Sequence record: NC_129898.1
DNA length: 64,000 bases
Source: a phage
Direction: 5' to 3' (one strand)
In this document: positions 1 to 64,000 of the stretch, in pieces
Numbering within the stretch: the stretch's first letter is position 1
Layout of the letters: the number at the start of each line of letters is the position of its first letter
The notes under the pieces: generated by a model
Seen by the model: the letters and a program-made list of their open reading frames with translations, nothing else
Databases searched by the model: none
What the model was told of the DNA's origin: nothing
Translations under genes and position numbers: made by a program

Positions 1-126
1 TTTAACGAAGACATCGAGGGTGCTGAACCTTACTATCAGACCCTTATCGTTGCGGAGTGTGTTGAGCTATCTGCAAACATGCACAGTTTGATTCTTTTTG
101 AGCTTGACTCTGAAGACCTTCAGTAG
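1..126 (+). CDS. 3' end of an upstream gene (partial, unknown product)
   Basis: Frame 1 is open from the window edge to TAG at 124-126; no start in window. Confidence 0.3.
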   Translation, partial: FNEDIEGAEPYYQTLIVAECVELSANMHSLILFELDSEDLQ

Positions 127-147
127 TTAGTAAGACGTGAGTATAAA

Positions 148-165
148 GGGGAGGAACTCCTCCCC
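148..165 (+). promoter_or_regulatory. 5'-leader stem-loop upstream of methyltransferase gene
   Basis: GGGGAGG-AACT-CCTCCCC inverted repeat followed by CA-rich leader and purine-rich RBS before ATG 191; same layout recurs before many genes. Confidence 0.4.
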
Positions 166-190
166 ACAAAACTGGGGAGAGCACCAAACG

Positions 191-1531
191 ATGAGCAAAA
201 CCAAATTAGAGCTTACCTGGACAGGCAAAAACGAGCGAAAAAAGTTAGATCCGTGCATTTTGTTAGAAGATACGAGCAAGTCTTATCACGCCAGTCAAAA
301 GGTTACCGAAAACGATATTTTTGATAATAAACTGATTTTTGGCGATAACTTACTGGCATTGAAGGCACTAGAGCAAGAGTATGCAGGCAAAGTGAAGTGT
401 GTTTACATAGACCCACCATTCAATACCGGAAGGGATTTTGAGCACTACGATGATAGCCTGGAGCACTCCATTTGGCTGGGCTTAATGCGGGACAGGTTAG
501 AAATAATTCGTAATCTGCTAAGCGATGATGGAGTAATATTCGTTCACCTAGATGACTGCGAAATGGCTTATTTAAAAGTTTTGATGGACGAGATTTTTGG
601 TCGTGCAAATCAGTTAAATACCATATCGATGACCACGAACTGTCCTTCGGGCTTTAAGGCAACAGGAACTACAGTTTTCTCCACAGCAAACTTTTTGCTT
701 GTATATGCAAAAGATCGTACCAAGAAGCCGCTTAACAAAATCTATATACCTAAAGGATATGATACGGGATATAACAAATATCTATTAAACCCGGATGACC
801 ATTATAAAAGTTGGACGTGGTGCGGTATTGCCGATGCGTTTGCAAAGGCCAATGGCTATAAAGATACAAAAGAGGCCAAGAAAAAACTGCCTGATACATT
901 TGATGATGAATTAGCACAATTTGCAATTGATAATGCAGAACGTGTATTTCAATCCGTTGCAATTGGCGGCGGTGCTAAGATAAAGAGAAAAGAAACTATC
1001 GAGAAGTCAAAGAAAGACAGGGATAAGGTTTATGTACATCCAAATGAGGATGTCGAAGGCTTTTATATCGTAAATGGTAGGCAAATGGTATTTTACTCTA
1101 ATAGGCTTTTGGAAATTGACGGTGAGATGCAGCCTGCTGAACTAATAACTGATGTTTGGACTGACATTAGTTGGAATGGAATAGCAAATGAAGGAGGCGT
1201 TAGTTTCAAAAATGGGAAAAAACCTGAAGCGCTTTTAAAGCGGATTTTCGAAATGTGTACGCGAGAAGGGGATTTAGTCTTGGATTCGTTCGGCGGTTCA
1301 GGAACTACTGCTGCTGTAGCTCACAAGATGAAAAGACGTTGGATCTCGGTCGAGCTAGGTGATCATTGTCATACCCATATCATCCCGCGCTTGCAAAAAG
1401 TGATCGATGGCGAAGATCAAAGTGGTATTTCTAAATCTGTAAACTGGCAAGGTGGCGGCGGCTTTCGCTATTACAAACTTACCCCGAACTTAGTTGTGAA
1501 AGATAGGTTTGACTCAGAAGAAGATTTATAG
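191..1531 (+). CDS. DNA methyltransferase, beta-class (Type III Mod-like N6-adenine/N4-cytosine family)
   Basis: LELTWTGK N-terminus; motif IV IDPPFNTG precedes motif I LDSFGGSGTT. Start moved from 137 to ATG 191 because 137 lies inside the leader hairpin. Confidence 0.85.
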   Translation: MSKTKLELTWTGKNERKKLDPCILLEDTSKSYHASQKVTENDIFDNKLIFGDNLLALKALEQEYAGKVKCVYIDPPFNTGRDFEHYDDSLEHSIWLGLMRDRLEIIRNLLSDDGVIFVHLDDCEMAYLKVLMDEIFGRANQLNTISMTTNCPSGFKATGTTVFSTANFLLVYAKDRTKKPLNKIYIPKGYDTGYNKYLLNPDDHYKSWTWCGIADAFAKANGYKDTKEAKKKLPDTFDDELAQFAIDNAERVFQSVAIGGGAKIKRKETIEKSKKDRDKVYVHPNEDVEGFYIVNGRQMVFYSNRLLEIDGEMQPAELITDVWTDISWNGIANEGGVSFKNGKKPEALLKRIFEMCTREGDLVLDSFGGSGTTAAVAHKMKRRWISVELGDHCHTHIIPRLQKVIDGEDQSGISKSVNWQGGGGFRYYKLTPNLVVKDRFDSEEDL

Positions 1532-1590
1532 TAATATTTAAAACATCGAAGGGGAGGTCTACTCTCAGCCCGAGATAAGGAGAACACCGA

Positions 1591-1896
1591 ATGATGAAGC
1601 GTTATAAACCCTACACTTTTGAAATCGATTTCGAACTTGACGATATGCTCACTGTAGAGGCTCAGGCAGTTGTCCAGCTGCCAGATCAGGAGTGCTGTGA
1701 TTCTGATGTTGATTATTATGGATTTAGACAAATTACTGATGTGCATGTTTACCACAACGGAGAAGAGGTGGATTTTCACCAGCTGCCAAACGATCTGCGC
1801 CACTCGATTTACAAACGTGCAGCACGTGAACTAGAGTCCTATTTGGATGCAGCAACAACAGCAGCAGCATTTGCTGAAGAAGTAGGAGGCTTCTAA
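1591..1896 (+). CDS. hypothetical protein (101 aa)
   Basis: ORF with AAGGAG RBS; stop overlaps next start; no recognisable motif. Confidence 0.5.
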   Translation: MMKRYKPYTFEIDFELDDMLTVEAQAVVQLPDQECCDSDVDYYGFRQITDVHVYHNGEEVDFHQLPNDLRHSIYKRAARELESYLDAATTAAAFAEEVGGF

Positions 1897-2294
1897 TGAT
1901 TACAGATGTGAAGATTATTCAATACCACTTAACCAAATTGGAAGATGCTGAAAAAGAGCTTGCAGAAGTTCTGAATAGTGGGTATACTTTACTTACATGC
2001 TCCTGTTCAGACACATACATTGTGTGGACACTTGCTAAGAAGGAAGAACCAGCAGGAATCTTGGTGCCAAACCCTAAGATTATTAGTGAGGTGGACGACT
2101 ACTCTCAGGATGGCCTGCCAGAAGGCTGGGAAGCATGGGAAGGTGGTGAAAACCCTGCACCAGGTAAGTGGGTAAAATACAAGCTGCGGAGTGGTACACA
2201 ACATGCTTACTACTCTGATGATCTGGACTGGGGTCACTCTTCACCAGATTCGTTTGAAAGTCAATATGATATCGTTGCTTATCAGGAAGAATAA
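1896..2294 (+). CDS. hypothetical protein (132 aa)
   Basis: ORF start overlaps upstream stop (TAATG); no recognisable motif. Confidence 0.5.
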   Translation: MITDVKIIQYHLTKLEDAEKELAEVLNSGYTLLTCSCSDTYIVWTLAKKEEPAGILVPNPKIISEVDDYSQDGLPEGWEAWEGGENPAPGKWVKYKLRSGTQHAYYSDDLDWGHSSPDSFESQYDIVAYQEE

Positions 2295-2306
2295 GGAGAT
2301 AGTGTT

Positions 2307-2789
2307 ATGTCAGATTTCATGTGGAAGGTAGGCTATGCTTCTCCTGAAATGTGCGAGGCCTGCTTTGTGAAAATAGGTCGAGAGGATATCGATAAAGTGA
2401 TCCTTAAGTTTCGTGATGTGGCTGTAATCGGCAACCGAGTGCTTAAGCACTTAAAGAATCTGAAGCTCACCAAAAAGAAGTTCTTTGGGCTTTTCGAAGA
2501 GAAAGTTGATGCTTGGACCCATTGCATTCAGGAAGCTAAATCTCACTACAGTGCTATCGTTACCCCAGAACGGGTAGCTAAGATGGAAGGATTCATCAAC
2601 AGCACAGAGTTTGAGTGCCTAAAGGCTGCCCTTGATAGCTATCCAAAGTGCCTCAAACACCTTGACAAGTATGTGGAAAAAGATGGGGAAATGTATCTCA
2701 CCCTGGATGCATACTATGAGATGCAAGAAATTTTAAATTTAGATTTGACATTGGTATCCACCGAGTATACAATAGGTATCCGGGTTTAA
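2307..2789 (+). CDS. hypothetical protein (160 aa)
   Basis: ORF with AAGGAGA RBS; no recognisable motif. Confidence 0.5.
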   Translation: MSDFMWKVGYASPEMCEACFVKIGREDIDKVILKFRDVAVIGNRVLKHLKNLKLTKKKFFGLFEEKVDAWTHCIQEAKSHYSAIVTPERVAKMEGFINSTEFECLKAALDSYPKCLKHLDKYVEKDGEMYLTLDAYYEMQEILNLDLTLVSTEYTIGIRV

Positions 2790-2795
2790 CACTAG

Positions 2796-2823
2796 GCCCT
2801 GCCCGAAAGGGTGGGGCTTTTTG
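2796..2823 (+). terminator. intrinsic terminator
   Basis: Hairpin CCCTGCCC-GAAA-GGGTGGGG followed by T-run; same element recurs at 13919-13948. Confidence 0.6.
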
Positions 2824-2840
2824 CATTAGGAGACAGCAAA

Positions 2841-3605
2841 TTGAAATTTATCTACAAAGAACACTACCACAAAGGTGTTGTGTGGAGTCTATTTGACGGG
2901 TCTGGTGGTGCAGTTATTGACTGGGCAAAAGCTGGATATCTGTGCCTGTGCTTTAACGCAGAAGGCGCTGACCATGGCAGTTATGCAGAGGTGATAACCG
3001 ATCATCCAAACATTCACTACGTGGATTATTGGATTGACCCGTGGTTTCCTCAAGAAACTTTTTGCATGTACCCAGCTCCAGACTTTATTCTTGCATTTCC
3101 TCCGTGCACGCATTTAGCAGTATCAGGTGCTGCACATTTTAAGAAAAAGCTGGCTAAGGATCCTCTGATTCAAATTAATGCTGTAAAAGATGCTCGGGTT
3201 GCAGAAGAGTTAGGAGAGATTTACGATTGCCCGTGGCATGTGGAGAATCCTGTGGGAGTTATGTCCACACTGTGGCGAAAACCTGATTACCGTTTTCATC
3301 CTTCAGATTATGGCGGGTATTTACCGGAGGATGATGTAAACCCGTGGTTTCCTGAATTTATAGCTCCACGTGATGCCTACCCAAAAATAACTTGCGGTTG
3401 GATAGGCAATGGATTTATAATCCCAGCCACAAAACCTGTTCCGCAAATAGTAGATGCGGTTAGTGGTTATTCTATGCAACACGCTAAGCTAGGTGGAAAG
3501 AGTGCAAGGACGAAGATGATTCGAAGCCTTACACCACGTGGCTGGGCTAAAGCTGTATTCTTAGCAAACGAGCCTGCAGTAAGGAGCAGAATTAATGGGC
3601 AGTAA
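2841..3605 (+). CDS. C5-cytosine methyltransferase-like protein (divergent, short)
   Basis: Motif I-like LFDGSGG, motif IV-like FPPCT (Cys kept, PCT not PCQ), motif VI-like HVENPV in canonical order. TTG start after AGGAGA chosen because ORF-track start 2811 lies in the terminator. Confidence 0.45.
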   Translation: MKFIYKEHYHKGVVWSLFDGSGGAVIDWAKAGYLCLCFNAEGADHGSYAEVITDHPNIHYVDYWIDPWFPQETFCMYPAPDFILAFPPCTHLAVSGAAHFKKKLAKDPLIQINAVKDARVAEELGEIYDCPWHVENPVGVMSTLWRKPDYRFHPSDYGGYLPEDDVNPWFPEFIAPRDAYPKITCGWIGNGFIIPATKPVPQIVDAVSGYSMQHAKLGGKSARTKMIRSLTPRGWAKAVFLANEPAVRSRINGQ

Positions 3606-5673
3606 ATTCATGGCATCTGCATACAACCGTTTCGGTGAGCCAAACCCGAAAGCAACCAAATATAAAAGTGGGGGGAGTGTGAAACGAGACTATCGTGATG
3701 AAAAAGAGGTCGAAACTGTAGAGACTGTTTTAGAAAATACTAAAATTGTCCCTGTCCCACAACAAAATATCGGACTAATGGCTGCACAATACTTTGGTGT
3801 GCGATCAGCATTGTCTCAAGAAGATGGGGTAACGGTCACTGCAACATATTTCCCATATTACGACCGCTACGGTAATCTATCTGGCTTTAAAAAGCGCGAC
3901 TGGACAATCCCTAAAGAGCAAAGAGGCCATTTCTCAGTTGTTGGCATAGTAAAGGCCAACTCTCAGATGTTTGGTCAAAAGCTGTGTGCATCCTCCAACA
4001 ACCGCAAGCAGATTAACGTTTGTGAGGGGGAAGGGGATGTTATTGCAGCATGGCAAGCTGCATATCAGATACAAGTGAAAGGTATTCTCACCAATGCTAA
4101 AGCCCCCGCGAAGGTGAAGCAGTGGGCTAAAGAAGTTCAGGATGGGATCGATGCAGTTATCAACGGCGGCGATCTGGCAGGAAAACCCTGCCTGCCTTTT
4201 GTTGGAATTAACTGCGGGTGTGCAAACGCCGTAGATACTTTTGCTAACAATGAGAAATTTATCCGTAGCTACGGAACAGTGGTCCTTGCAATGGACAACG
4301 ATGCAGCTAACGAGGTAGAGAAGCAAAAACACGTTATCAAAGGTGTTGAGGCCACACATAATATCGCAGCATTTTTGATGGCTGATAACGTTTACCACGT
4401 GGAATACCCAGGTGAGGTAAACGACCCTGATGGTGTAAAAGATATTCGTGACATGCTGAAGGCTAAAAAGCTGGAAGATATTGTCAACATGTTCCGTCAC
4501 CCAGTTAAATATGTGCCCGATGCTGTATCTGATTTAGAAGACTTCTCCATTGAGTCTCTTCGTAAGAAGACTTCCAATGGCGTGGATATCAGTGCGGAGT
4601 TCCCTAAATTGCAGAAGATGCTGAAAGGGCTCCACAAAGGCACCTTGATGATGCTGACAGGTCCATCTGGCGGTGGTAAAACAACTGTAGCCAAGAAGCT
4701 GGAACACTGCATCGCAAGATACTTGATGGATCCAACATGCCCTAAAGCTGATGATTATGAAGAGGATGATCGCCTGTGTCTGATTCACCTTGAAGAGGAT
4801 CCTGAGGAAGCAATCAACTCTCTGTACGCTAACCAGTTGGGGTTTGATGTTAAAGAGTTTGTTGAAGACCCTAGTCAGTTCCTGACCGACCAGGAGCACG
4901 CTGAGATTCATCAATCTTGGGCCAAGGCCGGAAAAATCAAAGTGTTCAAGCATTTCGGCTCCATCCCTGTGGATGAGCTGATCACTAAGCTTAAACAAAT
5001 GGTGTGCCTGTATCACTGCCGTTACATTGTGCTGGATCACTTGTCTATGGTGATTTCAGGGCTTAATGTTAAGGATGAGCGCAAAGAACTTGACATGGCT
5101 ATGACCCAACTAGCTGCGTTCTGTAAGCAGTTTAATGTGTTTATCCTGGTGATTGCTCACCTGAAACGTACAGAGATTGTACCTCCTAAGGATAAGGATG
5201 GGAATCCGTTGCCTTTCTGGTACCCTGTACGAAAAGAGAACCTTCGTGGTAGTGCCGGATTGGAGCAACTCAGCTGGGTAGTTGTTGGGGTAGAAGCAGA
5301 AGAGATGGTGGATCGTTCTCGTGGGCGTGTCCGTCTAGTAGGTCTTAAAAACCGTCCAGCAAAAACGTTAGGTATTGCGGACACTTTAGTTATGGATCCG
5401 CACACAGGCAAGTTCCACGATGCCAGCAATTGGTACTGGGATAAAGAAATGCAAATGTTTACAGACGGAGAAGGTGGGGAGGTTGTTTGGAGACCTCAGG
5501 CTATGTTTGAGGATCAGGATCATGCAGTTGTGGAAACACCTATGGGCAAGGTTGTGGCTGATAAGGTTGTAACTCCTACTGTTACCCCAGTTGACACACA
5601 GGAAGACCTTCAGTATGATGATCCGTCCTCTAACCACGTTCCTGGTTTTGAAGACGACGAAACACCTTTTTAA
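3595..5673 (+). CDS. DNA primase-helicase (TOPRIM plus T7 gp4-like helicase)
   Basis: TOPRIM-like CEGEGDV and MDNDAANE; Walker A LTGPSGGGKTT; IVLDHLSMV like T7 gp4 helicase motif. Confidence 0.85.
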   Translation: MGSKFMASAYNRFGEPNPKATKYKSGGSVKRDYRDEKEVETVETVLENTKIVPVPQQNIGLMAAQYFGVRSALSQEDGVTVTATYFPYYDRYGNLSGFKKRDWTIPKEQRGHFSVVGIVKANSQMFGQKLCASSNNRKQINVCEGEGDVIAAWQAAYQIQVKGILTNAKAPAKVKQWAKEVQDGIDAVINGGDLAGKPCLPFVGINCGCANAVDTFANNEKFIRSYGTVVLAMDNDAANEVEKQKHVIKGVEATHNIAAFLMADNVYHVEYPGEVNDPDGVKDIRDMLKAKKLEDIVNMFRHPVKYVPDAVSDLEDFSIESLRKKTSNGVDISAEFPKLQKMLKGLHKGTLMMLTGPSGGGKTTVAKKLEHCIARYLMDPTCPKADDYEEDDRLCLIHLEEDPEEAINSLYANQLGFDVKEFVEDPSQFLTDQEHAEIHQSWAKAGKIKVFKHFGSIPVDELITKLKQMVCLYHCRYIVLDHLSMVISGLNVKDERKELDMAMTQLAAFCKQFNVFILVIAHLKRTEIVPPKDKDGNPLPFWYPVRKENLRGSAGLEQLSWVVVGVEAEEMVDRSRGRVRLVGLKNRPAKTLGIADTLVMDPHTGKFHDASNWYWDKEMQMFTDGEGGEVVWRPQAMFEDQDHAVVETPMGKVVADKVVTPTVTPVDTQEDLQYDDPSSNHVPGFEDDETPF

Positions 5674-5731
5674 TGTTTAACCAAGAGTGGGAGGGGTAGT
5701 ACAACCGCCTCCCCTTTAAGGAGAACTGTAT

Positions 5732-8155
5732 ATGAGTATGTGGTCTTTCGATCTGGAGGCCTCTGGCTTGCTGGAAGATCCAGATCTTTATTATCACTGC
5801 GGTTTGTTTAAAGAGCTGAATAAGAACCGTTTTATGCTGTTCCTTCCTCTAAATGACCGCACACACTACTCGGAAGAGGATGTAGAGAAGGCTAAGAACT
5901 TTATTCTGGCAAAGAGAACTCTTTATAAAGATTTTGAGGTTCGCATAGCAGATTTTTCAGAGTTGGAAGGTTGGCTTACAGGCAACTCAGACTGGTCACC
6001 TACGGCTTTGAACTGTCATAACTGCTACAGCTATGACTTTATGCTGATGGAAAGATTATCCGGTGTTCATTTTGATATGTTCCGTGATCCTAAATGTATG
6101 GGGACTATTAACGACCACCAGGTTAATCTGTTTGATACGTTGGCGATGAGTCGAATCTTGTGGCCTGACCGCCCTTTGCCAAAAGGTTGTCCGGACGCAG
6201 TATTCAATCCAGTTACCAAGAAAATGCAGCCTGTTGGGCCTCATGGCCTTATGGCATGGGGCTATGCCCTTGGTAACCAGAAAGTTCAAATCGATGACTG
6301 GCGTGAGCTTCCGCTGTGGAAGTATGTGGATCGTGTGTTCGAGGACGTTATCATCCAGGAGTTGCTCTGGAAAGAGTTGGTAGCGGAATCAAAAGGTGTA
6401 TTCTACGGCAAATCTGACATGCAGAACTTTATGTATGACCCTGCCAAAGAGAAGCCTAAAGGATTCAAGAAGATTACCTGGAAGAATGCATTACGCCGAG
6501 GCATGCTGCAGCATTTCCTGATGGAGCTGCAGGCTCGACAGGGTGTGTATTTCGACATAGATGGGGCTATTGCTTTACGTGACCGCTGCGATGCGTGGAT
6601 GAAAGAGATCGCTGATCGTGTTGAACCACAACTTCCTTTAAAAGAGTTATCAATGTCTCAGCGGCCTAAGTTCCCTGAAAAGCCGTTTAACCAGGATGGG
6701 ACAATCTCCAATAATGGTTGGAAATGGTTAAAAGACAAGCTTGGCTATCCTGTGGATATGAGCGCTTTAGAGTTCAAAGCTCCTCCTAAGCGAGCATTTA
6801 CCTCCACAGGGGATGTCAGTAAAATGGGGATAAAATGGTGTGAAGAGATGGGCTGTAAAGACCCAGATAAGATGGCTGATTTCTTGAGAGGGTATATCAA
6901 AGGAACTTCTACACCACACCCTTTACCTAAAGAGCTAATGGATCAGGCAATAAGTGACCTACAGCAGAAGCGAATGCCTGACTGCAAGATACCTATGAAA
7001 ATCAGCAATCAGGACGACATCAAGCGATACCTGATCAGTGCTGGTTGGCTCCCAACAATGTGGAGAACTAAGGATGTAACTAAAGACAGCAAGAAGAAAG
7101 CTCTGCCTGATGCTGATGTTGATGCACGAGTATATGCATATATGGACGAGCTTTTAGAGTCAGAGTATTGTGACCTAATTATCAACTTCTGGAACAAAAC
7201 TGATGCTAAGTTTCAGACAACCGTGCACAAGTTCCGAAGCTTCCCTAACTCAGAAAGGATTAAAAAGGAAGTGTTTGGGAAGATACGTAGAAAAGCCAGA
7301 GCGCTTATTACTTCTCCGCAACTGAAAGATACGTTTGGACACCTATGTCCGAATCTTGAAAAGTTGAACGGAGAGATGGCTAAAGATATCGTCTTGTGGT
7401 TATCCTTGCGAAACCGTAGATCGGTCCTTGATCCAATCAAGGAGGATAAGGTTGATACTGGTCTTCTTAATCATCCACGTTTGAAGATTGACCATAAGCT
7501 TCCTGCTAAAAGTTCTGGATTAACAAACACTTCCAGACAGAAACACAGCATTTGTGCAAACATGCCTAAACCATCTCCTAAAGTGGTTATGGGTAAAGAG
7601 ATGCGTAGTCTGTGGGGTGTTCCTCCAGGATACTTTGAGATCGGTATTGACGGGTCCAACTTAGAGCAGCTTATCGGGGCTTGGGGTGCCTTTGAGTTCG
7701 ACAACGGCCTGTACTATGATGTTGTAAGTAACGGGGACGCGCACCAAAACAATGCTGAGGCATATACAAAGGTAGCAGGTAGGGAGGTGTCTCGTAACGA
7801 TGGTAAACCTATCACGTATGGGGTTATGTATGGGGCACAAAAAGATAAAGTTGCAGATATGCTGGATATCTCTCCAGAGCTGGGGCAGAGAGTAATCGAT
7901 GCTCTCTGGGATGCCAACCCAGGCCTTAAGGGGCGTAAAGAGGATCTGGAGAAATTCTGGGAAGCAACAGGTAAGAAATTTATCTACTCTTTTGACGGTC
8001 ATGCCATTTGGACCCGCTCTAAACACTCTTTGCTTAATGCATATCAGCAAAATGGCGGTGCATCGTTGTGCGACTTGGTCGGAATCCTCATGCACCACCA
8101 AATGGTGAAGCGTGGATGGTATGATGAGGGTGTTCGTCGTATTATTTATTACCAT
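5732..8155 (+). CDS. DNA polymerase, family A (T7-like), exon 1
   Basis: FDLEASGL exo motif; GIDGSNLEQL (motif A) and RNDGKPITYGVMYG (motif B) align to T7 gp5; frame stops just before expected motif C. Confidence 0.85.
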
Positions 8156-8483
8156 AAATAACATTGTGGCTTCGTGCAGTGATGCACGTCGAAAACCTCT
8201 TTAATTGACGGGAAGGCTAAGTTGACTTTTACACCTAAACATGGTAAAAGCTCAATATGCTAATCCGCAGCGAAGCATCCGAGAGGATGAACGTTCAGAG
8301 ACTATCGAAAGCATAGCTCCAACACAGTTTGGGGTGAAGAAGCGAGTAGAGTAGGCCAGCAAGTGCGGTCGAAATGAGAGGTGCCTTGGTAACAAGGCAG
8401 TGAGATAGTCCGATCCATACGGGAAACTGTATGGCTATGCACGTAATGGTGCGGGGTAGCTTAACGACCTACCTGAACTATTG
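8156..8483 (+). ncRNA. group I self-splicing intron (ORF-less) in DNA polymerase gene
   Basis: 328 nt break between YYH and DEYQ; exon ends in U, intron ends in G; UUGUGG guide can pair CCAU|AA; P7-like CAGAGACUA (8296-8304) and UAGUCC (8406-8411). Confidence 0.65.
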
Positions 8484-8837
8484 GATGAGTACCAACTTCA
8501 AGTCCCTGACACACCTAAGTATAAAACTGTATACACCTTCGACACAATTGAAGAGCTGGAAACATTTAAGTCCCAGCAGGAGGCTAAACTTCATGTGTTC
8601 GACGGTCATAAGTACAAAAAGGCACGCAAGGATGAAGAAGGAAACGAAGTAGTTGACAGTGATGGAAATACGGTATACGATCCTATCTTGAACGATGACG
8701 GAAAGCTTGAACTTATCTGGAGCCCTGTGGGCGAAATGGTGGTACATTGCTTCTGGCAAGCTTCTAAAATGATGGGCGTTCCGTTCCAGATCACAGGTGA
8801 ATACTTGTGTGGACGTAACTGGGGCGATTGTCACTAA
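8484..8837 (+). CDS. DNA polymerase, family A, exon 2
   Basis: Joining restores motif C as YYHDEYQLQV (T7 AWVHDEIQV); C-terminus NWGDCH resembles T7 PNWAICH. Confidence 0.7.
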   Translation, partial: DEYQLQVPDTPKYKTVYTFDTIEELETFKSQQEAKLHVFDGHKYKKARKDEEGNEVVDSDGNTVYDPILNDDGKLELIWSPVGEMVVHCFWQASKMMGVPFQITGEYLCGRNWGDCH

Positions 8838-8886
8838 TGTAAACTATCAACACACGGAAGTGTTGTTAGACAGAGAGGAGACTTTT

Positions 8887-9171
8887 ATGGTAGTAGAACC
8901 GACAAAAACATTCACCTCCATGACTATTCCTGTTATTATGCAGGTAGAGTGCGTTCAGGTGTCCCAAGTGTGGCCAGGTACTAAAATTCCAACAGGGCCT
9001 GATTTCTTCCAGGTTGGAAAGGTGTACAATGTATGGAAGGCACCGGATTGTTACCCTTTCATTAAAGATGACCGTGGAATGTTATGGTATCTAGGAAATG
9101 ATTTGACACTGCATCTTGGAAATGCTATTATTGCAGTGTTCCGGCTCAACAAGAAGGAGACAGATCAATGA
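8887..9171 (+). CDS. hypothetical small protein (KDDxG...W family)
   Basis: GAGGAG RBS before ATG 8887; motif IKDDRGMLWYL shared with neighbouring paralogues. Confidence 0.5.
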   Translation: MVVEPTKTFTSMTIPVIMQVECVQVSQVWPGTKIPTGPDFFQVGKVYNVWKAPDCYPFIKDDRGMLWYLGNDLTLHLGNAIIAVFRLNKKETDQ

Positions 9172-9395
9172 CAACTTTGGTTAAAGCTACGTTTGTAGAA
9201 GAAAAGATGACAGGCTTGTCATTCTTTAAAGAAGGAAAGACCTACAAGGTTTATTACGATAAGGATCGCGGAAACAATATGATCGAAGACGAGGAAGGTA
9301 TTTCCTGGTATATCTCTCACCTGGCAAATGGTGAGTATCATATCTATGGAACCACCCTACTTGCCAAGTTTGTAGCTGTTGAAGAGGATCTATGA
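9168..9395 (+). CDS. hypothetical small protein (KDDxG...W family)
   Basis: Start overlaps upstream stop; IEDEEGISWYI motif. Confidence 0.5.
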   Translation: MTTLVKATFVEEKMTGLSFFKEGKTYKVYYDKDRGNNMIEDEEGISWYISHLANGEYHIYGTTLLAKFVAVEEDL

Positions 9396-9586
9396 AAGTA
9401 AAGTATCTGGCTGAAGGTATGAGTAGGTATTTTACCCTTGGAGAAGAGTATTGGCCCTTTACGGAAAATGGAGATGTATACGTGAAGGATGACCAAGGTG
9501 TGCCGTGGTTTCTGCACCATAATGGGTTGGGGTATTCCATCTACTGCGGTGCAGTGAACAACACAACCCTTGCAGAGTTTGTCTAG
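9392..9586 (+). CDS. hypothetical small protein (KDDxG...W family)
   Basis: Start overlaps upstream stop; VKDDQGVPWFL motif; MKVK N-terminus. Confidence 0.5.
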   Translation: MKVKYLAEGMSRYFTLGEEYWPFTENGDVYVKDDQGVPWFLHHNGLGYSIYCGAVNNTTLAEFV

Positions 9587-9596
9587 AGGAGGCAGA

Positions 9597-9968
9597 ATGT
9601 TAGTAAAAGGTACCCACACAGTCAAGCAACGTATTGAAGTTGAGATCGATGATTGTGAGCTGAAGCATATTTTACGGTCATGCTCCAACGTTTTGCTCCT
9701 TAGTATTCTCCAGGAGCGAGCGGAGAGCGAGTTCCTAAATGCACTAGCAGGCCGTCCTGGGGACTTCTGTGTGCGTAAGCGTGAAGATCATAAGTCATGG
9801 TTGTGGGAAATCGATGCCGACTGGGATTACCACAAAAATGAGGGCATAGATGAGCCTATTCGTGAATTGACAGATAAAGAGATTCAGATGTACAATGAAG
9901 TTTGTCATTGGGCAAAACGCCAACAAATTTACCTCGACCCTGTGTGGATGATTGAAAATAGCCATTGA
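9597..9968 (+). CDS. hypothetical protein
   Basis: GAGGAGG RBS before ATG 9597; no recognisable motif. Confidence 0.5.
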   Translation: MLVKGTHTVKQRIEVEIDDCELKHILRSCSNVLLLSILQERAESEFLNALAGRPGDFCVRKREDHKSWLWEIDADWDYHKNEGIDEPIRELTDKEIQMYNEVCHWAKRQQIYLDPVWMIENSH

Positions 9969-10044
9969 CAAGAAGTAAGATTGGATATAAGATGCTTCAC
10001 ACAAACAGAGAGTTGATTTTTAAATAATTGAGGAGACTGCTAAG

Positions 10045-10299
10045 ATGCAAATCACTTTGAAGCCAGAATGCGTTGCAAATGACCGAGCTTTTAAAGATTG
10101 CACAATCGGTGCAATTTATGAAGCAGAGTTTTGTGAGAACCCTCTGGTAAAAGCTCTTCTGGAAGAAGGGACCTATTTATCACAAGAAGAACTTGATGAG
10201 TTGGAAAACTCAGCCCAGTGCCTTACCTTTAAAGATGATGAAGGAGATTCTGTCTGGTGCACCGTTAACGAAGTAGTTTTTGTAAAACCTGAGCATTAA
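10045..10299 (+). CDS. hypothetical small protein (KDDxG family)
   Basis: GAGGAG RBS; DRAFKDCT and FKDDEGDSVWCT shared with 10363-10635. Confidence 0.5.
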   Translation: MQITLKPECVANDRAFKDCTIGAIYEAEFCENPLVKALLEEGTYLSQEELDELENSAQCLTFKDDEGDSVWCTVNEVVFVKPEH

Positions 10300-10362
10300 T
10301 ACTTGACAACAGCGATAGGGCCTAATATAATGGTCCTATCAAAACGAAAGGAGACCACAACA

Positions 10363-10635
10363 ATGACCAAACAGTATCAACGAATTAAAGCCAAGGTTAA
10401 GCCAGACTACTTGGAGAAGGACTCTGCTTTTCGAGACTGCACCGCAGACAAAGTTTACACAGGTGCCGTTCTGTTAAACGACGAATTTGAAGTGGATGTG
10501 CTGGGTAAAGAGGCTACTATCAAGGACGACCAGGGAGATTATGTTTGTTGCACCACCAGAGAGCTGGAGGTATTAGAATACTTCGGTGAAATCTTCACCT
10601 CTCTTGATGATTACTTAGATGACGAGGAAGAGTGA
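10363..10635 (+). CDS. hypothetical small protein (KDDxG family)
   Basis: AAAGGAG RBS before ATG 10363; DSAFRDCT and IKDDQGDYVCCT; acidic tail. Confidence 0.5.
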   Translation: MTKQYQRIKAKVKPDYLEKDSAFRDCTADKVYTGAVLLNDEFEVDVLGKEATIKDDQGDYVCCTTRELEVLEYFGEIFTSLDDYLDDEEE

Positions 10636-11036
10636 TGAAAAACATTTGGGATATTAATATCTTTGAAGCCTCTGAGCTTGACGGTGCCGATGGTGTTATT
10701 ATAGTTTCTGATGGAAAGGTAACATTGACCTCTGGACTGACCTACTATGACACTACCTACGTATTGGGCGATCTTGCCTTGTTGAAATCAACAGGCGACT
10801 CTCTGGAAGAACGTCTGCAAGGATTTGCCTTTAAAGAAGGCACAAACACCACACTGATGTGCACTACACGCACTGTTCAGTTGGGCAACGGGGTATATAT
10901 GGTCATTGCAGTGTGCCCCAAATTCAGCAACATTAATAAAGATGATGCTGACGCTGTCAACGACGTGGTTGTCCTCTTCGTGGGTGACGCTATGGCAGAT
11001 CTGATGAATGCAGGAGAAGCAGCAAATGAAGACTGA
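10632..11036 (+). CDS. hypothetical protein (134 aa)
   Basis: Start overlaps upstream stop; no recognisable motif. Confidence 0.5.
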   Translation: MMKNIWDINIFEASELDGADGVIIVSDGKVTLTSGLTYYDTTYVLGDLALLKSTGDSLEERLQGFAFKEGTNTTLMCTTRTVQLGNGVYMVIAVCPKFSNINKDDADAVNDVVVLFVGDAMADLMNAGEAANED

Positions 11037-11328
11037 AAACATTACACCAGAAGGATTCCTGAAAGTATACCGTGAACTATTGTATACCACAGAGGATAGT
11101 GTTCTAGAGTACCCAGAATATCTTTTGCTGTATAAGTATCTGCAGGAAGCTGGTGAAAATCTTCCAATTAGCGCAGAAGGTGGTCCAAACTGGGTCTACA
11201 GTGCATGGAGAAAGGTTGACATTCTCCCAGATCCCGGTAAAGATATGGTAGTTTGGCAGCTTATCAACAACATCGGGATTCCAATCTTTGATGAAGCTGT
11301 TAAAATCTATTTTGAACTTGACGATTAA
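11026..11328 (+). CDS. hypothetical protein
   Basis: Overlapping ORF; start 11008 or 11026 uncertain. Confidence 0.45.
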   Translation: MKTENITPEGFLKVYRELLYTTEDSVLEYPEYLLLYKYLQEAGENLPISAEGGPNWVYSAWRKVDILPDPGKDMVVWQLINNIGIPIFDEAVKIYFELDD

Positions 11329-11344
11329 TATCAGGAGACTTAAG

Positions 11345-11590
11345 ATGGCTGAAGTAGTTGCTCGTGCAGGACAGAAAGTGCGTTGTGTTGAAGTGGGTTT
11401 TGGTGGCAAAGGGTGTCAAAACTTGACTCAAGGTAAGGAATACACTGTTATTTCTGGCGGTGGTGACGAAAGTATTGTGTTCGATGATCATATTCTGGAT
11501 GCTGAAAACTTTGAAATAATTGACGATGATGGTGATCCGATCACCTGCCTGCTGAACGGGAGTTGGGGAACTTTCGAAGTAATTGGCTAA
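11345..11590 (+). CDS. hypothetical small protein
   Basis: CAGGAGA RBS; IDDDGDPITCLLNGSWG motif related to KDDxG family. Confidence 0.5.
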   Translation: MAEVVARAGQKVRCVEVGFGGKGCQNLTQGKEYTVISGGGDESIVFDDHILDAENFEIIDDDGDPITCLLNGSWGTFEVIG

Positions 11591-11627
11591 CAAATACCTG
11601 TTGTAATTTACAGAAGGAGATGCTAAA

Positions 11628-12038
11628 ATGGTGTCTCCTTTATGTTGTTCAAATAAAATCGGAGATTCCACAATGGAACAAATGAACGATCAAGCGTCGG
11701 TTGCGATGAACGAGCAAGAACAACCTCAAGACTTTTTCTTAGGGTTAAGCAAAGATCAAGTGTCTCTTCTGTTGGTACTTTCTTCTTTCATGGGGAGACT
11801 TCAGGAGCTTACACAACAACCGGAGGCTGAACAGTTATTTCAGGCCCTGCGTGAAGAAGAAAAATATCGTCGTTTGGATTATGCCTTAGGTTGGGTAGCT
11901 CAACAACGAGATATGCTAATGGCCCTTTCTGGGACAACAAGTTTTGCAATGGGACTGTTGGCTCAAGTCCAGGACAAATTAATTCAGGCAGGGTTTGCAA
12001 ACACAGCGACCACTAACGAAGAACAAGGAGACAAATAA
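11628..12038 (+). CDS. hypothetical protein (136 aa)
   Basis: ORF ends TAATG overlapping next gene; no recognisable motif. Confidence 0.45.
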   Translation: MVSPLCCSNKIGDSTMEQMNDQASVAMNEQEQPQDFFLGLSKDQVSLLLVLSSFMGRLQELTQQPEAEQLFQALREEEKYRRLDYALGWVAQQRDMLMALSGTTSFAMGLLAQVQDKLIQAGFANTATTNEEQGDK

Positions 12039-13309
12039 TGAGCGTTATTCAACAATTCACCAACCCGATGAATCCGCGTGAAACTGTTTTACTGGCTCAC
12101 GGTATGATTAAACGTGTCAGCATCAAGCCTATCAAAGGTGCTGATCCTACAACAGGTATTAAAACCACTGTGTGGCAAGGTAAGAAAATCGAGTCCAGTC
12201 ACACCATCTCTTTACTGATTTCTGAACTGGATTCTTCTGATAACCTACTTCAAGGTGGTGAAGAAGTTTGGATCAGCATGGGTGATAAATTGCTCAAACC
12301 CGGTCATCAAGATTCCGTCTCTGTTAAAATTGATGACAAGTGGGAAACAGTAACGCCAGGATGGATCGTAAATATCCCTTTAAAGGCAAATGAGCATAAC
12401 GGTAAGACCTACTACAAAGGCTCATTGGCTAAAATGGTTAAGCTGGGGGCAGGAGATGCTCCAGCAGCCCCACAGCAACAAAAACAGCAACAAGGCACAC
12501 AATCACAAGGCCAGAAGCAGAAACCTCAGCAGAATGCCAATCAGGACGTTTTACGCATCTATGGTGATGTGACTCAGATTGTTGGTAACGTGGTTACTGT
12601 CAATGACCACAAGATTGGCGAAGGTGCTATGGTTGTCTCCGATGAGCAGCTTAAAGACCTGGTGGTTGGCGGTCGTGTTGCAGCTATTGTTGACAAAGAC
12701 ACCGGGAATATTATCAGCGGCTTCAAGGCCTACCCGCCTAAAGCAGAGAACGGTACACAAGGTTCTGGTGGTAAGCGTAAATCCTCTTACGACCCCATCG
12801 GTGTAGAGACAGGGCACAGTATCAATGCGTTGCAGATCATTCTGGATCGCGGGTTTAAGATTGACAGTCCTTTAGATGTGGCTAAAACACTGCACGTGGT
12901 CACCATCGAGCTTAAGAAAGAGTACGCTCAAGCCACCAACCGAACTGAAGATGAAGTAGGTGCCAGTGTTGGTAATGCGGTATTGAACGCTTGTCGCCGT
13001 ATTGACAAGAAGACGAAAGTTGATGATTTTGCAGTAGCAATTACTGCAGAGGCAAAAGATGTCTTGACTAATCTTGCTGAACCGTTGTATGATTGGATCA
13101 AGAACGGTGCTGGAGCCACTGACCATCAAGAGCCTCAAGCTGCCAAACAGGAAGCCTCCCCACAGCAAAACACTGTAGACGCCCCTCCTGTAGATGATGC
13201 GGAAGATGACCCAATGGATCAGAATCCAGCACAGTATGACTTCTGTGATGACATACCTTTCGCTCCGGTGGGTTTGCAATATGGCAAAAGTAGAATCCAC
13301 GCATTGTAA
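12038..13309 (+). CDS. putative single-stranded DNA-binding protein (SSB-like acidic DDIPF motif)
   Basis: Q-rich linker; acidic region ending DFCDDIPF (matches bacterial SSB tail DDDIPF) but frame continues 16 codons; position after polymerase as in T7-like modules. Confidence 0.4.
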
Positions 13310-13904
13310 GAGGTGCATCAAGTGCGGAGAGGTGAAAAACCTCTCCGAGTTCTACAAACACCCAAAGATGTCTGACGGTCATCTTAATAAGTGCAAAGAG
13401 TGTTGTAAGAAGGCCAGTAGGGAGGCTGACCAGTTTTCCCACGACTCTTCAGAAAAAGGTGTAATACGCGTGTTGTACAAGGCTCAAAAGTGCAACAGCA
13501 AGCAAAGAGGTCACCCTCCTCCGACTTACACCAAAAAAGAGTTTAAGGAGTGGCTATACCTGAACGGTTACAAAGAGTTGTATGACCAGTGGGTAGCCAG
13601 CGGATACGACAAAAGGAAAAAGCCCTCTTGTGACAGGATAGATGATTTCAAAGGGTACTCTTTTGATAATATCCGTTTAACGACCTGGGGAGAAAATAAA
13701 GACAAGCAGACGGAGGATATTCTGTTGCATAGAAGCACCAGCGGTAGACGGTGTAAAAATGTAAGGAGGTTGGACATGAATGGCAACGTTCTTAAAGAAT
13801 GGGTATCCCACAATTCTTGTAGAAGAGAAACCGGAATATGTGTTGATTACTACATTCATGAAAAAATTCCAGCTCCCGATGGATACCTCTATGAATACTT
13901 TTAG
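13281..13904 (+). CDS. HNH_3-like endonuclease-like protein with N-terminal zinc ribbon (possible free-standing homing endonuclease)
   Basis: [11 protein letters not shown]...KCKECC zinc ribbon; [23 protein letters not shown] resembles HNH_3 core with His positions replaced; start overlaps end of SSB-like gene. Confidence 0.45.
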
Positions 13905-13918
13905 CACCTAACTGACAT

Positions 13919-13948
13919 AGCCCTGCCCGAAAGGGTGGGGCATTTTTG
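13919..13948 (+). terminator. intrinsic terminator (repeat of 2796-2823)
   Basis: Same CCCTGCCC-GAAA-GGGTGGGG hairpin followed by T-run. Confidence 0.6.
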
Positions 13949-13966
13949 TATAAGGAGATCTGAAAA

Positions 13967-14383
13967 ATGACATTAGAAGATATCATTGTTAAACCTGAGA
14001 ACTATGACCAATACAATCTATCAACTCAATCTGTGGACCTTGGATGCGCTACGGTCAGTGCGTGGCTGGTTAACGGAAAAGAGCTGGATAAATGCTTAGA
14101 AGCTCACATGACTGTGAACAAGTTCCTTGATGAAAATACTCACTGGCTTGAGGGTGCAGGCGTATATGCTTCATGGTTGGAGAGTATGGGATTCGACTAC
14201 CAATCTGAAGAGGGGTGGTGGAGCTATTTAGCTATCTGTCCAGAGACGCTACAATGCTTCATGAAATATTCTGAAGATTTGGAGTACCGGGCGAGGGTTG
14301 ATAGTGCTATTGCCCGTTATAGCCGTAAACCTTTTTCCCACGACATTAAAACTGTGGAAGAATTTGTTGAAGTTTTCTGTTGA
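13967..14383 (+). CDS. hypothetical protein (138 aa)
   Basis: ORF after terminator; no recognisable motif. Confidence 0.5.
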   Translation: MTLEDIIVKPENYDQYNLSTQSVDLGCATVSAWLVNGKELDKCLEAHMTVNKFLDENTHWLEGAGVYASWLESMGFDYQSEEGWWSYLAICPETLQCFMKYSEDLEYRARVDSAIARYSRKPFSHDIKTVEEFVEVFC

Positions 14384-14479
14384 CACAGATTGAAAGGTGT
14401 GCAATTATAACTTCATAGAACGGGAGGACGTGATGAACGAAGAAAACTGGGATGTATAACTAACAGGAGGCCACTGCCC

Positions 14480-14677
14480 ATGATTTATCGAATCCGTGTA
14501 AGAGAAGATGCACCAGGCTGTTACTTTGACTGGCGTGGGTGGTGGTTTCTCCACCCGATGGATGGACTCACAGATAGAATGCTGGATGCTGCCCTTTATA
14601 CAGATACCGACATAGAATATAATCTCTATCTGAAGGACGGTATAGATAACGGTCTATTTGAAGCAATTCCTGTGTAA
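14480..14677 (+). CDS. hypothetical small protein
   Basis: AGGAGG RBS; no recognisable motif. Confidence 0.45.
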   Translation: MIYRIRVREDAPGCYFDWRGWWFLHPMDGLTDRMLDAALYTDTDIEYNLYLKDGIDNGLFEAIPV

Positions 14678-14745
14678 GAGGATGTGATAGCCATGTTTTA
14701 TGATCTTCCTATAGCGCCACCACCTGTTGAACACGGAGAACTAAG

Positions 14746-15171
14746 ATGACCTATGAAATGCCAAAACTGATTCGTGATGATGCCCAAAACGCTCACACCA
14801 TTATTATGGGCAAACGCATGGATATTATTTGTCATAAAGATTTCTGGGAAGGAAGTTACTTCACAGAGTATTTTGGTAAACTGGACAATGGTCTGCTGAT
14901 CCAGTTCTACACCGATGCGGAAAACAACATTCACTGGGAGTTCGAAACTGAAGATATCCATAAACTTTTCACCTTCCTCGGTATCAAGGTTGAGGCCAAG
15001 TTTGAAGAAGGTGAGTGCGACGATTGTGGATTCTACGAGGTAACAGATTTCTATCTTCCGAGTGGTGAGAACCTTTACTATGAAAGCCACTTCGGTAACT
15101 CTAATATGCCACAGAGCTGGACTGAGTTTTTTGAAATTGTGGAAGAGGAGCTGGCATATCGTGATTATTGA
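14746..15171 (+). CDS. hypothetical protein (141 aa)
   Basis: ORF; no recognisable motif. Confidence 0.5.
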   Translation: MTYEMPKLIRDDAQNAHTIIMGKRMDIICHKDFWEGSYFTEYFGKLDNGLLIQFYTDAENNIHWEFETEDIHKLFTFLGIKVEAKFEEGECDDCGFYEVTDFYLPSGENLYYESHFGNSNMPQSWTEFFEIVEEELAYRDY

Positions 15172-15619
15172 TACTGTAGAGGGAGATTTAATCTCCCTTT
15201 TTAAGAGCGGCACTGGTCACCTGATCCACGGTTGTAACTGCTTCCACACAATGGGTAAGGGTGTAGCAAAACAGATTGCCCGTGAGTTCCCTCAAGCATT
15301 GGAAGCTGATAAAACGACTACCTACGGTTGCCTAAGTAAGCTAGGTGCGTTCTCTCGGTGGGAGCACTTATCTCCGAAAGGTATTGTATACGGAATCAAT
15401 CTGTACACTCAGTTCTACCCAGGGCCTAATGCTGAATATTTCTCAATTCTGAAAGGCTTTGAGCGAGTCAATGAGATATTTAAGGGATCGACTTTACCAT
15501 TCTACATCCCTAAGATTGGGTGCGGCATAGGCGGCTTGAAGTGGGGACACGTGGAGGACGTTATTAACCTTGCCACTTTTGATATAGATATTATCGTGGT
15601 GGAGTACAAAGAGTGTTGA
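15159..15619 (+). CDS. macro-domain protein (ADP-ribose binding / possible ADP-ribosyl hydrolase)
   Basis: GDL...IHGCNCFHTMGKGVAKQI and IPKIGCGIGGL resemble macro-domain signatures; GTG start after GAGGAG inferred. Confidence 0.6.
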
Positions 15620-15870
15620 CAGCAGGATTTTGAGGTGGTATAGTCACCACAACGACTAAGACAGGGGAACACTATGGAGACTAAAATCTTAATTCTAGCT
15701 GTGATAGATACAACAGAAGGAGCCATGTTTGAATCTGCAGGAGGGTATTTCTACCTGCCCTCTGGAAAAAGAACTTCCGAGCCGAGTAAAGATTCAATCC
15801 TTAAAGTGTTCCCGTGTGCTTTCTGGCTGGAGATTCTGATAGAGGATTGCAGAGGATTGGGGAGATAATT

Positions 15871-16065
15871 ATGAGAAACAAGAAAGAGCTTTACTCTGGA
15901 GAGTGGATCAACGATCAACAGGTCGGAGAGGTAACCTGCTTCCGGTGCTTTACTCGGTACAATCTTAAAACTGCACCAAAAAGTGTTCCAAAGACTGATG
16001 GTTATTACATAAAAGAACCTCATTGCCCAAAATGCAAATGCCGATTATACTGGAGTAACCTGTAA
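15871..16065 (+). CDS. small zinc-ribbon protein
   Basis: CFRC...CPKCKC cysteine pairs; ATG 15871 after GGGGAG. Confidence 0.45.
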   Translation: MRNKKELYSGEWINDQQVGEVTCFRCFTRYNLKTAPKSVPKTDGYYIKEPHCPKCKCRLYWSNL

Positions 16066-16128
16066 AAGGTTGACATCTGAAAACTGCAGTATATAATACA
16101 AACATAGACTAGCAGAGAGGAACAAATT

Positions 16129-16320
16129 ATGGTAATTTTTAATCGAGACGGTATCATAGTTAGACAGCACCCATTCCTTGAATACTATCAAATTGAGCAA
16201 TGGTGTTACGGAGATTGCAGTCACTCCTATGGGCAAAGTTGGGGATATCGCACAGTTTTTGAATCAACAGATCTTGATAAAGTAAAACAGAAAGTTTTAG
16301 AACTTCTTAACAACAAGTGA
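16129..16320 (+). CDS. hypothetical small protein
   Basis: ORF after promoter-like TTGACA/TATAAT at 16070-16100. Confidence 0.45.
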   Translation: MVIFNRDGIIVRQHPFLEYYQIEQWCYGDCSHSYGQSWGYRTVFESTDLDKVKQKVLELLNNK

Positions 16321-16330
16321 GTATTATACT

Positions 16331-16663
16331 ATGGTAACATTAGAAAGACGTAAAGCTATCGCCGCCACACTGGCAGACATCTTTTGGGATTGTAATTTAA
16401 AAGATACCCGATATTGCGGCGCATCTATAGATGTATTATTCCCACGGCCCACCATTGTTGCAATGGGTAGCCTACTGGGCGTAGTTGCAGGTGCATGGGA
16501 TAAGGAAGGCGGTTTCTATATCTGGCAGCCTGACTACGGGACCTGGAAAGAAGTAAGAGGTGCTGAGGACTTTGGACCTGCAGCTGCTAAGATGGATGGC
16601 TGGGAAATTTATGTTGGAAACGACATGAAGCTGAAAGGCGAGATTGTTTACTGGTTACCTTAA
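16331..16663 (+). CDS. hypothetical protein (110 aa)
   Basis: ORF in compact array. Confidence 0.45.
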   Translation: MVTLERRKAIAATLADIFWDCNLKDTRYCGASIDVLFPRPTIVAMGSLLGVVAGAWDKEGGFYIWQPDYGTWKEVRGAEDFGPAAAKMDGWEIYVGNDMKLKGEIVYWLP

Positions 16664-16683
16664 GAAAGTGCAGGAGATAAAGT

Positions 16684-16929
16684 ATGAACAAAGGGTGGAC
16701 ATTCGTAGACGGCGTTGAAAACATGCCTCTTGGAAAGTATATCGTAGCCATGGCTGACGAGAATGGCAATGTAGATTTCGGAGCTTGCGAGGTTGTTCTT
16801 GCAGGATCTGGTGACTATGTGCACAAAACTGGGGTAATTAATGGTCAGTTCTACTTTGATCACAACCCTGTTGTAGCGTATACGGCTATGCCAGAGTTCA
16901 AGTTCCCAAAGGAGGGTGCCGATGTTTAA
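16684..16929 (+). CDS. hypothetical small protein
   Basis: AGGAGA RBS; DENGNVDFG motif. Confidence 0.45.
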   Translation: MNKGWTFVDGVENMPLGKYIVAMADENGNVDFGACEVVLAGSGDYVHKTGVINGQFYFDHNPVVAYTAMPEFKFPKEGADV

Positions 16930-17116
16930 GCTTAAATCTGCATGGAACATTGCTGTAGGTGATGAGATCCGCATTCCGGGTGGGAAGACCGTTATGAAGA
17001 TATCTCGTATTGAATACGAAGGTGACCGTGTATTCCACATTTTTGCAAAAGATGGTCGAGAAATTTATATACAGGCAGGCTCACACATCTATATTCGTAA
17101 AGGGGATGACAAATGA
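16916..17116 (+). CDS. hypothetical small protein
   Basis: Overlaps upstream stop; IFAKDGREIYI motif. Confidence 0.45.
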   Translation: MPMFKLKSAWNIAVGDEIRIPGGKTVMKISRIEYEGDRVFHIFAKDGREIYIQAGSHIYIRKGDDK

Positions 17117-17454
17117 CAGAGATCATCATTTCAACTGCAGGGTATGTATTCCTGACAATCATTGCGCTGATCATCTTGGTGGTGGTGTATGGATTTGTTA
17201 TCCTGCCTATTCTTGAGACATTTAGTTTGTGTCGGTGTTGGAGAAAGGCTTACGGACCACAGCCGTGGAAAGACTGGCCTCATCTGTTACGCATAGCGTT
17301 CTCCTATGCCTATGATCACTCCAGCAGTGCATGCATAACTGGGTACCACGCCCACAATTGGAACTGGGAAGGGTTGGGGAGATGGAATGTTACAAAGACT
17401 ATACCTCTACGCATGTACAAAGGAAAAGGTGGGATTGATGGGAATACCTGTTAA
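17113..17454 (+). CDS. hypothetical membrane protein
   Basis: Hydrophobic N-terminal segment (TM helix). Confidence 0.45.
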   Translation: MTEIIISTAGYVFLTIIALIILVVVYGFVILPILETFSLCRCWRKAYGPQPWKDWPHLLRIAFSYAYDHSSSACITGYHAHNWNWEGLGRWNVTKTIPLRMYKGKGGIDGNTC

Positions 17455-18082
17455 AGACAGAAAAGTATGTGGTCGTGGAGTAAACGATTTAAAAGACAAA
17501 GTCCCAATGTACCAATCTGTTAATGGTAAGAGAGTACCAGAACCCCACTATGCTACATGGAAAGCATTATTCCAGAGGTGCTACGGCGATAACTCAAAGT
17601 ACCATACAGGTTGTGAAGTTGTAGAAGATTGGTGGTTGTTCTCAGAATTCTGGAAATGGATGGATACACAAGAGTGGAAAAGAGACGCTAAGAAGTTCAC
17701 TCTTGACAAAGATCTGAAAATCCCTGGAAACAGAATATACTCCCCAGAAACATGCATGTTTGTTCCACCACAAATAAACACCCTATTTGGCATAAGACAG
17801 GCAGCACGAGGGGATTTACCTTTGGGTGTGACACTTAGAAAAGATGTAAACAAGTATCTCGTGCATTGTCATCGAGATGGAAAAATTGTTCATGGCGGTC
17901 ATTTCGATGATCCACAGACAGCACACAAGGTGTGGCAAGAAATGAAACTTGAGGAGATGAAACTTCAGGCTATTAAAAACAAAGATGAGATTTGGCTGTT
18001 CGCCATTAAACGTGCAATAACTATCCTTGAGAATGATTTGAAAAATAATAAGGAGACTATAACATTGGTGAAATTTATTTAA
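17438..18082 (+). CDS. hypothetical protein, possible homing-endonuclease-associated DNA-binding protein
   Basis: HYATWKALFQRCYG...GCEVVEDWWLFSEFWKWM pattern recalled from phage HNH/AP2-type proteins; no catalytic motif identified. Confidence 0.4.
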   Translation: MGIPVKDRKVCGRGVNDLKDKVPMYQSVNGKRVPEPHYATWKALFQRCYGDNSKYHTGCEVVEDWWLFSEFWKWMDTQEWKRDAKKFTLDKDLKIPGNRIYSPETCMFVPPQINTLFGIRQAARGDLPLGVTLRKDVNKYLVHCHRDGKIVHGGHFDDPQTAHKVWQEMKLEEMKLQAIKNKDEIWLFAIKRAITILENDLKNNKETITLVKFI

Positions 18083-18410
18083 GATATTTATGGTAGTATT
18101 TATTTTAAAATTATAAAAATTTTAGGCGATGAGGGAAAATATGTAATGGATTTTCCCTTATTTATCAGATATTTGCAGATATTTGGAAATCCTTAGAAAA
18201 TCAGAAAATGGATCGAAAACTAAAATGGATTTTTTCAAGACAGGCACGATAAGCTGCGCTGCTCATTCTATCGTTCGCACCGTACTTCAAATCACCATTC
18301 CAGATTTTCCGCACATACTCTCACCCCTCTGCCAGAACTTTCCCAACTTACCTTCAGCCTTTTATGACAATAAGTTAATTATTATCAGTAAGTTTTGATA
18401 CATCTCTCTC

Positions 18411-18590
18411 AGTACTCGATCTGTTTTTCATTTCAAAGATTGGATTTTCTGAAAATTTTTCTCGATAAATTTTTCGGTACTCGATCTGTTTTTCGTTTTC
18501 TGAATCGGATTTTCTTGAAATTGGTCCAGCACCAGATCTAAAATTTTTGGGAACGAAAGCGATTTTTCGTTTTCAGAAATGGATTTTTAA
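18411..18590 (+). repeat. tandem imperfect direct repeats (about 60-70 bp period, 3 copies)
   Basis: GTACTCGATCTGTTTTTC[A/G]TTTC...GGATTTTCT at 18411 and 18477, diverged copy at about 18559. Confidence 0.6.
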
Positions 18591-18733
18591 AATTTCTATA
18601 TGGGAATATTTTATGAGGTATTATTTTATATAGAATTGTCACGGTAGGTAATTAGCATGCTAACTAAATTTATGAAATGCGAAAAGTTCTCATTTAGAAT
18701 TTTGAATGATAATCATTCTCGTTTGCAGAATAA

Positions 18734-18758
18734 CGGGCACCCCCGGTGATTGTCTCCC
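18734..18758 (+). repeat. 25-bp element CGGGCACCCCCGGTGATTGTCTCCC
   Basis: Near-copy at 18875-18894; exact inverted copy at 27133-27158. Confidence 0.6.
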
Positions 18759-19064
18759 GGCCCCTACTGCCCCGGCTTGTTATTATAGTATCACACAGGA
18801 CAAAGAAAGCAAGAAGTTTTTGCATAAATTTTTAGACGATAATGATAATCGTTCTCATTTCATGCAGCGCCCATCCCCGGTGGTTGTCTCCCCCGTCACC
18901 GGTGCCTGCCGTCCTTTCGATATGTATATTGTGCCACCTGGCGGGGCCGCTGTCAACACTTTTCAAAAAAATTCTAACCTGATGCGCTAACCGTTGCAAC
19001 CTGGCGGGGCCAGCCTGGTGGGCCTATGCTATAGGATAGTAACAATTGAAGAGGAGGTACAAAA

Positions 19065-19181
19065 ATGGAAGGTAATATGATCCCCCTGGAAAATGTAGCT
19101 ATTAATGACGCTGAGGCTATCGCCCTGGTTGAAAAGGCTATGGCGGGAGCGTTGGAACATAAAGAAGAGTACGAAAAATGA
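19065..19181 (+). CDS. hypothetical small protein (38 aa)
   Basis: GAGGAGG RBS before ATG; below ORF-track length cutoff. Confidence 0.4.
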   Translation: MEGNMIPLENVAINDAEAIALVEKAMAGALEHKEEYEK

Positions 19182-19243
19182 CGGTTAACCTGGCAGGGGC
19201 GGCGGCTGGGGAATTTTGCCCAAAAAATAATTTTAACTAGTGG

Positions 19244-19272
19244 TTGACAGCTCGGACAGTTTTTGTTATTCT
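19244..19272 (+). promoter_or_regulatory. sigma70-like promoter
   Basis: TTGACA - 17 nt - TATTCT upstream of ORF 19326. Confidence 0.5.
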
Positions 19273-19325
19273 TATCCTCGCAAGGTGAACAACACCACAC
19301 TAATTAACAGAGAGGATAAAAAATC

Positions 19326-19523
19326 ATGAACGCCTACGGAATCAAAGTACGTCGCAGCACTCGCCAGGTGGTCACCGATCAAATGATTTGCCAGGTGGAT
19401 GTGACCATCAACAACGGGCAAGGCCTTTATAAATTCCGTCGCGGTCAGAGCTATACCCGGCAACAGCTTAATCGTTGCGCCCTGACAAAAGGCCAGATCA
19501 ACCACTGGTTTAATAAAAAATAA
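19326..19523 (+). CDS. hypothetical small protein
   Basis: Promoter and GAGAGGA RBS upstream. Confidence 0.5.
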   Translation: MNAYGIKVRRSTRQVVTDQMICQVDVTINNGQGLYKFRRGQSYTRQQLNRCALTKGQINHWFNKK

Positions 19524-19526
19524 GTA

Positions 19527-19555
19527 TTGACATATAGGCCGACACCAAATACACT
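19527..19555 (+). promoter_or_regulatory. sigma70-like promoter
   Basis: TTGACA - 17 nt - TACACT upstream of ORF 19588. Confidence 0.5.
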
Positions 19556-19587
19556 AAAAGCACAAAAGACACTGAGAGGATAAAATC

Positions 19588-19986
19588 ATGAAAACCACCA
19601 CCTTTAATTTTGATAATGCGGACTTTTCTTTTTCTGATGTCAAAAACTGCCGCCGTGATCGTGGATTTTACAAGGCCTATAATCTGGTGGGCCTGGACGA
19701 TGACAATAATTTGCACGAAGTAGCTGAGATCCGGTATTATGCCGCCGCCAGCGGGAACACTTACTACTGCGTTTTTTGGATACACGACAACAAGAACAAT
19801 AAGTACGGCTATACTGGCGGCAAGGCGAGCGGTCACGGTTACGATAAAGCTAACGCAGCACTTGAGAGCGCATTAAATGCTATGGGGATCACTGCCGACG
19901 GCTGGATCTACGAAGAAGAGTTTTTGTCGGCACTTGCTGCCCATCTAGGGTATAAAAAGCACATTGTGACATGTGCCCACGAATAA
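19588..19986 (+). CDS. hypothetical protein (132 aa)
   Basis: Promoter and GAGAGGA RBS upstream. Confidence 0.5.
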   Translation: MKTTTFNFDNADFSFSDVKNCRRDRGFYKAYNLVGLDDDNNLHEVAEIRYYAAASGNTYYCVFWIHDNKNNKYGYTGGKASGHGYDKANAALESALNAMGITADGWIYEEEFLSALAAHLGYKKHIVTCAHE

Positions 19987-20068
19987 AAATCATTGACACG
20001 CTGCAAAATTCAAGTAAACTAGACACAAAAGGCGGGAATGTTTCCCGCCAACACAAAGGAAAAAGATC

Positions 20069-20473
20069 ATGAATAAGAACGTACGCCGCATCATGAACGA
20101 GTTGGCAAACGATGAAAAAATTATTGACATGCATTTGATCAACATTTGCCGCCGTTGTGTAACATATAACAACCGCGCCGCAAAAGCGCGTGAGATGAAC
20201 GCAAAAGGCACCTTAAAGCCATTCCAGGTGGTGGTAAAGGCCATTAAAAATGTAACTAATACGGCAAACCAGGTACAGGGGAACACCAACGAGAGTACCA
20301 ATATTGATCCGGCTTACATCATGAAACGGATCCGGACCTATAAGAACAAAGAGCAAGTGTATAATGTTATAGACTGGTTGGATTCTATGGGCGACGTGGT
20401 GTACAATAGATTCTCGGCAGCTATTGAGATCCAGCTTGACAGGTTGGACGGTAAAGTACTGAAAACTTATTAA
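20069..20473 (+). CDS. hypothetical protein (134 aa)
   Basis: Promoter 19992-20019, hairpin GGCGGGAATGTTTCCCGCC, CA-rich leader, RBS. Confidence 0.5.
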   Translation: MNKNVRRIMNELANDEKIIDMHLINICRRCVTYNNRAAKAREMNAKGTLKPFQVVVKAIKNVTNTANQVQGNTNESTNIDPAYIMKRIRTYKNKEQVYNVIDWLDSMGDVVYNRFSAAIEIQLDRLDGKVLKTY

Positions 20474-20521
20474 GTTTATTTTTAGATGGCCTTGACTCTA
20501 GGGCCATCAATAAAGTAAACT
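20474..20521 (+). repeat. conserved intergenic hairpin/promoter-like module (copy 1 of 4)
   Basis: ATTTATTTTTAGATGGCCTTGACTCTAGGGCCATCAATAAAGTAAAC; stem GATGGCC/GGCCATC with TTGAC in loop. Confidence 0.55.
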
Positions 20522-20553
20522 AGTCTCAACTAAGCGAAAAAGGGGGCTTTAAG

Positions 20554-20673
20554 ATGAGCACTACACGCCAATACACAAAGGTAACTATTATCGTTTGCGT
20601 TGTCGGTTACATCCTGGCGCAAATGTTAATGAGTAGCGCCAACAGTTTTGCAAAATTTTTCTTAAATTTTTAA
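20554..20673 (+). CDS. hypothetical small membrane peptide (39 aa)
   Basis: AAAGGGGG RBS; hydrophobic core. Confidence 0.35.
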   Translation: MSTTRQYTKVTIIVCVVGYILAQMLMSSANSFAKFFLNF

Positions 20674-20701
20674 TTGACAAGTAAATCTCAATAAGTATAC
20701 T
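20674..20701 (+). promoter_or_regulatory. sigma70-like promoter
   Basis: TTGACA - 16 nt - TATACT; near-identical promoter at 22512-22539. Confidence 0.55.
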
Positions 20702-20752
20702 TAAACACGTAAACGGGAAAACTTCCCAGAACACACAAAAGGAGAAAACACC

Positions 20753-21094
20753 ATGACTACTATGACCGCCGCAGAAAAAGCTATGCAGATCGCCGCGCTG
20801 AAAAAACAGATCGCAGACCTTGAGAACAAGATCGATAACTTTGAAATCGACGAGGACAAGTACGACGAAAACTATAATGAATGGCTAGACGAGATCCACG
20901 GCGAAATTATGATCGGTAACATTTCTTTTCTTCCGTCGCGTATCCTCAAAGAGTTAGATCCTATTGCTTACCGCTGCGGATTTAGCGATTACATCGATAG
21001 CCTGGATATTGAGGACGATGAAGAGTACCAAGAATTGCAGATAGAGCTGGGAGAAGTGAAAGAGGAGCTTTCAAAGCTGGAAGAGAACGAGTAA
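20753..21094 (+). CDS. hypothetical acidic coiled-coil protein
   Basis: Promoter, hairpin, leader, AGGAGA RBS. Confidence 0.5.
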   Translation: MTTMTAAEKAMQIAALKKQIADLENKIDNFEIDEDKYDENYNEWLDEIHGEIMIGNISFLPSRILKELDPIAYRCGFSDYIDSLDIEDDEEYQELQIELGEVKEELSKLEENE

Positions 21095-21095
21095 A

Positions 21096-21143
21096 ATTTA
21101 TTTTTAGATGGCCTTGACTCCAGGGCCATCAATAAAGTAAACT
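21096..21143 (+). repeat. conserved intergenic hairpin/promoter-like module (copy 2)
   Basis: Near-identical to 20474-20521. Confidence 0.55.
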
Positions 21144-21181
21144 TTACACTGTTAACACTGAACTAATGAGGAGTTAAAACT

Positions 21182-21427
21182 ATGGCAGCACTAATCACCA
21201 AATATTATGCGCCTACCAACACAAAAAGCGCCCGTATCATGGTAAAAGGCTTCGGACGTAAAAAGGTTTACGCCTGGGACTATTCCCTAGATATGGAAGA
21301 CAATTATACCAACGTAATGACCGATTTTATTAATGATCTGAATAAACAGATCTTAACCGACTACAAAGTGACCGATATTGCTTACATAGGTGAAGGCGGG
21401 ATCTGTTTTGTAGGCATTGTGAAATAG
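21182..21427 (+). CDS. hypothetical small protein
   Basis: GAGGAG RBS. Confidence 0.5.
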   Translation: MAALITKYYAPTNTKSARIMVKGFGRKKVYAWDYSLDMEDNYTNVMTDFINDLNKQILTDYKVTDIAYIGEGGICFVGIVK

Positions 21428-21470
21428 TTATTTTTCGGTGGTCCTGGTTGCAGGGCCATCTATAAAGATA
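21427..21470 (+). repeat. conserved intergenic hairpin module (diverged copy 3)
   Basis: TTATTTTTCGGTGGTCCTGGTTGCAGGGCCATCTATAAAG. Confidence 0.4.
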
Positions 21471-21502
21471 ATTTATTAACACCATGAAAGGAGAAAGTAC
21501 AC

Positions 21503-21856
21503 ATGATCAGCGGGGCTAGTTTTATTATTGGCGCTATTGCTACGGCTTTAATTGTAAACAAGATCCAGGATAAAAAGGAAAGAGGAAGTACCGCCCTTGC
21601 AGAATATCCATTTTGGACATTTAACGATAACGAAGATTATATTATAAAGTATAAAAATAAAGAAGGCGACCAAGTAACACCGCGACCGATCCCGGCTTAC
21701 AAAATGCAGGAAACACTATACCGCTTGGAGGCGGGGGGCGCAAAAATTGTTGACTTTTGGGGATACGACCACACAGATCAGGAAGTTATAAAGCGCCGTA
21801 TCCGGGCTATTCAGGCCAATATTGAGGTTAACAAGGGGGGAATATATGAAAATTAA
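21503..21856 (+). CDS. hypothetical membrane-anchored protein
   Basis: N-terminal hydrophobic helix; AAGGAGA RBS. Confidence 0.5.
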   Translation: MISGASFIIGAIATALIVNKIQDKKERGSTALAEYPFWTFNDNEDYIIKYKNKEGDQVTPRPIPAYKMQETLYRLEAGGAKIVDFWGYDHTDQEVIKRRIRAIQANIEVNKGGIYEN

Positions 21857-22043
21857 TTTCGAGAAAATTGTAAAGCGCCCTCATGATTCCGAAGAGTTGC
21901 CAGAACGCCGACAGCGCAACAATAAACTGAATAAGCCAAAAAGGTTTGGGAAGATCTGGCGGAATCATTATGATCGTAAATTGCCCGGCCTACTTTTGGA
22001 ACGTGAACGACAGGCAGAACGATACCGCCATAAAGACAAATAA
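21846..22043 (+). CDS. hypothetical basic small protein
   Basis: ATG 21846 after AAGGGGGG; Arg/Lys-rich. Confidence 0.4.
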   Translation: MKINFEKIVKRPHDSEELPERRQRNNKLNKPKRFGKIWRNHYDRKLPGLLLERERQAERYRHKDK

Positions 22044-22051
22044 CAACCAAC

Positions 22052-22080
22052 GCCCCGCCATTGTGCGGGGCTTTTTATTT
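22052..22080 (+). terminator. intrinsic terminator
   Basis: CCCCGC-CATTGT-GCGGGG hairpin followed by CTTTTTATTT. Confidence 0.55.
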
Positions 22081-22261
22081 CTATCCTACGAATAGCGCCC
22101 CTGGTTGGCCCTGTAAGCGCCAAAAAGGCCCCCACCTATGCAATCGCCCCCTTTAACCTGAAAACATCGCTCAGGGCCGTTTTATAGCGTTAAAAATATC
22201 ATTGACATCGTCAACAGGTTAGCTATACTAACCACATCAAAGAGAGAAAGGAGTAAACGCC

Positions 22262-22522
22262 ATGCGTAAATTAAAAAATTTTGATAAAGTTGATGTTATC
22301 CTGAATAATTTTTACTACTGCAACAACAAGGCTATTTGGTGGCGGGATAGTTCCACCGATAAAGTCAAGGCGCGCTTTCTTCAGGGGCACTGGCAAGGCC
22401 GCCCAGTGATTAAAATCATGGGGCAATTGGTAGCGTTTAAAAATTGCCGCCGTGTTGATGACGTTGAGGAGATTTTAAACATTTTGCGCCACAATAATTT
22501 AAAAAATAGTGTTGACAAGTAA
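22262..22522 (+). CDS. hypothetical small protein
   Basis: Promoter-like TTGACA at 22203; GGAG RBS. Confidence 0.45.
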   Translation: MRKLKNFDKVDVILNNFYYCNNKAIWWRDSSTDKVKARFLQGHWQGRPVIKIMGQLVAFKNCRRVDDVEEILNILRHNNLKNSVDK

Positions 22523-22539
22523 ATCTCAATAAGTATAAT
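22512..22539 (+). promoter_or_regulatory. sigma70-like promoter (consensus -10)
   Basis: TTGACA - 16 nt - TATAAT; followed by hairpin GGCGGGAAAACTTCCCGCC. Confidence 0.6.
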
Positions 22540-22596
22540 TAAACACACAGGCGGGAAAACTTCCCGCCACTAACAAAGAAAACAGGAGAAAATATC

Positions 22597-23220
22597 ATGA
22601 CCACCGTTAACATTACCACAGGTTACAATTTATCTTTCGACGTGCTGACCGACGAACAAAAAGAAAAAGCCATTGAAATGGTCCGCGAAAGAGAAGAACG
22701 CAGCGGGGATGATTTTTTCGCAGAAAATGTAATTGATTACTACAAAGAATATATCTTTCCAGAGTACGGCCTTGAGGATACCGAAGTACATTGGTCCGGC
22801 TTTTGGTGTCAAGGCGATGGCGCATCGATTAGTGCTGAAAATGTAGACTTAGAAAAATTCTTGCGTAAAGTCAAGGCCCTGACCAAGTTCAGATCAATTC
22901 GTCACTTGTTCGGCACAATGCACGATGGCGAACTATCCGCCAGTGTTGAACGCGACAAGTACAGCCATTACAGCCATGAAAACACTGTAAGCGGGTACAT
23001 TGATACCACTTGGATAGATCTGACCGCCAAACAAGAAAACAAAGTGGAAGATCTGGAAGAATTGATCACCGAGACGGTACGGGAGCTATCCCGCAAGGTT
23101 TACGTAGACCTTGAGGAGGCCTATCTAGAACAGTTCACCGCAGAAAACCTGATCGGCCTTATTCAGGCCAATGATTGGCGGTTTGATGTCGATGAATATG
23201 GTGAGATGACTTTTTCATAA
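22597..23220 (+). CDS. hypothetical acidic protein (207 aa)
   Basis: Largest ORF of the small-gene block; promoter, hairpin, leader, AGGAGA RBS. Confidence 0.55.
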   Translation: MTTVNITTGYNLSFDVLTDEQKEKAIEMVREREERSGDDFFAENVIDYYKEYIFPEYGLEDTEVHWSGFWCQGDGASISAENVDLEKFLRKVKALTKFRSIRHLFGTMHDGELSASVERDKYSHYSHENTVSGYIDTTWIDLTAKQENKVEDLEELITETVRELSRKVYVDLEEAYLEQFTAENLIGLIQANDWRFDVDEYGEMTFS

Positions 23221-23313
23221 ATAAAGTGTTGCAATAACCTAAAAACCTGCTATATTAAAACTCAAGGCGGGCGAGACGTTTGCCCGCCAACACAAAACAA
23301 AGAGGATAACATC

Positions 23314-23694
23314 ATGAAAAATACTACCAAGGCTATTGACACCGTTATGTTTAACCTGGTTACATTCCGTGAAGATATGAAAGATCTTCCGCGTGAAACA
23401 GTGTGCGACCATATCGAAAACTATCGCAAACTAATCAAAGAGTTGCCTTTAAAACGTGATCAATATGCGGCTAACGCCATGCTTAATGCCATGATCAAAA
23501 AGATGATCCAGTGTGATTTAACCCTGGCCTATGATTATGCAGGCGGTCGTTTTGCAGTATACAATCAGCCCGTGCCCGGTATGAGTACCACCGAAGAATT
23601 GCACGCGCTCAATCTAAAACAGGACGTGTGGGATAGTATGCCTCGCGTGGTGGTATGGGTAGAAAGCGGAAAGATTTACGGCGATAATTTTTAA
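23314..23694 (+). CDS. hypothetical protein (126 aa)
   Basis: Promoter-like TTGCAA/TATATT, hairpin GGCGGGCGAGACGTTTGCCCGCC, RBS. Confidence 0.5.
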   Translation: MKNTTKAIDTVMFNLVTFREDMKDLPRETVCDHIENYRKLIKELPLKRDQYAANAMLNAMIKKMIQCDLTLAYDYAGGRFAVYNQPVPGMSTTEELHALNLKQDVWDSMPRVVVWVESGKIYGDNF

Positions 23695-23758
23695 TCAGGT
23701 AGCAGGCGGCATATTTGCCGCCTTATTGTTGATCAGAACTGCAAAAGAGGTACATAGA

Positions 23759-24130
23759 ATGGAATTTATTATTTTGGCTGTATTGGTTGCCTTATTTAAC
23801 GCCTGGATCGCTGGCAAGATGGGAAGATCCGCCTTTTTATGGTTTATTATATCTATTTTCCTGGGGGTGGTTGCAACTATTGTATTGGTTATCCTTGCAA
23901 TTGTTGACAAGGGGAATAATAGAAAGGGTAAAGTATTTTCAGACCTGTACGACGCTCAAACTTTTGTTAACGCCTATTATAGTGATCTCCCAGTCTCCCT
24001 ACGTTGCAGCCTTGCACAACAGGTTTTCGATGAAGCTAAAACCAGAGACCACGCCCATGAGATTTGTTTAACTGAGGCGGATCGCTTATTTGAGAGGAAT
24101 AGAAAATATGTGGGCCAGCCGTTTAAATAA
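23759..24130 (+). CDS. hypothetical membrane protein
   Basis: Two predicted TM helices; ATG 23759 after AAGAGG. Confidence 0.45.
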   Translation: MEFIILAVLVALFNAWIAGKMGRSAFLWFIISIFLGVVATIVLVILAIVDKGNNRKGKVFSDLYDAQTFVNAYYSDLPVSLRCSLAQQVFDEAKTRDHAHEICLTEADRLFERNRKYVGQPFK

Positions 24131-24349
24131 TACCACGTTAATTAATCCATTTAGTGAAGATTTGAGGCCAGCCGCCTGGCGGGATGGATTCAATAACGAA
24201 AAATTTACTTTTAGGCCTGATCTTGAGGAATTTTATAACAATGGATCGAACAACGACAGAGATAATTTTTCTTGCGGTGTGTGTCGTGATCGGACTACTG
24301 GGAGCCATTGCAAACCACGTAACCGCTAACAGAAGGAAAGGGGGAGACG

Positions 24350-24469
24350 ATGACACCCAAGGATAAGCCCCGCACCGATAAGGCGCGCCGTGTTATGGTA
24401 TGGCTGGAGATCATCGCCCTTGAAATATTGTTAGGCGTAGGGATGTATTTTATCGCCGTACGTACCTGA
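24350..24469 (+). CDS. hypothetical small membrane peptide (39 aa)
   Basis: AGGGGGAG RBS; hydrophobic C-terminus. Confidence 0.35.
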   Translation: MTPKDKPRTDKARRVMVWLEIIALEILLGVGMYFIAVRT

Positions 24470-24615
24470 TAACGGCCCCCGATCCCTGGGGGCCTGACTT
24501 TTTTCAAAAAAATTTTTCTTCCGGGGTGTTGCAATCCGGTCCGGGATATGGATAATAACAATCAACGGGGAGACACTCCCCACCACACAGACAAAGTTCC
24601 AAAAGGAGAAACAAA

Positions 24616-24816
24616 ATGAGCAACAATATCCGCGTTATTAATTTCAAAAAAGAAGAAAAAATCGCTGTGCTGGTTGATGGTCAAGAAATATTCAAGGGGT
24701 ATTATGAAGATCATCAGGCGGCGATCAGTATTACCCGCGTAATTGGTTACCATAATTTTTACCCTCAAGGCGCTGAGGCAGCAGTAAAACGAATTAAAGA
24801 GATCGTAGGCCTGTAA
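24616..24816 (+). CDS. hypothetical small protein
   Basis: Hairpin GGGGAGACACTCCCC, CA-rich leader, AAGGAGA RBS. Confidence 0.5.
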   Translation: MSNNIRVINFKKEEKIAVLVDGQEIFKGYYEDHQAAISITRVIGYHNFYPQGAEAAVKRIKEIVGL

Positions 24817-24817
24817 A

Positions 24818-24866
24818 ATTTATTTTTAGATGGCCTTGACCCCAGGGCCATCAAATAAAGTAAATT
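24818..24866 (+). repeat. conserved intergenic hairpin/promoter-like module (copy 4)
   Basis: Near-identical to 20474-20521. Confidence 0.55.
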
Positions 24867-24908
24867 TAAACCCTGCTAAAATAATCAGTGCAAAAAGGAG
24901 CAATGATC

Positions 24909-25208
24909 ATGTTTATACCCGCCAATAATCTTTATTTCTTTGATGGTCAGATCGTAGACGGCGTGGAAGTTGAGATCACTGGATGTCAAGGCGGCCAGGT
25001 AATGATCTTCCGCAATAGTGCCTTTAACGATCATTTTATTACAATGACTGTGGAAGTTAAAAAGCTGGATGATAAGAAAACACTCATTGACTATTCCGTG
25101 AAAGATCATCCAGACTACCACATGATCTATGGTGATTTGTGCATTGTTGACCGTGACAAGGTGGGCGGCATTGTGATCGCTATTGTGAACGATGTTTTCT
25201 CTGAATAA
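24909..25208 (+). CDS. hypothetical small protein
   Basis: AAGGAG RBS; start ATG 24903 or 24909. Confidence 0.45.
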   Translation: MFIPANNLYFFDGQIVDGVEVEITGCQGGQVMIFRNSAFNDHFITMTVEVKKLDDKKTLIDYSVKDHPDYHMIYGDLCIVDRDKVGGIVIAIVNDVFSE

Positions 25209-25430
25209 TTCCGGCAAATGATGCAAAATAAGGCCCATGGCAGGGCCTGCAGCGATATAATCACACAAAGGCTATGCGGTTGCATGGCCTTTTTTATTTT
25301 AGCGCTACAGCGGCCCCCAAGGCGTTTAAAAAATTTTTAAAAGTACTTGCATCAAGTCCGACAATATGGATAATAAGACTTATCAGGGGGCGGCCCCCAA
25401 TCATTAACCGGATAGATAGGAGTTAAAATC

Positions 25431-25715
25431 ATGGCTATTGTTACTGTTGGCGATGTAGTAGAAATGGAAGCAAAATACTTAAAAGCGGGTATGCATATCC
25501 TACGCAACGATCTTGAACTAGTCCTGACAATGGTCGACTATAATCCCGGTCAGGATTATCCAAGCATCGACTACTTTTTCCAGTATGTTGATGAAGAATT
25601 AAAAGAGGATGAGGCTTATCAGGGTGAATTTTGTAATTTCTTTTGCCCTGACGAGATTGTAAAAGTTATCTATCAACCTGGCGTACCTTTCCCGTTGCAC
25701 GCCATCAATAAATAA
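25431..25715 (+). CDS. hypothetical small protein
   Basis: Hairpin GGGGGCGGCCCCC, leader, AGGAG RBS. Confidence 0.5.
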   Translation: MAIVTVGDVVEMEAKYLKAGMHILRNDLELVLTMVDYNPGQDYPSIDYFFQYVDEELKEDEAYQGEFCNFFCPDEIVKVIYQPGVPFPLHAINK

Positions 25716-25778
25716 GCCTGGCGGGGCCGAAAAAGGCCCCTCCTGAAAATATGAAAAAATAAAGATAGGTGAATCATC

Positions 25779-26012
25779 ATGATGGAACAAATTAAACGCG
25801 CTGAGGCTATTAATGGTAATGTGATCTATTTTGTCAGCAAAAACGAAAAAGGCGTACCCTATGCGGCGGTAATAGTACAGCCTGACGGCGATTATTGGTG
25901 CACTGTGTACGGCGCTTATTCTTTTGGGCGTCCAGTGCATGATAAAATTTTGAAAGTAGCGAACCCTACCGGGAAAAATATCACAGCAGAAAAATTTTTT
26001 GAAAATAGTTGA
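25779..26012 (+). CDS. hypothetical small protein
   Basis: ORF after hairpin GGGGCC-GAAAAA-GGCCCC. Confidence 0.45.
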   Translation: MMEQIKRAEAINGNVIYFVSKNEKGVPYAAVIVQPDGDYWCTVYGAYSFGRPVHDKILKVANPTGKNITAEKFFENS

Positions 26013-26076
26013 CAACAAACAACAATCTAACAAAGCATAATACATAAGGCGGCAATGATGCCGCCAACATGACAGA

Positions 26077-26340
26077 ATGAGAAACATCATTTACAGACTG
26101 ACAAAACGCAACATTATGATCGCCACCGTGATCGCTTGCCTTTTCGCTTTCGTGAGTAACGCAACGTTTAACGCCGTGGGCGGGGCGATGTTTAATGCTG
26201 GCAGCGTTTCAACAGCTAACACAATGATCGATTGTTTGCAACTTTTCTTTTATGTTGCCTTTCGTTTAAAAATAGCTTGCAAGGTAGACCGTTTTGATTT
26301 ACCTTTCATTTGTGGCGGCGTGATCGCTATCGTATGTTAA
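26077..26340 (+). CDS. hypothetical membrane protein
   Basis: Hydrophobic segments; hairpin GGCGGCAATGATGCCGCC upstream. Confidence 0.45.
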   Translation: MRNIIYRLTKRNIMIATVIACLFAFVSNATFNAVGGAMFNAGSVSTANTMIDCLQLFFYVAFRLKIACKVDRFDLPFICGGVIAIVC

Positions 26341-26613
26341 GGATCAGAAGATGGGAAAACTCTCAATTCTGTTGTTTTATCAAAAACCTTGACAATATCA
26401 GAATGTACAGACGGTTAAAAATAATTGTTGACACCAGGCGCGGATCTGGTAAAGTGTACGACATAGGGCGGGGCAATAAGGCAACGCCCATTAATGATGG
26501 TGGAATCATGTTAGAAAAAATTTTCACGGTTGTAGTAGTTGGCATGGCATTATCGGTTGGAGTGGTTGCAACTATGGCTAACATGATCCTATCTTCCCAC
26601 GGTATCGGGTAAG

Positions 26614-26838
26614 GTGAAACAAATGATCACGAACAAAACAGGGAAAACGGAATTTTTACGCGGCTTGCAAATAGGCAAGCCTGAGATCTGGCATTGCACT
26701 AAAACACCACGTGACGAAATGAAAGACTTTACCGCCACGCTGAAGCGGGTAAAAATATCCATTACGCAGAAAAAAGCCTTGATAGTGGTGGAAGGTGAGA
26801 TCCCTCAAACCGTTGTTATTGTTGAGCGTACAGCATAG
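26614..26838 (+). CDS. hypothetical small protein
   Basis: ORF; start GTG 26614 or ATG 26623. Confidence 0.4.
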   Translation: MKQMITNKTGKTEFLRGLQIGKPEIWHCTKTPRDEMKDFTATLKRVKISITQKKALIVVEGEIPQTVVIVERTA

Positions 26839-26927
26839 TTTAATCTATACCGTACGCCCCATTGACTAACAAAGCATAAGCAGGCGGCGGTGACCGCCTT
26901 GAACGCAACAGAAAGAGAATAGAAAAC

Positions 26928-27062
26928 ATGAGAAAGATAATTATTACCATGGGGATCGTGGCGGCAATGTTGGCGATCTTTCCCTTTATGGTTAGGTATG
27001 TGCTGATCAGTGTTGTCCTGATAGGCAGTGATCTATTGGAAACGGTTGGCAACTGGTTTTAA
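26928..27062 (+). CDS. hypothetical small membrane peptide (44 aa)
   Basis: Hairpin GGCGGCGGTGACCGCC, leader, AGAGAA RBS; hydrophobic. Confidence 0.35.
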   Translation: MRKIIITMGIVAAMLAIFPFMVRYVLISVVLIGSDLLETVGNWF

Positions 27063-27132
27063 GATAATAAACAGGGCTTGAAATGGTCCTGTTTTTTGTT
27101 ATACTTATCTCACGGGTGGCACCTGGCGACGG

Positions 27133-27158
27133 GGGGAGACAATCACCGGGGGTGCCCG
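27133..27158 (-). repeat. inverted copy of the 25-bp element at 18734
   Basis: GGGGAGACAATCACCGGGGGTGCCCG is the reverse complement of the 18734-18758 element. Confidence 0.6.
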
Positions 27159-27265
27159 TTATATAAAAAACTATAAAAACAGTTGACATCTGCCAGGTGG
27201 TTAGGTAACATTTATCTTGAAGGGGCAAAAGTGCCCACACAACAACCGGAAGAGAGGAAAACATT

Positions 27266-27538
27266 ATGTCAAGCTGGATTAATCAAGAAATCGAATCACG
27301 TTTTAATGCTATTTGGGATCTCATCGAAAAAGAGGACGGAACATCAAGCCCTTATCTCAATAACCTGGAATTTCATTTTGTGGAAGCGATGAACGCAGAA
27401 CATGATCACGAAGGTGGCGCGGATGAGTTCGCTCAAGGGTATGGCTTCAACAATGCCAACGAAATGATTGAGGCGGTTGTACTTCAGGCTGAGGAAGATT
27501 ATCAATTAAAAACACTTGAATTTTGCCGCCGTAAGTAA
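27266..27538 (+). CDS. hypothetical acidic small protein
   Basis: Promoter TTGACA 27184, hairpin GGGGCAAAAGTGCCC, leader, AGAGAGGA RBS. Confidence 0.5.
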   Translation: MSSWINQEIESRFNAIWDLIEKEDGTSSPYLNNLEFHFVEAMNAEHDHEGGADEFAQGYGFNNANEMIEAVVLQAEEDYQLKTLEFCRRK

Positions 27539-27599
27539 TAAGATAATGACACTGGCCAAAAGGCCCACCAAACCAGAACCCCATAAAGAGGAAAACATC

Positions 27600-27863
27600 A
27601 TGAAACGCCTTGATCAGCTCAAACTAGTTCAGTACATGGCCTACAAAGTTATTGAAGTCCAAAAAGGTAGTAAAAAGGAGGTTTGCGAGAAAGCGTACAA
27701 GATCTTTACTCGTAAAAAAGATGATTGGATGTTGCGCCAGACCAAAAAGGCTGATATCCTGGGGTACCTGGAAGAAGAGATCCGGCTTGAAGAGCAAGAA
27801 GAGATCCGCCGAAGTGAGGCAGATTATCAGGCAGCTTGGGAAAGCTGGATGAGCAACAAATAG
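27600..27863 (+). CDS. hypothetical small protein
   Basis: AAAGAGGA RBS; last gene of + arm. Confidence 0.5.
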   Translation: MKRLDQLKLVQYMAYKVIEVQKGSKKEVCEKAYKIFTRKKDDWMLRQTKKADILGYLEEEIRLEEQEEIRRSEADYQAAWESWMSNK

Positions 27864-27877
27864 TACAACATTATCAA

Positions 27878-27906
27878 GGGGCCTTAAGGCCCCTTTCTTT
27901 TTTGTT
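27878..27906 (+). terminator. intrinsic terminator ending the + strand arm
   Basis: GGGGCC-TTAA-GGCCCC hairpin followed by TTTCTTTTTTGTTTT. Confidence 0.7.
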
Positions 27907-28511
27907 TTCTCTTTTCCTACCATAAACGGCCCCGCCTGGCAAGTGGAATAATTAACGAGCCATCAATCCCGCACACTGTACAAATATACATGTAAAATAG
28001 TTATTGCATAACCTTTCATTGTGTGGTAGCGGTGCTATTTTTACCTGTTTTCTCTCCCAAAATTGCACGTAATGCAGCTATTGCACAAAATTTAACCTGA
28101 TGCACATCTTCAGTATACTGTCAACAATTAAAAACCCTTATAAGTCATACACTTACACAAACCAAAAAGCGCGTCCTACGTGAAAAATCGGGTGTAACTA
28201 TAGCCGACAGATCTCAGAATCCACGTACGATCACCATTCTATAGCCTGCAAAGTATTTATTCCAACCACAGAATAACGGAATAGTCAATACCTGTACAAA
28301 ATAATTATTCGTACAAACTGCATAACATAAACCTGCCCAGGTGTCAACATTTTTCGTAAACAGTTAGAAATTGTCACGATAGGTTACTATAATCAGAGAA
28401 ATATTTAGTCGTCTAATGTTTACTGTACATAACTATACTGACTGGAATCATTAGATGACTAAGAGAAAGATAAGAAATAGTTAACAATGTAATTGTTTTA
28501 CCTGTAACAAT

Positions 28512-28688
28512 AAGGCAACTATGCAAACGAATGGCATGGCGCGACGGAGTCGCGACATAATATAAAAGCAGTAACAATCACCCCCGTGATAGTTTGTCTG
28601 CAATCTATTAATCAGATCATAGTTGCCTTGTATTTAGTTAATCATGACATAACAAGCAAGGCAACTATAGATCTTCTAATAGTTGCCC
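28512..28688. repeat. paired inverted repeats AAGGCAACTAT / ATAGTTGCC
   Basis: AAGGCAACTAT at 28512 and 28658; reverse complement at 28619 and 28679; palindrome GCGAC-GGA-GTCGC at 28541. Confidence 0.6.
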
Positions 28689-28761
28689 TGCTTTTATATT
28701 ATGTCATAGAAACGCCCGAAGGGGTGACCTAGTCACCTGGCATAGCCAGCGAAATATTATT

Positions 28762-28821
28762 AACTTGTTAATTGTCAGCTTGTTGGCTGTTAGCTTGTCA
28801 ATTGTTAACTTGCTAATTGTT
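28762..28821. repeat. tandem 15-bp repeats (4 units)
   Basis: CTTGTTAATTGTCAG / CTTGTTGGCTGTTAG / CTTGTCAATTGTTAA / CTTGCTAATTGTTAA, contiguous. Confidence 0.65.
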
Positions 28822-30459
28822 AAACTCGGGAGCATAGCCCTCGTCTCAAGGGTGTTATCATGCAAACGAATGTCATGGCTTATCATCTATGCGTAAACTG
28901 TCAGGGTGTAGACTATTCAGGCGTAAACAGTCTATGCGGGAACAATCTATACGTGAACAGTGAAATATGAAATAATAACAGTCGTTATTGTATCGAAAGT
29001 GTATAAGGTGTCAGATTATGGCATATTGTGTGACATTGTGTCAGACAAGTTTTTCTCCTCTTTGTCAAGTGCTGCATGGAAAATTTACAATCTGGTATGG
29101 TAGCATTTTTGCGGCCCTGTTTACATTCAGGAGTGTATGTATAACCCTTGTTGTGTGGGCGTTTAGACGTCTGGACGGTCAGAAGTCTGCAGGTTAATAT
29201 CTAATCTATTGGTCGCTAACTATATCCCCCACAAATAATAAGAAATGCAATTGTTATATGCGTAAACAGTAACTCATGTTATCAATCCCTGTATGTATCG
29301 CCAGTGGTGCGCATAATGGGTATTATGTTAAATTGCCCGTAATGATAACAGTTCTCACAATGATAGGTATTCTCATTCACCCCCACAAAATAGATTGCAA
29401 ATGTTGTGCCACTGTGTGAACGGCCTCGCCTATTAATTTGCCTCACTGCTCCGATATTTGAGAATTGTTATAAGAATGAGAAGTATTCCCATTTCGTCCG
29501 CCTGGCAGCGCTCCTGTAGGTCAGGTCAAAATCGTGGTAGAACTGGACCCCTTCAGATATTTCTAGCTGACTCTTCAGGCCTGTGTGGGAAAAGCCAACC
29601 TCTCCGGCGGGGCAGGGGGGTCAATTAAAAAATTTACGTAGGGTACGAAGCGCTCTTCAGGTAAGGCATGTATTAGAGGATGAAACCCTCTTCAGGTGAT
29701 GATATTTGTGGGTGTGATATTTGCTGGAAAGCCAGATATGACGGGACTACCGGCGGGGATGGGGTAGTATAGGCAGGGAAAATGTGGAGAATGTGGTTGG
29801 TAAATTTATCAGGCAGGTAGAGTATGGGATATGTTACAGGTATGTTAAATATGGAGGTAGGATATTTGTAAGATTTGTGTGTAAAATCAAAGACTTAAGT
29901 GGTGTTGTGGTATTTTCTATAAATAATTCAAGTTTAATAGGTAATATTTGTCTCTATCCACTTTGTGGGGTAAACAGATTCTAATTGAATTGGTTTACAA
30001 GTGTATATAAAGTATACAAATTAAAGATATAAGAAACCCCCCTCCCCCTTCGGCTACCATTCACCTTTTCCTCTGACTGGTACTTAAACACTTATTCAGA
30101 CTCTTCAGGTTATCACCCATATACTATATGGCAGTGACTGGTGTCCTCTGGCCCCTCTTTCGTCACCCGTCCGCTTCGCCATGCTAATGCCATAGCTAAA
30201 GGTTCGGTTGTTCACCCTGTTCACTCAGGTGTATCTCCATACCCCTTCAAACCGAAGAGAACAGAAAACCCGAATTACTCGGTAAAAGAAAAGAGAAGAA
30301 CTTAATTTTATCAGGATAGGCAAGAATGTCAAGGCATGACTGCTCACTAAACAAGCAAACAGTCATGTGTGGGAGGTAAGTGATTGTGGTGGTAGGAAAT
30401 TTAGTTGAAAGATGTGTTATAGGTGCTTCCAGCACTTTAGCCGGGCAGCTAATTGTGTG

Positions 30460-30675
30460 TCAGTCCAGCGGTTCATCCTCTACTTCACTGAAATCGATGT
30501 TCAGGGTCTCTTCCCAACCATCGATCTCAGCACAAGAGTGGAGTTCTTTAGGGTTTACTCCCAAAGCCTCAGCAACAGCGTCTATATTTAACACCTCTGG
30601 CAGGTATGATTCATCAAATTCAAGGTAAATCAGGCCACGAGTGTTGTCAGCTCCACCAAATATTTCTATCTTCAT
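30460..30675 (-). CDS. hypothetical small protein (MKIEI family)
   Basis: Starts MKIEIFGG; last gene of - arm. Confidence 0.45.
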   Translation of the reverse strand: MKIEIFGGADNTRGLIYLEFDESYLPEVLNIDAVAEALGVNPKELHSCAEIDGWEETLNIDFSEVEDEPLD

Positions 30676-30795
30676 AAAATCTCCTCTGGAAATGAGAGTG
30701 TGAACAGGGTTATACGTTCCAATGCGCAGGAATTTATATACGTTTGCCTCTTCAGGCCATGCTTTAGCATGATAAACTTATGTGGGCTCGGTGCT

Positions 30796-31185
30796 TCATA
30801 GTCTGCCACCTCTGAACTCTTCGTGCTCAGGCAGGATAGATAACCAGATGTCTAAGATGTCTTCCCACGTCAGGTCATCAGCCTCAGGATCCACCTGAGA
30901 CGGAGATAAAGAATCCTCAGAATTGAAGTTTTCCTCTGTAGTCACTTCTTCAGATGACTCTTTAGGTGCATGTGTGTTGGTCATGTTCCACCCGTTAGTA
31001 TTCCGGCAACAGCTGCTATGGACGTAATGATCATCAGGATCACCACCAAAACCTCGGACAATGTTTTCATTGCGTATTCCATATTCTCCAAACGATGTGT
31101 GGATACTATCACAGGAGCTGTAATGTGTCAACAGAAACACCGCGAGGGTTTGGTTAAAATCCGAGCGTATGGTGATTTGGGTCAA
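30796..31185 (-). CDS. hypothetical protein (acidic)
   Basis: ORF; start uncertain. Confidence 0.3.
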   Translation of the reverse strand: MTQITIRSDFNQTLAVFLLTHYSSCDSIHTSFGEYGIRNENIVRGFGGDPDDHYVHSSCCRNTNGWNMTNTHAPKESSEEVTTEENFNSEDSLSPSQVDPEADDLTWEDILDIWLSILPEHEEFRGGRL

Positions 31186-31344
31186 AACGGACGTGCGTTC
31201 TCGCCACGCTCGAAATAGAGAGTTGTTTGCAGACCGCTCTTAAACGCTCTGTAGCGAGATTATTCATCTAAGGTATGCAATCGTGCACCAGATAAAGAAA
31301 AGGACGCCACAGAGCGTCCTAGGTGTCTTAAATTTGATATTTTG

Positions 31345-31644
31345 CTATACCCATGAGGGCTTATCAAGGTTGGAGTAGCTAAAAGGTGTCAAAAGGTGAC
31401 TGTCAAAATCTTTCAAACTATCCAAATCTTTTTCCTCGTCCTGACACCATCTGTGCCTACATTTATTGTTGTAGTGCATGGAATGCATAGCGTTCTGCAA
31501 TTTAACAGGCACAAGTGATTCAGGAGTAGATAGTATTGTAGGGTATGCCAGAACCACCTCAAACAGTGGAAACACATCGAAACTAAAGTCTACCTCTGCA
31601 GAGGTTGATGGCATATAGGAGTATTTAGCCGCCTTTGTAGACAT
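31345..31644 (-). CDS. hypothetical small protein
   Basis: GAGGTGG RBS before ATG 31644. Confidence 0.45.
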   Translation of the reverse strand: MSTKAAKYSYMPSTSAEVDFSFDVFPLFEVVLAYPTILSTPESLVPVKLQNAMHSMHYNNKCRHRWCQDEEKDLDSLKDFDSHLLTPFSYSNLDKPSWV

Positions 31645-31652
31645 AATCCACC

Positions 31653-31979
31653 TCACACAGGTTTGATAATACCTTTACCGAATAACTCTTCGTATCTAAT
31701 CTTATCCGGATCCCACTCCTGGATAATTTCGAAGACAATATCTAACCCAGGGATAATCACTTCTCCAGTGTCAAGTTTGGCAAGAACAAAACCAGAAGGC
31801 TGAATGGTTTCCCAGTTGCGACGATTGGAATAGAAGACCTCAAAAATATCACCGACCTCGATCTGTTGATCAAGATGTTCAAGATTCTCTTTCATACGGA
31901 CGCAGCGGATTTTTCGTGCAGGCCATAGACCACCTGCATCACGTTCATTCAACTCTTTTACAGTGATCGGTATACCCAT
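31653..31979 (-). CDS. hypothetical small protein
   Basis: ORF in compact array. Confidence 0.45.
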   Translation of the reverse strand: MGIPITVKELNERDAGGLWPARKIRCVRMKENLEHLDQQIEVGDIFEVFYSNRRNWETIQPSGFVLAKLDTGEVIIPGLDIVFEIIQEWDPDKIRYEELFGKGIIKPV

Positions 31980-32034
31980 CTCAAATCTCCTTCATAGATA
32001 GTAAAAAGAGGGGCCCAAGCCCCTCTCTTTGTCA

Positions 32035-32340
32035 TTATTCTACAGAGCGTTTGAACAGAATGTCTGCCTCGGACATGTGTTCAACCTCTTCTTCGATTTT
32101 AGCTCGACGTTTTTCAGCCTCATAGCGAATATCGAACTCGGTAGCCACTAGAGATTTGATGAATTTAGGAGAATACAGATGATCCTGCTTCTCAACAAGA
32201 ATGATATCCTTGATGGCATCTTTCAGATCTTTAATCTGAAGCTGGAGTTCCACCAGTTCTTCGATTGTTTTGCGAAGGCGATCACGTTCTGCAGTGTCAG
32301 AAGGAAGAGAGGTGAACAGTTCAACTTTAGATTTAGCCAT
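32035..32340 (-). CDS. hypothetical coiled-coil protein
   Basis: Charged heptad-like sequence. Confidence 0.45.
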   Translation of the reverse strand: MAKSKVELFTSLPSDTAERDRLRKTIEELVELQLQIKDLKDAIKDIILVEKQDHLYSPKFIKSLVATEFDIRYEAEKRRAKIEEEVEHMSEADILFKRSVE

Positions 32341-32368
32341 AGTAAGAGTCTCCTTATGTTGTTTTAAA

Positions 32369-32686
32369 TTAACGTTCTACAAAAATACCGTTCAGTTCAA
32401 TAACCAGGAATTTCTGGTCTTCACTATCGTCACGAGCCAGCACCTCGCAGACGTAGCGGTCATCTCCGTCATCATCACAGTCAAATACAAGGCTGAGGAC
32501 TTTATCATGATAAATCTTCGACACTACTGCCTCGTAAGTATTGCCGATTGTGAATCCAAGATAATCCCCGATGCATTTGACAACAACATGGTCGCCAGCA
32601 TTTAAGTCAATCTTCGTCATTACTGTGCTCCTTGGGTGATAATATGGTATGTAAAACTTTAACCAGAGATGTGAATAACGCCCCAA
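32369..32686 (-). CDS. hypothetical small protein
   Basis: ORF; start uncertain. Confidence 0.4.
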   Translation of the reverse strand: MGRYSHLWLKFYIPYYHPRSTVMTKIDLNAGDHVVVKCIGDYLGFTIGNTYEAVVSKIYHDKVLSLVFDCDDDGDDRYVCEVLARDDSEDQKFLVIELNGIFVER

Positions 32687-32775
32687 AACACACAGATAGC
32701 GCTAAAACGGATAAGGCCATCATTAAAGCTTCAGTAAAATCAGTCCTTCCTCACCTCTTGTTAGTAACTATACTA

Positions 32776-33039
32776 TCATTTATCTTCGCCGTCAAGAACT
32801 TTTTTAAATCTCTCAGGAATATCTCCTGTTCTTAGATAGCTCATGACCTCCCAAGGTTTCCACTTGAACTTCTTGCACAGTAAGGCAGCCGAGATCGTCT
32901 CGTTGCGAAAAGAAAGGATATTAATATCCCACTCTGAGAACCCCAATTTCCGAAGAGTGGCTATAGAAATCCTCACAGCAACCCAACAAGAGAGGCACGC
33001 AACAAACGCCACTGCCACAACCCACATCAGGATGTTCAT
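32776..33039 (-). CDS. hypothetical membrane protein
   Basis: N-terminal TM helix MNILMWVVAVAFVACLSCWVAV. Confidence 0.45.
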   Translation of the reverse strand: MNILMWVVAVAFVACLSCWVAVRISIATLRKLGFSEWDINILSFRNETISAALLCKKFKWKPWEVMSYLRTGDIPERFKKVLDGEDK

Positions 33040-33128
33040 ACAGCCCCCTTAATGAAATACAAGGCATAGTGTTAAGGTTGCTACCCAGCAAATAATTAAC
33101 AGTGCCGTTGCAACCTTGGCAAGATTTA

Positions 33129-33416
33129 TCATAGTGTCTCTAAAATTTCATACCCTTCGGGTCGGAAAACAAGCCACTCAGGTGCTCCATTTGGTCGATA
33201 CGCTTTATACAGAACAACCTGATCTCGGCACATGCACATGGCTACATAGTTTTCATCAACACCTGCCTCCTGCATTGCATCTTCTTCTCCGGCAACAGCC
33301 TTGCTTACAACTTCCTTGGTAGGCAGGTGGGCGATCAGCTCGTCACCATCGTTAATTCCAAAATGACTGAGTTCTCCATTGGTATCTTTAATCTTGATCT
33401 TAACCAAATCTTTCAT
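33129..33416 (-). CDS. hypothetical small protein (MK-I/V family)
   Basis: C-terminal EGYEILETL resembles family tail. Confidence 0.45.
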   Translation of the reverse strand: MKDLVKIKIKDTNGELSHFGINDGDELIAHLPTKEVVSKAVAGEEDAMQEAGVDENYVAMCMCRDQVVLYKAYRPNGAPEWLVFRPEGYEILETL

Positions 33417-33745
33417 TAGTCTTCCTCCAGGTTCAAAGGTCCTAAGATTTCATATGCTAGATTAGAAGTTACCAGAGGGTCTTCTGCATCTTTAGTATTA
33501 TACCATCCGTGAATAACCAGAGTCCCACTTTGCTTCATGTCTAACTGGAACTGTTCTGCCGTTTCCTCATCCATCTCCAAGATCTCCATGAGGTATTTGA
33601 TGTTAGGAAGGTATGCAGCTGTTACAGTCCCCTCTACCAGGCCTTCAGGCCAACCTACATCCGGATGACAAGTAGGGACCAGAGAGGTCAGCTTGATAGT
33701 GTATGCTTTTTCTGCACGAGCCTTCAGTAACGGATCAATTTTCAT
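33416..33745 (-). CDS. hypothetical small protein (MK-I/V family)
   Basis: MKIDPLL start; overlapping start/stop with neighbours. Confidence 0.45.
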   Translation of the reverse strand: MKIDPLLKARAEKAYTIKLTSLVPTCHPDVGWPEGLVEGTVTAAYLPNIKYLMEILEMDEETAEQFQLDMKQSGTLVIHGWYNTKDAEDPLVTSNLAYEILGPLNLEED

Positions 33746-34095
33746 TATTCTTCCTCCTCTTCGGTGCCTGCTTCCAGTAGTAAGTTAAGAACATCTTCAG
33801 CAGAAGGTTCGTAGAACTCTTGGCCTTCGTTGTCGATGATGCGATAGTCATCACCCCGAATAATCAGAGGATCGTCATCAAAACCTTCAAGACCTTTAAC
33901 AACGACAACACGGTCGATTGCCATCATTGTAAGAACTTTATCGACATCTTCCTCTGCTACACCATACTGCAGCAGAATGTCTTTGGTAGGAGGGACAGCA
34001 TCCACCACAACACCGTTACCAAAACCTTCCGGAAGTTTAGCTAAAATATCTTCCGGAACCACATTCATATCAAAACCTGTGATCTCTACTTTCAT
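33745..34095 (-). CDS. hypothetical small protein (MK-I/V family)
   Basis: MKVEITGFD start; acidic tail. Confidence 0.45.
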   Translation of the reverse strand: MKVEITGFDMNVVPEDILAKLPEGFGNGVVVDAVPPTKDILLQYGVAEEDVDKVLTMMAIDRVVVVKGLEGFDDDPLIIRGDDYRIIDNEGQEFYEPSAEDVLNLLLEAGTEEEEE

Positions 34096-34356
34096 TTACA
34101 GAACCTCTTCGTCAACTACTTCATAAAAATGGCTTGGGATTGCAATGGCGTTCTCGCCTTCACCTAAGAACACTGTCCCACTAACGATTAACATTAGAAG
34201 AACGTCTGCGATACCTTCCTCGGGGACGTTGCCAAAACCTTTAATCAGCTCGTAGGTTGGAAGATTTACCTCTAAGATGTCACCATCTTTGGAGCGGAAA
34301 TCAACACCATCCTGAATCTCTGCCGTTTCAAGGTTTTTCAATTTAATCTTCATCAA
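34096..34356 (-). CDS. hypothetical small protein (MK-I/V family)
   Basis: MMKIKLKNL start; YEVVDEEVL tail. Confidence 0.45.
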   Translation of the reverse strand: MMKIKLKNLETAEIQDGVDFRSKDGDILEVNLPTYELIKGFGNVPEEGIADVLLMLIVSGTVFLGEGENAIAIPSHFYEVVDEEVL

Positions 34357-34432
34357 TCAGTCTCCTGTCTTGTTAAGATGAAGGTATTATTGCACACAGG
34401 GTTGGTGTTGTCAACACCTGTGTGGAATAAAA

Positions 34433-34828
34433 TTACTGAAACAGTGCAGATAAATTACCTTCTGGTGGGAACTTATCTGCCAAGAACGGAGTCAGAACAG
34501 TGGCCTTCTGAAGATCTGGAGTCCACTCGTTGTTCAGAACATCCCAGTAGTACGCAATGTTGCTGTGTGGGTGCCGCATTACGAACTTTTTCCCTTCGTA
34601 GTCAGTTGAAACCTCTACAGAAGAAATAACAACAGAATCTTCAAGAGTTTCTTCATAGAAAGATCCACCCTCGAATTTCCAACGAGATGCAAGAGCTCCT
34701 GCCTTAAACGCTGCAGATAACGGACTGTCGGCAAGAACATACATTTCTTGCACTCTGTCGCTACGATCTTTGCTTCTTACGTTGTATACAGTATCTGAGC
34801 TATACTCAACACGGTATAGACTTACCAT
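34433..34828 (-). CDS. hypothetical protein (paralogue of 36644-37042)
   Basis: AGALASRWKFEG and KFVMRHPHSNIAYYWDVLNNEWTP match paralogue. Confidence 0.5.
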   Translation of the reverse strand: MVSLYRVEYSSDTVYNVRSKDRSDRVQEMYVLADSPLSAAFKAGALASRWKFEGGSFYEETLEDSVVISSVEVSTDYEGKKFVMRHPHSNIAYYWDVLNNEWTPDLQKATVLTPFLADKFPPEGNLSALFQ

Positions 34829-35160
34829 TACCGCACCTCCTCAATAACTTCCACATCTGAACCTACCACAAATGCAAAAGGGCAGGTTTCATGAAAGACA
34901 TCCGGATCGCCGCCAAGCTTGCTAACTATTTCTCCACCACTAATAAACACAAGCTCACCGATATTCATCAGATTGCTGAAATAGTATCCATAATGATTAA
35001 AGAATGCAGCAGGGTCAGGCAGACTGGTAGCCTCAAGCTCTACATCGGTTGAGATTACTTTCTTATCATACCCTCTGGCCTTTTGAGATGCAAGATCTGC
35101 AGAATCCTCAGGCGACCGGAGATGCACAGGAATTGTTTCACCAATAAAGCGTACTTTCAT
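34828..35160 (-). CDS. hypothetical small protein (MKV family)
   Basis: MKVRFIGE start preferred; DVEVIEEVR tail. Confidence 0.45.
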   Translation of the reverse strand: MKVRFIGETIPVHLRSPEDSADLASQKARGYDKKVISTDVELEATSLPDPAAFFNHYGYYFSNLMNIGELVFISGGEIVSKLGGDPDVFHETCPFAFVVGSDVEVIEEVR

Positions 35161-35164
35161 ATTC

Positions 35165-35428
35165 TCACCCAACAACCATAGCTTCAAAAGGGGTCATAAA
35201 CGAATAAACAGCATTATCATCTGCTTCAGGAAATGCCCCCAAAGACTTCATGTCTGAGCCCTTGACAAATACAAGGTTCTGATCAAAAGCTTCTTGTGGA
35301 TCAATCCGATACATATTTCGTAGGGTATCACTTACCTCCTCATCAAGAGGTGAGTATGCTGTGCACGTTTTTCCGATCAAGCTTTGAGAATCAGGATATC
35401 CACCTGAAGTTTTAAAATAAACAATCAT
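35165..35428 (-). CDS. hypothetical small protein (MKV family)
   Basis: VKGSDMKSLGA motif shared with family. Confidence 0.45.
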   Translation of the reverse strand: MIVYFKTSGGYPDSQSLIGKTCTAYSPLDEEVSDTLRNMYRIDPQEAFDQNLVFVKGSDMKSLGAFPEADDNAVYSFMTPFEAMVVG

Positions 35429-35523
35429 ATAGTATCACCTCTAGTAAGAGATTGGGATTCCTTTCCCACAAATAATTACAAACTTTTCTTTTTATTGAGA
35501 GAAGTATGCTAATCCAAGCAGGA

Positions 35524-35793
35524 TTACTCTTCTACAATCTCATACACATCAGGAGTTACAATCAACTCTTCTCCGTTACCCGGTGCAACAAACACCACCA
35601 AGCCTTCAGGTGTGTGCTTTTTAGCCATCTCGATAACATCTTCTCGCAGAGCTGGCTCCATCAGATCAAAGCCTTCACCCAAGGCATCACGAACTACCTT
35701 CATGTAGTCCACTGGTTGTGCTTCAACGATCATGCCTTCAACCAGTCCGCAGTTTTTGTCTTCCAGCTCAGTTTTGAATAATTTAATTTTCAT
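35524..35793 (-). CDS. hypothetical small protein (MK-I/V family)
   Basis: MKIKLFK start; DVYEIVEE tail. Confidence 0.45.
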   Translation of the reverse strand: MKIKLFKTELEDKNCGLVEGMIVEAQPVDYMKVVRDALGEGFDLMEPALREDVIEMAKKHTPEGLVVFVAPGNGEELIVTPDVYEIVEE

Positions 35794-35930
35794 TTAGAGG
35801 TCTCCTCAATTATTTGATATTAATAGCCGTAACCTAACACATTAACTACAACTGCGATTGCAAACATAATTTCAAAGCATGCAATCTCTACATTTGGGAC
35901 TAATTTCTTAATCACGCCCATTGTAGCACC

Positions 35931-36248
35931 TCATTCTCCAAAGTAAATCTTTACTTTGCCTTTCCCTTTACCTTTCTTTCCACCGCATTTAGCCAACTGA
36001 CGTGCTGCAACATCTACCATACGGTCAGTTGCCTCGTAAGCGTCACTGCCTTTAGCTTTGGCAATAACTTCTTTTCCGGAAGTGTCAAAAATGAACGCCA
36101 TGACTTCCTGGTGATCATTTTCAACTTTTACACTCACACGTGCATAGTTGGCAGAGGGGTGCAAACGCTCCAGCTTAGACATTTTGTGGGAAATGAAAGA
36201 CACCATACCTTCAGTGATTTCTACGTTGCCAGTGATTTCAATTTGCAT
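35931..36248 (-). CDS. hpf: ribosome hibernation promoting factor homologue (HPF/YfiA family)
   Basis: MQIEITGNVEITEGM...KLE...VKVE...AKAKGSDAYEATDRMVDVAARQLAK aligns along its length with E. coli Hpf as recalled; Lys/Gly-rich tail. Confidence 0.75.
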   Translation of the reverse strand: MQIEITGNVEITEGMVSFISHKMSKLERLHPSANYARVSVKVENDHQEVMAFIFDTSGKEVIAKAKGSDAYEATDRMVDVAARQLAKCGGKKGKGKGKVKIYFGE

Positions 36249-36335
36249 AACGTGCTCCTTTTAAGGAAGAGAGAATAACAACCATCTCTCTTTGAAAACA
36301 ATAATACTATAGCTGAAGCGTTGTGTCAACAGTTT

Positions 36336-36626
36336 TTACAACTTATTATCGATAGTATCTAAAATATCTACAGCAAGATCTGCCATTTTTCGAACATACT
36401 CTGCAAACTCAACAGGATCCTTGATCAAAGAATTCACAGGGTCGTACCCTAGAGCGTTCAAAATGGCTGCAGCATCTACAACCTTCTCATCATTTGCGAA
36501 GATCTCTCCGTCAAACTTGTGGGTCCATTTTGAGTCAATCTTGGCAGAGCATGGTTGGTCAATGCTTGTTACACCATCGTCTTTAAACTCTCCTGCGTTA
36601 TCAATATTCAGAACTAAATCCATCAT
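36336..36626 (-). CDS. hypothetical small acidic protein
   Basis: ORF in array. Confidence 0.45.
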   Translation of the reverse strand: MMDLVLNIDNAGEFKDDGVTSIDQPCSAKIDSKWTHKFDGEIFANDEKVVDAAAILNALGYDPVNSLIKDPVEFAEYVRKMADLAVDILDTIDNKL

Positions 36627-36643
36627 AGTGGCACCTCACTGTT

Positions 36644-37042
36644 TCAGTCTAGCTTTTCTTCAACAACCCCGTAGCTCGGGGCAGAGTCAAGAGCTTTTTG
36701 GTTTAAAAGTGGTGTAGCAGAATCTGCAAACGGTGTCCAAGTTTTTGTTCTGGCATTCCAGTAATGCTTCACTCTGGAATCTGGATGCACTATAACAAAA
36801 ACTTTTTCACTTGTCAACACATTAATTTCTTCTACACCCTTGCTGATAATTTCTCCGTCATAGCCCCCAGTCTGGTATCCTTCGTACCAGGTTCTTGCAT
36901 AGGCATAGCCAGCCTGCCAGCATGCAGCCTCCTCCGAGGTGGAGACTACGTAGAAGTCTTTCTCAAATTCTGGGATACGTCCTTGCTTTACGCTCCAAGC
37001 TCCGCGAATTTTCATTGTTACTTTGAAAAGCTTGTTCTTCAT
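36644..37042 (-). CDS. hypothetical protein (paralogue of 34433-34828)
   Basis: AGYAYARTWYEG and VFVIVHPDSRVKHYWNARTKTWTP. Confidence 0.5.
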   Translation of the reverse strand: MKNKLFKVTMKIRGAWSVKQGRIPEFEKDFYVVSTSEEAACWQAGYAYARTWYEGYQTGGYDGEIISKGVEEINVLTSEKVFVIVHPDSRVKHYWNARTKTWTPFADSATPLLNQKALDSAPSYGVVEEKLD

Positions 37043-37043
37043 A

Positions 37044-37298
37044 CTACCGCTCTACAATCTCTACGTCTGTTCCTACACCGAAGGCATAGTAATGTTCTTC
37101 CCCAAAGTAATACTTGGGGACACCAGCTTTGATCAGGTCTAACCCGCGAATAAATACCACACCGTGTGATACAGTGGAATGCTTCTGACGCACAGGATCG
37201 TTGTCAGGCAACCATTCAAAGTACACCGCAGGTACAACCTTCCCTTTAAGAAAGGATTGCCCCAAGTAGACGTTAGAATCAAGAATTTTGACCTTCAT
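37044..37298 (-). CDS. hypothetical small protein (MKVK family)
   Basis: MKVKILDSNVYLGQ...IRGLDLIKAG...DVEIVER. Confidence 0.5.
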   Translation of the reverse strand: MKVKILDSNVYLGQSFLKGKVVPAVYFEWLPDNDPVRQKHSTVSHGVVFIRGLDLIKAGVPKYYFGEEHYYAFGVGTDVEIVER

Positions 37299-37512
37299 GA
37301 TCGTCCTCCACTATCTCCACATCCTCCCCTAGGGCAAAGTTGTAGGTCCACTGACTGTCAAAGCAGTCCTGAGATGCTCCAGCGGCAATAAGATCTGCAC
37401 CCTTTATTTTTAAAAGGTCAGGATAATCTTCGTTAGGGACAGCGGTAAACACTTTACCCACTAAAGGCTCCTGACCAATATAGAAGTTTGAATCTAAAAC
37501 TTTAACTTTCAT
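37279..37512 (-). CDS. hypothetical small protein (MKVK family)
   Basis: MKVKVLDSNFYIGQ...IKGADLIAAG...DVEIVED. Confidence 0.5.
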   Translation of the reverse strand: MKVKVLDSNFYIGQEPLVGKVFTAVPNEDYPDLLKIKGADLIAAGASQDCFDSQWTYNFALGEDVEIVEDDHEGQNS

Positions 37513-37796
37513 CAGCGGTCTCCATCGGGCGGTTGTGGAACGTAAACACTGTTACGAATCTCGTCAGCAGTGTAGTAACAAGTTTTCCCCTCTCTGTCCC
37601 TGGCAGCAATGTATTCAGCTATACCAATAAGTGCCATAGCCTTGGTGGCGTATCTCTTAAGCTCGTTAGCTCCCCAGCAAAATCTCTGCCAAAACGGTAT
37701 GAAACCGAATAGGTACACCTTCTGTTTCACTATCCAATAAGTTCCTTTACAGATCACTTTAAACTCTGCAGCACTGTTACTGACACCATTGCTCAT
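37512..37796 (-). CDS. hypothetical small protein
   Basis: Overlapping start/stop with neighbours. Confidence 0.45.
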   Translation of the reverse strand: MSNGVSNSAAEFKVICKGTYWIVKQKVYLFGFIPFWQRFCWGANELKRYATKAMALIGIAEYIAARDREGKTCYYTADEIRNSVYVPQPPDGDR

Positions 37797-37808
37797 TATC
37801 TTCTCCTT

Positions 37809-38093
37809 TTATTTTTCTGGGTTTGGCAGATATTGCACATTGGCAGGAGGAACACCGGATAGCTCCCAAACAACCATAGTGCTGTACCCTGGCACACTTC
37901 TAACATTTAAAAGAGTAGGAGCACCAACACATTTAAACTTCCTTTTCCCAAATCCGTTCTCCATCATAACCCAGTATCCTGTATCCTGATCACCTGGAAT
38001 TTGTGTTCCATCATCGTCCACCCAGCGGACGGTCCATTTCGATACAGCAACGGCTCGGTATTTAAACTTTTTAAACCACTCAAACAGTTTCAT
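37809..38093 (-). CDS. hypothetical small protein
   Basis: ORF in array. Confidence 0.45.
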   Translation of the reverse strand: MKLFEWFKKFKYRAVAVSKWTVRWVDDDGTQIPGDQDTGYWVMMENGFGKRKFKCVGAPTLLNVRSVPGYSTMVVWELSGVPPANVQYLPNPEK

Positions 38094-38188
38094 AATTCAG
38101 CCTCGCATAGCCATAATAACTATAAACAGACAAATAATGAATCCGAATGCCACGCCACCCATAAACGTTAATATTGATGCGACCATAA

Positions 38189-38374
38189 TCAATCATCCTC
38201 GTTTGGCAGCTCTTCCATTTTGACATACCGGAAAGTGTTGCCGTAATAGTTGATCCATGACATCAGCTCGCTTTCTTGCTCTTCCTCTGGGATTGACTCT
38301 CGTATGCTGACAAGTTTTAAGAAAATCCAATCACAATCTGCACCCATCCTACCAGACAGGCAATAGTGCTTCAT
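38189..38374 (-). CDS. hypothetical small protein
   Basis: ORF in array. Confidence 0.4.
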   Translation of the reverse strand: MKHYCLSGRMGADCDWIFLKLVSIRESIPEEEQESELMSWINYYGNTFRYVKMEELPNEDD

Positions 38375-38392
38375 AGAACCCTCCCGACCGGT

Positions 38393-38587
38393 TTAGAATA
38401 TTGCTTCTTCCATTGCACCTGAGAGCAATAAAGAGGTAATATGGCTAACATTCATCTCAGACTCTACTTCCTCCCCTTTGAAAGGTTCGCGGCAGAATAG
38501 GACTGTTTCAGGACTTTTACTTCGAACAATATAATACAAATCATTCAAAGTGTTGTAGTAATAAGTGTTAAAACGTAAGTTTTTCAT
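38393..38587 (-). CDS. hypothetical small protein
   Basis: ORF in array. Confidence 0.4.
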   Translation of the reverse strand: MKNLRFNTYYYNTLNDLYYIVRSKSPETVLFCREPFKGEEVESEMNVSHITSLLLSGAMEEAIF

Positions 38588-38871
38588 TTTCTAGTCCCCT
38601 TCTTAGATTTTTGTGAAGAAACGCTTTCTGCAATACGAGACAGGCGTTCTTCTGAAGCTTTACCTACCCCAGGTTTCTTGAGCGGGTTATCTTTATGACC
38701 GCAATCCAATTGGATGCTAGATACCTCCCCAACCTTGTAAGTCAATTCTAGCAAAAGGTTGTCGTCCTTGTCAAATGTTTTTACGATAAATTTTTTATCG
38801 TTCTCCTGAACTTCATATCTGGTACCTGCAGTATACAGCATGGTGCCATCAGCATAGGATATCCAGATCAT
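38584..38871 (-). CDS. hypothetical small protein
   Basis: Overlapping start/stop. Confidence 0.45.
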   Translation of the reverse strand: MIWISYADGTMLYTAGTRYEVQENDKKFIVKTFDKDDNLLLELTYKVGEVSSIQLDCGHKDNPLKKPGVGKASEERLSRIAESVSSQKSKKGTRK

Positions 38872-39215
38872 TGAGCCTCCTTCTGCTGCAACAGCATTAA
38901 CTCTTTGTTGGAAATCTTTACTGCTGTCTTTATTGTTCCATCTTCACGGAACCACGACCAGAATTCTACAGTGTCACCACTATCAAGCAAGGCATGACCA
39001 TGGTAAAAATCCTTGTCCTTAGACAGTTTCTCATCTATATCTGCATCGACACATTCGTGATCCATAGCATTTTGCCTGAATGCATCGGTTATGCCAATGC
39101 ATGCCTTGCTCTCAAGACTGGCATATCCGATATCTTTTAATTCAGTTTCCCAAACCCAGAACCCTATAAAAGCCACAACAGCTACCCACATTAATATCGA
39201 TTTAATCTTTGACAT
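38868..39215 (-). CDS. hypothetical protein with N-terminal TM/signal segment
   Basis: ILMWVAVVAFIGFWVW hydrophobic N-terminus. Confidence 0.45.
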   Translation of the reverse strand: MSKIKSILMWVAVVAFIGFWVWETELKDIGYASLESKACIGITDAFRQNAMDHECVDADIDEKLSKDKDFYHGHALLDSGDTVEFWSWFREDGTIKTAVKISNKELMLLQQKEAQ

Positions 39216-39275
39216 TCTCTCTACCTCTTTCTTAATTTGTTTAATTATGGCACATCCTTTGTGCCTTGTTGCACA

Positions 39276-39746
39276 CTACTTAGACAACAGTTCAAAATAG
39301 TGCAAAATTAACAGAAGTTGAATTACGCCTAGCACAACGGCAAGTATGTTAATCTTAGAATCAAAAAACTTCTTAACTTTTACTCTAAAAGGTTCCTTAA
39401 TGTCCTTTACGATCCTATCTATAGATGACCTCATATCTCTGATTACCATCCTGAACATTAAAGACGGATGCTCCCCCATCTCTGTAACGGAATCGAAAAC
39501 ATACTCTCTTCGGTCATAAGGGCCGCCAGCTCTGCGTATTAACCTCTCCACAGAGACCTCGAACGTCACACCTGTAACGTAATCATCTATAACAAGTCGT
39601 GACGGGTCTTTACCTTTACTATCAAGAGGTATCAAAGTTATCTTTCCAGATTTTGTTAAAATTTCTCCTTTTTCAAGCAAGGTGTACCAATGCTCTCTAC
39701 CAAGATTGTTGAGGCACGTTTTTACATATTTAACAAACATCGTCAC
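39276..39746 (-). CDS. hypothetical protein with C-terminal TM anchor
   Basis: C-terminal ILAVVLGVIQLLLILHYF. Confidence 0.45.
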   Translation of the reverse strand: MTMFVKYVKTCLNNLGREHWYTLLEKGEILTKSGKITLIPLDSKGKDPSRLVIDDYVTGVTFEVSVERLIRRAGGPYDRREYVFDSVTEMGEHPSLMFRMVIRDMRSSIDRIVKDIKEPFRVKVKKFFDSKINILAVVLGVIQLLLILHYFELLSK

Positions 39747-39946
39747 CCCTTATCGCACGTCTGATATAACCATTCTATGAAATCTTGATACCACTCTCCC
39801 TCTGAGCGCTCCGTAGGCCAATAATCTTCCCCCTCTCTTGCATTAAAATCTGAGTATTCGACTTTCCACTCCTTTACCAGCTCGTGGAGAAGGTTTTCAG
39901 CCTGTTCTAAGGATTTATTTTTTGTCATTACTGTCCCCTTTTTCAA
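39743..39946 (-). CDS. hypothetical small protein
   Basis: Overlapping start/stop. Confidence 0.45.
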   Translation of the reverse strand: MKKGTVMTKNKSLEQAENLLHELVKEWKVEYSDFNAREGEDYWPTERSEGEWYQDFIEWLYQTCDKG

Positions 39947-40148
39947 GATAATTATACATCAGTGCCGCGCCACCCAAAATGGCTACTAGCAGTAATACTC
40001 CAGAGAGCATTTCAATAAACATGGCTTGAAACATTAGAAGGCCCCCTCTAATTTCACGCACCATTTTAAATACATACTCTTTTCCCATGAAGATGCTAAA
40101 CTAAGGTCTGTATAGAATGCAATCTCCCTAAGAACAGCATAAACAGTT

Positions 40149-40385
40149 TCAGGCACTGTTACCATTCTTATCTGCCTCCTTCATTTTCCTGACGGTTTTA
40201 CAGTGATCTACCAAGCACATAACCACAATGAAGAGAACAACAGGCCAAAAAGGTGCGGCAGTGATTATAGTTATAAAGTCGTCAAACTTAATTTTTCTAC
40301 AAGATATGATGCAAAGAGTTGCTAAAACAACCATTGTCAGAAAGGTCAATGCGCAATACCAAACCAGCACAGTGTCTATAGTCAT
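40149..40385 (-). CDS. hypothetical membrane protein
   Basis: Two hydrophobic helices. Confidence 0.45.
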   Translation of the reverse strand: MTIDTVLVWYCALTFLTMVVLATLCIISCRKIKFDDFITIITAAPFWPVVLFIVVMCLVDHCKTVRKMKEADKNGNSA

Positions 40386-40386
40386 A

Positions 40387-40914
40387 CTATATCTCCTGGT
40401 TCAAACTGTTAAGAAAGGATACCCTGTCTTCGCTATTTTTCTCTGTGATGTACCCTCCAAACATGGAAAGAATCACATGCTTCAAGTAATCTTTTTCTGG
40501 GTCGCTTAGATGATTGCGTGGCTTTATTTCCACATCATGGTAGTCATACAATCCACAATCATGATACCCCCAGTATCGACACACCTCAATACTGATCGGG
40601 AGTTTTTTGTCACACGAAACTTTCCAACGGGTTACGTTGTTACCAGGAGATAAATCCTCTCCCACCTTCACGAATGACAAATCATAATTCATAAACTTTT
40701 CGTACAGTTTAAGTACAAAACCTTCTACCTGTGGAGAAACACCAGCCACTAGCTGGGCGTATCTATATTTACTTTCAATAATTTTTCGGCGCTTTGCTGT
40801 AAGGTTTATTGCAGCAATTTGACTCTCCGAGTATCTCCAAGGCTTATATATAAATGCTTTCGGGTCTTTATCGCCATAAAAATCTTTCCAATCAACTAGC
40901 AGCATACCTGTCAC
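40387..40914 (-). CDS. hypothetical protein (175 aa)
   Basis: ORF in array. Confidence 0.5.
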   Translation of the reverse strand: MTGMLLVDWKDFYGDKDPKAFIYKPWRYSESQIAAINLTAKRRKIIESKYRYAQLVAGVSPQVEGFVLKLYEKFMNYDLSFVKVGEDLSPGNNVTRWKVSCDKKLPISIEVCRYWGYHDCGLYDYHDVEIKPRNHLSDPEKDYLKHVILSMFGGYITEKNSEDRVSFLNSLNQEI

Positions 40915-41144
40915 TCCTCCACAACTTCAAGGCCTTTGCCGCCTCGTTCTGGTAGATTACTTAAAGACAGGTAATACGTATAGTCAGGAGAGATCCTACC
41001 AGACTCTGCACCTGCAGATAGTAAATCTTTTCCCTTAACCATGACAACATTATCGTTTGCAGATAGTCGTTTTGCTTCCACAATTTTACCAACGCAGTCA
41101 ACCAAGGAAGGGTACCCTAAATCTGTAAGAAATTTAACTTTCAT
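40911..41144 (-). CDS. hypothetical small protein (MKVK family)
   Basis: MKVKFLTDLGYPSL...VKGKDLLSAG...LEVVEE. Confidence 0.5.
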   Translation of the reverse strand: MKVKFLTDLGYPSLVDCVGKIVEAKRLSANDNVVMVKGKDLLSAGAESGRISPDYTYYLSLSNLPERGGKGLEVVEE

Positions 41145-41183
41145 GCTACCTCCTACTTCTACCGTCCCTAGTAAGATAAATTA

Positions 41184-41582
41184 TTACTGAACAAAGCGCG
41201 GAGCTGGGAAGGATAACTCTTCTAAAGAGAAGATTTCATTCCCCACAATCCATGTTGCAGGATCATCCGGGTTGACTGGATAGATGATCATCACCTCGTC
41301 AGTGTTACATACCCGCTTTTTACCTGTGGAGTCATCAGCAACCAGCATGCGCGGTTCTTCAGAAATGCACAGGTAGCCTCCTCGGCCCACTGTTCCTTCC
41401 ACAGGGTCTTGTCCTTTGATCACGATGATTATCTTCTCTCCTGAGGCGATATTACCTTGCACACTCACCGTTTGACCAACCTTGGATGTGCCAATCTTAG
41501 TGACTTCGAACATTACATCCCGAATTACCGTTGCATAATCGCCAGACACTTTCTTACCTTCTTTAGTGATCTCAATCTTCAT
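41184..41582 (-). CDS. hypothetical protein (MKIEI family)
   Basis: MKIEITKEG start. Confidence 0.45.
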   Translation of the reverse strand: MKIEITKEGKKVSGDYATVIRDVMFEVTKIGTSKVGQTVSVQGNIASGEKIIIVIKGQDPVEGTVGRGGYLCISEEPRMLVADDSTGKKRVCNTDEVMIIYPVNPDDPATWIVGNEIFSLEELSFPAPRFVQ

Positions 41583-41818
41583 ACACTGGGCTCCTTAAAT
41601 GAATCTATGTAATCAATTAAATCCCAAGCATCCCTATGACCTGTCAGAGGGTATACTTCTTCAAGAGGGATCATAGCAGTAAGTCTATCAAAAACCCAAT
41701 CCGGACGCAACATCTTATGGTGATATTCCCACTCACCTTCTACAGACTTTTTCTGAGTGATCAGAATCTCTGTGTAGTGTTTTGCCTGTCTTGAGTAAAT
41801 TGAAAATGACTTATACAT
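41579..41818 (-). CDS. hypothetical small protein
   Basis: Overlapping start/stop. Confidence 0.45.
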   Translation of the reverse strand: MYKSFSIYSRQAKHYTEILITQKKSVEGEWEYHHKMLRPDWVFDRLTAMIPLEEVYPLTGHRDAWDLIDYIDSFKEPSV

Positions 41819-41855
41819 AGATGACCCTCCCTCTTGTTGAAAACAAAATACACTA

Positions 41856-42134
41856 CTACCAAGTCACTGTCAAGTAGGCAACCGTGTTATTTTTCTCCGG
41901 AGAGATGCCAACAACATCCACCTGCAGACCTCCTGCCCTCAAATCTCCAACGATGTGTGGAAAGTAGTCTGAGAGGTGTGATGGGAGATTTATCGAAAAT
42001 CCACATCCCAGAAAGCCTGCTAACGCTTTATTTTGTATATCCCCTACAATCGCATCATAAATAGAGTTAAGCTCGTCAGGAAGCGTTACAGGACGTTTTA
42101 GAGCTAACTGGTGCAACTTGTCCTTAGCACTCAT
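41856..42134 (-). CDS. hypothetical protein
   Basis: Start trimmed to ATG 42134 to avoid overlap with upstream methyltransferase. Confidence 0.4.
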   Translation of the reverse strand: MSAKDKLHQLALKRPVTLPDELNSIYDAIVGDIQNKALAGFLGCGFSINLPSHLSDYFPHIVGDLRAGGLQVDVVGISPEKNNTVAYLTVTW

Positions 42135-42136
42135 TT

Positions 42137-42670
42137 TCATTTCAAGTCTGCCTCTGGTGGTGCCAACCACATAAATGGCGGCAAGTCTAGACGGTTTTTC
42201 TTGTCCCATACAAAATATGCATATGCCTGCCCATCCGTTCTACCATTGGATTGGAATGACGGACGCTTAGATATTGTGATCACAGTGGTAGGTGCATTAT
42301 CAAGCCACCATTCAAATCTGGCCTTGCTTTCCAGAAAATTAAGACGCAAAAGCATAATAACTACATCGGCATCTTTCAACGCCTTGTCTACAAACTCACG
42401 AGCCAAGCTGTACGGTGGGTTGGTGATAATACAGTCAACATGGTTGTATTCTGTATTCAGATAGTCAACACCTTCTTGGATTTCTCCCCATGCAGATCCT
42501 AACGGCATACGGGAGTAGAACACACCTGAGGCACTATTCCTGCAAGGCTCTAAGTAAGTCCAGTCTTCTGGGAACGGAATAAGGTCATACAGCCCTTCTG
42601 CACACCACTCCGGTGTCACATACTCATCGTAAGCGTTACGTTGTTCATCAGGTTTTCTAGCACAAGTCAT
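42137..42670 (-). CDS. DNA N6-adenine methyltransferase (phage Dam-like, small)
   Basis: YVTPEW N-terminal motif and DCIITNPPY catalytic motif. Confidence 0.8.
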   Translation of the reverse strand: MTCARKPDEQRNAYDEYVTPEWCAEGLYDLIPFPEDWTYLEPCRNSASGVFYSRMPLGSAWGEIQEGVDYLNTEYNHVDCIITNPPYSLAREFVDKALKDADVVIMLLRLNFLESKARFEWWLDNAPTTVITISKRPSFQSNGRTDGQAYAYFVWDKKNRLDLPPFMWLAPPEADLK

Positions 42671-42721
42671 GCAAATCTCCAGATCATAAAAGCCCTCCGA
42701 AGAGGGCTTTAGGATTAATGT

Positions 42722-43771
42722 TTAAGCTTCTTCGACAATTCCTGCGCCCAGGATTTTTTCATTGAGCTCTTTTGCTGTTTTAATAATATTGTCCACCAGA
42801 CGCTTACGAGTCTTATCTTTCACCTGAACTTCTTCTCCGCCGTTCAGGGTGGTTTTCAATTGGGACAAAATGTCCTGAAGCTCTACCACAGAGAATCGCT
42901 GCAGATCTTCCGAGGTAATCTCACCCAGTGCAATCTTAACGGTCTCACCACTCTCCATCTGCAGATTCAGGAACACAGTGTGAACATCACCTTTCATACC
43001 ATTTTCTTTTGCAGACTCAACAGCATGAACCAGCTCGTCCAAAGATGTGCATTGGTGAATCTCTGGCAGGCCTGCTTCGCCTAGCACACCTTCTTCATCA
43101 CTTTTTGCCAAAAGCTTTTTCGGTTTCTGTCCATTCTGAATGCGCTGAATGTTTTCATCGTCCAGAATAATAGCACCAGTTCGAGATGCCAGCTCTTCTC
43201 CATCTAACCACACTTCGCCGCCAGCTGTGATGGATGCGATCTCATCTTCTGTTAGCACTCCACCGTAGTATTTTTCGATCAGGCGTTCAAAACGTTTCTT
43301 CCAGTAGTTGACCTGGGTATTCATGTTCACACCGTTACCATAGGTGCCACCTTGATAATAGTGGAACATAAATTCTGTGTCCGGAGCCACAGTTCGTTCT
43401 TTGCAACCCATCCATAAGATTGTTCCTGCTGAACAGCACATCCCTTCAGCGTGTACAACAACGCTTGCCTGAGACTCGCGGAATGCCTGCAAATACGCCA
43501 TAGCAATGTGAACGCAACCACCAGGGCTGTTAATGATTACACGGATACTTTCTTCTGGCTGAGCCATACGAATCGTCTGTAGACGAGACATATGATCTTG
43601 CAGGTCGTCCAAATCGTCAATATAAAGAACGTGGTCAACAACAGGTGTTGGGTAGCTGTATGTTTCCATAATACCACCCGGCATACCAAACATTTTGTTA
43701 CTCATAGGTTCGAAACCGTTCTGTTTTTCTTTCATGCCGTGTACCATGGTGCTGCGAGGTGTTAAATTCAT
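42722..43771 (-). CDS. ClpP/S14-family serine peptidase-like protein with C-terminal extension
   Basis: INSPGGCV and EGMCCSAGTILW resemble ClpP-fold motifs around the catalytic Ser. Confidence 0.55.
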   Translation of the reverse strand: MNLTPRSTMVHGMKEKQNGFEPMSNKMFGMPGGIMETYSYPTPVVDHVLYIDDLDDLQDHMSRLQTIRMAQPEESIRVIINSPGGCVHIAMAYLQAFRESQASVVVHAEGMCCSAGTILWMGCKERTVAPDTEFMFHYYQGGTYGNGVNMNTQVNYWKKRFERLIEKYYGGVLTEDEIASITAGGEVWLDGEELASRTGAIILDDENIQRIQNGQKPKKLLAKSDEEGVLGEAGLPEIHQCTSLDELVHAVESAKENGMKGDVHTVFLNLQMESGETVKIALGEITSEDLQRFSVVELQDILSQLKTTLNGGEEVQVKDKTRKRLVDNIIKTAKELNEKILGAGIVEEA

Positions 43772-43831
43772 GAGAAATCCTTAATATTGGAAGTTGAAAG
43801 CTATTTATTTAAACCTGATTCACATTTACCT

Positions 43832-44191
43832 TTATTTAGCAATCACTATAGAATACTTACGATTGTCAGAAGCATCACAGCTCAATGATTGCCAGTCTAC
43901 CACATACCACGTATCATTGTCAACAATTACTTTATCGCCTGTTCTGTAGCAGGTGCTGCTTTCAATAATCCTAGACTCGATAAAGAATCTGTGTCGGCGC
44001 TCACGTAGCAACGCTAAGTTGATTATATTACCACCACTGTCCTTGGTCCACACATTCTTGGATCCTTTATTTGCCAAAATTGTCTCGCCGTTATATACAA
44101 ACAGGCAGTATATTTTATTCAGTCTCTCTTGTATTGTAGCCATACTGTGTCCTTCTCCTTGTTTTGTCCAGTAATAATATCTAAAGCTCAC
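43832..44191 (-). CDS. hypothetical protein
   Basis: ORF; start possibly internal (MATIQERL). Confidence 0.45.
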   Translation of the reverse strand: MSFRYYYWTKQGEGHSMATIQERLNKIYCLFVYNGETILANKGSKNVWTKDSGGNIINLALLRERRHRFFIESRIIESSTCYRTGDKVIVDNDTWYVVDWQSLSCDASDNRKYSIVIAK

Positions 44192-44246
44192 CTGTTTGTC
44201 AACAACTGTTTTAGATATTTAAGGGTGGAATAACCACCCTTCTGTA

Positions 44247-45035
44247 TTACTCGGAAACAGGAGTCCAAATATGATTTGCACGATCCTCAATAAGATTGAG
44301 TGCAATCTGACGGCCTAACCCGGAACGAACGACATCGTCTGGACTATCAAAGCTAATCATTCCAACCTCAGGATCTGGATGACGCGTAAAGAAATCTGTC
44401 ACCCATGCAAGGCCAGATTTACCAGGGATGTCACGTTGGCTGTTATCGCCCATAATTACAAGGGTGGCCTGATCAGAGATCCTTGTGATAATTGACAACA
44501 TTTCTTCAGGATTGGTTTGCTGTGCTTCATCAATAAGGACAAAGCATCGTTCATCAAAACTACGACCACGAATGCTTTCAACCTCACAAATCTCGATACG
44601 GCTGTTCTGACCGTCTCCAAGCATTGCTGCAAAAGCACCTTTGCCAACACGACGACAAATCGTGTCCATCATGCTTCTAAGATAGGGCCACAGTTTCTGC
44701 ATTGCATTTCCAGGTTTAAATCCTGAAGTCTTTCCTGTCTGAACGTAAGGGCGTGCAACAATGATCTTATCAATCTCGTTCTTGCGCAGAAGATCCCCTG
44801 CATATGCAGATGCCATGAATGTCTTACCGGATCCAAACACACCGTTTACAATGATAATCTTACGCGACCCTAGATAATCAAGATACTTTTGCTGCTTTTT
44901 ATTCATTGGTCGGAGAGCTGGAGCGGTGTGCTCTCGTTCGTCAGCAAATTTTTCAGCAGCCTTACGCAGGCGATCAGATTTGCGAGCCTCTCTAGCTTCA
45001 TCACGCATGCGTTTTGTTTCTTTAGCTCGACCCAT
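44247..45035 (-). CDS. phoH: PhoH-like ATPase
   Basis: Walker A GVFGSGKTF, Walker B LIDEAQ, PhoH-like layout. Confidence 0.8.
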   Translation of the reverse strand: MGRAKETKRMRDEAREARKSDRLRKAAEKFADEREHTAPALRPMNKKQQKYLDYLGSRKIIIVNGVFGSGKTFMASAYAGDLLRKNEIDKIIVARPYVQTGKTSGFKPGNAMQKLWPYLRSMMDTICRRVGKGAFAAMLGDGQNSRIEICEVESIRGRSFDERCFVLIDEAQQTNPEEMLSIITRISDQATLVIMGDNSQRDIPGKSGLAWVTDFFTRHPDPEVGMISFDSPDDVVRSGLGRQIALNLIEDRANHIWTPVSE

Positions 45036-45073
45036 GTTGGGACTCCTTTCAGATTGAGATGTGCCAAGTACTT

Positions 45074-45424
45074 TTACTGCAATAGTTTTTCAATAGCCGC
45101 TTCCATGCTGCTTGCAACAGCCTGAACTCGGATATTCATCTCTTCTTGGTGGATCAGCTCCTTAAGCTCTTTAATGGTAAATTCTTTAGAGAAACCTTCT
45201 ACCATAATCTTGTGTAAGGCTTCTTGCGTGTCTACCTGCAAGAACTTTTCCAGTTTGTTGGCAGAGGCTTCTAAATCAGCCCGAATACGAGGGTCATCTG
45301 TGCGATTCAGCATCAGGCGTAAGCCATCAAGATTAGTAGAAATAGCGTCTGCATGTTGAGTAACTAATCGTGGCAAAATGAGATCTACAAACTTATTAGC
45401 CAAATCGATACGTTCTTGTGTCAC
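45074..45424 (-). CDS. hypothetical protein (116 aa)
   Basis: GTG start overlapping upstream stop (GTGA). Confidence 0.45.
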   Translation of the reverse strand: MTQERIDLANKFVDLILPRLVTQHADAISTNLDGLRLMLNRTDDPRIRADLEASANKLEKFLQVDTQEALHKIMVEGFSKEFTIKELKELIHQEEMNIRVQAVASSMEAAIEKLLQ

Positions 45425-45534
45425 TGTTGCACCCCCTCTTCATCCTCATGATGTTTCTTTTCACGCTTGTGTTTTTTCTTAAGCTCAAGCGCAATCTCTT
45501 TTTTGTACGCCTTCTTCAAGGCCTTTTTAGCCAT
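45421..45534 (-). CDS. hypothetical small basic protein (37 aa)
   Basis: GAGGAGG RBS before ATG 45534; Lys-rich; below ORF-track cutoff. Confidence 0.35.
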   Translation of the reverse strand: MAKKALKKAYKKEIALELKKKHKREKKHHEDEEGVQQ

Positions 45535-45596
45535 TTGGCACCTCCTCTGCTTTCATTACGCTAATTATAACCAACTTAACAAGACTTTGTCAACAA

Positions 45597-46070
45597 TTAG
45601 TCAACCTGAACCCAACCGCCTGCTACCTTTTTAAACATTCTTTGGTTATCACTGCCTCGGAATGGTTTCTTGGTTGGTAAATCTTTTACATACTTTCCAT
45701 CAATGACGATATCAGCCAGTTTAAGAACATCACTAGAGATATGCTCAAATGTGAACCCAGTATACACAAGAATAGTTTTCTTGTCACCAAACTTTTCCTT
45801 AATTCTCCTCATAAGGTTGATAATATCTGGCTCATTATAAGTAGCCAAAGGCTCTCCACCAAGTAAAGAAATACCGCATACAGATTCATTGTCTAAATCC
45901 AACAAAATTTTCTGCAAATCTTCTTCGGTGAACTCTCTTCCTTTATCTTTTGACCAAAATGCTTGATTAAAGCAACTGGGACAAGCGTGTGGGCACCCAG
46001 ATACCCACAAAGCTGTCCTAATACCTGGCCCCTCGGTGTAAGATATCTCTGTATACCCGACAATATTCAT
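45597..46070 (-). CDS. nrdG: anaerobic ribonucleotide reductase activating protein (radical SAM)
   Basis: GCPHACPSC cysteine cluster near N-terminus; next to nrdD; start set to ATG 46070. Confidence 0.75.
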   Translation of the reverse strand: MNIVGYTEISYTEGPGIRTALWVSGCPHACPSCFNQAFWSKDKGREFTEEDLQKILLDLDNESVCGISLLGGEPLATYNEPDIINLMRRIKEKFGDKKTILVYTGFTFEHISSDVLKLADIVIDGKYVKDLPTKKPFRGSDNQRMFKKVAGGWVQVD

Positions 46071-46183
46071 ACATACTCCGCATCGCATTTAGGACAATGC
46101 CAAATAAAATCGTCCAGTGCCTTACACCAACGAAGATTGCAATGACAACCACACTTGCAAATTTTATAAATACCTGTAGACAT
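46067..46183 (-). CDS. hypothetical small Cys-rich protein (38 aa)
   Basis: AGGAGG RBS; four Cys pairs; stop overlaps nrdG start (ATGA). Confidence 0.4.
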   Translation of the reverse strand: MSTGIYKICKCGCHCNLRWCKALDDFIWHCPKCDAEYV

Positions 46184-46246
46184 GCTGCACCTCCTAGTTT
46201 ACTGTGTGACAACAATATGCAACATCCTTGTGACTTTTGTCAAGTA

Positions 46247-47209
46247 TCAGCAACCACAACTTCCGTAGTGCTTAACCCGTTCTATAACCTCCGCTTGCTT
46301 ACCTTTATTGTAAGGACGGGAGTTTGGACTGGACAGATACCCGGATACACGTCTAATCACACTGATCGTTCCCTCTTCATGGTTTCCACACTCTGGGCAT
46401 ACAAAGCCTTTAGCTGTTGCACTGAACTCACCAGAGAATCCACACTTAAGACATTTATCCACAGGCTGGTTAATACCAAAATACATAATGTGTTTATATC
46501 CGAAATCAACAAGAGCTTCCAAAGCATCTAAGTTGTTTTTCAGATTTGGTGTCTCTATGTACCCAATGTTGCCACCAGAGGAGATCATAGCAAAACCTTC
46601 CTCATACTTCCACTTATCAAAAGGCGAGCTATTGATCCATACTGGCTGATGGAAACTGTTGGTGAGGTATTCATGCTCGTGCTTCAACACTTCTGGGTAT
46701 TCACGATCCAGACAGGTTGCAGCTTTATAGCATAAACTCTCAGAAGGTGTGCCGTACAAGCTAAATGCTAGTCCACTTTCCTTCTTGTATCGCTCACAAG
46801 CATCTTTCATGTGCTGAAGGATTCCAAGAGCTAAAGCCTTGTCACCCTCTCTGCCCAAAATCTGACAGGTTTCATACACACCAATATACCCAATACTGAT
46901 GGAAGCGTACCCGTCATAGAAGAGTTTATCGATACTCTCTTCAGGATCCAGGCTAGCAAGAGCTCCTTCACACCACATGATAGGGTTATGCCCTGCCTTT
47001 GTTCCTTTTAGACGGTTAACTCTTACAAGGTGAGCCTCATATGCCAAATCCAAATATTCGTCAAGAACTGCAAAGAAATCAACACCTTCCGTTTTAGCTT
47101 TTGCCGCAATCATTGGTAGGTTAAGGCTAACAACACCCAAGTTGAATCTGCCAAGGTATTTCTCCTCGCCTGTTACAGGGTCGCTATATTTCGATAAGAA
47201 ACTTCTACA
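46247..47209 (-). CDS. nrdD: anaerobic ribonucleoside-triphosphate reductase, exon 2
   Basis: Glycyl-radical motif RRVSGYL; zinc ribbon CLKCG...CPECG; begins CRSFL. Confidence 0.8.
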   Translation of the reverse strand, partial: CRSFLSKYSDPVTGEEKYLGRFNLGVVSLNLPMIAAKAKTEGVDFFAVLDEYLDLAYEAHLVRVNRLKGTKAGHNPIMWCEGALASLDPEESIDKLFYDGYASISIGYIGVYETCQILGREGDKALALGILQHMKDACERYKKESGLAFSLYGTPSESLCYKAATCLDREYPEVLKHEHEYLTNSFHQPVWINSSPFDKWKYEEGFAMISSGGNIGYIETPNLKNNLDALEALVDFGYKHIMYFGINQPVDKCLKCGFSGEFSATAKGFVCPECGNHEEGTISVIRRVSGYLSSPNSRPYNKGKQAEVIERVKHYGSCGC

Positions 47210-47971
47210 CATTATGTTCAAGGTGGTTCGCAAGGCCACCCCCGCACCATTACGTGCTGCTGCATGTCCCCATGCAGATCAGACTATATCTTCACACTTA
47301 GTGTGTCTACCATTTCGAGTGTCATCAGCTTACACCCTACACCGCTACATTCATCACGGTTAGTCGTTAGGCATTTCGTAACAGAACTCGTAATCATAGT
47401 TATTAGGTGCACCACGTTTCAGGATAGCAGATATTCTTTTTCTATCTATTCCTAAAACATCAGCACAACATCTCAGACTCTTAAAGTGAATAACCACACC
47501 AGTTAATTTGTGGGTGGCTTTCACCCCGTGACATCTTGTGTAAAAAGCATAACAGTTGTTGTCGTATCCTTCTTGAGTATTGTCTGGGCAAGCTCCCCAC
47601 TCAAGGTTGTATACGCTGTTATCTTTCCTGTTGTCACCTTTGTGCTTAACATATGGTAAATTGTCTGGATTTGGTAAAAACGCTTCAGCAACAAGTCTGT
47701 GAACCCTTAGGCAAACAGTCTTTTTGTTCTTGCGTATCCTGACAAGACGGTAACCTGTGTTTATCTCTTCCCACGAATGAATAATTCTTTCATTTTCGTA
47801 TCGGGTGCAATAAACATTGCCCATCTCGTCAATTTCATAACCTTCAAAATCACGAATTTGTTTTCTCATTTCAGGACTCCTCTTAGTCAGGAGTTCTGTT
47901 ACGTTTAGCACGGGATTGTCCGTTCTGGAGTTTCCCCGTTTAGATAGATTTTACATGAGCAGTTATAGTTT
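47210..47971 (-). mobile_element. group I intron in nrdD carrying an HNH homing endonuclease gene
   Basis: 762 nt break between ...TSMG and CRSFL...; exon ends in U, intron ends in G; HNH ORF in a different frame; P7-like GACUAA and UAGUCUGA downstream of the ORF. Confidence 0.65.
47360..47911 (-). CDS. intron-encoded HNH homing endonuclease
   Basis: HRLVAEAF...VKHKGDNRKDN...NLEW HNH core; C-terminal helix-turn-helix-like IDRKRISAILKRG; AAGAGGAG RBS. Confidence 0.8.
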   Translation of the reverse strand: MLNVTELLTKRSPEMRKQIRDFEGYEIDEMGNVYCTRYENERIIHSWEEINTGYRLVRIRKNKKTVCLRVHRLVAEAFLPNPDNLPYVKHKGDNRKDNSVYNLEWGACPDNTQEGYDNNCYAFYTRCHGVKATHKLTGVVIHFKSLRCCADVLGIDRKRISAILKRGAPNNYDYEFCYEMPND

Positions 47972-49132
47972 ACCCATGCTTGTTACTTTGCCGTCTGTTG
48001 AACCTGTCACTTTACGATTTAGTGGAACAGAAACAAAGTCAGGATAAATCCGCTCTGCAGAGCATTCTAGAGCCAATCGTTTCAAATCGTAGTTAGGATC
48101 CCCAGGGTTCATGTTGACACCCTCCTCTAAGAAGAACAGCACTTTAGGAAACACAGGGGTGATCCGTTCTTCACCAAGACCCATTTTGTGGACTTTCAAG
48201 TAGTTTTTGGTAATCATTCTACCAAAGACCGAGGTATCCAGTCCTAAACTTAATGTGATGAATGGAGTTTGCCCGTTGACAGAAGTTAACGTATTGATTT
48301 GGTAGAGCAAAGTTTGCATACTATCAAACACGTCTTTATCTGTCATTTGCATTGCAACAGTCTCAGCATCTGGCAACCAATGCTCCTGACAAAATTTAAG
48401 GTTCTTCTCATAGGTTGCTTCAGCATACTGTGCCAGATAATGATCAATATGGCTCATGGTTTGACCACCATATTGAGCACTAGCTACTGCACTAGAGATT
48501 TGGCTAAGGATTGTTGTTGCAACCCCTATTGACTTCGGCTTACTGACATGGGCGTTGCCAATGTTGAATCCGTTTTCCAGCATATCCGGATAATTTACCA
48601 AACAACAGTTTGTTAACGGACTGATCAGGTAGTCAAGATCATGCACATGGATGAAGCCTTTGTTGTGCTCTTCGGAGACACGGTCTGGCAGGATCTGTGT
48701 TGATGCAAGATGTTTGCTAAGGATGCCTGCAAGCAGGTCACGATGAGTGTGTACATGATTAGTAGGCTTATTTGCGTTTTCTTTTGTAAATTCATCACAA
48801 GTACGATCCAAGAAGCCACTAATATCTGCAAGCAGTTTTCCACCTGCCTCTCTGTTATTATCTCTTGTCTGTCTATACTGGATGTATTCTCTGGCTGCAC
48901 ATTTTAAACCCATATCCATAAGAGCATCTTCAACAAGGATATGGATATTTTTTACAGAGATCGTGCACTGGTCGGTTGGCAGATTGTTGGCAACAACTTC
49001 ATTAACCGCACAGGCAATCCGGTAAGCTTCTTCTTCAGTATGTCCAGACTCAAGTAAGGCGGACTCTGCCGCCTTGATCACCTTAATTCCGTTATAAAAC
49101 TCTTCTCTACCGTCCCGTTTTACAACTTTCAC
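47972..49132 (-). CDS. nrdD: anaerobic ribonucleoside-triphosphate reductase, exon 1
   Basis: ATP-cone-like N-terminus MKVVKRDGREEF; frame stops 3 codons after inferred splice point. Confidence 0.8.
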
Positions 49133-49407
49133 TTTTTCTCTCCAAAACCATTCTTAACAAAAGAGATGAAATCGTCAGCACCACCTATGTGGATACTGTC
49201 AAGGTTGCTTTCCAAGAAGATCTGAGGCAACGTTCTGGGAACAAATGGGCTACACTTCTCGATAAGCTCTTCTTTTGTGTATCCCTCACCTAGCGTCTTG
49301 TATACGAAAGGTATGCCTTTGCTGACTGCAAATTCTTTTGCTCTTACACAATGTGGGCAGTTATCCTTGCCGTAAATGATGATGAAAAAAGATTTTTCGC
49401 AGCTCAT
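49129..49407 (-). CDS. glutaredoxin-like protein
   Basis: Active site YGKDNCPHC; between nrdB and nrdD. Confidence 0.75.
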   Translation of the reverse strand: MSCEKSFFIIIYGKDNCPHCVRAKEFAVSKGIPFVYKTLGEGYTKEELIEKCSPFVPRTLPQIFLESNLDSIHIGGADDFISFVKNGFGEKK

Positions 49408-49410
49408 ATA

Positions 49411-50499
49411 TTAAAACTCCCAAATTTCTTCTTCAGCGTCGTTAACGGTTGTGTTGACGCGGTAGTCGGTGTTAGACATTTCCTGGTTAGCCGTCTGTTG
49501 CAGTGAAGGTTTCATCCACACCTGCATAAACGGTAGCGGGTCCTTTGTTGGCGGCACAAAGTCTTTGTCGATGTCGTAATAATCATAAATCGGTGAGCAG
49601 TTATAGTCAACCCATTCTTTAAGCAACGGGGAATTAAGACCTATAATCGCTCTTCCTTCGCTGAAAATATAGTCACTCCAACCGTACTCCTTGGTCCGCA
49701 CTTCGTCAAGAATTTCTTTTAACTCACCCTTAATCTCAAGAAAGCTTTGCTCCCATGCAGGATCATCAAGCAGGATATCGATGATAGCAAAATCACCTTT
49801 CGAATGCAGCATTTCATCAAGCATAATTTTTTGAACAAGTTGTGCCACTTGAACAAAAATACCTTGCTCAGCTACTGCGAACGTACATGCAAAACTTGCA
49901 ATAAACTCAATACTTTCTAGAGCTAAAAGTGCAAAAAGTGCTCTAAGGATACATTTCCGTACAACATCTTCTTCAACACTGGAAGGATCCAGTCGGTATT
50001 TTGCACCAATAACCTCAAGCTCTTGCATATATTTGACAATAACTCCAGATCTGCTCAGCACGTTCTGGTTTTCCTGAATCTCTTCTATAATCTCGCGAGC
50101 ATTAGGAAGGCATTGTCTAACAATCTCTGAGTAAGTTAGTGCATGAAGAACCTCAATCTCAGACTGCTTCATCAACAAGGTGAAAAGCTCACTGTTGGTG
50201 ATAAATGGTGAAAACAGACAAATGATAGATCTTGCTGCAACACTGTCTGCCTCCCATTGCCACATCAGTGTCTGCACCATCACATCGTAAGTTGACTTTG
50301 AGCATGTTACGAAATCAGAAATAGACTGTGACAAATCTACTTCGTCCTCTGCCCAATCTTGTTCTTTTTGTTTTTTGTATAGTTCAAACAGCTGTGGATA
50401 CTTTTTGTTAATAGAGTCGTACATCCCCATCTGCTGTCCTAGAAACAGCGGATAATCACCAGTTTTATGAGCAGTGTTCTCAGTATTAAATACGGACAT
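49411..50499 (-). CDS. nrdB: ribonucleotide reductase small subunit (class Ia)
   Basis: Ferritin-like helices; directly downstream of nrdA. Confidence 0.8.
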   Translation of the reverse strand: MSVFNTENTAHKTGDYPLFLGQQMGMYDSINKKYPQLFELYKKQKEQDWAEDEVDLSQSISDFVTCSKSTYDVMVQTLMWQWEADSVAARSIICLFSPFITNSELFTLLMKQSEIEVLHALTYSEIVRQCLPNAREIIEEIQENQNVLSRSGVIVKYMQELEVIGAKYRLDPSSVEEDVVRKCILRALFALLALESIEFIASFACTFAVAEQGIFVQVAQLVQKIMLDEMLHSKGDFAIIDILLDDPAWEQSFLEIKGELKEILDEVRTKEYGWSDYIFSEGRAIIGLNSPLLKEWVDYNCSPIYDYYDIDKDFVPPTKDPLPFMQVWMKPSLQQTANQEMSNTDYRVNTTVNDAEEEIWEF

Positions 50500-50537
50500 T
50501 ATTCTACCTCTAAAATGGGGCCGAAGCCCCTTTTAAA

Positions 50538-52853
50538 TTACAGTGCACAACTTTCGCAATACGGATCTTCAACTGAACTATCTGCAATCAAAGGATAGTT
50601 CTTTCTGGTTTCATCTTCAGCCTGTTTCTTCGCGTGAAGCTCCTCTGTCAAAGAGTCACCAGCACCAACCCGAGAGTTTAAGTAATACCATGTCTTCATC
50701 CCGAATTTAGTAGCACGGATAAGATACCCAAGCTGCTCCTTCATTGAAATTTTACCATCTTTCAACTTGGTGTAATCAATATATAGGTCAGCACTGATTG
50801 CCTGTCCTGTGAATTTTTGAATCACAGCATACATATCAATCATGTCGTTAGTATCAACGTCCCAAGCCGAGGTATAATACTCTTTCAGTTCATCATATTC
50901 AGGAACGATAAACAGCACCTGCCCTTGTGGTGACTTTTTAAAGATAATGTGTTCACGGACAGGATAAACCCCGTTAGTGGTGTTTGTTGCCAACGAAGAG
51001 CTTTCATTAGGCATGTATGCTTCAAGAACGCTATTACGTAGTCCACCGTTTTCAATAATTTCTTTACGTAACCCTTCCCAATCCTGCTTAAGAGAAGGAT
51101 CTTTCACCACACTATCGACCTCTTTGTTATAAGTGTCGATTGGTAACCAACCATCTGGGTATTTTGTTTTATGCATCCACTCGCAGACACCACGCTCTTT
51201 TGCCAATCGTAAACTTGCCTTATGCAAGCTGTAGCTGTGGAGCTCTGCAAGATCGTGAACAAGCTGTTTACTTTCAGGAGATCCGTAAGCAACCTTGTGG
51301 CTGGCAATAAAATGTGCAACATTGGTAAGGCCAACCCCGATGGATCTGCGTTTTTTAACAGTGCTCTCCATATTTTCATACGGATATGTCATGATTTCCA
51401 TAACATTGTCAATCATAAGCACAGTGTAGTATGCAACATCCTCATACTCCTCTGGGGTAACCCTTCCCGCTACAAGAGATGACAGGAAGCACAATGCAAC
51501 TTCGCCATCATCAACATCGTACTTGAAGATATTACGCATATCTGAATAGCCTTTTGTCGGGAGGGCTATTTCTGCACACAGGTTACTTGAATAGATTACA
51601 TCTTTAAAAGGTGTATGTCTATTCATCTCATCTGTCCAGTACACATACAATCTGCCAACCTCGGTACGCTGAGTGATCAGTTCAACAGCAAGGTCTCTAG
51701 CACGGATCCATGTTTTAGGAATGCTGTCATCTTTAGCAATACGATCAACCTCTGCATCAAACTCCTCCATAGACATGGTGAAGATACCCTCGTGCAGTTG
51801 AGGCGCGTGCTTATAGGAAACAAGCATCCAATCTAAATTCTTAGCCACACGGTTGATAAATGACCTATTAATACCTATAGAGTAGTCCATGGTGTTGATT
51901 CTTTTTGAAGCAACAGTCATAGGGTTTCTCAAACGGATTAGCTCATCAATCTGTGGGTCTAGCGCAAGAAATGATACCGTTGCCGAACCTCCGCGTGATT
52001 GTTGTCTATTCTCCTTAACCCCAGCATCAATACCTCGATAATATGGAAGCTTACCCATATGTTTAATAGTGTTACCACGAACACCATCACCTGCAGATCT
52101 TGATGATAAATAGTAGCCAATACCTGCTTGGTTAACCGTCATTGTGTACGCAACTTCACGTGCCACACCAATAGATTTTGCTGTATCGTCAGCTTTTATT
52201 ACACAACAAGATGCATACCCTGTCTTACCTGTGCGTAGACCGTTTAAGTACGGTGTCGGGGCATTGATCTTTAAGTCTGACAGATAAGTGTATAATTTTA
52301 CAACATCGTCAATACGGCGTTCTTTCGGCATATTTTTCATGACAGCCATCGCTATCCCCATGAACATCATCTGTGGGGATTCGAACAGGGTGTCTTTAAG
52401 AGTATCCTTGATCCCGTATTTGTCTCGAAACTGTTTAAGGACTGCATAGCCATAACCAAGGTCTTTACTGTGATCAATAACAGTGTCTAAAGTGTTTAAC
52501 TCGGTAAAGCTATAACCCATATCCTCCCAATACCCTTTATCAACCATGGTGTTGTAAAATGATGGTAAGGAAGGGATCTTTGTAAATCCTCCAAAAGCCT
52601 CTTTATAAATCTGACCGATAAGAACACGACCAGCCATACGAGAATGTGCTTCGTCCTTACGGCTAACACAGGAGTCTATAATAGCTTGGTTAACTTCTTT
52701 GGTTGTGCATCCATCATACAGCCGTTTGTATGCATCAAGTGCAATATGTGACCAATTGCCGTTACCGTCGTCACCGAAAATAGCTGCCTTATTTAAACGT
52801 TCCGGATCGAATGCCACTTCACATCCGTTGCTTTTAATTACCTTGGTGATCAA
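50538..52853 (-). CDS. nrdA: ribonucleotide reductase large subunit (class Ia)
   Basis: SSNLCAEIALPT active-site region; C-terminal CESCAL tail; aligns to E. coli NrdA. Confidence 0.9.
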   Translation of the reverse strand: MITKVIKSNGCEVAFDPERLNKAAIFGDDGNGNWSHIALDAYKRLYDGCTTKEVNQAIIDSCVSRKDEAHSRMAGRVLIGQIYKEAFGGFTKIPSLPSFYNTMVDKGYWEDMGYSFTELNTLDTVIDHSKDLGYGYAVLKQFRDKYGIKDTLKDTLFESPQMMFMGIAMAVMKNMPKERRIDDVVKLYTYLSDLKINAPTPYLNGLRTGKTGYASCCVIKADDTAKSIGVAREVAYTMTVNQAGIGYYLSSRSAGDGVRGNTIKHMGKLPYYRGIDAGVKENRQQSRGGSATVSFLALDPQIDELIRLRNPMTVASKRINTMDYSIGINRSFINRVAKNLDWMLVSYKHAPQLHEGIFTMSMEEFDAEVDRIAKDDSIPKTWIRARDLAVELITQRTEVGRLYVYWTDEMNRHTPFKDVIYSSNLCAEIALPTKGYSDMRNIFKYDVDDGEVALCFLSSLVAGRVTPEEYEDVAYYTVLMIDNVMEIMTYPYENMESTVKKRRSIGVGLTNVAHFIASHKVAYGSPESKQLVHDLAELHSYSLHKASLRLAKERGVCEWMHKTKYPDGWLPIDTYNKEVDSVVKDPSLKQDWEGLRKEIIENGGLRNSVLEAYMPNESSSLATNTTNGVYPVREHIIFKKSPQGQVLFIVPEYDELKEYYTSAWDVDTNDMIDMYAVIQKFTGQAISADLYIDYTKLKDGKISMKEQLGYLIRATKFGMKTWYYLNSRVGAGDSLTEELHAKKQAEDETRKNYPLIADSSVEDPYCESCAL

Positions 52854-53158
52854 TTTGCTTCCTCCACTTCATCAACGTATTTATCAAGGCAGGTATCAGT
52901 ATCTTGTTGGATAAAGGTATCCTCTTCTACGGAGATATTTATAATTTTACCTGTATACTCGTCATAATAAACATCATCATACATTTTAATATCATTTGTC
53001 AGGCCGTTGAACCAAAGCCAACCAACATACTCTGACCGACTTGCAAAACCAAGATCCTTCCACTTGGAGTTATGACTCATCTTCACCACCTTAGCTTTCA
53101 ATACCGAATAATTTTTCCAGGCGATGCAGATCTTCAAAATTGAAAGGTTCATCAACAA
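52850..53158 (-). CDS. hypothetical protein
   Basis: ORF overlapping nrdA start. Confidence 0.4.
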   Translation of the reverse strand: MLMNLSILKICIAWKNYSVLKAKVVKMSHNSKWKDLGFASRSEYVGWLWFNGLTNDIKMYDDVYYDEYTGKIINISVEEDTFIQQDTDTCLDKYVDEVEEAN

Positions 53159-53591
53159 TATGAATATCTTCAGCCTTTTCAGATTGTTTTGTATACTTTC
53201 TTACATTAACACGATCTTCTACAGGGATATCATACGGAAGATCTTGAACAAGCATTGCCTCACCGGGTGCTTTATCTACATCTAAAATATCTACACCGTT
53301 ATACATTTGCGGGTATCTAAAGTCTGCACGCATGACACCAGCAAATACATCTGCCTTTCGATAATGGGTTGGCTTATTTTTGCATCGAACGTTTTTTCCA
53401 CGAAGAACATCAATATTTTTTAAATCAAACCCTACAGCAAAGAGTGCAGCTCGGAGACCGTTTCGTGTGCGAACGTTAAATCCGGGAACAGTAGATAGGA
53501 AATCTAAAGTAACTGAAATAAATGTCTTTTTAGGAATCATAACATTACTCATATCTGTCTCCATTTCTGGCTCACCAACAAAGTGAGCCAT
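53091..53591 (-). CDS. hypothetical protein (166 aa)
   Basis: ORF between thyX and nrdA; no recognisable motif. Confidence 0.45.
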   Translation of the reverse strand: MAHFVGEPEMETDMSNVMIPKKTFISVTLDFLSTVPGFNVRTRNGLRAALFAVGFDLKNIDVLRGKNVRCKNKPTHYRKADVFAGVMRADFRYPQMYNGVDILDVDKAPGEAMLVQDLPYDIPVEDRVNVRKYTKQSEKAEDIHIVDEPFNFEDLHRLEKLFGIES

Positions 53592-53650
53592 TATTATAGA
53601 TTATCTGATGCTATTAGTCAACACAAAAGTTACCTATCGCTGTGATAGGA

Positions 53651-54634
53651 TTAACCTTTCATGAAGTGGTTATTAAGCAGCTGTCTGTGCTGAACCCACC
53701 CACAAAAGTTGGCAGACCAGAATTTACCATCACGGTCTTGATGGGTTACACCTTCCTGCCAAACACAGCTGTCCTGTGTGATTTCACATGAAGACAGGTA
53801 GTAGTTTAAACGTTCCATTGCGTTATCGTGATCCATAGGTGTTGCCTGGTGCTCGTAGGGGCTTGCATGAATACGATCCCCACCAATCAATTTTTTAGCC
53901 ACACTGTCTGCCTTTTCAAACGTGCTGTCAATATTTCGATAAGATACTTGTGCACAGCAACTAGCACTAATAGACAGAGCTTCTTTAGTATCGAGAATGC
54001 AGAGCTTTCCTTCTGTGTCACGTACAGCGTAGTTAAACTCTCCGTCCAAATAAACATGCTCTACATATGGGGTGTGCCATTGACCCGGTTTAAGGATTTC
54101 AGGAGTGCTATTCATAATAGCATCCTGCATGCAATTAGCCAACATCTGAATCGTAGGATCCGCATCGTGCCAGCAACGTAGGTGGAAAAAATTATTCCAC
54201 TCGGTGCTTGTTACAACTGTTTTCATGCGCTGAAACGGCTCTACTAAGCGGTTACATACTTGCTTATGGTAACCAGCAAGGGCGAACTTCTCTGCATGCC
54301 AAGCGGCGTTTTTTGCAGCTTCTTTCCAAAACTCTTCAGGGGTCATCTCCATGTCAGTGTATTCTACACGGATCTTTTGATCGTGTTCCCCTCCATCTTC
54401 CATTCCTCGCTTATTTACACCGAAGCGAACTGGCATTGCCGGATTCTCAACAATCTGCTGCAGCATCTTGCTGACAGGCACTGCACGAGAAGACATGGCG
54501 TTTCGGCTGAACATTCGATGTGTCATAAGCTCTGAGTGAATAATTCGAGGATATTCTAGCTCAAAAGTAGTGATACGCTTACCTTTCTCGGAAATGCTGT
54601 CGGCAATAATCTTTGCAGTGCACAGTTTTAGCAT
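53651..54634 (-). CDS. thyX: flavin-dependent thymidylate synthase
   Basis: ThyX signature region ELMTHRMFSRNAMSSR (variant of RHRx7S). Confidence 0.7.
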   Translation of the reverse strand: MLKLCTAKIIADSISEKGKRITTFELEYPRIIHSELMTHRMFSRNAMSSRAVPVSKMLQQIVENPAMPVRFGVNKRGMEDGGEHDQKIRVEYTDMEMTPEEFWKEAAKNAAWHAEKFALAGYHKQVCNRLVEPFQRMKTVVTSTEWNNFFHLRCWHDADPTIQMLANCMQDAIMNSTPEILKPGQWHTPYVEHVYLDGEFNYAVRDTEGKLCILDTKEALSISASCCAQVSYRNIDSTFEKADSVAKKLIGGDRIHASPYEHQATPMDHDNAMERLNYYLSSCEITQDSCVWQEGVTHQDRDGKFWSANFCGWVQHRQLLNNHFMKG

Positions 54635-54834
54635 TATTTAGCTCTCCTTGTTTTAATTTTGGAAATTTCGTCTGGGTTTATGTTGGCCTTAAATGCAAGG
54701 TATCTGTTAAACATATCGGAGCACATATCTTGGGTGATCCTAGAGGCATACACCAGCTTACCGCCCAGATCATACACCTCTATCCAGTCACCGTATCTGA
54801 CTACAGGATCGCCACCTTTAGAACATCTGCCCAT
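54634..54834 (-). CDS. hypothetical small protein
   Basis: Overlapping start/stop. Confidence 0.4.
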   Translation of the reverse strand: MGRCSKGGDPVVRYGDWIEVYDLGGKLVYASRITQDMCSDMFNRYLAFKANINPDEISKIKTRRAK

Positions 54835-54835
54835 T

Positions 54836-55429
54836 TCAAATACCTTCTAAAAACTTCCCTATTTTATACCAGCTGTTAGCGGTATAGTCAACACTAACCT
54901 TCAACTCCTCGAATTGCTCGTAAGGAGTGTCTTTTAAGATTTTAATAACTTCAGGACGTGAAGCGAATTGATTCAGGTATTCATGCCTGTCGTCAATTAT
55001 AACATCTACAGCCACATTACCTTTGAAATGTGTGGCGTAGAAGCCGTGACCCTGGGTGTGATCGTCCAGATCCATAAAATCGCTGGTCCAACGCTTTAAG
55101 AACCTTGATTTAGATGCAAGGTGACCTTTCTTACATACAGAGATAAATGCAAGCTTGTGACCACGAGCCACCAAATCTTTCATAACCTCAATAGCCCCCT
55201 CTTCAGGCTTAAGAAAGTCGTAGAGGAACGGGTCACTCCAGAAATCAAAAGGCCCTATGATGTTTTCTTTGGGGCGATCAGGCCAATACTTTGACAGATC
55301 GTAATACATCAGTCCGTTAGAAGGTTTAGCGACTGTCTTGCTGGCTGGGCCATACAAACGCTCTAGCCATTCCCACCATGCTGTTCCTGAGTCTACCAGT
55401 GTTAAATCTACATCAATTCCGATCAGCAT
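54836..55429 (-). CDS. HAD-superfamily phosphatase (probable 5'-nucleotidase)
   Basis: HAD motif I IGIDVDLTLVD and motif IV-like VIIDDR. Confidence 0.6.
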   Translation of the reverse strand: MLIGIDVDLTLVDSGTAWWEWLERLYGPASKTVAKPSNGLMYYDLSKYWPDRPKENIIGPFDFWSDPFLYDFLKPEEGAIEVMKDLVARGHKLAFISVCKKGHLASKSRFLKRWTSDFMDLDDHTQGHGFYATHFKGNVAVDVIIDDRHEYLNQFASRPEVIKILKDTPYEQFEELKVSVDYTANSWYKIGKFLEGI

Positions 55430-55434
55430 TGTTC

Positions 55435-56037
55435 TCAGACCTCTTTAGCATCAATATACTTGCACACAATCTCAGATGCGCACTCCCAAGGAGCTCCCTC
55501 AGGGTTAACAACATCAAACTCGATACCTTTTATCCCGTTCTTCTCTAGGCTAAGGTAAGTTCTGGAATCATTTCCCCAATCATATCCTGCACGGTGGATA
55601 CGGAACAGTAGAAGATCGCCACCTGTGCTGTATGCGTACTCGCCAAGGCATGCCAGCTCCTCTTTGAAGCCACCATCGGAGTAAACAACAACCCCTTTAC
55701 CTTCAGGGAAATCTTTCTTCAAGGATGCGACTGCGGCCTTACCGAAAGCATCTTCACCAAAGATAGGTTTAATCAGATTTTCACTACAATGGATCATCCA
55801 TTCTCGCGGAGAAACATGCTTGCCGTCTATCATTAAGAACGGGCACGGTTCTTCTTTGTAGCGGCGATCATAAAGTGCATTCCACAACTGTGGTGAAATA
55901 CCAGCTGCCTTAATTGCCACACTGAATAGCATTTCCTTTACCTCGCGGTGATGCGAGTTTGGAATGGCTTCCAACAAAAGATCTGCGATATGGTCTTTTC
56001 CAGAACTTGGTGGAGCATTAAGAACAATAATATCCAT
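55435..56037 (-). CDS. nucleotide kinase (dNMP kinase-like P-loop protein)
   Basis: N-terminal IIVLNAPPSSGKDHIADL resembles T4 gp1 dNMP kinase P-loop. Confidence 0.5.
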   Translation of the reverse strand: MDIIVLNAPPSSGKDHIADLLLEAIPNSHHREVKEMLFSVAIKAAGISPQLWNALYDRRYKEEPCPFLMIDGKHVSPREWMIHCSENLIKPIFGEDAFGKAAVASLKKDFPEGKGVVVYSDGGFKEELACLGEYAYSTGGDLLLFRIHRAGYDWGNDSRTYLSLEKNGIKGIEFDVVNPEGAPWECASEIVCKYIDAKEV

Positions 56038-56240
56038 TAAAAACCTCCGTGGTATTCTTCAACTGCATCAATAATACTTTTACACTTATCTACCAGTTCG
56101 TTAGCTACTACGGCATCGTCTTCCCAAACAGCCTCCTCAATCTGATCAAGCAGTGATCGCATCTTATTCATCATTTCTGGAACAAAGCTTTCTGAAAAGC
56201 TGTCTGGGATTGTTAACTCTGGTGTCATTGCGGTCTCCAA
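56037..56240 (-). CDS. hypothetical small acidic protein
   Basis: Overlapping start/stop. Confidence 0.4.
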   Translation of the reverse strand: METAMTPELTIPDSFSESFVPEMMNKMRSLLDQIEEAVWEDDAVVANELVDKCKSIIDAVEEYHGGF

Positions 56241-56255
56241 TCATACTGTGCGTTA

Positions 56256-56714
56256 TTAGAAGTTTGTTTTTACACGTCCCTTTTCATCTACTTCGTTGTT
56301 AGCTAAAAGCGTTACAAAGTCTGTAAAACGAACATGAAGAACTCTTTTCTTATCCAGGTATCCTAAAGCCACACCTGAGAAATTTACCATCAAAGGTGCT
56401 AAAGAAGCTCTAGCACTGAAATGCTGCTGTTCCACTCTTCCAACACCCTTAGTATAAGAAGGGTTGAGATTGTAAGTTCTGAATCCAAGTTTTGTTGGAG
56501 CTTTAGAATTAAAAACAACTTTATAACGTTTCTTACTCAGCTTATGTTCCAGAATAAGCATGCCCTTTTCGCCACGGATAAGCTGAAAATCTGTAAAATG
56601 CTCTTTTAAGACAAAAGGTAGTGCCAGCCCCATAGCCTGCCCCCTTTGCACGGCTGTCTCACCAAAAGCTTTTGCATCAGTAAGCTCTTTAGTCAAGTCT
56701 ATACTTTTGATCAT
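56256..56714 (-). CDS. hypothetical protein next to methyltransferase
   Basis: Overlaps 3' end of the methyltransferase gene by 26 nt; weak D-x15-E-H-K pattern. Confidence 0.45.
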   Translation of the reverse strand: MIKSIDLTKELTDAKAFGETAVQRGQAMGLALPFVLKEHFTDFQLIRGEKGMLILEHKLSKKRYKVVFNSKAPTKLGFRTYNLNPSYTKGVGRVEQQHFSARASLAPLMVNFSGVALGYLDKKRVLHVRFTDFVTLLANNEVDEKGRVKTNF

Positions 56715-57525
56715 ACCTGGTCTCCAAAATGTATTGTAGTTCTTTCTTGCCTATACTCTTCATTCCAGCAGTCTTACCTGCTTCTTCTTGAAAAGAAGAA
56801 TAGCATTCAGCAAACACTCTGTCAACACCATCAACTAAAGATTTTATGAAATATGTTGATTCTTCAGATTTTGGGTCATCCTTCCCCAATACTTTTCCAG
56901 CATTATACCCAACACGCCTTATGCAGAAGTCGTAGTCATCTGGTGTACTAAAAGAAAATAGCTTATTCTCCCCAATCTCTACAGGATCCCTATTGCACAC
57001 CTTTTTCTCCCAAATTTGGAAAACACATGGCACGTCATAAGGTTTGCCGTTGAGTAAAAACGAGTTCTTGGGGCACCTTTCGCTGTAAATAAGGTGCATC
57101 GACATGTCCAGTTTGTTTGCAAAAAATATTTTTTCAAATGTCCGTGGCAAGATGAAGGCTATAGCCCCACCAGGCTCTAGCAATGATGCACAGTGGTTAA
57201 AAAACTTGCAAGCTAAAGACGAATTTTTGCCGAATGGAGGATTACCTATGAAGACATCAGCTTTAGGGTACACCTCTAAGAAGTTTGCCTTAATACACGG
57301 TGTTGGGCCTTCAAATTCAGGATCTGGTACCAAATCGTACGACAGTATCTCTGAAAATAGTTTTGAAAAAGAACCCTTTCCAGCAGAAGGCTCAACGTAT
57401 GCACAACTCCCATACTTACCTTTTACTTTACCAACAAGATATTCTGCATACTCAGGGTCTGTGTAATATTTGTCGTTGGACTCTTTCTTGCTCAAGGTGC
57501 CTCCAAAATGAAAAGGGAGGCGCAA
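56689..57525 (-). CDS. DNA N6-adenine methyltransferase (gamma-class)
   Basis: Motif I EPSAGKGSF precedes motif IV GNPPFG. Confidence 0.75.
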   Translation of the reverse strand: MRLPFHFGGTLSKKESNDKYYTDPEYAEYLVGKVKGKYGSCAYVEPSAGKGSFSKLFSEILSYDLVPDPEFEGPTPCIKANFLEVYPKADVFIGNPPFGKNSSLACKFFNHCASLLEPGGAIAFILPRTFEKIFFANKLDMSMHLIYSERCPKNSFLLNGKPYDVPCVFQIWEKKVCNRDPVEIGENKLFSFSTPDDYDFCIRRVGYNAGKVLGKDDPKSEESTYFIKSLVDGVDRVFAECYSSFQEEAGKTAGMKSIGKKELQYILETRYDQKYRLD

Positions 57526-57540
57526 GCCTCCCTCTACTTG

Positions 57541-58524
57541 TCAGATTATCTGAATCAGGGTGTTTTTCATCTCTTCTCGGGTACGGATGTTGTTACGATC
57601 ACGAACAACAGACCCACAACCTTCGCAGCGGTAGGTTTTAAATGCACTCAGTTGAGTATACGCCAAAGCCTCTTCCTCGTGAAGGTGTTCTCCACCACAA
57701 CGTGGGCAACGAACTTTTGACTCCTCATCTTGGTAGTACAACGACATGTTGGGGTGCTGCTTAGCAAACGGACGCGCCAGCAAATACAGTCCTTCCAGAG
57801 ACAAGATGTCCCCAACATTATACTCCCGCATCTGTTTAAACGCCTCAAGATCACCATGAACACACTTGATCCACATTTCAAATGTGTGGTCAATTAGTTT
57901 CTGTCTGGCCAGTTGGAAGTATTTACATGCATACTCTAACGTGTTTGCATTCAAACGGAATGCCTTTTTAATCATCTTGAGGGTGTCAACCTCTTTGTAT
58001 GGGCTTGTTGGCGGCAAACCGTGAAATGCAAATCGTTGGTTAGCCCACCCACAGTCAAAACCAGAGTTGTGTGCTACTGCGACATCACATTTATCCAAAT
58101 AATACCACAAATCTTGAATCAGCTCAAGATCGTTGTGGATATCCTCGCCCCACATTTTGTAATCAGGAAGAGCACAGTCAACCACGCTAGGGCTGTCTAA
58201 CCATTTACCTGCGAAAGTTAGCATATAGGGCATAATTTCAATACCGCAGGTTTGAATGTTGGTCTTATAATGCCCAAAGAACCAGCCGTTTGTTGGGGAT
58301 GTCTCTGTATCATACACCCAAACTTTAGCACCTTTGTGTTCTTCAAGGAAGCGCTCCGTTGCCTCTCCTACAATCTCTGACATATTCTCTTGTGCACGTT
58401 TAAGCTGTAGCCGGATCCAGCTCTCACGTGACTCACTACCTAAAAATTCACGAGCAATTTGTCTATTAGTGTATCCCTGTTGCTTCAGTGTTAAAATTTG
58501 CTCAAGAGTTAACTTTGTCATCAT
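57541..58524 (-). CDS. DnaQ-like 3'-5' exonuclease with N-terminal HTH and C-terminal zinc ribbon
   Basis: Exo I VWVYDTETS, Exo II HNSGFDCGW, Exo III YNVGD; CPRCGG...CEGCG. Confidence 0.6.
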   Translation of the reverse strand: MMTKLTLEQILTLKQQGYTNRQIAREFLGSESRESWIRLQLKRAQENMSEIVGEATERFLEEHKGAKVWVYDTETSPTNGWFFGHYKTNIQTCGIEIMPYMLTFAGKWLDSPSVVDCALPDYKMWGEDIHNDLELIQDLWYYLDKCDVAVAHNSGFDCGWANQRFAFHGLPPTSPYKEVDTLKMIKKAFRLNANTLEYACKYFQLARQKLIDHTFEMWIKCVHGDLEAFKQMREYNVGDILSLEGLYLLARPFAKQHPNMSLYYQDEESKVRCPRCGGEHLHEEEALAYTQLSAFKTYRCEGCGSVVRDRNNIRTREEMKNTLIQII

Positions 58525-58536
58525 CGTTAAGATTCC

Positions 58537-58752
58537 TTAGTAAAACTGAAGAATGTCTTTTAAAGCGAAGTCACGATATTCGCCCTTGTCTACATCAAAT
58601 GCATGCATCAACCACTGCTCTTCTTTATGATACTCTGTAGATCCAAACCATAAACTAGGCTCAGTAACGCAGCGATCTGCAACAACACCTTTCCAGTTAC
58701 GGTATTTCATTCTGATCAGAACTGAATCGCAAGGATTGAATACCTTTTTCAT
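58537..58752 (-). CDS. hypothetical small protein
   Basis: ORF; start uncertain. Confidence 0.35.
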   Translation of the reverse strand: MKKVFNPCDSVLIRMKYRNWKGVVADRCVTEPSLWFGSTEYHKEEQWLMHAFDVDKGEYRDFALKDILQFY

Positions 58753-59302
58753 CCCCATAGAAATCTCTCTCCTCAGTTTTCTTTATAAACTCCTGCATGT
58801 ATGCCTCAATAGCCTCATGCTTGGTGTACTCTGAATTAATGACAAGATCGAGATCCGATTCTGCCCGTGCAATAATCGTAGCCTTAGAGCATCTCCTCAA
58901 GAACTTTGTCATATCATCTCTGTAGTTTTTGTGGAGCGGGAAGTCGCTGTAGTCTTTCTCCAGATAGTCAGCCATCCGGCGCAACGCCTCTGATAAACTG
59001 CAATCTGTGTACTCGTTACAGTATTTCATCCAGTATTTAAGCACATACCCCTCGAAGGTATTAGTGCATTGGGACAAAACACCCCTGCAACGACCAGTCA
59101 GATGATCATGATCTAAACAAGGCTTACGAAGTGGTTCACACAAGATCGGATCAAGACCATCCTGCTCTTCTGACAATTCTTTTCGAAAGTTGGCTATGTC
59201 CTTAGAATCTTTTAGCCACCCGCTATGAACGGGGGCTTTGACAGCTTTCTTTCTTATTTTACGCTTTGCGATAATCCCTCCAGATGCGCCCTGCCTATCC
59301 AA
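58697..59302 (-). CDS. endonuclease VII-family protein
   Basis: CLDHDHLTGRCRGVLSQCTN matches Endonuclease_7 hallmark. Confidence 0.7.
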   Translation of the reverse strand: MDRQGASGGIIAKRKIRKKAVKAPVHSGWLKDSKDIANFRKELSEEQDGLDPILCEPLRKPCLDHDHLTGRCRGVLSQCTNTFEGYVLKYWMKYCNEYTDCSLSEALRRMADYLEKDYSDFPLHKNYRDDMTKFLRRCSKATIIARAESDLDLVINSEYTKHEAIEAYMQEFIKKTEERDFYGDEKGIQSLRFSSDQNEIP

Positions 59303-59883
59303 TAAGCATCTGCAAGATCGGCCTTACCTTGTACCAAATTGATCCCATCCAGGAACCCCGGTTCAGATACTTCGCAGGCCTTAACCATCAACTTTTTATC
59401 CATCGTAACAGGTTTCTTCACAGTATGCTCTTTACCTGTCCTTTTGTCAAGCTTTTTCTTCTCCTCAAAAGCAAGTTCTTCAGGAAGATGACTACGAGCA
59501 AACTTTTTGGCAGTTGTTGGTGTCACTGTGTGGACCTTAAACAGGCCGTCATTTTCACAATCTGCTAAAGCATCCCAAAGCATAACTTCAAGACCATAAA
59601 ACAACCCAGCCAGTTCACGTGTGGCATCTCCTCGCGATCCGAAGGAGAGCCCTTCCATAACCACGGTGTCAACGCCGTGCGTGTGGATATAATATCTAAC
59701 CTGTTTGCAGATCCAGTCAATACGCTCAGCAGCTGTTGCAAAAGAAACCGTCCCTGGTTTCTTTTCTTTTGCAGACGAGCTTTGGGTTCGTAACACAACC
59801 TTATGAACAGGCCTACCATCGTCCCATACAACGCAGGCCGTGTGGGTAAGAGACTGGTCTATAGACAGCAGTCTTTCTCTCAT
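59254..59883 (-). CDS. RuvC-like Holliday junction resolvase
   Basis: LLSIDQSLTHTACVVWD N-terminus, MEGLSFGSRG and DAYWIGRAHL. Confidence 0.6.
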   Translation of the reverse strand: MRERLLSIDQSLTHTACVVWDDGRPVHKVVLRTQSSSAKEKKPGTVSFATAAERIDWICKQVRYYIHTHGVDTVVMEGLSFGSRGDATRELAGLFYGLEVMLWDALADCENDGLFKVHTVTPTTAKKFARSHLPEELAFEEKKKLDKRTGKEHTVKKPVTMDKKLMVKACEVSEPGFLDGINLVQGKADLADAYWIGRAHLEGLSQSVK

Positions 59884-60206
59884 GCTGTCTCCTCTTCATC
59901 TGGGGCATAAGCTTTGTCTTTGAACAACACAAGGGAGCAAAGCTTAACATCTGTTTCCACACTGGTAAACATGCATAACCGCTCGCCCTCGATCAGCTCA
60001 CAGTCCTCTTTTAAAACAGCAGACCATACACGATCATCTGCGTAATCATCAGTATACAAGATGTATGCAATAGTGTCATCTTCATACAACCGCCACATAC
60101 CTGTGGCAACAATAAATGTATTTTTTGTTTTAATGGTGCCTGTTGTATGGTCATCCTCAAAAACAGCTTCCATAATTGCATTATCTACAGAGTTTTTAGT
60201 CATCAA
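59880..60206 (-). CDS. hypothetical protein
   Basis: Overlapping start/stop. Confidence 0.45.
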   Translation of the reverse strand: MMTKNSVDNAIMEAVFEDDHTTGTIKTKNTFIVATGMWRLYEDDTIAYILYTDDYADDRVWSAVLKEDCELIEGERLCMFTSVETDVKLCSLVLFKDKAYAPDEEETA

Positions 60207-61342
60207 ATTGCTCCAACATTTCTAAGAACATTAACAAGTTTTGTTTGGTCATTGAATGATCGCTTCATATACAAACAGTCGAAAATTATACTCATCCACT
60301 GACCTACGGAAATCCTACGGTCGATACCATTGAAATCAGTATACTTAACGGCACCTTTCGGAAACCATTTTTTATACTGATCAATGATTGCTAACCACAT
60401 CTCCTTCGGTGTGCTGCACTGAGACAGCAAGGAGAATGCAGATGCATCTCCAAACTTTCCTTTACCAATAAGCCCTTGGTAAGGCTTAATATTGTCAGCT
60501 GAGTCACCACATAGCATTTGATAACCGAAGAACAACATTCCATACCCACCAACATCTCCGTTTGGTTTCATGAATATGTTACCCATACCGTTATCAATAA
60601 GCATAGGAGTTTCTCTTACAAAATCACCTTTATCGTTCCTCATCGGATCGAATACAAGCCCAGGAAGTGTTCGCTGGTCCTTATCTATAGAGATAATAAA
60701 CTTGTTGAACTTACCTGTTTTCTGGTAGTGGTTCCAACCTTCAAATTGCTGGATAGCTAACCAGTCGTCAGCTTCAATACCGTTGATCACCTGAGCGTTA
60801 TACTGCTTTTGGAGATACTGTCTTGCATCTTCAAGCAACAGTGGTCGAAGAGTATTGTTACGGTTGGCTTTATATCGTTCCGGCATGGGAAGATCTAGTC
60901 TGAAATTACCTGTGCCTCCAAGCACTCCTACGCACCGATCTTCAGGAATACCAAGATAGTTAAGGACTGCGTTAGCTTTACACTTAATTGTGTGCAAGCA
61001 GTTCTCTACAGGATCAGGGGTTTGGATATCCAAGACATCGAAATCTTCACGTGTCCACGGAATAAACTCCTTGCCAGCTTTTTTACATGCAGCTTCACGG
61101 TTGGTGTTCTCAGCCTTTAACCAACCGCCAACTGCGTTCTTCTGCCTCCCCCAAAACTCTGTTCGTGTTTTGAACACCTTCTTACGTCCGGAGGCTTTAT
61201 GTGTTACCTCAATTGTCCTTTTTTCACAACTTGCTGCAGCTTGATATGCAACCTGATCGAAGTCATAATAAACTATAGCGTCAGGTTCAAGAAGATCAGC
61301 TAGACAATCTATGGACTCAATAAGTGGATATTCTCTACTCAA
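60203..61342 (-). CDS. 5'-3' exonuclease / flap endonuclease
   Basis: GIEADDW and GDSADNI motifs typical of phage FEN/5'-3' exonucleases. Confidence 0.75.
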   Translation of the reverse strand: MSREYPLIESIDCLADLLEPDAIVYYDFDQVAYQAAASCEKRTIEVTHKASGRKKVFKTRTEFWGRQKNAVGGWLKAENTNREAACKKAGKEFIPWTREDFDVLDIQTPDPVENCLHTIKCKANAVLNYLGIPEDRCVGVLGGTGNFRLDLPMPERYKANRNNTLRPLLLEDARQYLQKQYNAQVINGIEADDWLAIQQFEGWNHYQKTGKFNKFIISIDKDQRTLPGLVFDPMRNDKGDFVRETPMLIDNGMGNIFMKPNGDVGGYGMLFFGYQMLCGDSADNIKPYQGLIGKGKFGDASAFSLLSQCSTPKEMWLAIIDQYKKWFPKGAVKYTDFNGIDRRISVGQWMSIIFDCLYMKRSFNDQTKLVNVLRNVGAI

Positions 61343-61643
61343 AGACCCTCCTGTTAGTTACTCTGCAAGATGGTTGGATGCTGTAATGGAATGCATCATC
61401 ACTCTCTGCAATAAGCGACTCAACATCCCAATATTTTTCAAAAAGGAACGGATTAGACCCCCAGTGGTGGGTTATTTTCATCAAGGAGTCTGGTATCAGA
61501 TAACCAGAGATCTTAACTACATCACCAGGTTGAATTGTGTTTTCATGAAGGTTGCTTGCCTTCTTCAGGATCATACCTTTATGATTCTCGTTTGCATACA
61601 ACTGGACAATATCTTTATCTTCAACAATAAAAATTTTAAGCAT
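61335..61643 (-). CDS. hypothetical protein
   Basis: ORF in array. Confidence 0.4.
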   Translation of the reverse strand: MLKIFIVEDKDIVQLYANENHKGMILKKASNLHENTIQPGDVVKISGYLIPDSLMKITHHWGSNPFLFEKYWDVESLIAESDDAFHYSIQPSCRVTNRRVFE

Positions 61644-61702
61644 ACCTAGTTCTCCTAGTTTATAAATATCTGACTGATACTATCAGATTAATGACACTTT
61701 TG

Positions 61703-61996
61703 TCAAGACTTTTTAGTCTTCCTTGGAGAGCTTTTTGTTGATCTTTTCCGTTTGTGGTAGATTCCAAGTGCAGCGTTTTCTTGTGCGCACGTTTTAACAG
61801 TTCTCAGACAAGAACTTTCAGCTTTAGGCAGGTTTAACTCCCACCAACCAAGCCAGTAAAGTTCTGATTCAGACAACTGCTCAGATTCAGCCTTCCGATA
61901 CAATGATTGCATACCTCTAATAATGTCGTCCAGAGGCGTATCGAATACAAAAGCTGTCTTATCAAATTTCTCTTTTACAGGTTTCTTAGCCATCAA
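61703..61996 (-). CDS. hypothetical protein (basic C-terminus)
   Basis: ORF in array. Confidence 0.4.
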   Translation of the reverse strand: MMAKKPVKEKFDKTAFVFDTPLDDIIRGMQSLYRKAESEQLSESELYWLGWWELNLPKAESSCLRTVKTCAQENAALGIYHKRKRSTKSSPRKTKKS

Positions 61997-62450
61997 GGTA
62001 ACCCTCTATCCACGAAAAGTCAGTCTTCCATTCCGGAACTTTACTAAGCTCACGCCACTCTGCAAAGCAGTCTCGGTAATAGGCCTCTGCCATACCTTTA
62101 GTGATCTTATTCACCTTAGCCAACTGATTAACTGCCTGAGCATACTTCCCACGGATATTTGCTAACCCAGGGTGCACCGATGTGTGACAATCCGGGCACA
62201 GAGCTATCAGTCCGACAAGCCGGATCACCCCCTCTTCGAAGGTGTAAAGTTCATGACACTCCACAGGGTGTTTGCTACCTTTGCCGCCACACACCTCGCA
62301 AGTGTAGTTGGCCTCTCTGTAGCACTTCTTACGGATCTTATCCCACTCACTCTTCTTCACAGCGTTTCGGAGGTTATTATACCAAGCTGTTTCTGGGATC
62401 AGTTGTACAATAAGCCTGCGTTCAGACTTCATTAAACGTCCGTCTTCCAC
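61986..62450 (-). CDS. HNH-type nuclease
   Basis: CEVCGG...HPVECHE...LCPDCHTSVH HNH-like Cys/His spacing. Confidence 0.5.
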   Translation of the reverse strand: MEDGRLMKSERRLIVQLIPETAWYNNLRNAVKKSEWDKIRKKCYREANYTCEVCGGKGSKHPVECHELYTFEEGVIRLVGLIALCPDCHTSVHPGLANIRGKYAQAVNQLAKVNKITKGMAEAYYRDCFAEWRELSKVPEWKTDFSWIEGYLDG

Positions 62451-62459
62451 GTATCCTCC

Positions 62460-62666
62460 TCATTCAAAGAAATGGGTGCGAGGGCAGGAACCTGCCTCAC
62501 CTTGCTTCACAAGCTCATATAGCTCACCTTGGCTTGTCTCATAAAGGCAAATACGTTTACCATTGTCCCGATATACATCTACAAGGTACGCTGTCTCACC
62601 TGCAAACACGACACCACAGGCAAGGCATGCAGCCATGAACAAAATTGCCAACAGAAAATCTTTCAT
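62460..62666 (-). CDS. putative lipoprotein
   Basis: Signal peptide with lipobox-like LAC(G); directly after lysozyme gene. Confidence 0.45.
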   Translation of the reverse strand: MKDFLLAILFMAACLACGVVFAGETAYLVDVYRDNGKRICLYETSQGELYELVKQGEAGSCPRTHFFE

Positions 62667-62729
62667 AGTTAAATCCTCCTTAACATTCTATGAGGTAACA
62701 ATACCACGTCCGTGTGGTCATGTCAATGA

Positions 62730-63200
62730 TTAATCTAGGACAACACCGCCTGACTTTTTAAACACCTCGATCAACTTTTCGATCTTCTGTTCGTGCTGAC
62801 CGTACCCTGCACCTGGAAGGCTTGCCCATCGAGATCTGCAAAGATGGATGGCCTGGTGAATACGACCTTCATCAATATCATCGAGCGCCTTACACTCACG
62901 GATCAGTTGCAACGCAATCTTGTCCTGACTGGCAGGGCCAAAATCTGGTAATCCTAACTGTTTCATATAGTGTTTAGCAAACTTCTCCAGAATCTGGTAA
63001 CGCCCAGCAGCAGAGGAGGTAAGTTTAGCATTTAGCTTAACGTAAACACCTGGATGCTTACTGTAATCGCTAAACAGCTTGCCCCCGACTATGACATCGT
63101 AGCCCCGATCCTTGGTAGGTTGTCTACCATTATCTGTACCTTCTGAATATGCGATCATATCCAAGAAAGCTTTTCGTTGAACATTTTTATCAAGTTTCAT
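62730..63200 (-). CDS. endolysin, lambda R-type lytic transglycosylase
   Basis: QRKAFLDMIAYSEGTDNGRQ...GYDVIVGG...AGRYQIL...WASLPGAGYGQ closely matches lambda R. Confidence 0.9.
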   Translation of the reverse strand: MKLDKNVQRKAFLDMIAYSEGTDNGRQPTKDRGYDVIVGGKLFSDYSKHPGVYVKLNAKLTSSAAGRYQILEKFAKHYMKQLGLPDFGPASQDKIALQLIRECKALDDIDEGRIHQAIHLCRSRWASLPGAGYGQHEQKIEKLIEVFKKSGGVVLD

Positions 63201-63341
63201 TTTTCATACTCTCCAGTTCACTCATAACGAGCCCTGATCAGCACGTGGCTAGGTTGCACAGTGCATACATCAGGGCATATGTAGGTGCCAATTGAAAACA
63301 CTCATTCAATTGGCTACCGTTATCTACTAAACATACCTACA

Positions 63342-64000
63342 CTATTCCAGAACATCCCAAGTGTCTGGATTAACATTTCGGACGCAGATACCGACAGGGA
63401 ATTGGTAGTTGTTGTCTTCTGTCCTTGCTTGATATTTAAAGGTGACAAACTTGCCGATCATTTCCTGCATCCTGCTATAGCTACGCTCCTCGTGCGTGCC
63501 TTTCATCTTCATTTTAACAACGATGCCTTCCTTGTCAACGCAGATAAGAACACCCTCATCATTCTTATCTTTCTCAACGTCAATAACTTTCACCTCTGCG
63601 TCGTTGAACTTTTTCCATTTCAATGCTTCAGATGTTCGCTGACCGTATTCGTATTTACCACAGAAGTTACGCATGATAGTACCTTCATACCCTTCGGACA
63701 TGAATACACCAACAGATTCTTCGCAATGATCAACTGTGTACGCAATCTCTGCGTCAACAACCTTGATATGGTCAAGCATCAGAGTGGTAATGGTATCTTC
63801 TGCATCCATAAGATCCTTGCAGCGTCCAGACTCTGTTTCTGGATCCCACCACACCTTGTCACTAGGGATATCAAAAATGTGATACTCTAAGTCATAGCTA
63901 CAGTACCCTCCGTAACGCAAATCATCACGAACAGGCTCAACATCAACAGGAATATCTACCTTATTGAAGTTTTTGTATGTTGATAAGCCTGCCTTAATTG
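63342..64000 (-). CDS. ATP-dependent DNA ligase (3' portion; gene continues past window end)
   Basis: Motif IV-like EGYEGTIMR and motif V-like LKWKKF; frame stays open upstream of 63920 to the window edge. Confidence 0.6.
   Translation of the reverse strand, partial: IKAGLSTYKNFNKVDIPVDVEPVRDDLRYGGYCSYDLEYHIFDIPSDKVWWDPETESGRCKDLMDAEDTITTLMLDHIKVVDAEIAYTVDHCEESVGVFMSEGYEGTIMRNFCGKYEYGQRTSEALKWKKFNDAEVKVIDVEKDKNDEGVLICVDKEGIVVKMKMKGTHEERSYSRMQEMIGKFVTFKYQARTEDNNYQFPVGICVRNVNPDTWDVLE

What the first reader, a model, noticed from the sequence alone, without database searches (positions are those of the whole stretch)
45421..46183. Two unlisted mini-ORFs translationally coupled around nrdG
A 38 aa Cys-rich ORF (46067-46183, MSTGIYKICKCGCHCNLRWCKALDDFIWHCPKCDAEYV) has a strong RBS and its stop overlaps the nrdG start (ATGA). 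A 37 aa Lys-rich ORF (45421-45534) has a strong RBS and overlaps the next gene start (GTGA). The Cys-rich one could be a zinc-binding partner of the anaerobic reductase system.
Basis: seen in the sequence. Interest (0 to 1): 0.4.

Follow-up and report, generated by a model that had tools for sequence, protein, structure and literature searches.

The report
Two real, already-annotated phage microprotein genes
Both tiny reading frames beside the anaerobic ribonucleotide reductase activase gene of this rV5/FV3-like E. coli phage are genuine, conserved protein-coding genes that public records already annotate as hypothetical proteins, and neither shows a specific tie to the reductase system.

Summary
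The window is a Vequintavirus (98.9% identical to phage EPFV3-03/2025), with genes on the minus strand. The 38-aa Cys-rich ORF (46067-46183) and the 37-aa Lys-rich ORF (45421-45534) each follow a sigma-70-like promoter and an AGGAGGT ribosome-binding site. Each ends in a 4-nt stop/start overlap: ATGA with nrdG, GTGA with a 116-aa gene.

Both are under protein-level purifying selection. For the Cys ORF, window vs a distant lineage gives 11 synonymous and 4 non-synonymous changes (p=2e-8), and all 7 Cys are invariant. For the Lys ORF, 13 of 16 variable sites are third codon positions.

Neither is new: many GenBank records annotate them, and they match phrog_20137 and phrog_7670.

The reductase-partner idea is weakly supported.
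- About 2,100 phage records carry nrdG, but only about 120 carry the Cys ORF.
- rV5-type genomes separate the Cys ORF from nrdG.
- Podovirus ACG-C91, which has no nrd genes, carries it in front of DNA ligase.

The Lys ORF belongs with the downstream 116-aa gene. The pair recurs in Mydovirus and Henunavirus, in Hena1 with no nrdD or nrdG between the glutaredoxin gene and the pair. Function remains unknown.

The parts
46214..46243 (-). Sigma-70-like promoter (TTGACA-18-CATATT, 10 of 12 matches) between the nrdD stop and the Cys-rich ORF.
   Evidence: This is a consensus match only; transcription was not tested.
46189..46195 (-). Shine-Dalgarno AGGAGGT, 5 nt upstream of the ATG of the Cys-rich ORF.
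   Evidence: Read. An AGGAGG-type SD (AGGAG in some lineages) is kept in every Vequintavirus-like locus examined.
46067..46183 (-). Cys-rich microprotein gene (38 aa, 7 invariant Cys, zinc-ribbon-like), member of phrog_20137.
   Evidence: (E=6e-30). dN is far below dS: 11 synonymous vs 4 non-synonymous changes against L013 (p=2e-8). Every Cys codon toggles TGT/TGC without an amino-acid change. Intact in 24 of 26 distinct genomes.
46076..46079 (-). GGAG Shine-Dalgarno for nrdG, embedded in the last codons (A-E-Y) of the Cys-rich ORF.
   Evidence: The same site is annotated as the RBS of the NrdG gene in phage Murica.
46067..46070 (-). ATGA stop/start overlap between the Cys-rich ORF and nrdG.
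   Evidence: Present in 17 loci that hold a copy, absent in 8 rV5-type loci.
45597..46070 (-). nrdG (class III RNR activase, radical SAM). The true start is the ATG at 46070, not the longer ORF start at 46088.
   Evidence: Fer4_12, 7.7e-42. The N-terminus MNIVGY aligns with the starts of all homologs.
45564..45593 (-). Sigma-70 consensus promoter (TTGACA-18-TATAAT, 12 of 12 matches) upstream of the Lys-rich ORF.
   Evidence: The rV5 record annotates a sigma-70-type promoter 'P118' in the same nrdG / Lys-ORF intergenic position.
45540..45546 (-). Shine-Dalgarno AGGAGGT, 5 nt upstream of the ATG of the Lys-rich ORF.
45421..45534 (-). Lys-rich microprotein gene (37 aa), member of phrog_7670. It has a conserved basic N-terminal motif and a variable acidic tail.
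   Evidence: E=2e-20; 13 of 16 variable sites at codon position 3, p=1e-4. Positional homologs occur in L023, L012/L013, Mydovirus and Henunavirus. For the N-terminal 20 codons pN is 0.18-0.41 against pS 0.63-1.1.
45421..45424 (-). GTGA stop/start overlap between the Lys-rich ORF and the 116-aa gene.
   Evidence: A tight junction is kept in every lineage, though its sequence differs: GTGA, ATGA, TAATG, an 8-nt overlap in Hena1 and a 14-nt overlap in L012.
45074..45424 (-). 116-aa all-helical protein (phrog_7650), the conserved downstream partner of the Lys-rich ORF.
   Evidence: AF2 pLDDT 83, four helices. No significant fold match in the PDB.

Best explanation
Both mini-ORFs are genuine, translated microprotein genes of an rV5/FV3-like Vequintavirus.

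Shown:
- Each is the first cistron behind a sigma-70-type promoter match and carries a consensus AGGAGGT ribosome-binding site.
- Each ends in a 4-nt stop/start overlap with the next gene.
- Each evolves under purifying selection on its amino-acid sequence.

Inferred for both: a ribosome finishing the microprotein re-initiates on the overlapping start codon, so the two products are made together. The 3' codons of the Cys-rich ORF also carry the GGAG ribosome-binding site for nrdG.

Inferred for the Cys-rich product (phrog_20137):
- It is most likely a small metal-binding protein of the zinc-ribbon type, with an N-terminal CxC/CxxC-G-C-x-C knuckle, a C-terminal CPxC knuckle and 7 invariant Cys.
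- It behaves as an autonomous, exchangeable early-gene cassette rather than an obligate reductase subunit. It keeps its sequence next to three different downstream neighbours: FV3-type nrdG, an rV5-type insert, and the DNA ligase of a podovirus.
- It probably acts by binding a conserved target that has not been identified. Candidates are NrdD, a host protein or a nucleic acid.

Inferred for the Lys-rich product (phrog_7670):
- It is a short basic peptide, probably helical, with a conserved N-terminal motif M-[AS]-K-[KR]-x-L-[KR]-K-[AL]-Y-x-[KR]-E-[IL]-A-[LM]-x-[LH]-[KR] and an acidic, variable tail.
- It forms a conserved two-gene module with the helical 116-aa protein, with which it most likely associates.
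- It has no specific link to nrdG.
For: Identity and annotation:
- 98.9% DNA identity to Escherichia phage EPFV3-03/2025 and 98% to FV3.
- Both ORFs are annotated in many records.
- PHROG matches: phrog_20137 at E=6e-30 and phrog_7670 at E=2e-20.

Coding selection on the Cys ORF:
- 28-codon core, window vs L013: 11 synonymous, 4 non-synonymous (Fisher p=2e-8).
- Vs L012 p=5e-9; vs ACG-C91 p=4e-5.
- All 7 Cys codons alternate TGT/TGC with no amino-acid change.
- Variable sites by codon position are 7/3/19.

Coding selection on the Lys ORF:
- Variable sites by codon position are 1/2/13 (p=1e-4). These fall on first positions of the overlapping antisense ORF, which is therefore not supported.
- For the N-terminal 20 codons across four lineages, pN is 0.18-0.41 against saturated pS.

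Synteny and coupling:
- The Cys ORF lies between nrdD and nrdG with a 4-nt overlap in the window lineage, in L023 and in the uncultured L012/L013/L027 lineage. NrdG is only 50-53% identical in L012/L013.
- The Lys ORF always abuts or overlaps the 116-aa homolog, including in Mydovirus and Henunavirus, where that protein is only 26-29% identical.

Expression signals: promoter matches directly upstream of each ORF.

Autonomy of the Cys gene:
- It is about 90% identical across two nrdG alleles that are 52% identical.
- It is uncoupled from nrdG in rV5-type genomes.
- In ACG-C91 it occupies, ORF for ORF, the slot that holds a different 38-aa zinc-ribbon ORF in K1E, in front of DNA ligase.
Against: - There is no direct expression evidence. 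The only proteomics I found for this phage group covers virion proteins (PMC3606486).
- Metal binding is inferred from the Cys pattern alone. There is no Pfam or NCBIfam hit, PDB sequence matches are insignificant (best E=0.23), and the AF2 model is poor (pLDDT 53).
- Re-initiation coupling is inferred from geometry. nrdG and the 116-aa gene each also have their own SD-like sequence, so they may be translated independently.
- Phage nimi carries a TGA at the first Cys codon, so the Cys protein may be dispensable in the laboratory.
- Conserved nrdD-X-nrdG synteny in three lineages still allows a reductase-related role.
- The Fisher tests treat sites and pairs as independent, which they are not strictly.
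Confidence: 0.8

Rival explanations
1. The Cys-rich microprotein is a dedicated accessory subunit of the phage class III ribonucleotide reductase. For example, it could be a Zn or Fe site that stabilises, assembles or supplies electrons to NrdG or NrdD.
For: - It lies between nrdD and nrdG in every Vequintavirus-like genome examined and in the divergent L012/L013/L027 lineage, usually with a 4-nt overlap onto nrdG.
- Its WxCPxC knuckle resembles rubredoxin and zinc-ribbon knuckles, including the one in the NrdD C-terminus.
- Its high conservation parallels the highly conserved NrdD C-terminus.
Against: - 2,116 phage records encode NrdG homologs, but only about 120 carry this ORF. A phage with adjacent nrdD-nrdG (L007) lacks it.
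- Eight rV5-type loci put two other ORFs between it and nrdG.
- It does not co-vary with the two nrdG alleles, which are 52% identical.
- ACG-C91 has no nrd genes and keeps the ORF intact, with all 7 Cys, in front of DNA ligase.
- The PHROG label 'ribonucleotide reductase' looks like naming by neighbourhood. The K1E slot ORF likewise hits a family labelled 'DNA ligase'.
- hhalign against the NrdD zinc ribbon gives a probability of 11%.
Confidence: 0.15
2. The mini-ORFs are only translational devices (leader cistrons). Their sole role is to load ribosomes onto nrdG and the 116-aa gene, and the peptides themselves have no function.
For: - Each is a first cistron after a promoter match, with a much stronger SD than the downstream gene and a 4-nt overlap.
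- The downstream 116-aa gene uses a weak GTG start.
- The acidic tail codons of the Lys ORF and the AEY codons of the Cys ORF double as the downstream SD.
Against: - Amino-acid sequence is strongly conserved while synonymous sites are saturated.
- The Cys ORF is retained intact where it is not coupled to anything (rV5-type loci).
- The N-terminal motif of the Lys ORF is conserved across genera better than the protein it precedes.
Confidence: 0.05
3. The frames are chance ORFs in regulatory intergenic DNA (promoter, terminator or 5' UTR) and are not translated.
For: - The Murica record annotates a terminator inside the Cys ORF and does not call the ORF.
- FV3 RefSeq and ACG-C91 do not annotate the Cys ORF.
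- ORFs of about 38 codons are common by chance (one search lists many).
Against: - The substitution pattern is codon-periodic in exactly these frames.
- The ORFs stay open across lineages whose synonymous sites are saturated.
- No significant RNA structure: z = -0.15 and -1.1.
- No minus-strand terminator in the scan and no Rfam family over either ORF.
Confidence: 0.02

Closest known systems
PHROG families phrog_20137 (Cys-rich) and phrog_7670 (Lys-rich), that is, the 'hypothetical protein' genes already annotated in rV5-like phages (for example MaxBurger bas54_0177 and bas54_0175, and rV5 gp113).
   Same: Full-length profile matches (E=6e-30 and 2e-20), the same genomic position and the same length.
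   Different: Nothing differs; these are the same genes. The 'ribonucleotide reductase' label of phrog_20137 has no experimental basis that I could find, and it probably comes from neighbourhood-based naming in some RefSeq records.
One-domain zinc-ribbon microproteins, such as the small CPxCG-related zinc-finger proteins of Haloferax volcanii (PDB 8q5b; NCBIfam HVO_0758 family) and LysW.
   Same: Size of 38-55 aa. Two Cys knuckles of the CxxCG / CPxC type separated by a short beta region. The low-confidence AF2 model shows three short strands.
   Different: - No significant sequence relationship: E=0.23; 10.6 bits against a cutoff of 70.
- Seven Cys rather than four.
- The first knuckle is CxC in the 38-aa form and CxxC in the 41-54-aa forms.
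- Phage origin, and metal binding is untested.
The K1E-type 38-aa zinc-ribbon ORF in the nucleotide-kinase / DNA-ligase slot of Vectrevirus podoviruses.
   Same: Same length class, two Cys knuckles (CPNCG...CHSCD), the same ATGA overlap onto the next gene, and the same slot that the Vequintavirus-type ORF occupies in ACG-C91.
   Different: No detectable sequence homology: tblastn did not link them and they fall in different PHROGs. K1E has only four Cys.
Classical translationally coupled gene pairs with ATGA or GTGA overlaps. By general knowledge these are common in E. coli operons such as trp and throughout tightly packed phage genomes. The rV5 paper describes its ORFs as 'closely packed or overlapping' (PMC3606486).
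   Same: A 4-nt stop/start overlap, with the SD for the downstream gene inside the upstream coding sequence.
   Different: Nothing unusual. Here the upstream cistron happens to be very short.
nrdD-nrdG operons of T4-like and other phages and of E. coli.
   Same: The same two enzymes; nrdD is interrupted by a group-I-intron-like element with a homing endonuclease gene, as in T4.
   Different: Those operons have no small Cys-rich ORF between nrdD and nrdG. In L007 the two genes are 15 nt apart, and about 94% of nrdG-bearing phage records lack the ORF.

Membership tests
phrog_20137 | Full-length match to the family profile. | tested here: met
   E=6.3e-30, residues 1-38 on profile positions 1-38 of 38.
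phrog_7670 | Full-length match to the family profile. | tested here: met
   E=2e-20, residues 1-37 on profile positions 1-37 of 46.
Zinc ribbon (structural class) | Two Cys knuckles (CxxC-type) on either side of a beta-hairpin. | tested here: inconclusive
   - The C-terminal CPxC knuckle is invariant.
- The N-terminal knuckle is CxxC in the long forms but CxC in the 38-aa form.
- The AF2 model has strands at 21-24, 27-30 and 35-37 but a pLDDT of only 53.
Zinc ribbon (structural class) | Binds one Zn (or Fe) through four Cys. | not testable with these tools
   This needs metal analysis of purified protein.
Rubredoxin and other Pfam zinc-finger families | Significant profile match. | tested here: not met
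   No Pfam family even at E<=10. The only rubredoxin-like resemblance is the WHCPKC knuckle, which also produced a spurious metagenome hit in a larger unrelated protein.
HVO_0758 / small CPxCG zinc-finger protein family | NCBIfam NF041912 score at or above 70 bits. | tested here: not met
   10.6 bits, E=0.42, and only for the 53-aa variant. The PDB 8q5b match has E=0.23.
Class III RNR system component (obligate partner of NrdD/NrdG) | Co-occurs with nrdD/nrdG across phages and is absent from genomes without them. | tested here: not met
   2,116 records have an NrdG homolog against about 120 with the ORF. The ORF is present in ACG-C91, which has no nrd genes.
Class III RNR system component (obligate partner of NrdD/NrdG) | Physical or functional interaction with NrdG or NrdD. 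| not testable with these tools
   Complex prediction and experiments were not available.
Translationally coupled cistron pair | The stop codon of the upstream ORF overlaps or abuts the start codon of the downstream ORF, with the SD inside the upstream ORF. | tested here: met
   ATGA at 46067-46070 with GGAG at 46076-46079; GTGA at 45421-45424. The Lys / 116-aa junction stays tight in five lineages.
Translationally coupled cistron pair | Downstream translation depends on upstream translation. | not testable with these tools
   This needs reporter fusions or premature-stop mutants.

The most novel reading that the evidence does not exclude
The Cys-rich microprotein could be a previously unrecognised third component of a phage anaerobic ribonucleotide reductase. 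It would be a 38-aa metal (Zn or Fe-S) protein that binds the conserved NrdD C-terminal glycyl-radical / zinc-ribbon region or the activase. This would explain its fixed position between nrdD and nrdG in three lineages and its extreme sequence conservation. In that case the ACG-C91 copy would act on the host NrdDG.
Probability: 0.12. Interest if true: 0.55.

Novelty: already known. Interest (0 to 1): 0.2.

Why it matters
Mostly this matters as a clean-up result.

- Two small frames a gene list skipped are real genes. Public annotation and PHROGs already contain them, so nothing new is added to the catalogue.
- Some public records could be corrected:
  - FV3 RefSeq starts nrdG 18 nt too early and omits the Cys ORF.
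  - Murica places a terminator inside the Cys ORF.
  - ACG-C91 leaves its copy unannotated.
  - The 'ribonucleotide reductase' label of phrog_20137 is unsupported.
- Two modest biological points deserve a specialist's attention:
  - A 7-Cys microprotein under very strong constraint exists, as far as I found, only in Vequintavirus-like phages and one podovirus. In the podovirus it sits in the slot that holds a different zinc-ribbon micro-ORF in K1E.
  - A basic peptide is coupled to a helical 116-aa protein across at least four Vequintavirinae lineages.
- Both are tractable candidates for phage microprotein function studies, but neither challenges current understanding.

Tried and rejected
- **Pfam** at E<=10, and **NCBIfam**: nothing for either microprotein.
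- **PDB sequence/profile search** for the Cys family: only insignificant zinc-ribbon knuckle matches.
- **AF2 of the Cys protein** with a 10-sequence alignment: pLDDT 53, too poor for a fold search, so none was run.
- **Remote homologs of the Cys family:**
  - A profile search of 1.84 billion representative proteins found only two real clusters plus one spurious repeat protein.
  - IMG/VR and metagenome DNA scans found only Vequintavirus-like contigs, ACG-C91, and one spurious match to a WHCPKCD knuckle inside a larger unrelated protein.
- **Origin of the Cys ORF by duplication of the NrdD C-terminal zinc ribbon:** hhalign probability 11%, rejected.
- **Structured RNA or riboswitch reading:** folds are no better than shuffles, and no Rfam family overlaps either ORF.
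- **tblastn with the Lys peptide:** no match, probably because BLAST's low-complexity filter masks so Lys-rich a query. I found its distant homologs through the neighbouring 116-aa protein instead.
- **Function of the 116-aa partner:** the AF2 model is good (pLDDT 83, four helices), but there is no significant PDB fold match (best E=0.49; DUF2059 at TM 0.54). That line gave no functional lead.
- **Literature:** no paper found on these ORFs. The rV5 proteomics covers virions only.
- **The antisense 48-aa ORF 45418-45564 (+) and the longer nrdG start at 46088:** rejected on substitution pattern and on alignment of homolog N-termini.
Full report
**What the window is**

The region is 98.9% identical to Escherichia phage EPFV3-03/2025 and 98% identical to phage FV3. 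121 phage records match it at 90% identity or more, essentially all of them Vequintavirus, the rV5-like myoviruses of E. coli.

All genes here run on the minus strand. The order is:
- glutaredoxin
- nrdD, split by an HNH endonuclease gene
- the Cys-rich ORF
- nrdG
- the Lys-rich ORF
- a 116-aa gene
- phoH
- a ClpP-like protease

**Checking the observation**

Cys-rich ORF, 46067-46183:
- It starts at the ATG at 46183.
- AGGAGG lies at 46195-46190, followed by T and a 5-nt spacer.
- Its TGA (46069-46067) overlaps the nrdG ATG (46070-46068).

Lys-rich ORF, 45421-45534:
- It has the same AGGAGGT-plus-5-nt geometry (45546-45540).
- Its TGA overlaps the GTG (45424-45422) of the 116-aa ORF.

The longer nrdG reading that starts at 46088 is used in the FV3 RefSeq record. 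It is not supported: every homolog begins at the equivalent of 46070, with MNIVGY, MNVVNI, MNICGY or MNYIKI.

A promoter scan places sigma-70-type matches directly upstream of each mini-ORF:
- TTGACA-18-TATAAT (12 of 12) at 45593-45564.
- TTGACA-18-CATATT (10 of 12) at 46243-46214.

The rV5 record annotates a sigma-70-type promoter in the same nrdG / Lys-ORF intergenic position. The rV5 paper reports 33 such host-type promoters spread over the genome (PMC3606486). So each mini-ORF is the first cistron of a likely host-polymerase transcript.

**Are the ORFs 'unlisted'?**

Not publicly.
- Both are annotated as hypothetical proteins in EPFV3, MaxBurger, HdK5, WalterGehring, V18, Phage 203, phita32 and JEP1. 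rV5 and FV3 annotate the Lys ORF.
- Both match PHROG profiles over their full length: phrog_20137 (E=6e-30) and phrog_7670 (E=2e-20).
- Some records miss the Cys ORF: FV3 RefSeq, nimi, Murica and ACG-C91.

**Is the Cys-rich ORF really coding?**

I read the locus in 26 distinct related genomes and contigs.
- The ORF is intact in 24 of them.
- Phage nimi has a TGA at the first Cys codon.
- Phage Alma has a frameshift in the last codons. Alma also has frameshifts in nrdG and in the Lys ORF, so assembly error is likely.

The substitution evidence is as follows:

| Comparison (28-codon core) | Synonymous | Non-synonymous | Fisher p |
|---|---|---|---|
| window vs L013 | 11 | 4 | 2e-8 |
| window vs L012 | 12 | 5 | 5e-9 |
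| window vs ACG-C91 | 9 | 6 | 4e-5 |

- There are about 14 synonymous and about 70 non-synonymous sites in this core.
- Each of the seven Cys codons alternates between TGT and TGC, and the amino acid never changes.
- Within the 38-aa class, variable sites by codon position are 7/3/19.

This is protein-level purifying selection, not DNA-level conservation.

**How widespread is the Cys-rich family?**

It is very narrow.
- A word-indexed search of 5.8 billion proteins returned 10 clusters.
- An exhaustive profile search of 1.84 billion 50%-identity representatives returned only two real clusters.
- DNA-level scans of IMG/VR and of JGI metagenomes found only Vequintavirus-like contigs and ACG-C91.
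- Longer forms of 41-54 aa carry a Lys/Glu-rich N-terminal extension and a CxxC first knuckle instead of CxC.

**Is the Cys-rich protein tied to the anaerobic reductase?**

Evidence for:
- The gene sits between nrdD and nrdG in Vequintavirus, in a second lineage (L023, where the 116-aa protein is 66% identical) and in an uncultured sister lineage (L012/L013/L027).
- In that sister lineage nrdD is only about 74% identical at the DNA level and NrdG is 50-53% identical at the protein level.
- It usually overlaps nrdG by 4 nt.

Evidence against:
- Within Vequintavirus there are two nrdG alleles only 52% identical to each other, yet the Cys protein is about 90% identical next to both.
- In the rV5-type arrangement (8 loci that hold a copy) the Cys ORF ends in TAA. 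About 150 nt and two other ORFs (34 aa and 78 aa, the latter phrog_3249) follow before nrdG. There it is not coupled to nrdG, and it is still intact.
- 2,116 phage records encode an NrdG homolog at E<=1e-20, against about 120 with the Cys ORF. An unrelated phage contig has nrdD and nrdG 15 nt apart with nothing between them.
- The SP6-like podovirus vB_EcoP_ACG-C91 has no annotated nrd genes but carries an unannotated, intact copy. That copy is 74% identical at the protein level, keeps all 7 Cys, and matches phrog_20137 at E=5e-23.
- The ACG-C91 copy lies between the nucleotide-kinase-like gene (DUF3310) and an ATP-dependent DNA ligase, again with an ATGA overlap.

The ACG-C91 case looks like a cassette swap:
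- In the close relative K1E the same slot holds a different 38-aa zinc-ribbon ORF, MTCPNCGSEETEHVVMSDTYHFYFCHSCDTTIEEEEAV.
- In Mt1B1_P10 the slot holds an unrelated 57-aa ORF.
- ACG-C91 and K1E match, apart from single-base differences, up to the micro-ORF ATG and again from TATGAATAT onward.
- The nrdG genes of the window and of L013 share that same TATGAATAT, and both proteins start MNI.
- This looks like a precise ORF-for-ORF exchange through microhomology.

I therefore read the Cys-rich gene as an autonomous, portable microgene, not an obligate reductase subunit.

**What is the Cys-rich protein?**

- Seven invariant Cys are arranged as C-x(1-2)-C-G-C-x-C-x4-C-x9-C-P-x-C. This fits a zinc-ribbon core, with three further Cys of unknown role.
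- No curated family matches.
- The best PDB sequence matches are insignificant and are all to zinc-ribbon mini-proteins: the small CPxCG zinc finger 8q5b (E=0.23), LysW and eL43.
- The AF2 model has three short strands but a pLDDT of only 53.
- A profile comparison with the NrdD C-terminal zinc ribbon aligns only the knuckles, at 11% probability.
- Metal binding is therefore a reasonable inference, not a result.

**The Lys-rich ORF**

Within Vequintavirus:
- It is almost invariant. 13 of 16 variable sites fall on third codon positions (binomial p=1e-4).
- These same sites are first positions of the overlapping antisense 48-aa ORF, which is therefore not the selected frame.

At greater distance, a mini-ORF sits in the same position in every lineage examined:

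| Lineage | Locus | Mini-ORF length | 116-aa homolog identity |
|---|---|---|---|
| Second lineage | L023 | 37 aa | 66% |
| Uncultured sister lineage | L012/L013 | 41-44 aa | 33% |
| Mydovirus (Klebsiella phages) | L021 | 46 aa | 29% |
| Henunavirus (Erwinia phage Hena1) | L022 | 49 aa | 26% |

- All share the N-terminal motif M-[AS]-K-[KR]-x-L-[KR]-K-[AL]-Y-x-[KR]-E-[IL]-A-[LM]-x-[LH]-[KR]. L012/L013 carry a two-residue insertion and a looser match.
- Over the first 20 codons pN is 0.18-0.41 while pS is saturated.
- The C-terminal tail is variable and mostly acidic. In some lineages its codons double as the SD of the next gene.
- The junction with the 116-aa homolog is always tight, but its sequence differs: GTGA, ATGA, TAATG, an 8-nt overlap in Hena1 and a 14-nt overlap in L012.
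- In Hena1 the pair follows the glutaredoxin gene directly, with no nrdD or nrdG between them.

So this ORF is tied to the 116-aa gene (phrog_7650), not to nrdG. The 116-aa protein models confidently as four helices (pLDDT 83), but it has no significant fold match in the PDB. The pair's function stays unknown.

**Other readings considered**

- Neither 5' region folds better than shuffled controls (z = -0.15 and -1.1).
- No Rfam family overlaps the ORFs.
- The terminator annotated inside the Cys ORF in the Murica record is not reproduced by the scan. It also conflicts with the codon-level conservation.

**Mechanism, with what is shown and what is inferred**

Shown:
- The ORFs, ribosome-binding sites, promoter matches and overlaps.
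- Purifying selection on both peptides.
- The synteny patterns.

Inferred:
- Both are translated early from host-type promoters.
- Terminating ribosomes re-initiate on nrdG and on the 116-aa gene, giving co-expression.
- The Cys product is a metal-binding zinc-ribbon microprotein that acts on a conserved, unidentified target (my estimate for metal binding is about 0.7).
- Its role does not depend on the phage reductase (about 0.6).
- The Lys product, probably helical from its composition, associates with the 116-aa protein (about 0.5).

**Verdict**

However, they are ordinary, already-catalogued phage microgenes, and the proposed reductase link is weak. Interest is low (0.2) and novelty is 'already known'.

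Noticed in passing
window 47240-47962 (minus strand), between nrdD parts 47963-49132 and 46247-47239: nrdD is split by an insert that carries an HNH homing-endonuclease gene (47360-47911). The insert also gives a group-I-intron match at 47260-47494 (Rfam RF00028, E=1.2e-5, below the gathering score). MaxBurger annotates the equivalent nrdD as a two-piece join, and L023 has an uninterrupted 706-aa nrdD.
   Followed up: partly
L008 1618-2005 (rV5); also L014, L015, L017, L018, L029, L030: Vequintavirus has two nrdG alleles only 52% identical in protein sequence. The rV5-type allele comes with a ~390-bp insert that holds a 34-aa Lys-rich ORF and a 78-aa ORF (phrog_3249, mislabelled 'minor capsid protein' in some records). 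The 78-aa ORF is the one that overlaps nrdG there.
   Followed up: partly
L005 279-1439, L015 460-1452, L019 1737-2672, L012 2279-2971: The short spacer between nrdD and the Cys-rich ORF is a hot spot for free-standing homing-endonuclease genes. Typing phage 14 and WalterGehring have GIY-YIG/T5orf172-type genes there and L012 has an HNH/DUF723 type. JEP1 has a 311-aa ORF in the same position that I did not classify.
   Followed up: partly
L034 699-815 (K1E), L035 ~699-872 (Mt1B1_P10), L004 2998-3108 (ACG-C91): Vectrevirus podoviruses have a variable micro-ORF slot between the nucleotide-kinase-like gene and DNA ligase, always ending in an ATGA overlap. Three unrelated small ORFs occupy it in three phages. 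The shared TATGAATAT at the start of ligase and of Vequintavirus nrdG looks like the recombination junction.
   Followed up: partly
L011 1525-1527 (phage nimi, MN850626): The first Cys codon of the Cys-rich ORF is TGA in this otherwise intact, plaque-forming phage. This is either a sequencing error or evidence that the microprotein is dispensable in the laboratory.
   Followed up: no
window 45466-45477 (A-rich run AAGAAAAAACAC inside the Lys ORF); L010; P0014, P0015: Variants with indels in this A-run exist. Alma and P0015 (seen on 3 contigs) are frameshifted to a 45-aa product that reads into the 116-aa gene, and P0014 has two extra Lys. This could be homopolymer sequencing error or real slippage.
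   Followed up: no
and one search hit lists (MG0656xx records): About 18-19 records named 'Campylobacter phage' with host Campylobacter jejuni are 93-94% identical to E. coli Vequintavirus across this locus. They are probably mislabelled or contaminant sequences.
   Followed up: no
NC_019517.1 (FV3 RefSeq) 88713-89204; window 46070-46088: The FV3 RefSeq nrdG starts 18 nt too far upstream (MRCGVCMNIV...), overlapping the unannotated Cys ORF. Several RefSeq records name the 38-aa ORF 'ribonucleotide reductase', which is probably the source of the phrog_20137 label.
   Followed up: partly
window 45074-45424 (minus strand) and homologs L021 2465-2845, L022 2447-2857: The 116-aa protein (phrog_7650) is conserved across at least four Vequintavirinae lineages, next to phoH or separated from it only by an endolysin gene. 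It models as a confident four-helix protein with no significant PDB fold match, so it is an uncharacterised conserved early protein.
   Followed up: partly

What the first reader, a model, noticed from the sequence alone, without database searches (positions are those of the whole stretch)
47210..47971. Group I intron with HNH homing endonuclease gene in nrdD
NrdD is in two ORFs separated by 762 nt that hold an HNH endonuclease ORF in a different frame with its own RBS. The inferred junction GGU|UGU reconstitutes ...TSMG-CRSFL..., which I recall as a conserved NrdD region. GACUAA and UAGUCUGA lie downstream of the HNH ORF as in introns with an ORF in a peripheral loop. Two introns in one replication region suggests active homing endonuclease traffic.
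Basis: partly seen in the sequence, partly recalled or inferred. Interest (0 to 1): 0.65.

Follow-up and report, generated by a model that had tools for sequence, protein, structure and literature searches.

The report
Mobile group I intron in nrdD

Summary
The finding holds. The window is a Vequintavirus (rV5/FV3-like). On the minus strand, nrdD is interrupted by exactly 762 nt (47971..47210). Intron-less relatives read GGT|TGC straight through, and the Pfam NRDD profile runs 1-263 and 264-562 across the junction. The insert is a subgroup IA2 group I intron. It has P1 with a U·G pair at the 5' splice site, the P3/P7 pseudoknot, P4-P6, P7.1/P7.2, P8, P9-P9.2 and a terminal G. In 8 related ribozymes 95.8% of cells pair, and 33 of 63 pairs show compensatory change. 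Rfam misses it at gathering (32.9 bits) only because a 169-aa ORF sits in the P6a loop; the 279-nt ORF-less orthologue in phi92 scores 70.6. The ORF is an I-HmuI-like HNH endonuclease, and its last 11 codons double as P6a-3', J6/7 and P7. The ribozyme is about 80% identical to the T4 nrdD intron but lies about 110 codons downstream, between Gly289 and Cys290 (T4 numbering), and carries a different endonuclease in a different loop. The same site is occupied in Felixounavirus, phi92-like, Avunavirus, Vibrio phages and IMG/VR contigs, with HNH, GIY-YIG or no ORF. One detail is wrong: all three ORFs share one frame. Splicing and homing are inferred. New member of a known kind; modest interest.

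The parts
47972..49132 (-). nrdD exon 1 (ATP-cone plus the N-terminal half of the NrdD barrel; ends ...T-S-M-G)
   Evidence: ORF list. Pfam ATP-cone and NRDD profile positions 1-263. Junction fixed against intron-less PDX.
47210..47971 (-). Group I (IA2) intron, 762 nt, from the first base after the GGU codon to the terminal G
   Evidence: Precise 762-nt presence/absence. Rfam RF00028 partial hit of 32.9 bits at 47260-47494. Orthologous ORF-less intron of phi92 scores 70.6 bits. Covariation analysis.
46247..47209 (-). nrdD exon 2 (starts C-R-S-F-L; glycyl-radical domain and Zn ribbon)
   Evidence: Pfam NRDD profile positions 264-562 and Gly_radical. The first residue aligns to T4 NrdD Cys290.
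47972..47979 (-). P1 5' strand (exon GCAUGGGU); U47972 forms the splice-site U·G pair
   Evidence: Pairs with 47953-47960. 96.9% of cells paired in 8 sequences. One exon/guide compensatory change, C-G in the window versus G-C in REP8. Coordinates.
47953..47960 (-). Internal guide sequence GCUCAUGU (P1 3' strand), the same as in the T4 nrdD intron
47964..47968 (-). Candidate P10 strand CUAUA, pairing with the first five exon-2 bases UGUAG (47209-47205)
   Evidence: 75% of cells paired in the alignment. By eye on the sequences, the same pairing would be 7 bp in REP8 and 4 bp in Vibrio phage F99. This is the weakest helix.
47910..47948 (-). P3 5' strand (47943-47948), P4 (47934-47939 with 47910-47915) and P5 (47927-47929 with 47919-47921)
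   Evidence: P3, P4 and P5 are each 100% paired. Pairs with compensatory change: 4 of 6, 2 of 6 and 2 of 3.
47891..47909 (-). P6 (GC) and P6a 5' strand CGUAACAGAACUC
   Evidence: Complementary over 13 bp to 47377-47389 (duplex -19.1 kcal/mol). P6 GC/GC is invariant.
47876..47894 (-). Hairpin ACUCCU/AGGAGU whose 3' arm holds the Shine-Dalgarno GAGGAG (47877-47882) of the endonuclease gene; its 5' arm overlaps the outer 4 bp of P6a
   Evidence: RNAfold gives -7.8 kcal/mol. An equivalent hairpin is present in ORF-less phi92 and in nepoznato. A regulatory role is inferred.
47360..47869 (-). HNH homing endonuclease gene (169 aa plus stop), looped out of P6a
   Evidence: PHROG 59 at 4.5e-32. I-HmuI 1U3E at 6e-8 over residues 3-166. 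AlphaFold pLDDT 90.1, and Foldseek finds 1U3E at 2.6e-11 as the only significant hit. H76, N88 and N97 are invariant in 44 homologues.
47361..47389 (-). Overlap of coding and ribozyme sequence: the last 10 sense codons of the ORF (...E-F-C-Y-E-M-P-N-D), with the first two bases of its stop codon UAA (47362-47360), form P6a 3' strand (47377-47389), P6 3' (47371-47372), J6/7 and P7 5' strand GACUA (47361-47365)
   Evidence: Read directly from the sequence. The same AUGCCYAACGACUA stretch is non-coding in the T4 nrdD intron. EMPND* is kept in the 50%-identical Vibrio F99 orthologue.
47317..47360 (-). P7.1 (47341-47360) and P7.2 (47317-47337), the IA2-specific hairpins between P7 and P3'
   Evidence: 97.5% and 93.8% of cells paired; 4 compensatory pairs each.
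47282..47311 (-). P3 3' strand GGUAGA (47306-47311), P8 hairpin (47293-47305), J8/7 and P7 3' strand UAGUC (47282-47286)
   Evidence: P3, P8 and P7 are each 100% paired. P7 was written as a pseudoknot with P3. One P7 compensatory change occurs in Avunavirus 18-1-2.
47210..47277 (-). P9 (47260-47277), P9.1 (47244-47257), P9.2 (47222-47240) and the 3' tail ...GAACAUAAUG ending in the terminal G at 47210
   Evidence: P9 is 100% paired with 3 compensatory pairs. P9.2 shows 5 compensatory pairs. The MFE fold recovers P9, P9.1 and P9.2.

Best explanation
This is a mobile, self-splicing group I intron of subgroup IA2, the T4 td/nrdB/nrdD type. It sits in the phage's class III ribonucleotide reductase gene, between the codons for Gly and Cys of the finger-loop motif M-G-C-R-S-F-L (Gly289|Cys290 in T4 NrdD numbering).

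Splicing (inferred). After transcription the RNA folds into the group I core. The internal guide GCUCAUGU pairs with the last eight exon-1 bases and presents the U·G pair at the 5' splice site. A free guanosine bound in P7 attacks there. The terminal G (47210) then takes the same site, and the exons are joined to give one 707-aa NrdD.

The endonuclease. The intron carries a 169-aa I-HmuI-like HNH endonuclease gene looped out of P6a. Its Shine-Dalgarno sequence lies in a small hairpin. Its last codons are also the P6a 3' strand, J6/7 and P7. A ribosome finishing the ORF would therefore unfold the core, so translation of the endonuclease and splicing are probably mutually exclusive on a single RNA.

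Homing (inferred). In mixed infections the endonuclease is expected to nick or cut intron-less nrdD alleles near the G|C junction. Recombinational repair from the intron-containing genome would then copy the intron together with a short stretch of flanking exon.

Shown here: the precise insertion, the conserved and covarying ribozyme structure, the family and fold of the endonuclease, the patchy distribution, and the flank variant linked to the intron. Inferred: actual splicing, endonuclease activity and cleavage site, and the translational coupling.
For: Insertion. It is exactly 762 nt. Intron-less PDX is contiguous GGT|TGC, and EPFV3 and JEP1 are identical to the window at both boundaries. 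Pfam NRDD runs 1-263 and 264-562 across the junction.

Ribozyme. Rfam aligns P7, P3', P8, P7' and P9 at 47260-47494 (32.9 bits, E 2.5e-6). phi92 has a 279-nt ORF-less intron at the same bond, 90% identical in the shared parts. It scores 70.6 bits against a gathering score of 50, and its GenBank record annotates a spliced nrdD CDS. On 8 ORF-deleted relatives, 95.8% of cells pair and 33 of 63 pairs carry compensatory changes. No shuffle out of 500 reached this, and slid controls gave 31-44%. The MFE fold of the ORF-deleted intron recovers P3-P6a, P7.1, P7.2, P8, P9, P9.1 and P9.2.

Endonuclease. PHROG 59 at 4.5e-32, 1U3E at 6e-8, and Foldseek 1U3E at 2.6e-11 on a pLDDT-90 model. H76, N88 and N97 are invariant.

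Mobility signature. With a spliced-junction query, 17 records are split there and 114 are continuous. All 17 records at >=95% identity over the flanks are of the intron-containing (split) type in the rows shown; continuous alleles shown are <=90.6%. The divergent patch runs from about -31 to +75 around the junction, in a gene otherwise 90-100% identical per 50-nt window.

Same site in other phage groups. The site is occupied with intact, decayed or absent HEG in Phapecoctavirus nepoznato, Felixounavirus Alf5 and REP8, AMO3598, Avunavirus 18-1-2 and Vibrio phage F99. It is also occupied in IMG/VR contigs, with HNH, GIY-YIG or no ORF.
Against: No transcript or splicing data exist for this intron or, in the library searched, for any orthologue. 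The window sequence itself is below Rfam's gathering score, which the 510-nt ORF in P6a explains. The protein is below Pfam's HNH_3 cut-off (20 versus 24.8 bits), though homologues carry PF13392 on record. P10 is weak: it needs a 3-nt spacer from the guide, and 75% of cells pair. The residue before the catalytic His is Lys where I-HmuI has Asp74, so activity is not guaranteed. The divergent flank could reflect selection on the endonuclease target or on P10 rather than co-conversion.
Confidence: 0.9

Rival explanations
1. Genes-in-pieces. The endonuclease gene split nrdD, the RNA is not spliced, and NrdD is made as two polypeptides that assemble. This happens in Aeromonas phage Aeh1, where mobE splits nrdA.
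For: Deposited genomes annotate two nrdD CDSs plus an HNH gene. Papers on Felixounaviruses describe nrdD as 'split by a homing endonuclease' without naming an intron (PMC4837284; PMC3728262). The intron's last three bases are an in-frame AUG, which pipelines use as the start of the second CDS.
Against: The 252 nt outside the ORF fold into a complete group I core that is maintained by 33 compensatory pairs across phage groups. ORF-less versions of 252-316 nt persist at the same bond, which a free-standing endonuclease insertion would not leave behind. No purine-rich Shine-Dalgarno-like run is seen directly upstream of the terminal AUG. [quoted passage not shown]
Confidence: 0.04
2. It is a real group I intron that is no longer mobile. 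The ribozyme still splices, but the endonuclease is inactive or decaying, as with I-TevIII in the T4 nrdB intron, and the element is now inherited only vertically.
For: Decay series at this site: AMO3598 keeps only the last 12 codons, REP8 keeps a 12-codon remnant, and phi92 and 18-1-2 keep none. The window protein has Lys where I-HmuI has Asp74.
Against: The ORF is full length relative to I-HmuI (169 versus 174 aa). It is 90-100% identical among 27 phage records and keeps H76, N88 and N97. The model is confident (pLDDT 90). The intron is present in about 13% of otherwise about 95%-identical Vequintaviruses, with a linked flank variant, which fits recent transfer.
Confidence: 0.08
3. It is an intein: an in-frame protein-splicing element with an HNH domain.
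For: The insert is a multiple of three (254 codons), lies in frame with both exons, and sits in front of a Cys codon, which is the usual residue after an intein.
Against: In-frame stop codons lie upstream and downstream of the HNH ORF: two UAA stops precede the ORF's first possible start, and several stops follow it. No Hint or intein blocks were found in Pfam. The non-coding parts form a ribozyme.
Confidence: 0.005

Closest known systems
Phage T4 nrdD (sunY) group I intron with I-TevII
   Same: Same host gene and same subgroup (IA2, with P7.1/P7.2 and no P2). Same internal guide GCUCAUGU pairing with an AUGRGU exon end. About 80% nucleotide identity over the P7-P9 core, and 82% for the Mosigvirus KAW3E185 copy over both halves. 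Similar 3' tail (UGAACAYAWUG).
   Different: Different insertion site: T4 is interrupted at A-Y-E|Y-E-V, about 110 codons upstream, and T4 reads straight through P-M-G-C-R-S-F-L. Different endonuclease: I-TevII is annotated as GIY-YIG family and is 258 aa, whereas this one is an I-HmuI-like HNH of 169 aa. Different loop: the T4 ORF lies 3' of P9, in the P9.1 region, whereas here it is in P6a.
phi92 nrdD intron (GenBank NC_023693, gene 192A 'spliced variant')
   Same: Same insertion bond (GCAUGGGU|AAACUAUAAC...AACAUAAUG|UGUAGAAG). About 90% identical ribozyme, with the same hairpin at the tip of P6a. Passes Rfam's gathering score.
   Different: It has no endonuclease gene (279 nt versus 762 nt). 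It belongs to another phage subfamily (Stephanstirmvirinae). Its relative nepoznato has the same ORF at 90% amino-acid identity.
I-HmuI / I-HmuII introns of Bacillus phages SPO1 and SP82 (DNA polymerase gene)
   Same: An HNH endonuclease of the same architecture (N-terminal beta region, HNN catalytic motif, C-terminal helix-turn-helix) encoded inside a phage group I intron. From the literature on I-HmuI (my own knowledge), a single-strand nick near the insertion site is the likely mode of action.
   Different: 23% identity only. Different host gene, ribozyme lineage and host phylum. Nicking versus double-strand cleavage is not known here.
T4 td intron / I-TevI
   Same: ORF looped out of the P6 region, ribosome-binding site sequestered in a hairpin, and similar P3-P6 sequence (td details from my own knowledge of published work; core similarity of 71.7% over query positions 596-713).
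   Different: GIY-YIG enzyme, thymidylate synthase gene, and T4 late-promoter control, for which no counterpart was found here.
Felixounavirus and Vibrio-phage 'split nrdD with homing endonuclease'
   Same: Same bond (P-M-G|C-R and Y-M-G|C-R). Orthologous HNH ORF (about 50% identity) in the same loop. In Vibrio phage F99 the ORF has the same E-M-P-N-D* overlap with P7.
   Different: Described in papers only as a gene split by an endonuclease, with no intron called (PMC4837284, PMC3728262). In Alf5/REP8-type copies the ORF stops before J6/7.

Membership tests
Group I intron (Rfam RF00028) | P1 helix between the 5' exon end and an internal guide, with a U·G wobble at the 5' splice site | tested here: met
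   Exon GCAUGGGU (47979-47972) pairs with GCUCAUGU (47960-47953). The U·G pair is invariant in 8 of 8 sequences. One exon/guide compensatory change. 96.9% of cells paired.
Group I intron (Rfam RF00028) | Conserved core P3-P4-P5-P6 and P7-P3'-P8-P7' with the P3/P7 pseudoknot, plus a terminal G | tested here: met
   All core helices are 100% paired with compensatory changes. The last intron base is G47210. The MFE fold agrees.
Group I intron (Rfam RF00028) | Score at or above the family's gathering threshold (50 bits) | tested here: inconclusive
   The window scores 32.9 bits (E 2.5e-6 on 1.2 kb; 1.3e-4 on 64 kb), because the model cannot bridge the 510-nt ORF in P6a. The ORF-less orthologue in phi92 scores 70.6 bits and T4 nrdD scores 105.3 bits. 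This is an operational threshold, not a defining property.
Group I intron (Rfam RF00028) | Precise absence from intron-less alleles, restoring a continuous conserved reading frame | tested here: met
   PDX and 113 other records are continuous across the junction. The Pfam profile is contiguous. T4 NrdD aligns through the junction.
Group I intron (Rfam RF00028) | Guanosine-initiated self-splicing | not testable with these tools
   Needs in vitro transcription with labelled GTP, or RT-PCR.
Subgroup IA2 (T4 td / nrdB / nrdD type) | Extra hairpins P7.1 and P7.2 between P7 and P3' | tested here: met
   47341-47360 and 47317-47337; 97.5% and 93.8% of cells paired, with 4 compensatory pairs each.
T4 nrdD (sunY) intron / I-TevII element | Insertion at the T4 site (A-Y-E|Y-E-V) and a GIY-YIG-type I-TevII ORF 3' of P9 | tested here: not met
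   The window is uninterrupted at the equivalent T-L-L-Y-Q-I-N stretch. Its insertion is about 110 codons downstream, and its ORF is an HNH in P6a. It is a related ribozyme lineage, not the same element.
HNH (beta-beta-alpha-metal) homing endonucleases, I-HmuI-like | Catalytic His...Asn...Asn/His motif in a beta-beta-alpha fold | tested here: met
   H76, N88 and N97 align to I-HmuI H75, N87 and N96 (residue numbers counted from the alignment) and are invariant in 44 homologues. Strand 73-76, strand 89-92 and helix 94-103 in the model.
HNH (beta-beta-alpha-metal) homing endonucleases, I-HmuI-like | Family profile match and whole-protein similarity to a solved member | tested here: met
   PHROG 59 at 4.5e-32. 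1U3E at 6e-8 by sequence and 2.6e-11 by fold, the only significant PDB hit. Pfam HNH_3 itself is sub-threshold for this protein (20 versus 24.8 bits), but homologues carry PF13392, PF07463, PF07453 and PF22083.
HNH (beta-beta-alpha-metal) homing endonucleases, I-HmuI-like | Site-specific cleavage or nicking of the intron-less allele | not testable with these tools
   Needs a cleavage assay on a PDX-type nrdD target.
Intein | Uninterrupted in-frame fusion with both exteins, and Hint-domain blocks | tested here: not met
   In-frame stops lie on both sides of the HNH ORF. No Hint or intein Pfam match.

The most novel reading that the evidence does not exclude
The Gly|Cys bond at the tip of the NrdD finger loop may be a pan-phage intron homing hot-spot. 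On this reading, one IA2 ribozyme lineage that uses the same internal guide as the T4 nrdD intron reached a second AUGRGU site in the same gene. It could have done so by guide-directed (reverse-splicing-like) transposition or by endonuclease retargeting. It has since been re-armed repeatedly with unrelated endonucleases: HNH in P6a in the window, GIY-YIG in IMG/VR contigs that the scan picked by the guide pattern alone (kinship of their ribozyme cores not shown), and none in others. The set of intact, truncated and ORF-less copies would then be a natural record of the whole invasion, decay and loss cycle of intron homing, and of 'core creep' of an ORF into P7.
Probability: 0.35. Interest if true: 0.45.

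Novelty: new member of a known kind. Interest (0 to 1): 0.3.

Why it matters
Practical value. More than a dozen deposited Vequintavirus genomes, and many Felixounavirus and Vibrio-phage genomes, annotate nrdD as two genes plus an unrelated protein; one record even calls it a 'winged helix-turn-helix' protein. The correct annotation is one spliced CDS plus an intron-encoded homing endonuclease.

Biological value. This is another textbook case of a selfish intron placed at the codon of a catalytic residue, here the thiyl-radical cysteine of a glycyl-radical enzyme. It offers a clean comparative series: the same ribozyme lineage at two sites of one gene; HNH, GIY-YIG or no ORF at the same site; graded ORF decay; and ORF codons that double as P6a, J6/7 and P7. 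That series could be used to study how endonuclease genes enter and leave introns and how translation and splicing compete. The enzyme is also an uncharacterised I-HmuI-like endonuclease with a defined natural target. None of this changes current understanding of group I introns.

Tried and rejected
1. The Rfam gathering scan of the whole window found only the DNA polymerase intron. The nrdD intron appeared only at the E-value threshold, so Rfam alone would have missed it.
2. My first structure string used a single bracket type. This mispaired P3 with P7 and gave 22-27% pairing for those helices. Writing P7 as a pseudoknot corrected it.
3. My first P10 assignment landed on a UGUAG in the P7.1 loop by mistake and was fixed. 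P10 remains the least secure helix.
4. I first expected the intron to be the T4 nrdD intron at its T4 site. Translation of the T4 locus showed a different site and a different ORF position.
5. The promoter/terminator scan of 46000-49500 gave fewer promoter-like sites than shuffles and nothing placed to drive the ORF, so no claim is made about separate transcription.
6. The phi92 genome paper (PMC3457257) is not held, so the 'spliced variant' annotation could not be traced to experiments.
Only loci confirmed by ribozyme blastn or NrdD tblastn were used: 42 of 120 had a ribozyme-like hit, and 12 showed both exons. My exon-2 boundaries are one base off; the true break is ...G|UGU.
8. The intein reading was rejected because of the in-frame stops.
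9. I considered phi92-like phages as the direct donor of the window's intron. Only the first 14 exon-2 bases match them, and beyond that the window's flank is unlike both phi92 and intron-less Vequintaviruses, so the donor is unidentified.
Full report
**What the window is.** The 3.3 kb around the finding is 99.1% identical to Escherichia phage EPFV3-03/2025 and 94-98% identical to many other Vequintaviruses (rV5/FV3-like myoviruses). On the minus strand the gene order is nrdA, nrdB, glutaredoxin, nrdD, nrdG.

**Checking the observation.**
- Exon 1 ends ...ACA AGC AUG GGU at 47972, and exon 2 starts UGU AGA AGU UUC at 47209. The 762 nt between them are 47971..47210.
- Intron-less Vequintavirus PDX reads ...AGCATGGGT|TGCCGGAGT... 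without interruption. EPFV3 and JEP1 carry the same 762-nt insert at the same bond.
- The bases flanking each boundary differ, so the placement is unique.
- The Pfam NRDD profile is matched at positions 1-263 by exon 1 and 264-562 by exon 2.
- Aligned to the solved T4 enzyme, the junction falls between Gly289 and Cys290. Cys290 is the finger-loop cysteine that carries the thiyl radical. The residue number is established knowledge of T4 NrdD; the role of the conserved finger-loop Cys is stated in PMC4493059.
- One detail of the finding is wrong. Because 762 = 3 x 254, exon 1, the HNH ORF and exon 2 are all in the same frame, separated by in-frame stops: two UAA stops before the ORF's first possible start, and several after the ORF. 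This also rules out an intein.

**The ribozyme.**
- Rfam at gathering finds nothing here. At the E-value threshold it aligns 47260-47494 to Intron_gpI (32.9 bits, E 2.5e-6), with confident matches to P7, P3', P8, P7' and P9. The low score is explained by an ORF that splits the core.
- phi92 (Justusliebigvirus) has a 279-nt ORF-less intron at exactly the same bond. It is about 90% identical in the shared parts and scores 70.6 bits. The T4 nrdD intron scores 105.3 bits. The phi92 record annotates a joined 'spliced variant' CDS.
- I aligned eight ORF-deleted relatives: the window, nepoznato, phi92, Avunavirus 18-1-2, Felixounavirus REP8, Vibrio phage F99, T4 and Mosigvirus KAW3E185. I then counted pairs for a hand-drawn structure.
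- 95.8% of cells pair, and 33 of 63 pairs show compensatory changes. No shuffle out of 500 reached the observed values, and slid controls gave 31-44%.
- P3, P4, P5, P6, P7 (as a pseudoknot with P3), P8 and P9 are each 100% paired. P1 is 96.9% paired, with an invariant U·G at the splice site and one exon/guide compensatory change. P7.1 and P7.2, the IA2 hallmark, are 97.5% and 93.8% paired. P10 is weaker at 75%.
- The MFE fold of the ORF-deleted intron recovers the same helices.

**The ORF.**
- ATG 47869 to stop 47360 encodes 169 aa, and GAGGAG lies 7 nt upstream.
- It matches PHROG 59 (HNH endonuclease, 4.5e-32) and aligns end to end with I-HmuI (1U3E, 6e-8).
- A pLDDT-90 model finds 1U3E as the only significant PDB match (2.6e-11).
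- H76, N88 and N97 correspond to I-HmuI H75, N87 and N96. They are invariant in 44 homologues, whose precomputed domains are HNH_3, NUMOD4, NUMOD1 and the I-HmuI NUMOD-like domain.
- The ORF is looped out of P6a. The 5' strand CGUAACAGAACUC (47903-47891) pairs over 13 bp with GAGUUCUGUUACG (47389-47377), which lies inside the coding sequence (-19.1 kcal/mol).
- The last codons...E-F-C-Y-E-M-P-N-D-stop, are at the same time P6a-3', P6-3', J6/7 and the P7 strand GACUA. The same AUGCCYAACGACUA stretch is non-coding in the T4 intron.
- The Shine-Dalgarno sequence lies in the 3' arm of a hairpin, ACUCCU/AGGAGU (-7.8 kcal/mol). Its 5' arm overlaps the outer P6a pairs. ORF-less phi92 already has this hairpin, and in nepoznato the ORF begins right after it.
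- I infer that the endonuclease gene entered a pre-existing intron, and that its translation and core folding compete. Neither inference was tested.

**Relation to the T4 nrdD intron.**
- The core is about 80% identical to T4's (82% for KAW3E185), and the internal guide GCUCAUGU is the same.
- T4's intron sits at A-Y-E|Y-E-V, about 110 codons upstream, and T4 reads through P-M-G-C-R-S-F-L.
- T4's ORF, I-TevII, is annotated as GIY-YIG family and lies 3' of P9.
- Both sites end in AUGRGU, which the shared guide requires. That is compatible with guide-directed transposition, but it is also simply what splicing demands. By my own estimate, about one such hexamer is expected per gene by chance.

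**Distribution and mobility signature.**
- In the phage collection, 17 records carry the full element in a Vequintavirus nrdD. With a spliced-junction query, 114 records are continuous.
- All 17 records at >=95% identity over the 164-nt flank are of the intron-containing (split) type in the rows shown. The continuous alleles shown are <=90.6% identical, while the rest of the gene is 90-100% identical per 50-nt window.
- The divergent patch spans about -31 to +75 and is mostly synonymous, which fits co-conversion during homing. Its first 14 exon-2 bases equal those of phi92-type intron carriers. Beyond that the donor is unidentified.
- The same bond is occupied in other phage groups:
  - Phapecoctavirus nepoznato, 770 nt, with the ORF at 90% amino-acid identity.
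  - AMO3598, 290 nt, which keeps only the last 12 ORF codons.
  - Avunavirus 18-1-2, 252 nt.
  - Felixounavirus REP8, 316 nt, with a 12-codon remnant.
  - Alf5, with an intact ORF at 50% identity.
  - Vibrio phage F99, 819 nt, with an ORF at 51% identity and the same E-M-P-N-D* overlap.
- An IMG/VR scan, filtered by ribozyme and NrdD matches, shows further nrdD M-G|C-R introns of about 190-1240 nt. They carry HNH, GIY-YIG or no ORF.

**What is already known.**
- The rV5 paper reports only terminase introns (PMC3606486).
- Felixounavirus papers describe nrdD 'split by a homing endonuclease' without calling an intron (PMC4837284 and PMC3728262).
- In the related Certrevirus CB7, RT-PCR showed splicing of HNH-containing introns in other genes, but nrdD was not among them (PMC7344957).
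- The phi92 record annotates splicing of the ORF-less form.
- The element is therefore present and partly annotated in databases. Its kind is classical, and no experiment on it was found in the library searched.

**Verdict.** This is a well-formed mobile IA2 group I intron with an I-HmuI-like HNH homing endonuclease, placed immediately before the catalytic Cys codon of nrdD. It is a new member of a known kind, with modest interest (0.3). Its main value is in correcting annotation and as a comparative series for the gain and loss of intron-borne endonuclease genes.

Noticed in passing
window 8146-8433 (+), flanked by ORFs 5732-8161 and 8481-8837: A second, ORF-less group I intron (Rfam RF00028, 75.6 bits) interrupts the family-A DNA polymerase gene. 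Relatives show three states: no intron (about 328 nt shorter), ORF-less intron (the window and HMD-6), and intron plus an HNH ORF (about 514 nt longer; Phage 206, ime, WalterGehring).
   Followed up: partly
L003 (FV3) about 1529-2333; L004 (JEP1) 1531-2412: FV3 and JEP1 carry a different HNH-containing insertion in nrdD at V-N-G|Q-T-P-F, 100 codons upstream of the window's site. JEP1 has both insertions. It shows a P1-like AACGGU/GCCGUU pairing and GACUA...UAGUC, and the ORF lies before P7'. Rfam did not reach gathering. The window lacks this insertion.
   Followed up: partly
L004 (JEP1) 4418-5353: JEP1 has an extra 311-aa ORF between nrdD and nrdG that is absent from the window. It may be another free-standing mobile gene.
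   Followed up: no
L010 (AMO3598) 401-690; L012 (REP8) about 1084-1399: The endonuclease gene appears at graded stages of decay at the same intron site. AMO3598 retains only ...Y-D-Y-E-F-C-Y-E-M-P-N-D*. REP8 retains M-P-N-N-F-E-Y-E-F-G-Y-I*. phi92 and Avunavirus 18-1-2 retain nothing.
   Followed up: partly
IMG/VR loci L022, L046, L056, L063, L093, L101, L111, L117, L118, L120: Uncultivated viral contigs have nrdD introns at the same M-G|C-R bond, with HNH (L022, L101), GIY-YIG (L046, L093, L120) or no ORF. This points to endonuclease replacement at one homing site.
   Followed up: partly
window 47210-47212; L001 2589-2591: The intron's last three bases are AUG, in frame with exon 2. Annotation pipelines start the second 'nrdD' CDS there, giving M-C-R-S-F-L..., which is an artefact. 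EPFV3 also labels the HNH ORF 'winged helix-turn-helix DNA-binding domain protein'.
   Followed up: yes
GenBank MG065635-MG065690 ('Campylobacter phage' records): Records labelled as Campylobacter jejuni phages are 92-95% identical to E. coli Vequintaviruses across nrdD and the polymerase gene. The host label looks doubtful.
   Followed up: no
window 47130-47240 versus L002 and L003: The first 40 or so nucleotides of exon 2 exist in at least three mostly synonymous versions among Vequintaviruses: the window type, the PDX type and the FV3 type. They include Arg CGG/AGA/AGG and Ser AGC/TCG switches. This could reflect repeated homing and intron-loss events, or selection on the endonuclease target.
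   Followed up: partly

What the first reader, a model, noticed from the sequence alone, without database searches (positions are those of the whole stretch)
56256..57525. Gamma-class adenine methyltransferase translationally coupled to a small unknown ORF
The 152 aa ORF overlaps the 3' end of the methyltransferase gene by 26 nt and has a weak D-x15-E-H-K spacing. That is compatible with, but far from proof of, a PD-(D/E)xK nuclease, so a small restriction-modification pair is possible. This is speculative.
Basis: inference. Interest (0 to 1): 0.4.

Follow-up and report, generated by a model that had tools for sequence, protein, structure and literature searches.

The report
Phage methyltransferase with nuclease-dead restriction-enzyme partner
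In this rV5-like E. coli phage, an adenine methyltransferase gene overlaps a small gene that descends from an RsaI-type (GTAC) restriction enzyme, has lost all four catalytic residues and is still strongly conserved, so the pair is a domesticated remnant of a restriction-modification cassette rather than a working one.

Summary
On the minus strand, a 268-aa gamma-class N6-adenine methyltransferase (56689-57495, TTG start) overlaps a 152-aa ORF (56256-56714) by 26 nt. The window is a Vequintavirus, 98.7% identical to phage HMD-6.

The four catalytic residues (E, D, ExK) are present in 7/7 canonical relatives. In all 13 phage-family sequences compared they are replaced by P33, I/V54, K/R65 and V67-type residues.

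The gene is nevertheless under strong purifying selection (dN/dS 0.03-0.10). It sits next to the methyltransferase in six phage lineages, in both gene orders, and persists without it in two.

Published Bas51 methylome data show GTAC m6A that does not depend on the phage's GATC methylase. This methyltransferase probably writes that mark. The small protein is most likely a non-cleaving DNA-binding derivative.

The parts
56689..57495 (-). Gamma-class N6-adenine DNA methyltransferase, 268 aa, TTG start; proposed GTAC (GTm6AC) specificity
   Evidence: ORF and sequence. The same start is annotated in HMD-6 and Bas59. phrog_5172 E 5e-125. PADLOC MTase_II PDLC03255 matches full length, E 2.4e-32. Motifs align with M.TaqI. 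More than 800 homologs. The GTAC specificity is inferred.
57500..57504 (-). GGAGG Shine-Dalgarno, 4 nt upstream of the methyltransferase TTG start
   Evidence: Read directly from the sequence.
57367..57393 (-). Methyltransferase motif I, EPSAGKGSF (aa 35-43), SAM binding
   Evidence: Aligned to M.TaqI EPACAHGPF. E35, P36, G39, G41 and F43 are invariant in 31 homologs.
57232..57243 (-). Methyltransferase motif IV, NPPF (aa 85-88), catalytic
   Evidence: Aligned to M.TaqI NPPY. G84-N85-P86-P87-F88-G89 are invariant.
56256..56714 (-). 152-aa small ORF: nuclease-dead homolog of RsaI-family Type II restriction endonucleases (PD-(D/E)xK fold)
56689..56714 (-). 26-nt overlap between the 3' end of the methyltransferase gene and the 5' end of the small ORF
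   Evidence: the same overlap is annotated in HMD-6 and Bas59.
56722..56725 (-). GGAG Shine-Dalgarno for the small ORF, inside the methyltransferase coding sequence, 7 nt before the ATG
   Evidence: Read directly from the sequence.
56436..56462 (-). Loop PSYTKGVGR (aa 85-93): the motif the phage family shares with canonical RsaI-like enzymes (PS..G.GR); disordered in the model; candidate DNA-contact loop
   Evidence: P85, S86, G90 and R93 are invariant. The motif is shared with RsaI-like proteins. pLDDT is below 50 for residues 86-95. The DNA-contact role is inference.
56514..56618 (-). Segment holding the four ex-catalytic positions: P33 (56616-56618), I54 (56553-56555), K65 (56520-56522), V67 (56514-56516)
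   Evidence: Column mapping to E60/D79/E89/K91 of Syn19_153 by hhalign and MAFFT.

Best explanation
The two genes are what remains of an RsaI-type (GTAC) Type II restriction-modification cassette captured by large lytic phages. The 268-aa gamma-class methyltransferase is active and most likely writes the GTm6AC mark seen on Vequintavirus DNA. The 152-aa protein descends from the cognate small PD-(D/E)xK endonuclease. It has lost the metal-binding and catalytic residues (E->P33, D->I54, E->K65, K->V67) while keeping the fold and the PS..G.GR loop. The phage maintains it as a non-cleaving protein. The most likely role is a basic (pI ~10) DNA-binding protein that still recognises GTAC-type sites, and possibly their methylation state. 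It is made in fixed proportion with the methyltransferase through the overlapping reading frames. Shown here: gene structure, fold, homology, loss of catalytic residues, purifying selection, and conserved linkage. Inferred: GTAC specificity, DNA binding without cleavage, and the biological role.

For: Homology: three bacterial loci carry a ~163-aa ORF directly downstream of a 34-40% identical homolog of this methyltransferase. That ORF hits the small-ORF HMM, and jackhmmer joins the two groups. These ORFs and Syn19_153 all match the PADLOC Type II REase model PDLC03550 (best E 9.6e-15). Profile-profile comparison gives 94.4%, E 9e-8 over 100 columns.

Active site: E/D/E/K are present in 7/7 canonical members (one K->R). 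The 13 phage-family sequences have P/(I,V)/(K,R)/(V,I,F,S,C) at those columns.

Function retained: dN/dS is 0.03-0.10 at dS 0.4-0.9, as low as for the methyltransferase.

Linkage: the small gene is adjacent to the methyltransferase in six lineages, in three different genomic neighbourhoods and in both orders. It is alone in two lineages.

GTAC: in Bas51, a Vequintavirus, m6A counts are GATC 1405 / GTAC 509 in wild type. In a T83P mutant of the GATC methylase they are GATC 35 / GTAC 511 (PMC12548924 S4 table). The mutated residues D69, D79 and T83 match the other small methylase at 42137..42670, not this one. The window's GTAC and GATC densities extrapolate to about 570 and 1470 adenines per 137 kb, which fits near-complete methylation. 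Syn19's RsaI-like gene overlaps an SPPY-motif methylase. M.RsaI is an m4C enzyme (PMC6256690), and SPPY is typical of m4C methylases (my own knowledge).
Against: No biochemical data exist for either protein. The label 'R.RsaI' on the cyanophage protein is a depositor's annotation. I could not compare with the REBASE R.RsaI sequence itself, so GTAC specificity for the family is indirect. The window also encodes a 464-aa beta-class N6_N4 methylase (137..1531) that could be the GTAC enzyme instead. The small protein does not reach the PADLOC REase model at E<=1, so homology rests on profile-profile, jackhmmer and fold evidence. The phage family has its own conserved charged positions (acidic at 49 in 13/13, acidic at 38 in 12/13, K/R65), so a rebuilt active site cannot be excluded. 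I had no model coordinates to check geometry. DNA binding and its sequence specificity are untested. 'Small gene alone' rests on partial contigs (30-40 kb of what may be ~150 kb genomes).
Confidence: 0.6

Rival explanations
1. It is a working small Type II restriction-modification pair. The 152-aa protein cuts unmethylated DNA (for example host GTAC sites) using a relocated active site, and the methyltransferase protects phage DNA, as in chlorella-virus R-M systems.
For: The fold is REase-like and the protein is homologous to a Type II REase family. The two genes are tightly linked and translationally coupled across lineages. In Vequintavirus, D42, E56 and K58 are all present. The family also has an invariant acidic residue at 49, a mostly acidic residue at 38, and K/R at 65. 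Active-site relocation is known in PD-(D/E)xK enzymes such as Cfr10I and NgoMIV (my own knowledge).
Against: All four canonical catalytic positions are replaced in all 13 phage-family sequences, including Glu to Pro and Asp to Ile/Val. D42, E56 and K58 are not conserved: E56 is Q in four lineages and K58 is S/L/I in others. K65 is R in Phapecoctavirus. Two lineages keep the small gene with no methyltransferase in the DNA held, within +-10 kb in one of them; that would be self-destructive for an active enzyme.
Confidence: 0.12
2. The small protein is an accessory subunit of the methyltransferase. It binds the enzyme, with or without DNA, and sets or boosts its activity, specificity or timing, and has no independent DNA-binding role.
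For: Overlapping or near-abutting reading frames in every paired lineage imply co-translation. The methyltransferase has a weak TTG start in both Vequintavirus and Phapecoctavirus. At 268 aa the methyltransferase is short for a gamma-class enzyme; M.TaqI is 421 aa.
Against: More than 800 homologs of the methyltransferase exist, while the small-ORF family has only about a dozen clusters. Of the 80 bacterial loci kept, 77 show no relative of the small ORF in the 3-kb flanks held. The enzyme is therefore probably autonomous. Two lineages keep the small gene without the methyltransferase. No classical Type II REase-fold methyltransferase subunit is known to me.
Confidence: 0.18
3. The small ORF is a decaying, functionless relic of a restriction gene that merely hitch-hikes next to a useful orphan methyltransferase.
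For: Loss of all catalytic residues. Asymmetric loss of REase activity with retention of the methyltransferase is common, for example HpyAXII in H. pylori (PMC2588503).
Against: dN/dS is 0.03-0.10 at dS up to 0.9. The reading frame is intact in the 119 phage records that cover at least 80% of the ORF, out of 185 with a match, and across lineages only 23-35% identical. New invariant residues (Q26, P33, G146) have appeared. The gene is retained where the methyltransferase is absent.
Confidence: 0.05

Closest known systems
RsaI-type Type II R-M cassettes: a small (~160-170 aa) PD-(D/E)xK endonuclease plus a methyltransferase. Examples: Syn19_153/154 in cyanophage Syn19, and the bacterial pairs in L027, L029 and L073.
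   Same: Same fold and detectable homology of the small protein. The PS..G.GR loop is shared. The size is similar. The gene sits next to, and overlaps or abuts, a methyltransferase. In the three bacterial loci the partner is a homolog of this same gamma-class methyltransferase, in the same M->R order.
   Different: The catalytic E, D and ExK are all replaced here. There is no hit to the REBASE-derived REase HMM. Syn19's partner is a beta-class SPPY methylase, not a gamma-class one. M.RsaI itself makes m4C, whereas this phage clade carries m6A at GTAC.
M.HpyAXII / M.PabI-type gamma-class GTm6AC methyltransferases
   Same: Gamma-class N6-adenine enzymes with motif IV at almost the same position (N87 in M.HpyAXII, N85 here) and only weak similarity to the M.TaqI catalytic domain (PMC2588503). 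The proposed target, GTAC, is the same.
   Different: Sequence homology to M.HpyAXII was not tested because no sequence was at hand. Their partner endonucleases (PabI family) are half-pipe-fold DNA glycosylases, not PD-(D/E)xK proteins.
dcm-vsr arrangement in E. coli: a small PD-(D/E)xK-like endonuclease gene overlapping the 3' end of a methyltransferase gene
   Same: Methyltransferase gene first, then a ~150-aa nuclease-fold gene that overlaps its 3' end and is translationally coupled (my own knowledge of dcm-vsr).
Catalytically inactive REase-fold DNA-binding modules, for example the Sau3AI C-terminal effector domain and the EcoRII/NaeI effector domains
   Same: A REase fold kept for sequence-specific DNA binding without cleavage (my own knowledge). 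This is the working model for the small protein.
   Different: Those are domains inside active enzymes. This is a free-standing phage protein with no active partner nuclease identified.
Virus-encoded R-M systems of chlorella viruses, for example CviQI (G/TAC)
   Same: A virus-borne methyltransferase plus small endonuclease that marks viral DNA. Homologs of this methyltransferase also occur on giant-virus-like contigs.
   Different: The chlorella-virus endonucleases are active and degrade host DNA (my own knowledge). Here the active site is gone.

Membership tests
Gamma-class N6-adenine DNA methyltransferase (Type II) | Linear motif order X - I - IV, with the target-recognition region at the C-terminus | tested here: met
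   YYTDPEYA (aa 10-17), then EPSAGKGSF (35-43), then NPPF (85-88), aligned in this order to M.TaqI.
Gamma-class N6-adenine DNA methyltransferase (Type II) | Catalytic motif IV (D/N/S)PP(Y/F) and SAM-binding motif I | tested here: met
   G84-N85-P86-P87-F88-G89 and E35/P36/G39/G41/F43 are invariant in 31 homologs.
Gamma-class N6-adenine DNA methyltransferase (Type II) | Significant match to a curated methyltransferase profile | tested here: inconclusive
   PADLOC MTase_II PDLC03255 matches full length at E 2.4e-32. Pfam Eco57I and MTS score only 17.5 and 15.7 bits, below their gathering cut-offs. There is no NCBIfam hit.
Gamma-class N6-adenine DNA methyltransferase (Type II) | Demonstrated m6A formation at a defined sequence | not testable with these tools
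   Indirect only: Bas51 DNA carries GTAC m6A that is independent of the GATC methylase. Assigning that mark to this gene is inference.
PD-(D/E)xK Type II restriction endonuclease (RsaI-like, PADLOC PDLC03550) | alpha-beta-beta-beta-alpha-beta restriction-endonuclease-like core fold | tested here: met
PD-(D/E)xK Type II restriction endonuclease (RsaI-like, PADLOC PDLC03550) | Sequence membership in the family profile | tested here: not met
   No PADLOC hit at E<=1 for the 152-aa protein, whereas 4/4 canonical relatives match PDLC03550. Only remote homology is seen: hhalign 94.4%, E 9e-8.
PD-(D/E)xK Type II restriction endonuclease (RsaI-like, PADLOC PDLC03550) | Catalytic residues: Glu on helix 1, Asp on strand 2, (D/E)xK on strand 3 | tested here: not met
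   E60/D79/E89/K91 of Syn19_153 correspond to P33/I54/K65/V67 here. They are replaced in 13/13 phage-family sequences and present in 7/7 canonical ones.
PD-(D/E)xK Type II restriction endonuclease (RsaI-like, PADLOC PDLC03550) | Mg2+-dependent site-specific DNA cleavage | not testable with these tools
   Needs purified protein.
Functional Type II restriction-modification system | Adjacent genes for a methyltransferase and an active endonuclease of the same specificity | tested here: not met
   Adjacency is met. The endonuclease active site is not met. The small gene also occurs without the methyltransferase.
Vsr-type mismatch endonuclease coupled to a methyltransferase | Partner is a C5-cytosine methyltransferase, and the protein has a Vsr-like fold and catalytic Asp/His | tested here: not met
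R-M controller (C) protein | Small helix-turn-helix protein | tested here: not met
   The model is a mixed alpha/beta REase-like fold. There is no HTH family hit.

The most novel reading that the evidence does not exclude
The 152-aa protein is a restriction enzyme turned into a reader. It binds GTAC only when the site is unmethylated, as its RsaI-type ancestors must have. This would let the phage tell host or foreign DNA (unmethylated) from its own GTm6AC-marked genome. Possible uses are to silence or mark host DNA, to shield not-yet-methylated sites, or to time replication and packaging. That would be a phage-encoded epigenetic self/non-self reader built from a dead nuclease.
Probability: 0.2. 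Interest if true: 0.75.

Novelty: new variant of a known kind. Interest (0 to 1): 0.5.

Why it matters
Every database entry found for the small protein, in more than 180 phage genomes, calls it 'hypothetical'. This work gives it an ancestry and a testable role.

It also offers a candidate gene for the GTAC m6A mark. That mark is visible in the published Bas51 methylome data, but in the passages and supplementary table read here it was not assigned to a gene.

A restriction enzyme that has lost its active site, yet is kept under strong selection in several families of large lytic phages, sometimes without its methyltransferase, shows a selfish R-M cassette being domesticated. It may also be a source of compact sequence-specific, and perhaps methylation-sensitive, DNA binders.

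It bears on why Vequintavirinae carry three methyltransferases and are still highly sensitive to the restriction systems tested in the BASEL study.

Tried and rejected
- Pfam, NCBIfam and PADLOC give nothing for the small ORF. PDB sequence searches with profiles A1 and A3 give nothing useful.
- The first AF2 run, with four near-identical sequences, was unusable (pLDDT 42). Distant homologs from the exhaustive HMM search were needed.
- tblastn of a canonical bacterial RsaI-like protein against the phage collection found nothing.
- I first suspected that the Bas51 retron-trigger 'N6 adenine methyltransferase' (GATC) was this gene. I rejected that because D69, D79 and T83 fit the 177-aa methylase at 42137..42670 and not this protein, which has K69, A79 and I83.
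- There are no GTAC clusters or operator-like arrangement around the genes.
- A specificity-subunit (HsdS-like) role was considered and rejected because the fold is REase-like.
- A free-standing homing endonuclease (I-Ssp6803I-like) was considered and rejected because the gene is fixed in all relatives, travels with the methyltransferase, and lacks catalytic residues.
- The metagenome scan added only two more Phapecoctavirus-like loci.
- Literature searches for rV5 plus RsaI, and for inactive REase homologs in phages, found nothing relevant.

Full report
**Where the window comes from.** The 3.2 kb around the finding is 98.7% identical to Escherichia phage HMD-6. It is 92-98% identical to about 120 rV5/FV3-like phages (Vequintavirus), including twelve records whose host is given as E. 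coli K-12. The genes lie on the minus strand within a run of replication and nucleotide-metabolism genes. These include ThyX, a 5' nucleotidase, dNMP kinase, a DnaQ-like exonuclease, endonuclease VII and a RuvC-like resolvase.

**Checking the observation.**
- The 152-aa ORF is 56256..56714 on the minus strand.
- The methyltransferase ORF is 56689..57525 by the mechanical ORF rule. Annotated relatives start at the TTG at 57495, giving 268 aa. That start has GGAGG four bases upstream.
- The same TTG start is used by the 53%-identical Phapecoctavirus ortholog.
- The overlap is 26 nt, as stated. A GGAG lies 7 nt before the small ORF's ATG, inside the methyltransferase gene.
- Both are real genes: they match phage protein families at E 3e-88 and 5e-125.
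- Both evolve under purifying selection. dN/dS is 0.03-0.10 for the small ORF and 0.03-0.10 for the methyltransferase, at dS 0.1-0.9.
- 'Gamma-class' is right. Motifs X, I (EPSAGKGSF) and IV (NPPF) occur in that order and align with M.TaqI, the only PDB relative, though weakly (E 0.06).
- A REBASE-derived Type II methyltransferase HMM matches end to end (E 2.4e-32). Pfam models stay below their thresholds.
Its presence means nothing by itself: 53% of shuffles of this protein contain a D-x(10-30)-[DE]-x-K.

**The small ORF family.** Word-indexed search found only close Vequintavirus copies. An exhaustive HMM search of 1.84 billion representatives found five distant relatives. A second indexed search with the enlarged alignment raised this to about a dozen clusters of 131-143 aa, 23-35% identical to the query. 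Every source calls them 'hypothetical protein'.
- Invariant positions are P33, P85, S86, G90, R93 and G146. Q26, K89 and G92 are nearly invariant. The hallmark is a PS(Y/F)TKGxGR loop.
E56 is Q in four lineages, K58 is S, L or I, and D42 is missing in some.

**Genomic linkage.** The small gene sits directly next to a homolog of this methyltransferase in six phage lineages:
- Vequintavirus: methyltransferase first, 26-nt overlap.
- Phapecoctavirus (phAPEC8): small gene first, 9-nt spacer, between the primase-helicase and the DNA polymerase.
- Four metagenomic phage lineages: small gene first. The overlap is 8 nt in three of them; the junction in L012 was read only approximately. Two of them lie downstream of ribonucleotide reductase genes.

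The pair therefore moves as a unit through different neighbourhoods and in both orders. In two further Phapecoctavirus-like lineages (P0133, P0132) the small gene occupies the same slot but no methyltransferase is found. For P0133 this holds within +-10 kb. For P0132 it holds in the roughly 5 kb of contig that was available. The methyltransferase family is far larger than the small-ORF family: more than 800 proteins in the indexed search and 363 confirmed relatives in bacterial and archaeal genomes. It mostly lacks such a partner.

**Structure.** With four near-identical sequences AlphaFold failed (pLDDT 42). With the 13-sequence alignment it gave pLDDT 86.6 and pTM 0.81. Only residues 86-95, the conserved loop, fall below 50.
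- Foldseek against viral models returns, after its own orthologs, a 171-aa protein of cyanophage Syn19 named 'R.RsaI endonuclease' (E 6e-4, TM 0.62).

**Homology to a real restriction-enzyme family.**
- In Syn19, the RsaI-like gene (L100:36007-36522) overlaps the next gene by 28 nt. That gene is an SPPY-motif beta-class methylase. This fits the true RsaI system, whose methylase makes m4C at GTAC (PMC6256690).
- Among 80 bacterial loci fetched with the methyltransferase alignment, three have a ~163-aa ORF immediately downstream of the methyltransferase homolog. They are a Dehalococcoidia MAG, a Rhodobacteraceae MAG, and one MAG labelled Rickettsia. The ORF hits the small-ORF HMM (E 2.6e-4 and 5.7e-3), and jackhmmer joins it to the phage family.
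- By eye and by alignment these ORFs are homologs of Syn19_153. All four match the PADLOC Type II REase model PDLC03550 (best E 9.6e-15).
- Profile-profile comparison of the phage family with this group gives 94.4% probability, E 9e-8, over 100 columns.
- More canonical members came from viral contigs. One is followed by a 184-aa NPPW methylase.

**The active site is gone.** Canonical members carry an invariant Glu on helix 1, an Asp on strand 2 and ExK on strand 3. In Syn19_153 these are E60, D79, E89 and K91. They are present in 7/7 members, with one K->R. The matching columns in the phage family are Pro, Ile/Val, Lys/Arg and Val/Ile/Phe/Ser/Cys in 13/13 sequences. In the window they are P33, I54, K65 and V67. 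The PS..G.GR loop is shared by both groups.

Together with the lineages that keep the gene without a methyltransferase, this argues against an active restriction enzyme. The very low dN/dS, the intact frames across deep divergence, and the newly fixed residues (Q26, P33, G146) argue just as strongly against a dead relic. The Vequintavirus protein is basic, with pI ~10 and 25 K/R against 14 D/E.

**What the methyltransferase probably does.** Nakamura et al. (PMC12548924) found that retron escape mutants of Bas51 map to an 'N6 adenine methyltransferase' at D69G, D79G and T83P. A T83P phage loses GATC m6A.
- Those residues fit exactly the other small methylase in this window, 42137..42670 (177 aa...D69...D79-C-I-I-T83-NPPY). 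That gene is bas59_0157 in Bas59. The gene of this finding has K69, A79 and I83.
- Their source data show a second motif that the mutation does not touch. Wild type has GATC 1405 / GTAC 509 / other 576. The T83P mutant has GATC 35 / GTAC 511 / other 349.
- The window has 133 GTAC and 344 GATC sites in 64 kb. Scaled to 137 kb and two adenines per site, that gives about 570 and 1470, close to the published counts.
- Bas48-59 are the Vequintavirus members of the BASEL collection, by elimination. Bas47 is a T-even phage, Bas60-62 are phi92-like, and Bas50, Bas58 and Bas59 are confirmed.

So Vequintavirus DNA carries GTm6AC, written by an enzyme that is not the GATC methylase. The partner protein of this methyltransferase descends from an enzyme family labelled RsaI, which recognises GTAC. 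That makes this gene the leading candidate. The 464-aa beta-class methylase at 137..1531 is the alternative. A gamma-class GTm6AC precedent exists in M.HpyAXII, whose motif IV Asn is at position 87, against 85 here (PMC2588503).

**Conclusion and confidence.**
- About 0.85: the small protein is a catalytically degenerate descendant of an RsaI-like Type II endonuclease.
- About 0.7: the adjacent methyltransferase is the GTAC m6A enzyme.
- About 0.6 for the whole picture, including a non-cleaving DNA-binding role.
- Rivals: a nuclease with a rebuilt active site (about 0.12), a pure methyltransferase accessory subunit (about 0.18), a functionless relic (about 0.05).

None of the activities has been measured. 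The RsaI label rests on a depositor's annotation plus a REBASE-derived HMM.

Noticed in passing
window 42137-42670 (-): A 177-aa minimal NPPY methyltransferase. Its residues D69, D79 and T83 match exactly the escape mutations (D69G, D79G, T83P) reported for the Bas51 'N6 adenine methyltransferase', which writes GATC m6A and triggers retrons Asa1 and Squ1 (PMC12548924). It is bas59_0157 in Bas59, with the 'putative glycosidase' of that paper about 1.2 kb away.
   Followed up: partly
window 137-1531 (+): A third methyltransferase: 464 aa, beta-class, DPPF motif, Pfam N6_N4_Mtase E 3.9e-42. Its specificity is unknown. It could account for the 'other' m6A sites in Bas51, or be the GTAC enzyme instead of the gene in this finding.
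   Followed up: partly
window 57493-57495 and L008/L009/L011/L013: The methyltransferase uses a TTG start codon in both Vequintavirus and the 53%-identical Phapecoctavirus ortholog. This suggests deliberately low or coupled translation.
   Followed up: no
phage collection hits H44-H51, H78-H80 etc. (MG0656xx): About 20 GenBank records named 'Campylobacter phage', with host C. jejuni, are 92-98% identical to E. coli Vequintaviruses across this region. They are probably mislabelled or contaminant assemblies.
   Followed up: no
L003:597-1697 and L005:1-719: TnpB/OrfB_IS605 (Cas12f1-like TNB) genes lie a few kb upstream of the small-ORF/methyltransferase cassette in two unrelated metagenomic phage contigs.
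   Followed up: no
L112:2480-3449: A canonical RsaI-like endonuclease ORF (E, D and ExK intact) is followed, with overlap, by a 184-aa NPPW mini-methyltransferase. It is of the same general size and motif type as the window's 177-aa GATC enzyme. RsaI-like nucleases therefore pair with at least three unrelated methylase types.
   Followed up: partly
whole window: GTAC is the second most under-represented palindromic tetramer (133 observed; 0.67 of the Markov expectation), after CTAG. GATC is at expectation (344).
   Followed up: partly
L014, L015: Homologs of the methyltransferase (42-44% identity) lie on 230-530 kb contigs. Their neighbours include ankyrin, patatin, RCC1 and ART-PolyVal genes, and most genes have no Pfam hit. 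These look like giant-virus or jumbo-phage genomes.
   Followed up: no
H16, Escherichia phage JEP1 MT740314.1 122296-126446: This relative has about 950 extra bases within the 3.2-kb region around the pair. The match is split into two pieces, which suggests an insertion such as a homing endonuclease gene.
   Followed up: no
window 58697-59302 (-) vs 58537-58758 (-): The endonuclease VII ORF extends to 201 aa by the mechanical rule and overlaps the 73-aa downstream gene by 62 nt. Relatives annotate it as 159 aa (Bas59) or not at all (HMD-6).
   Followed up: no
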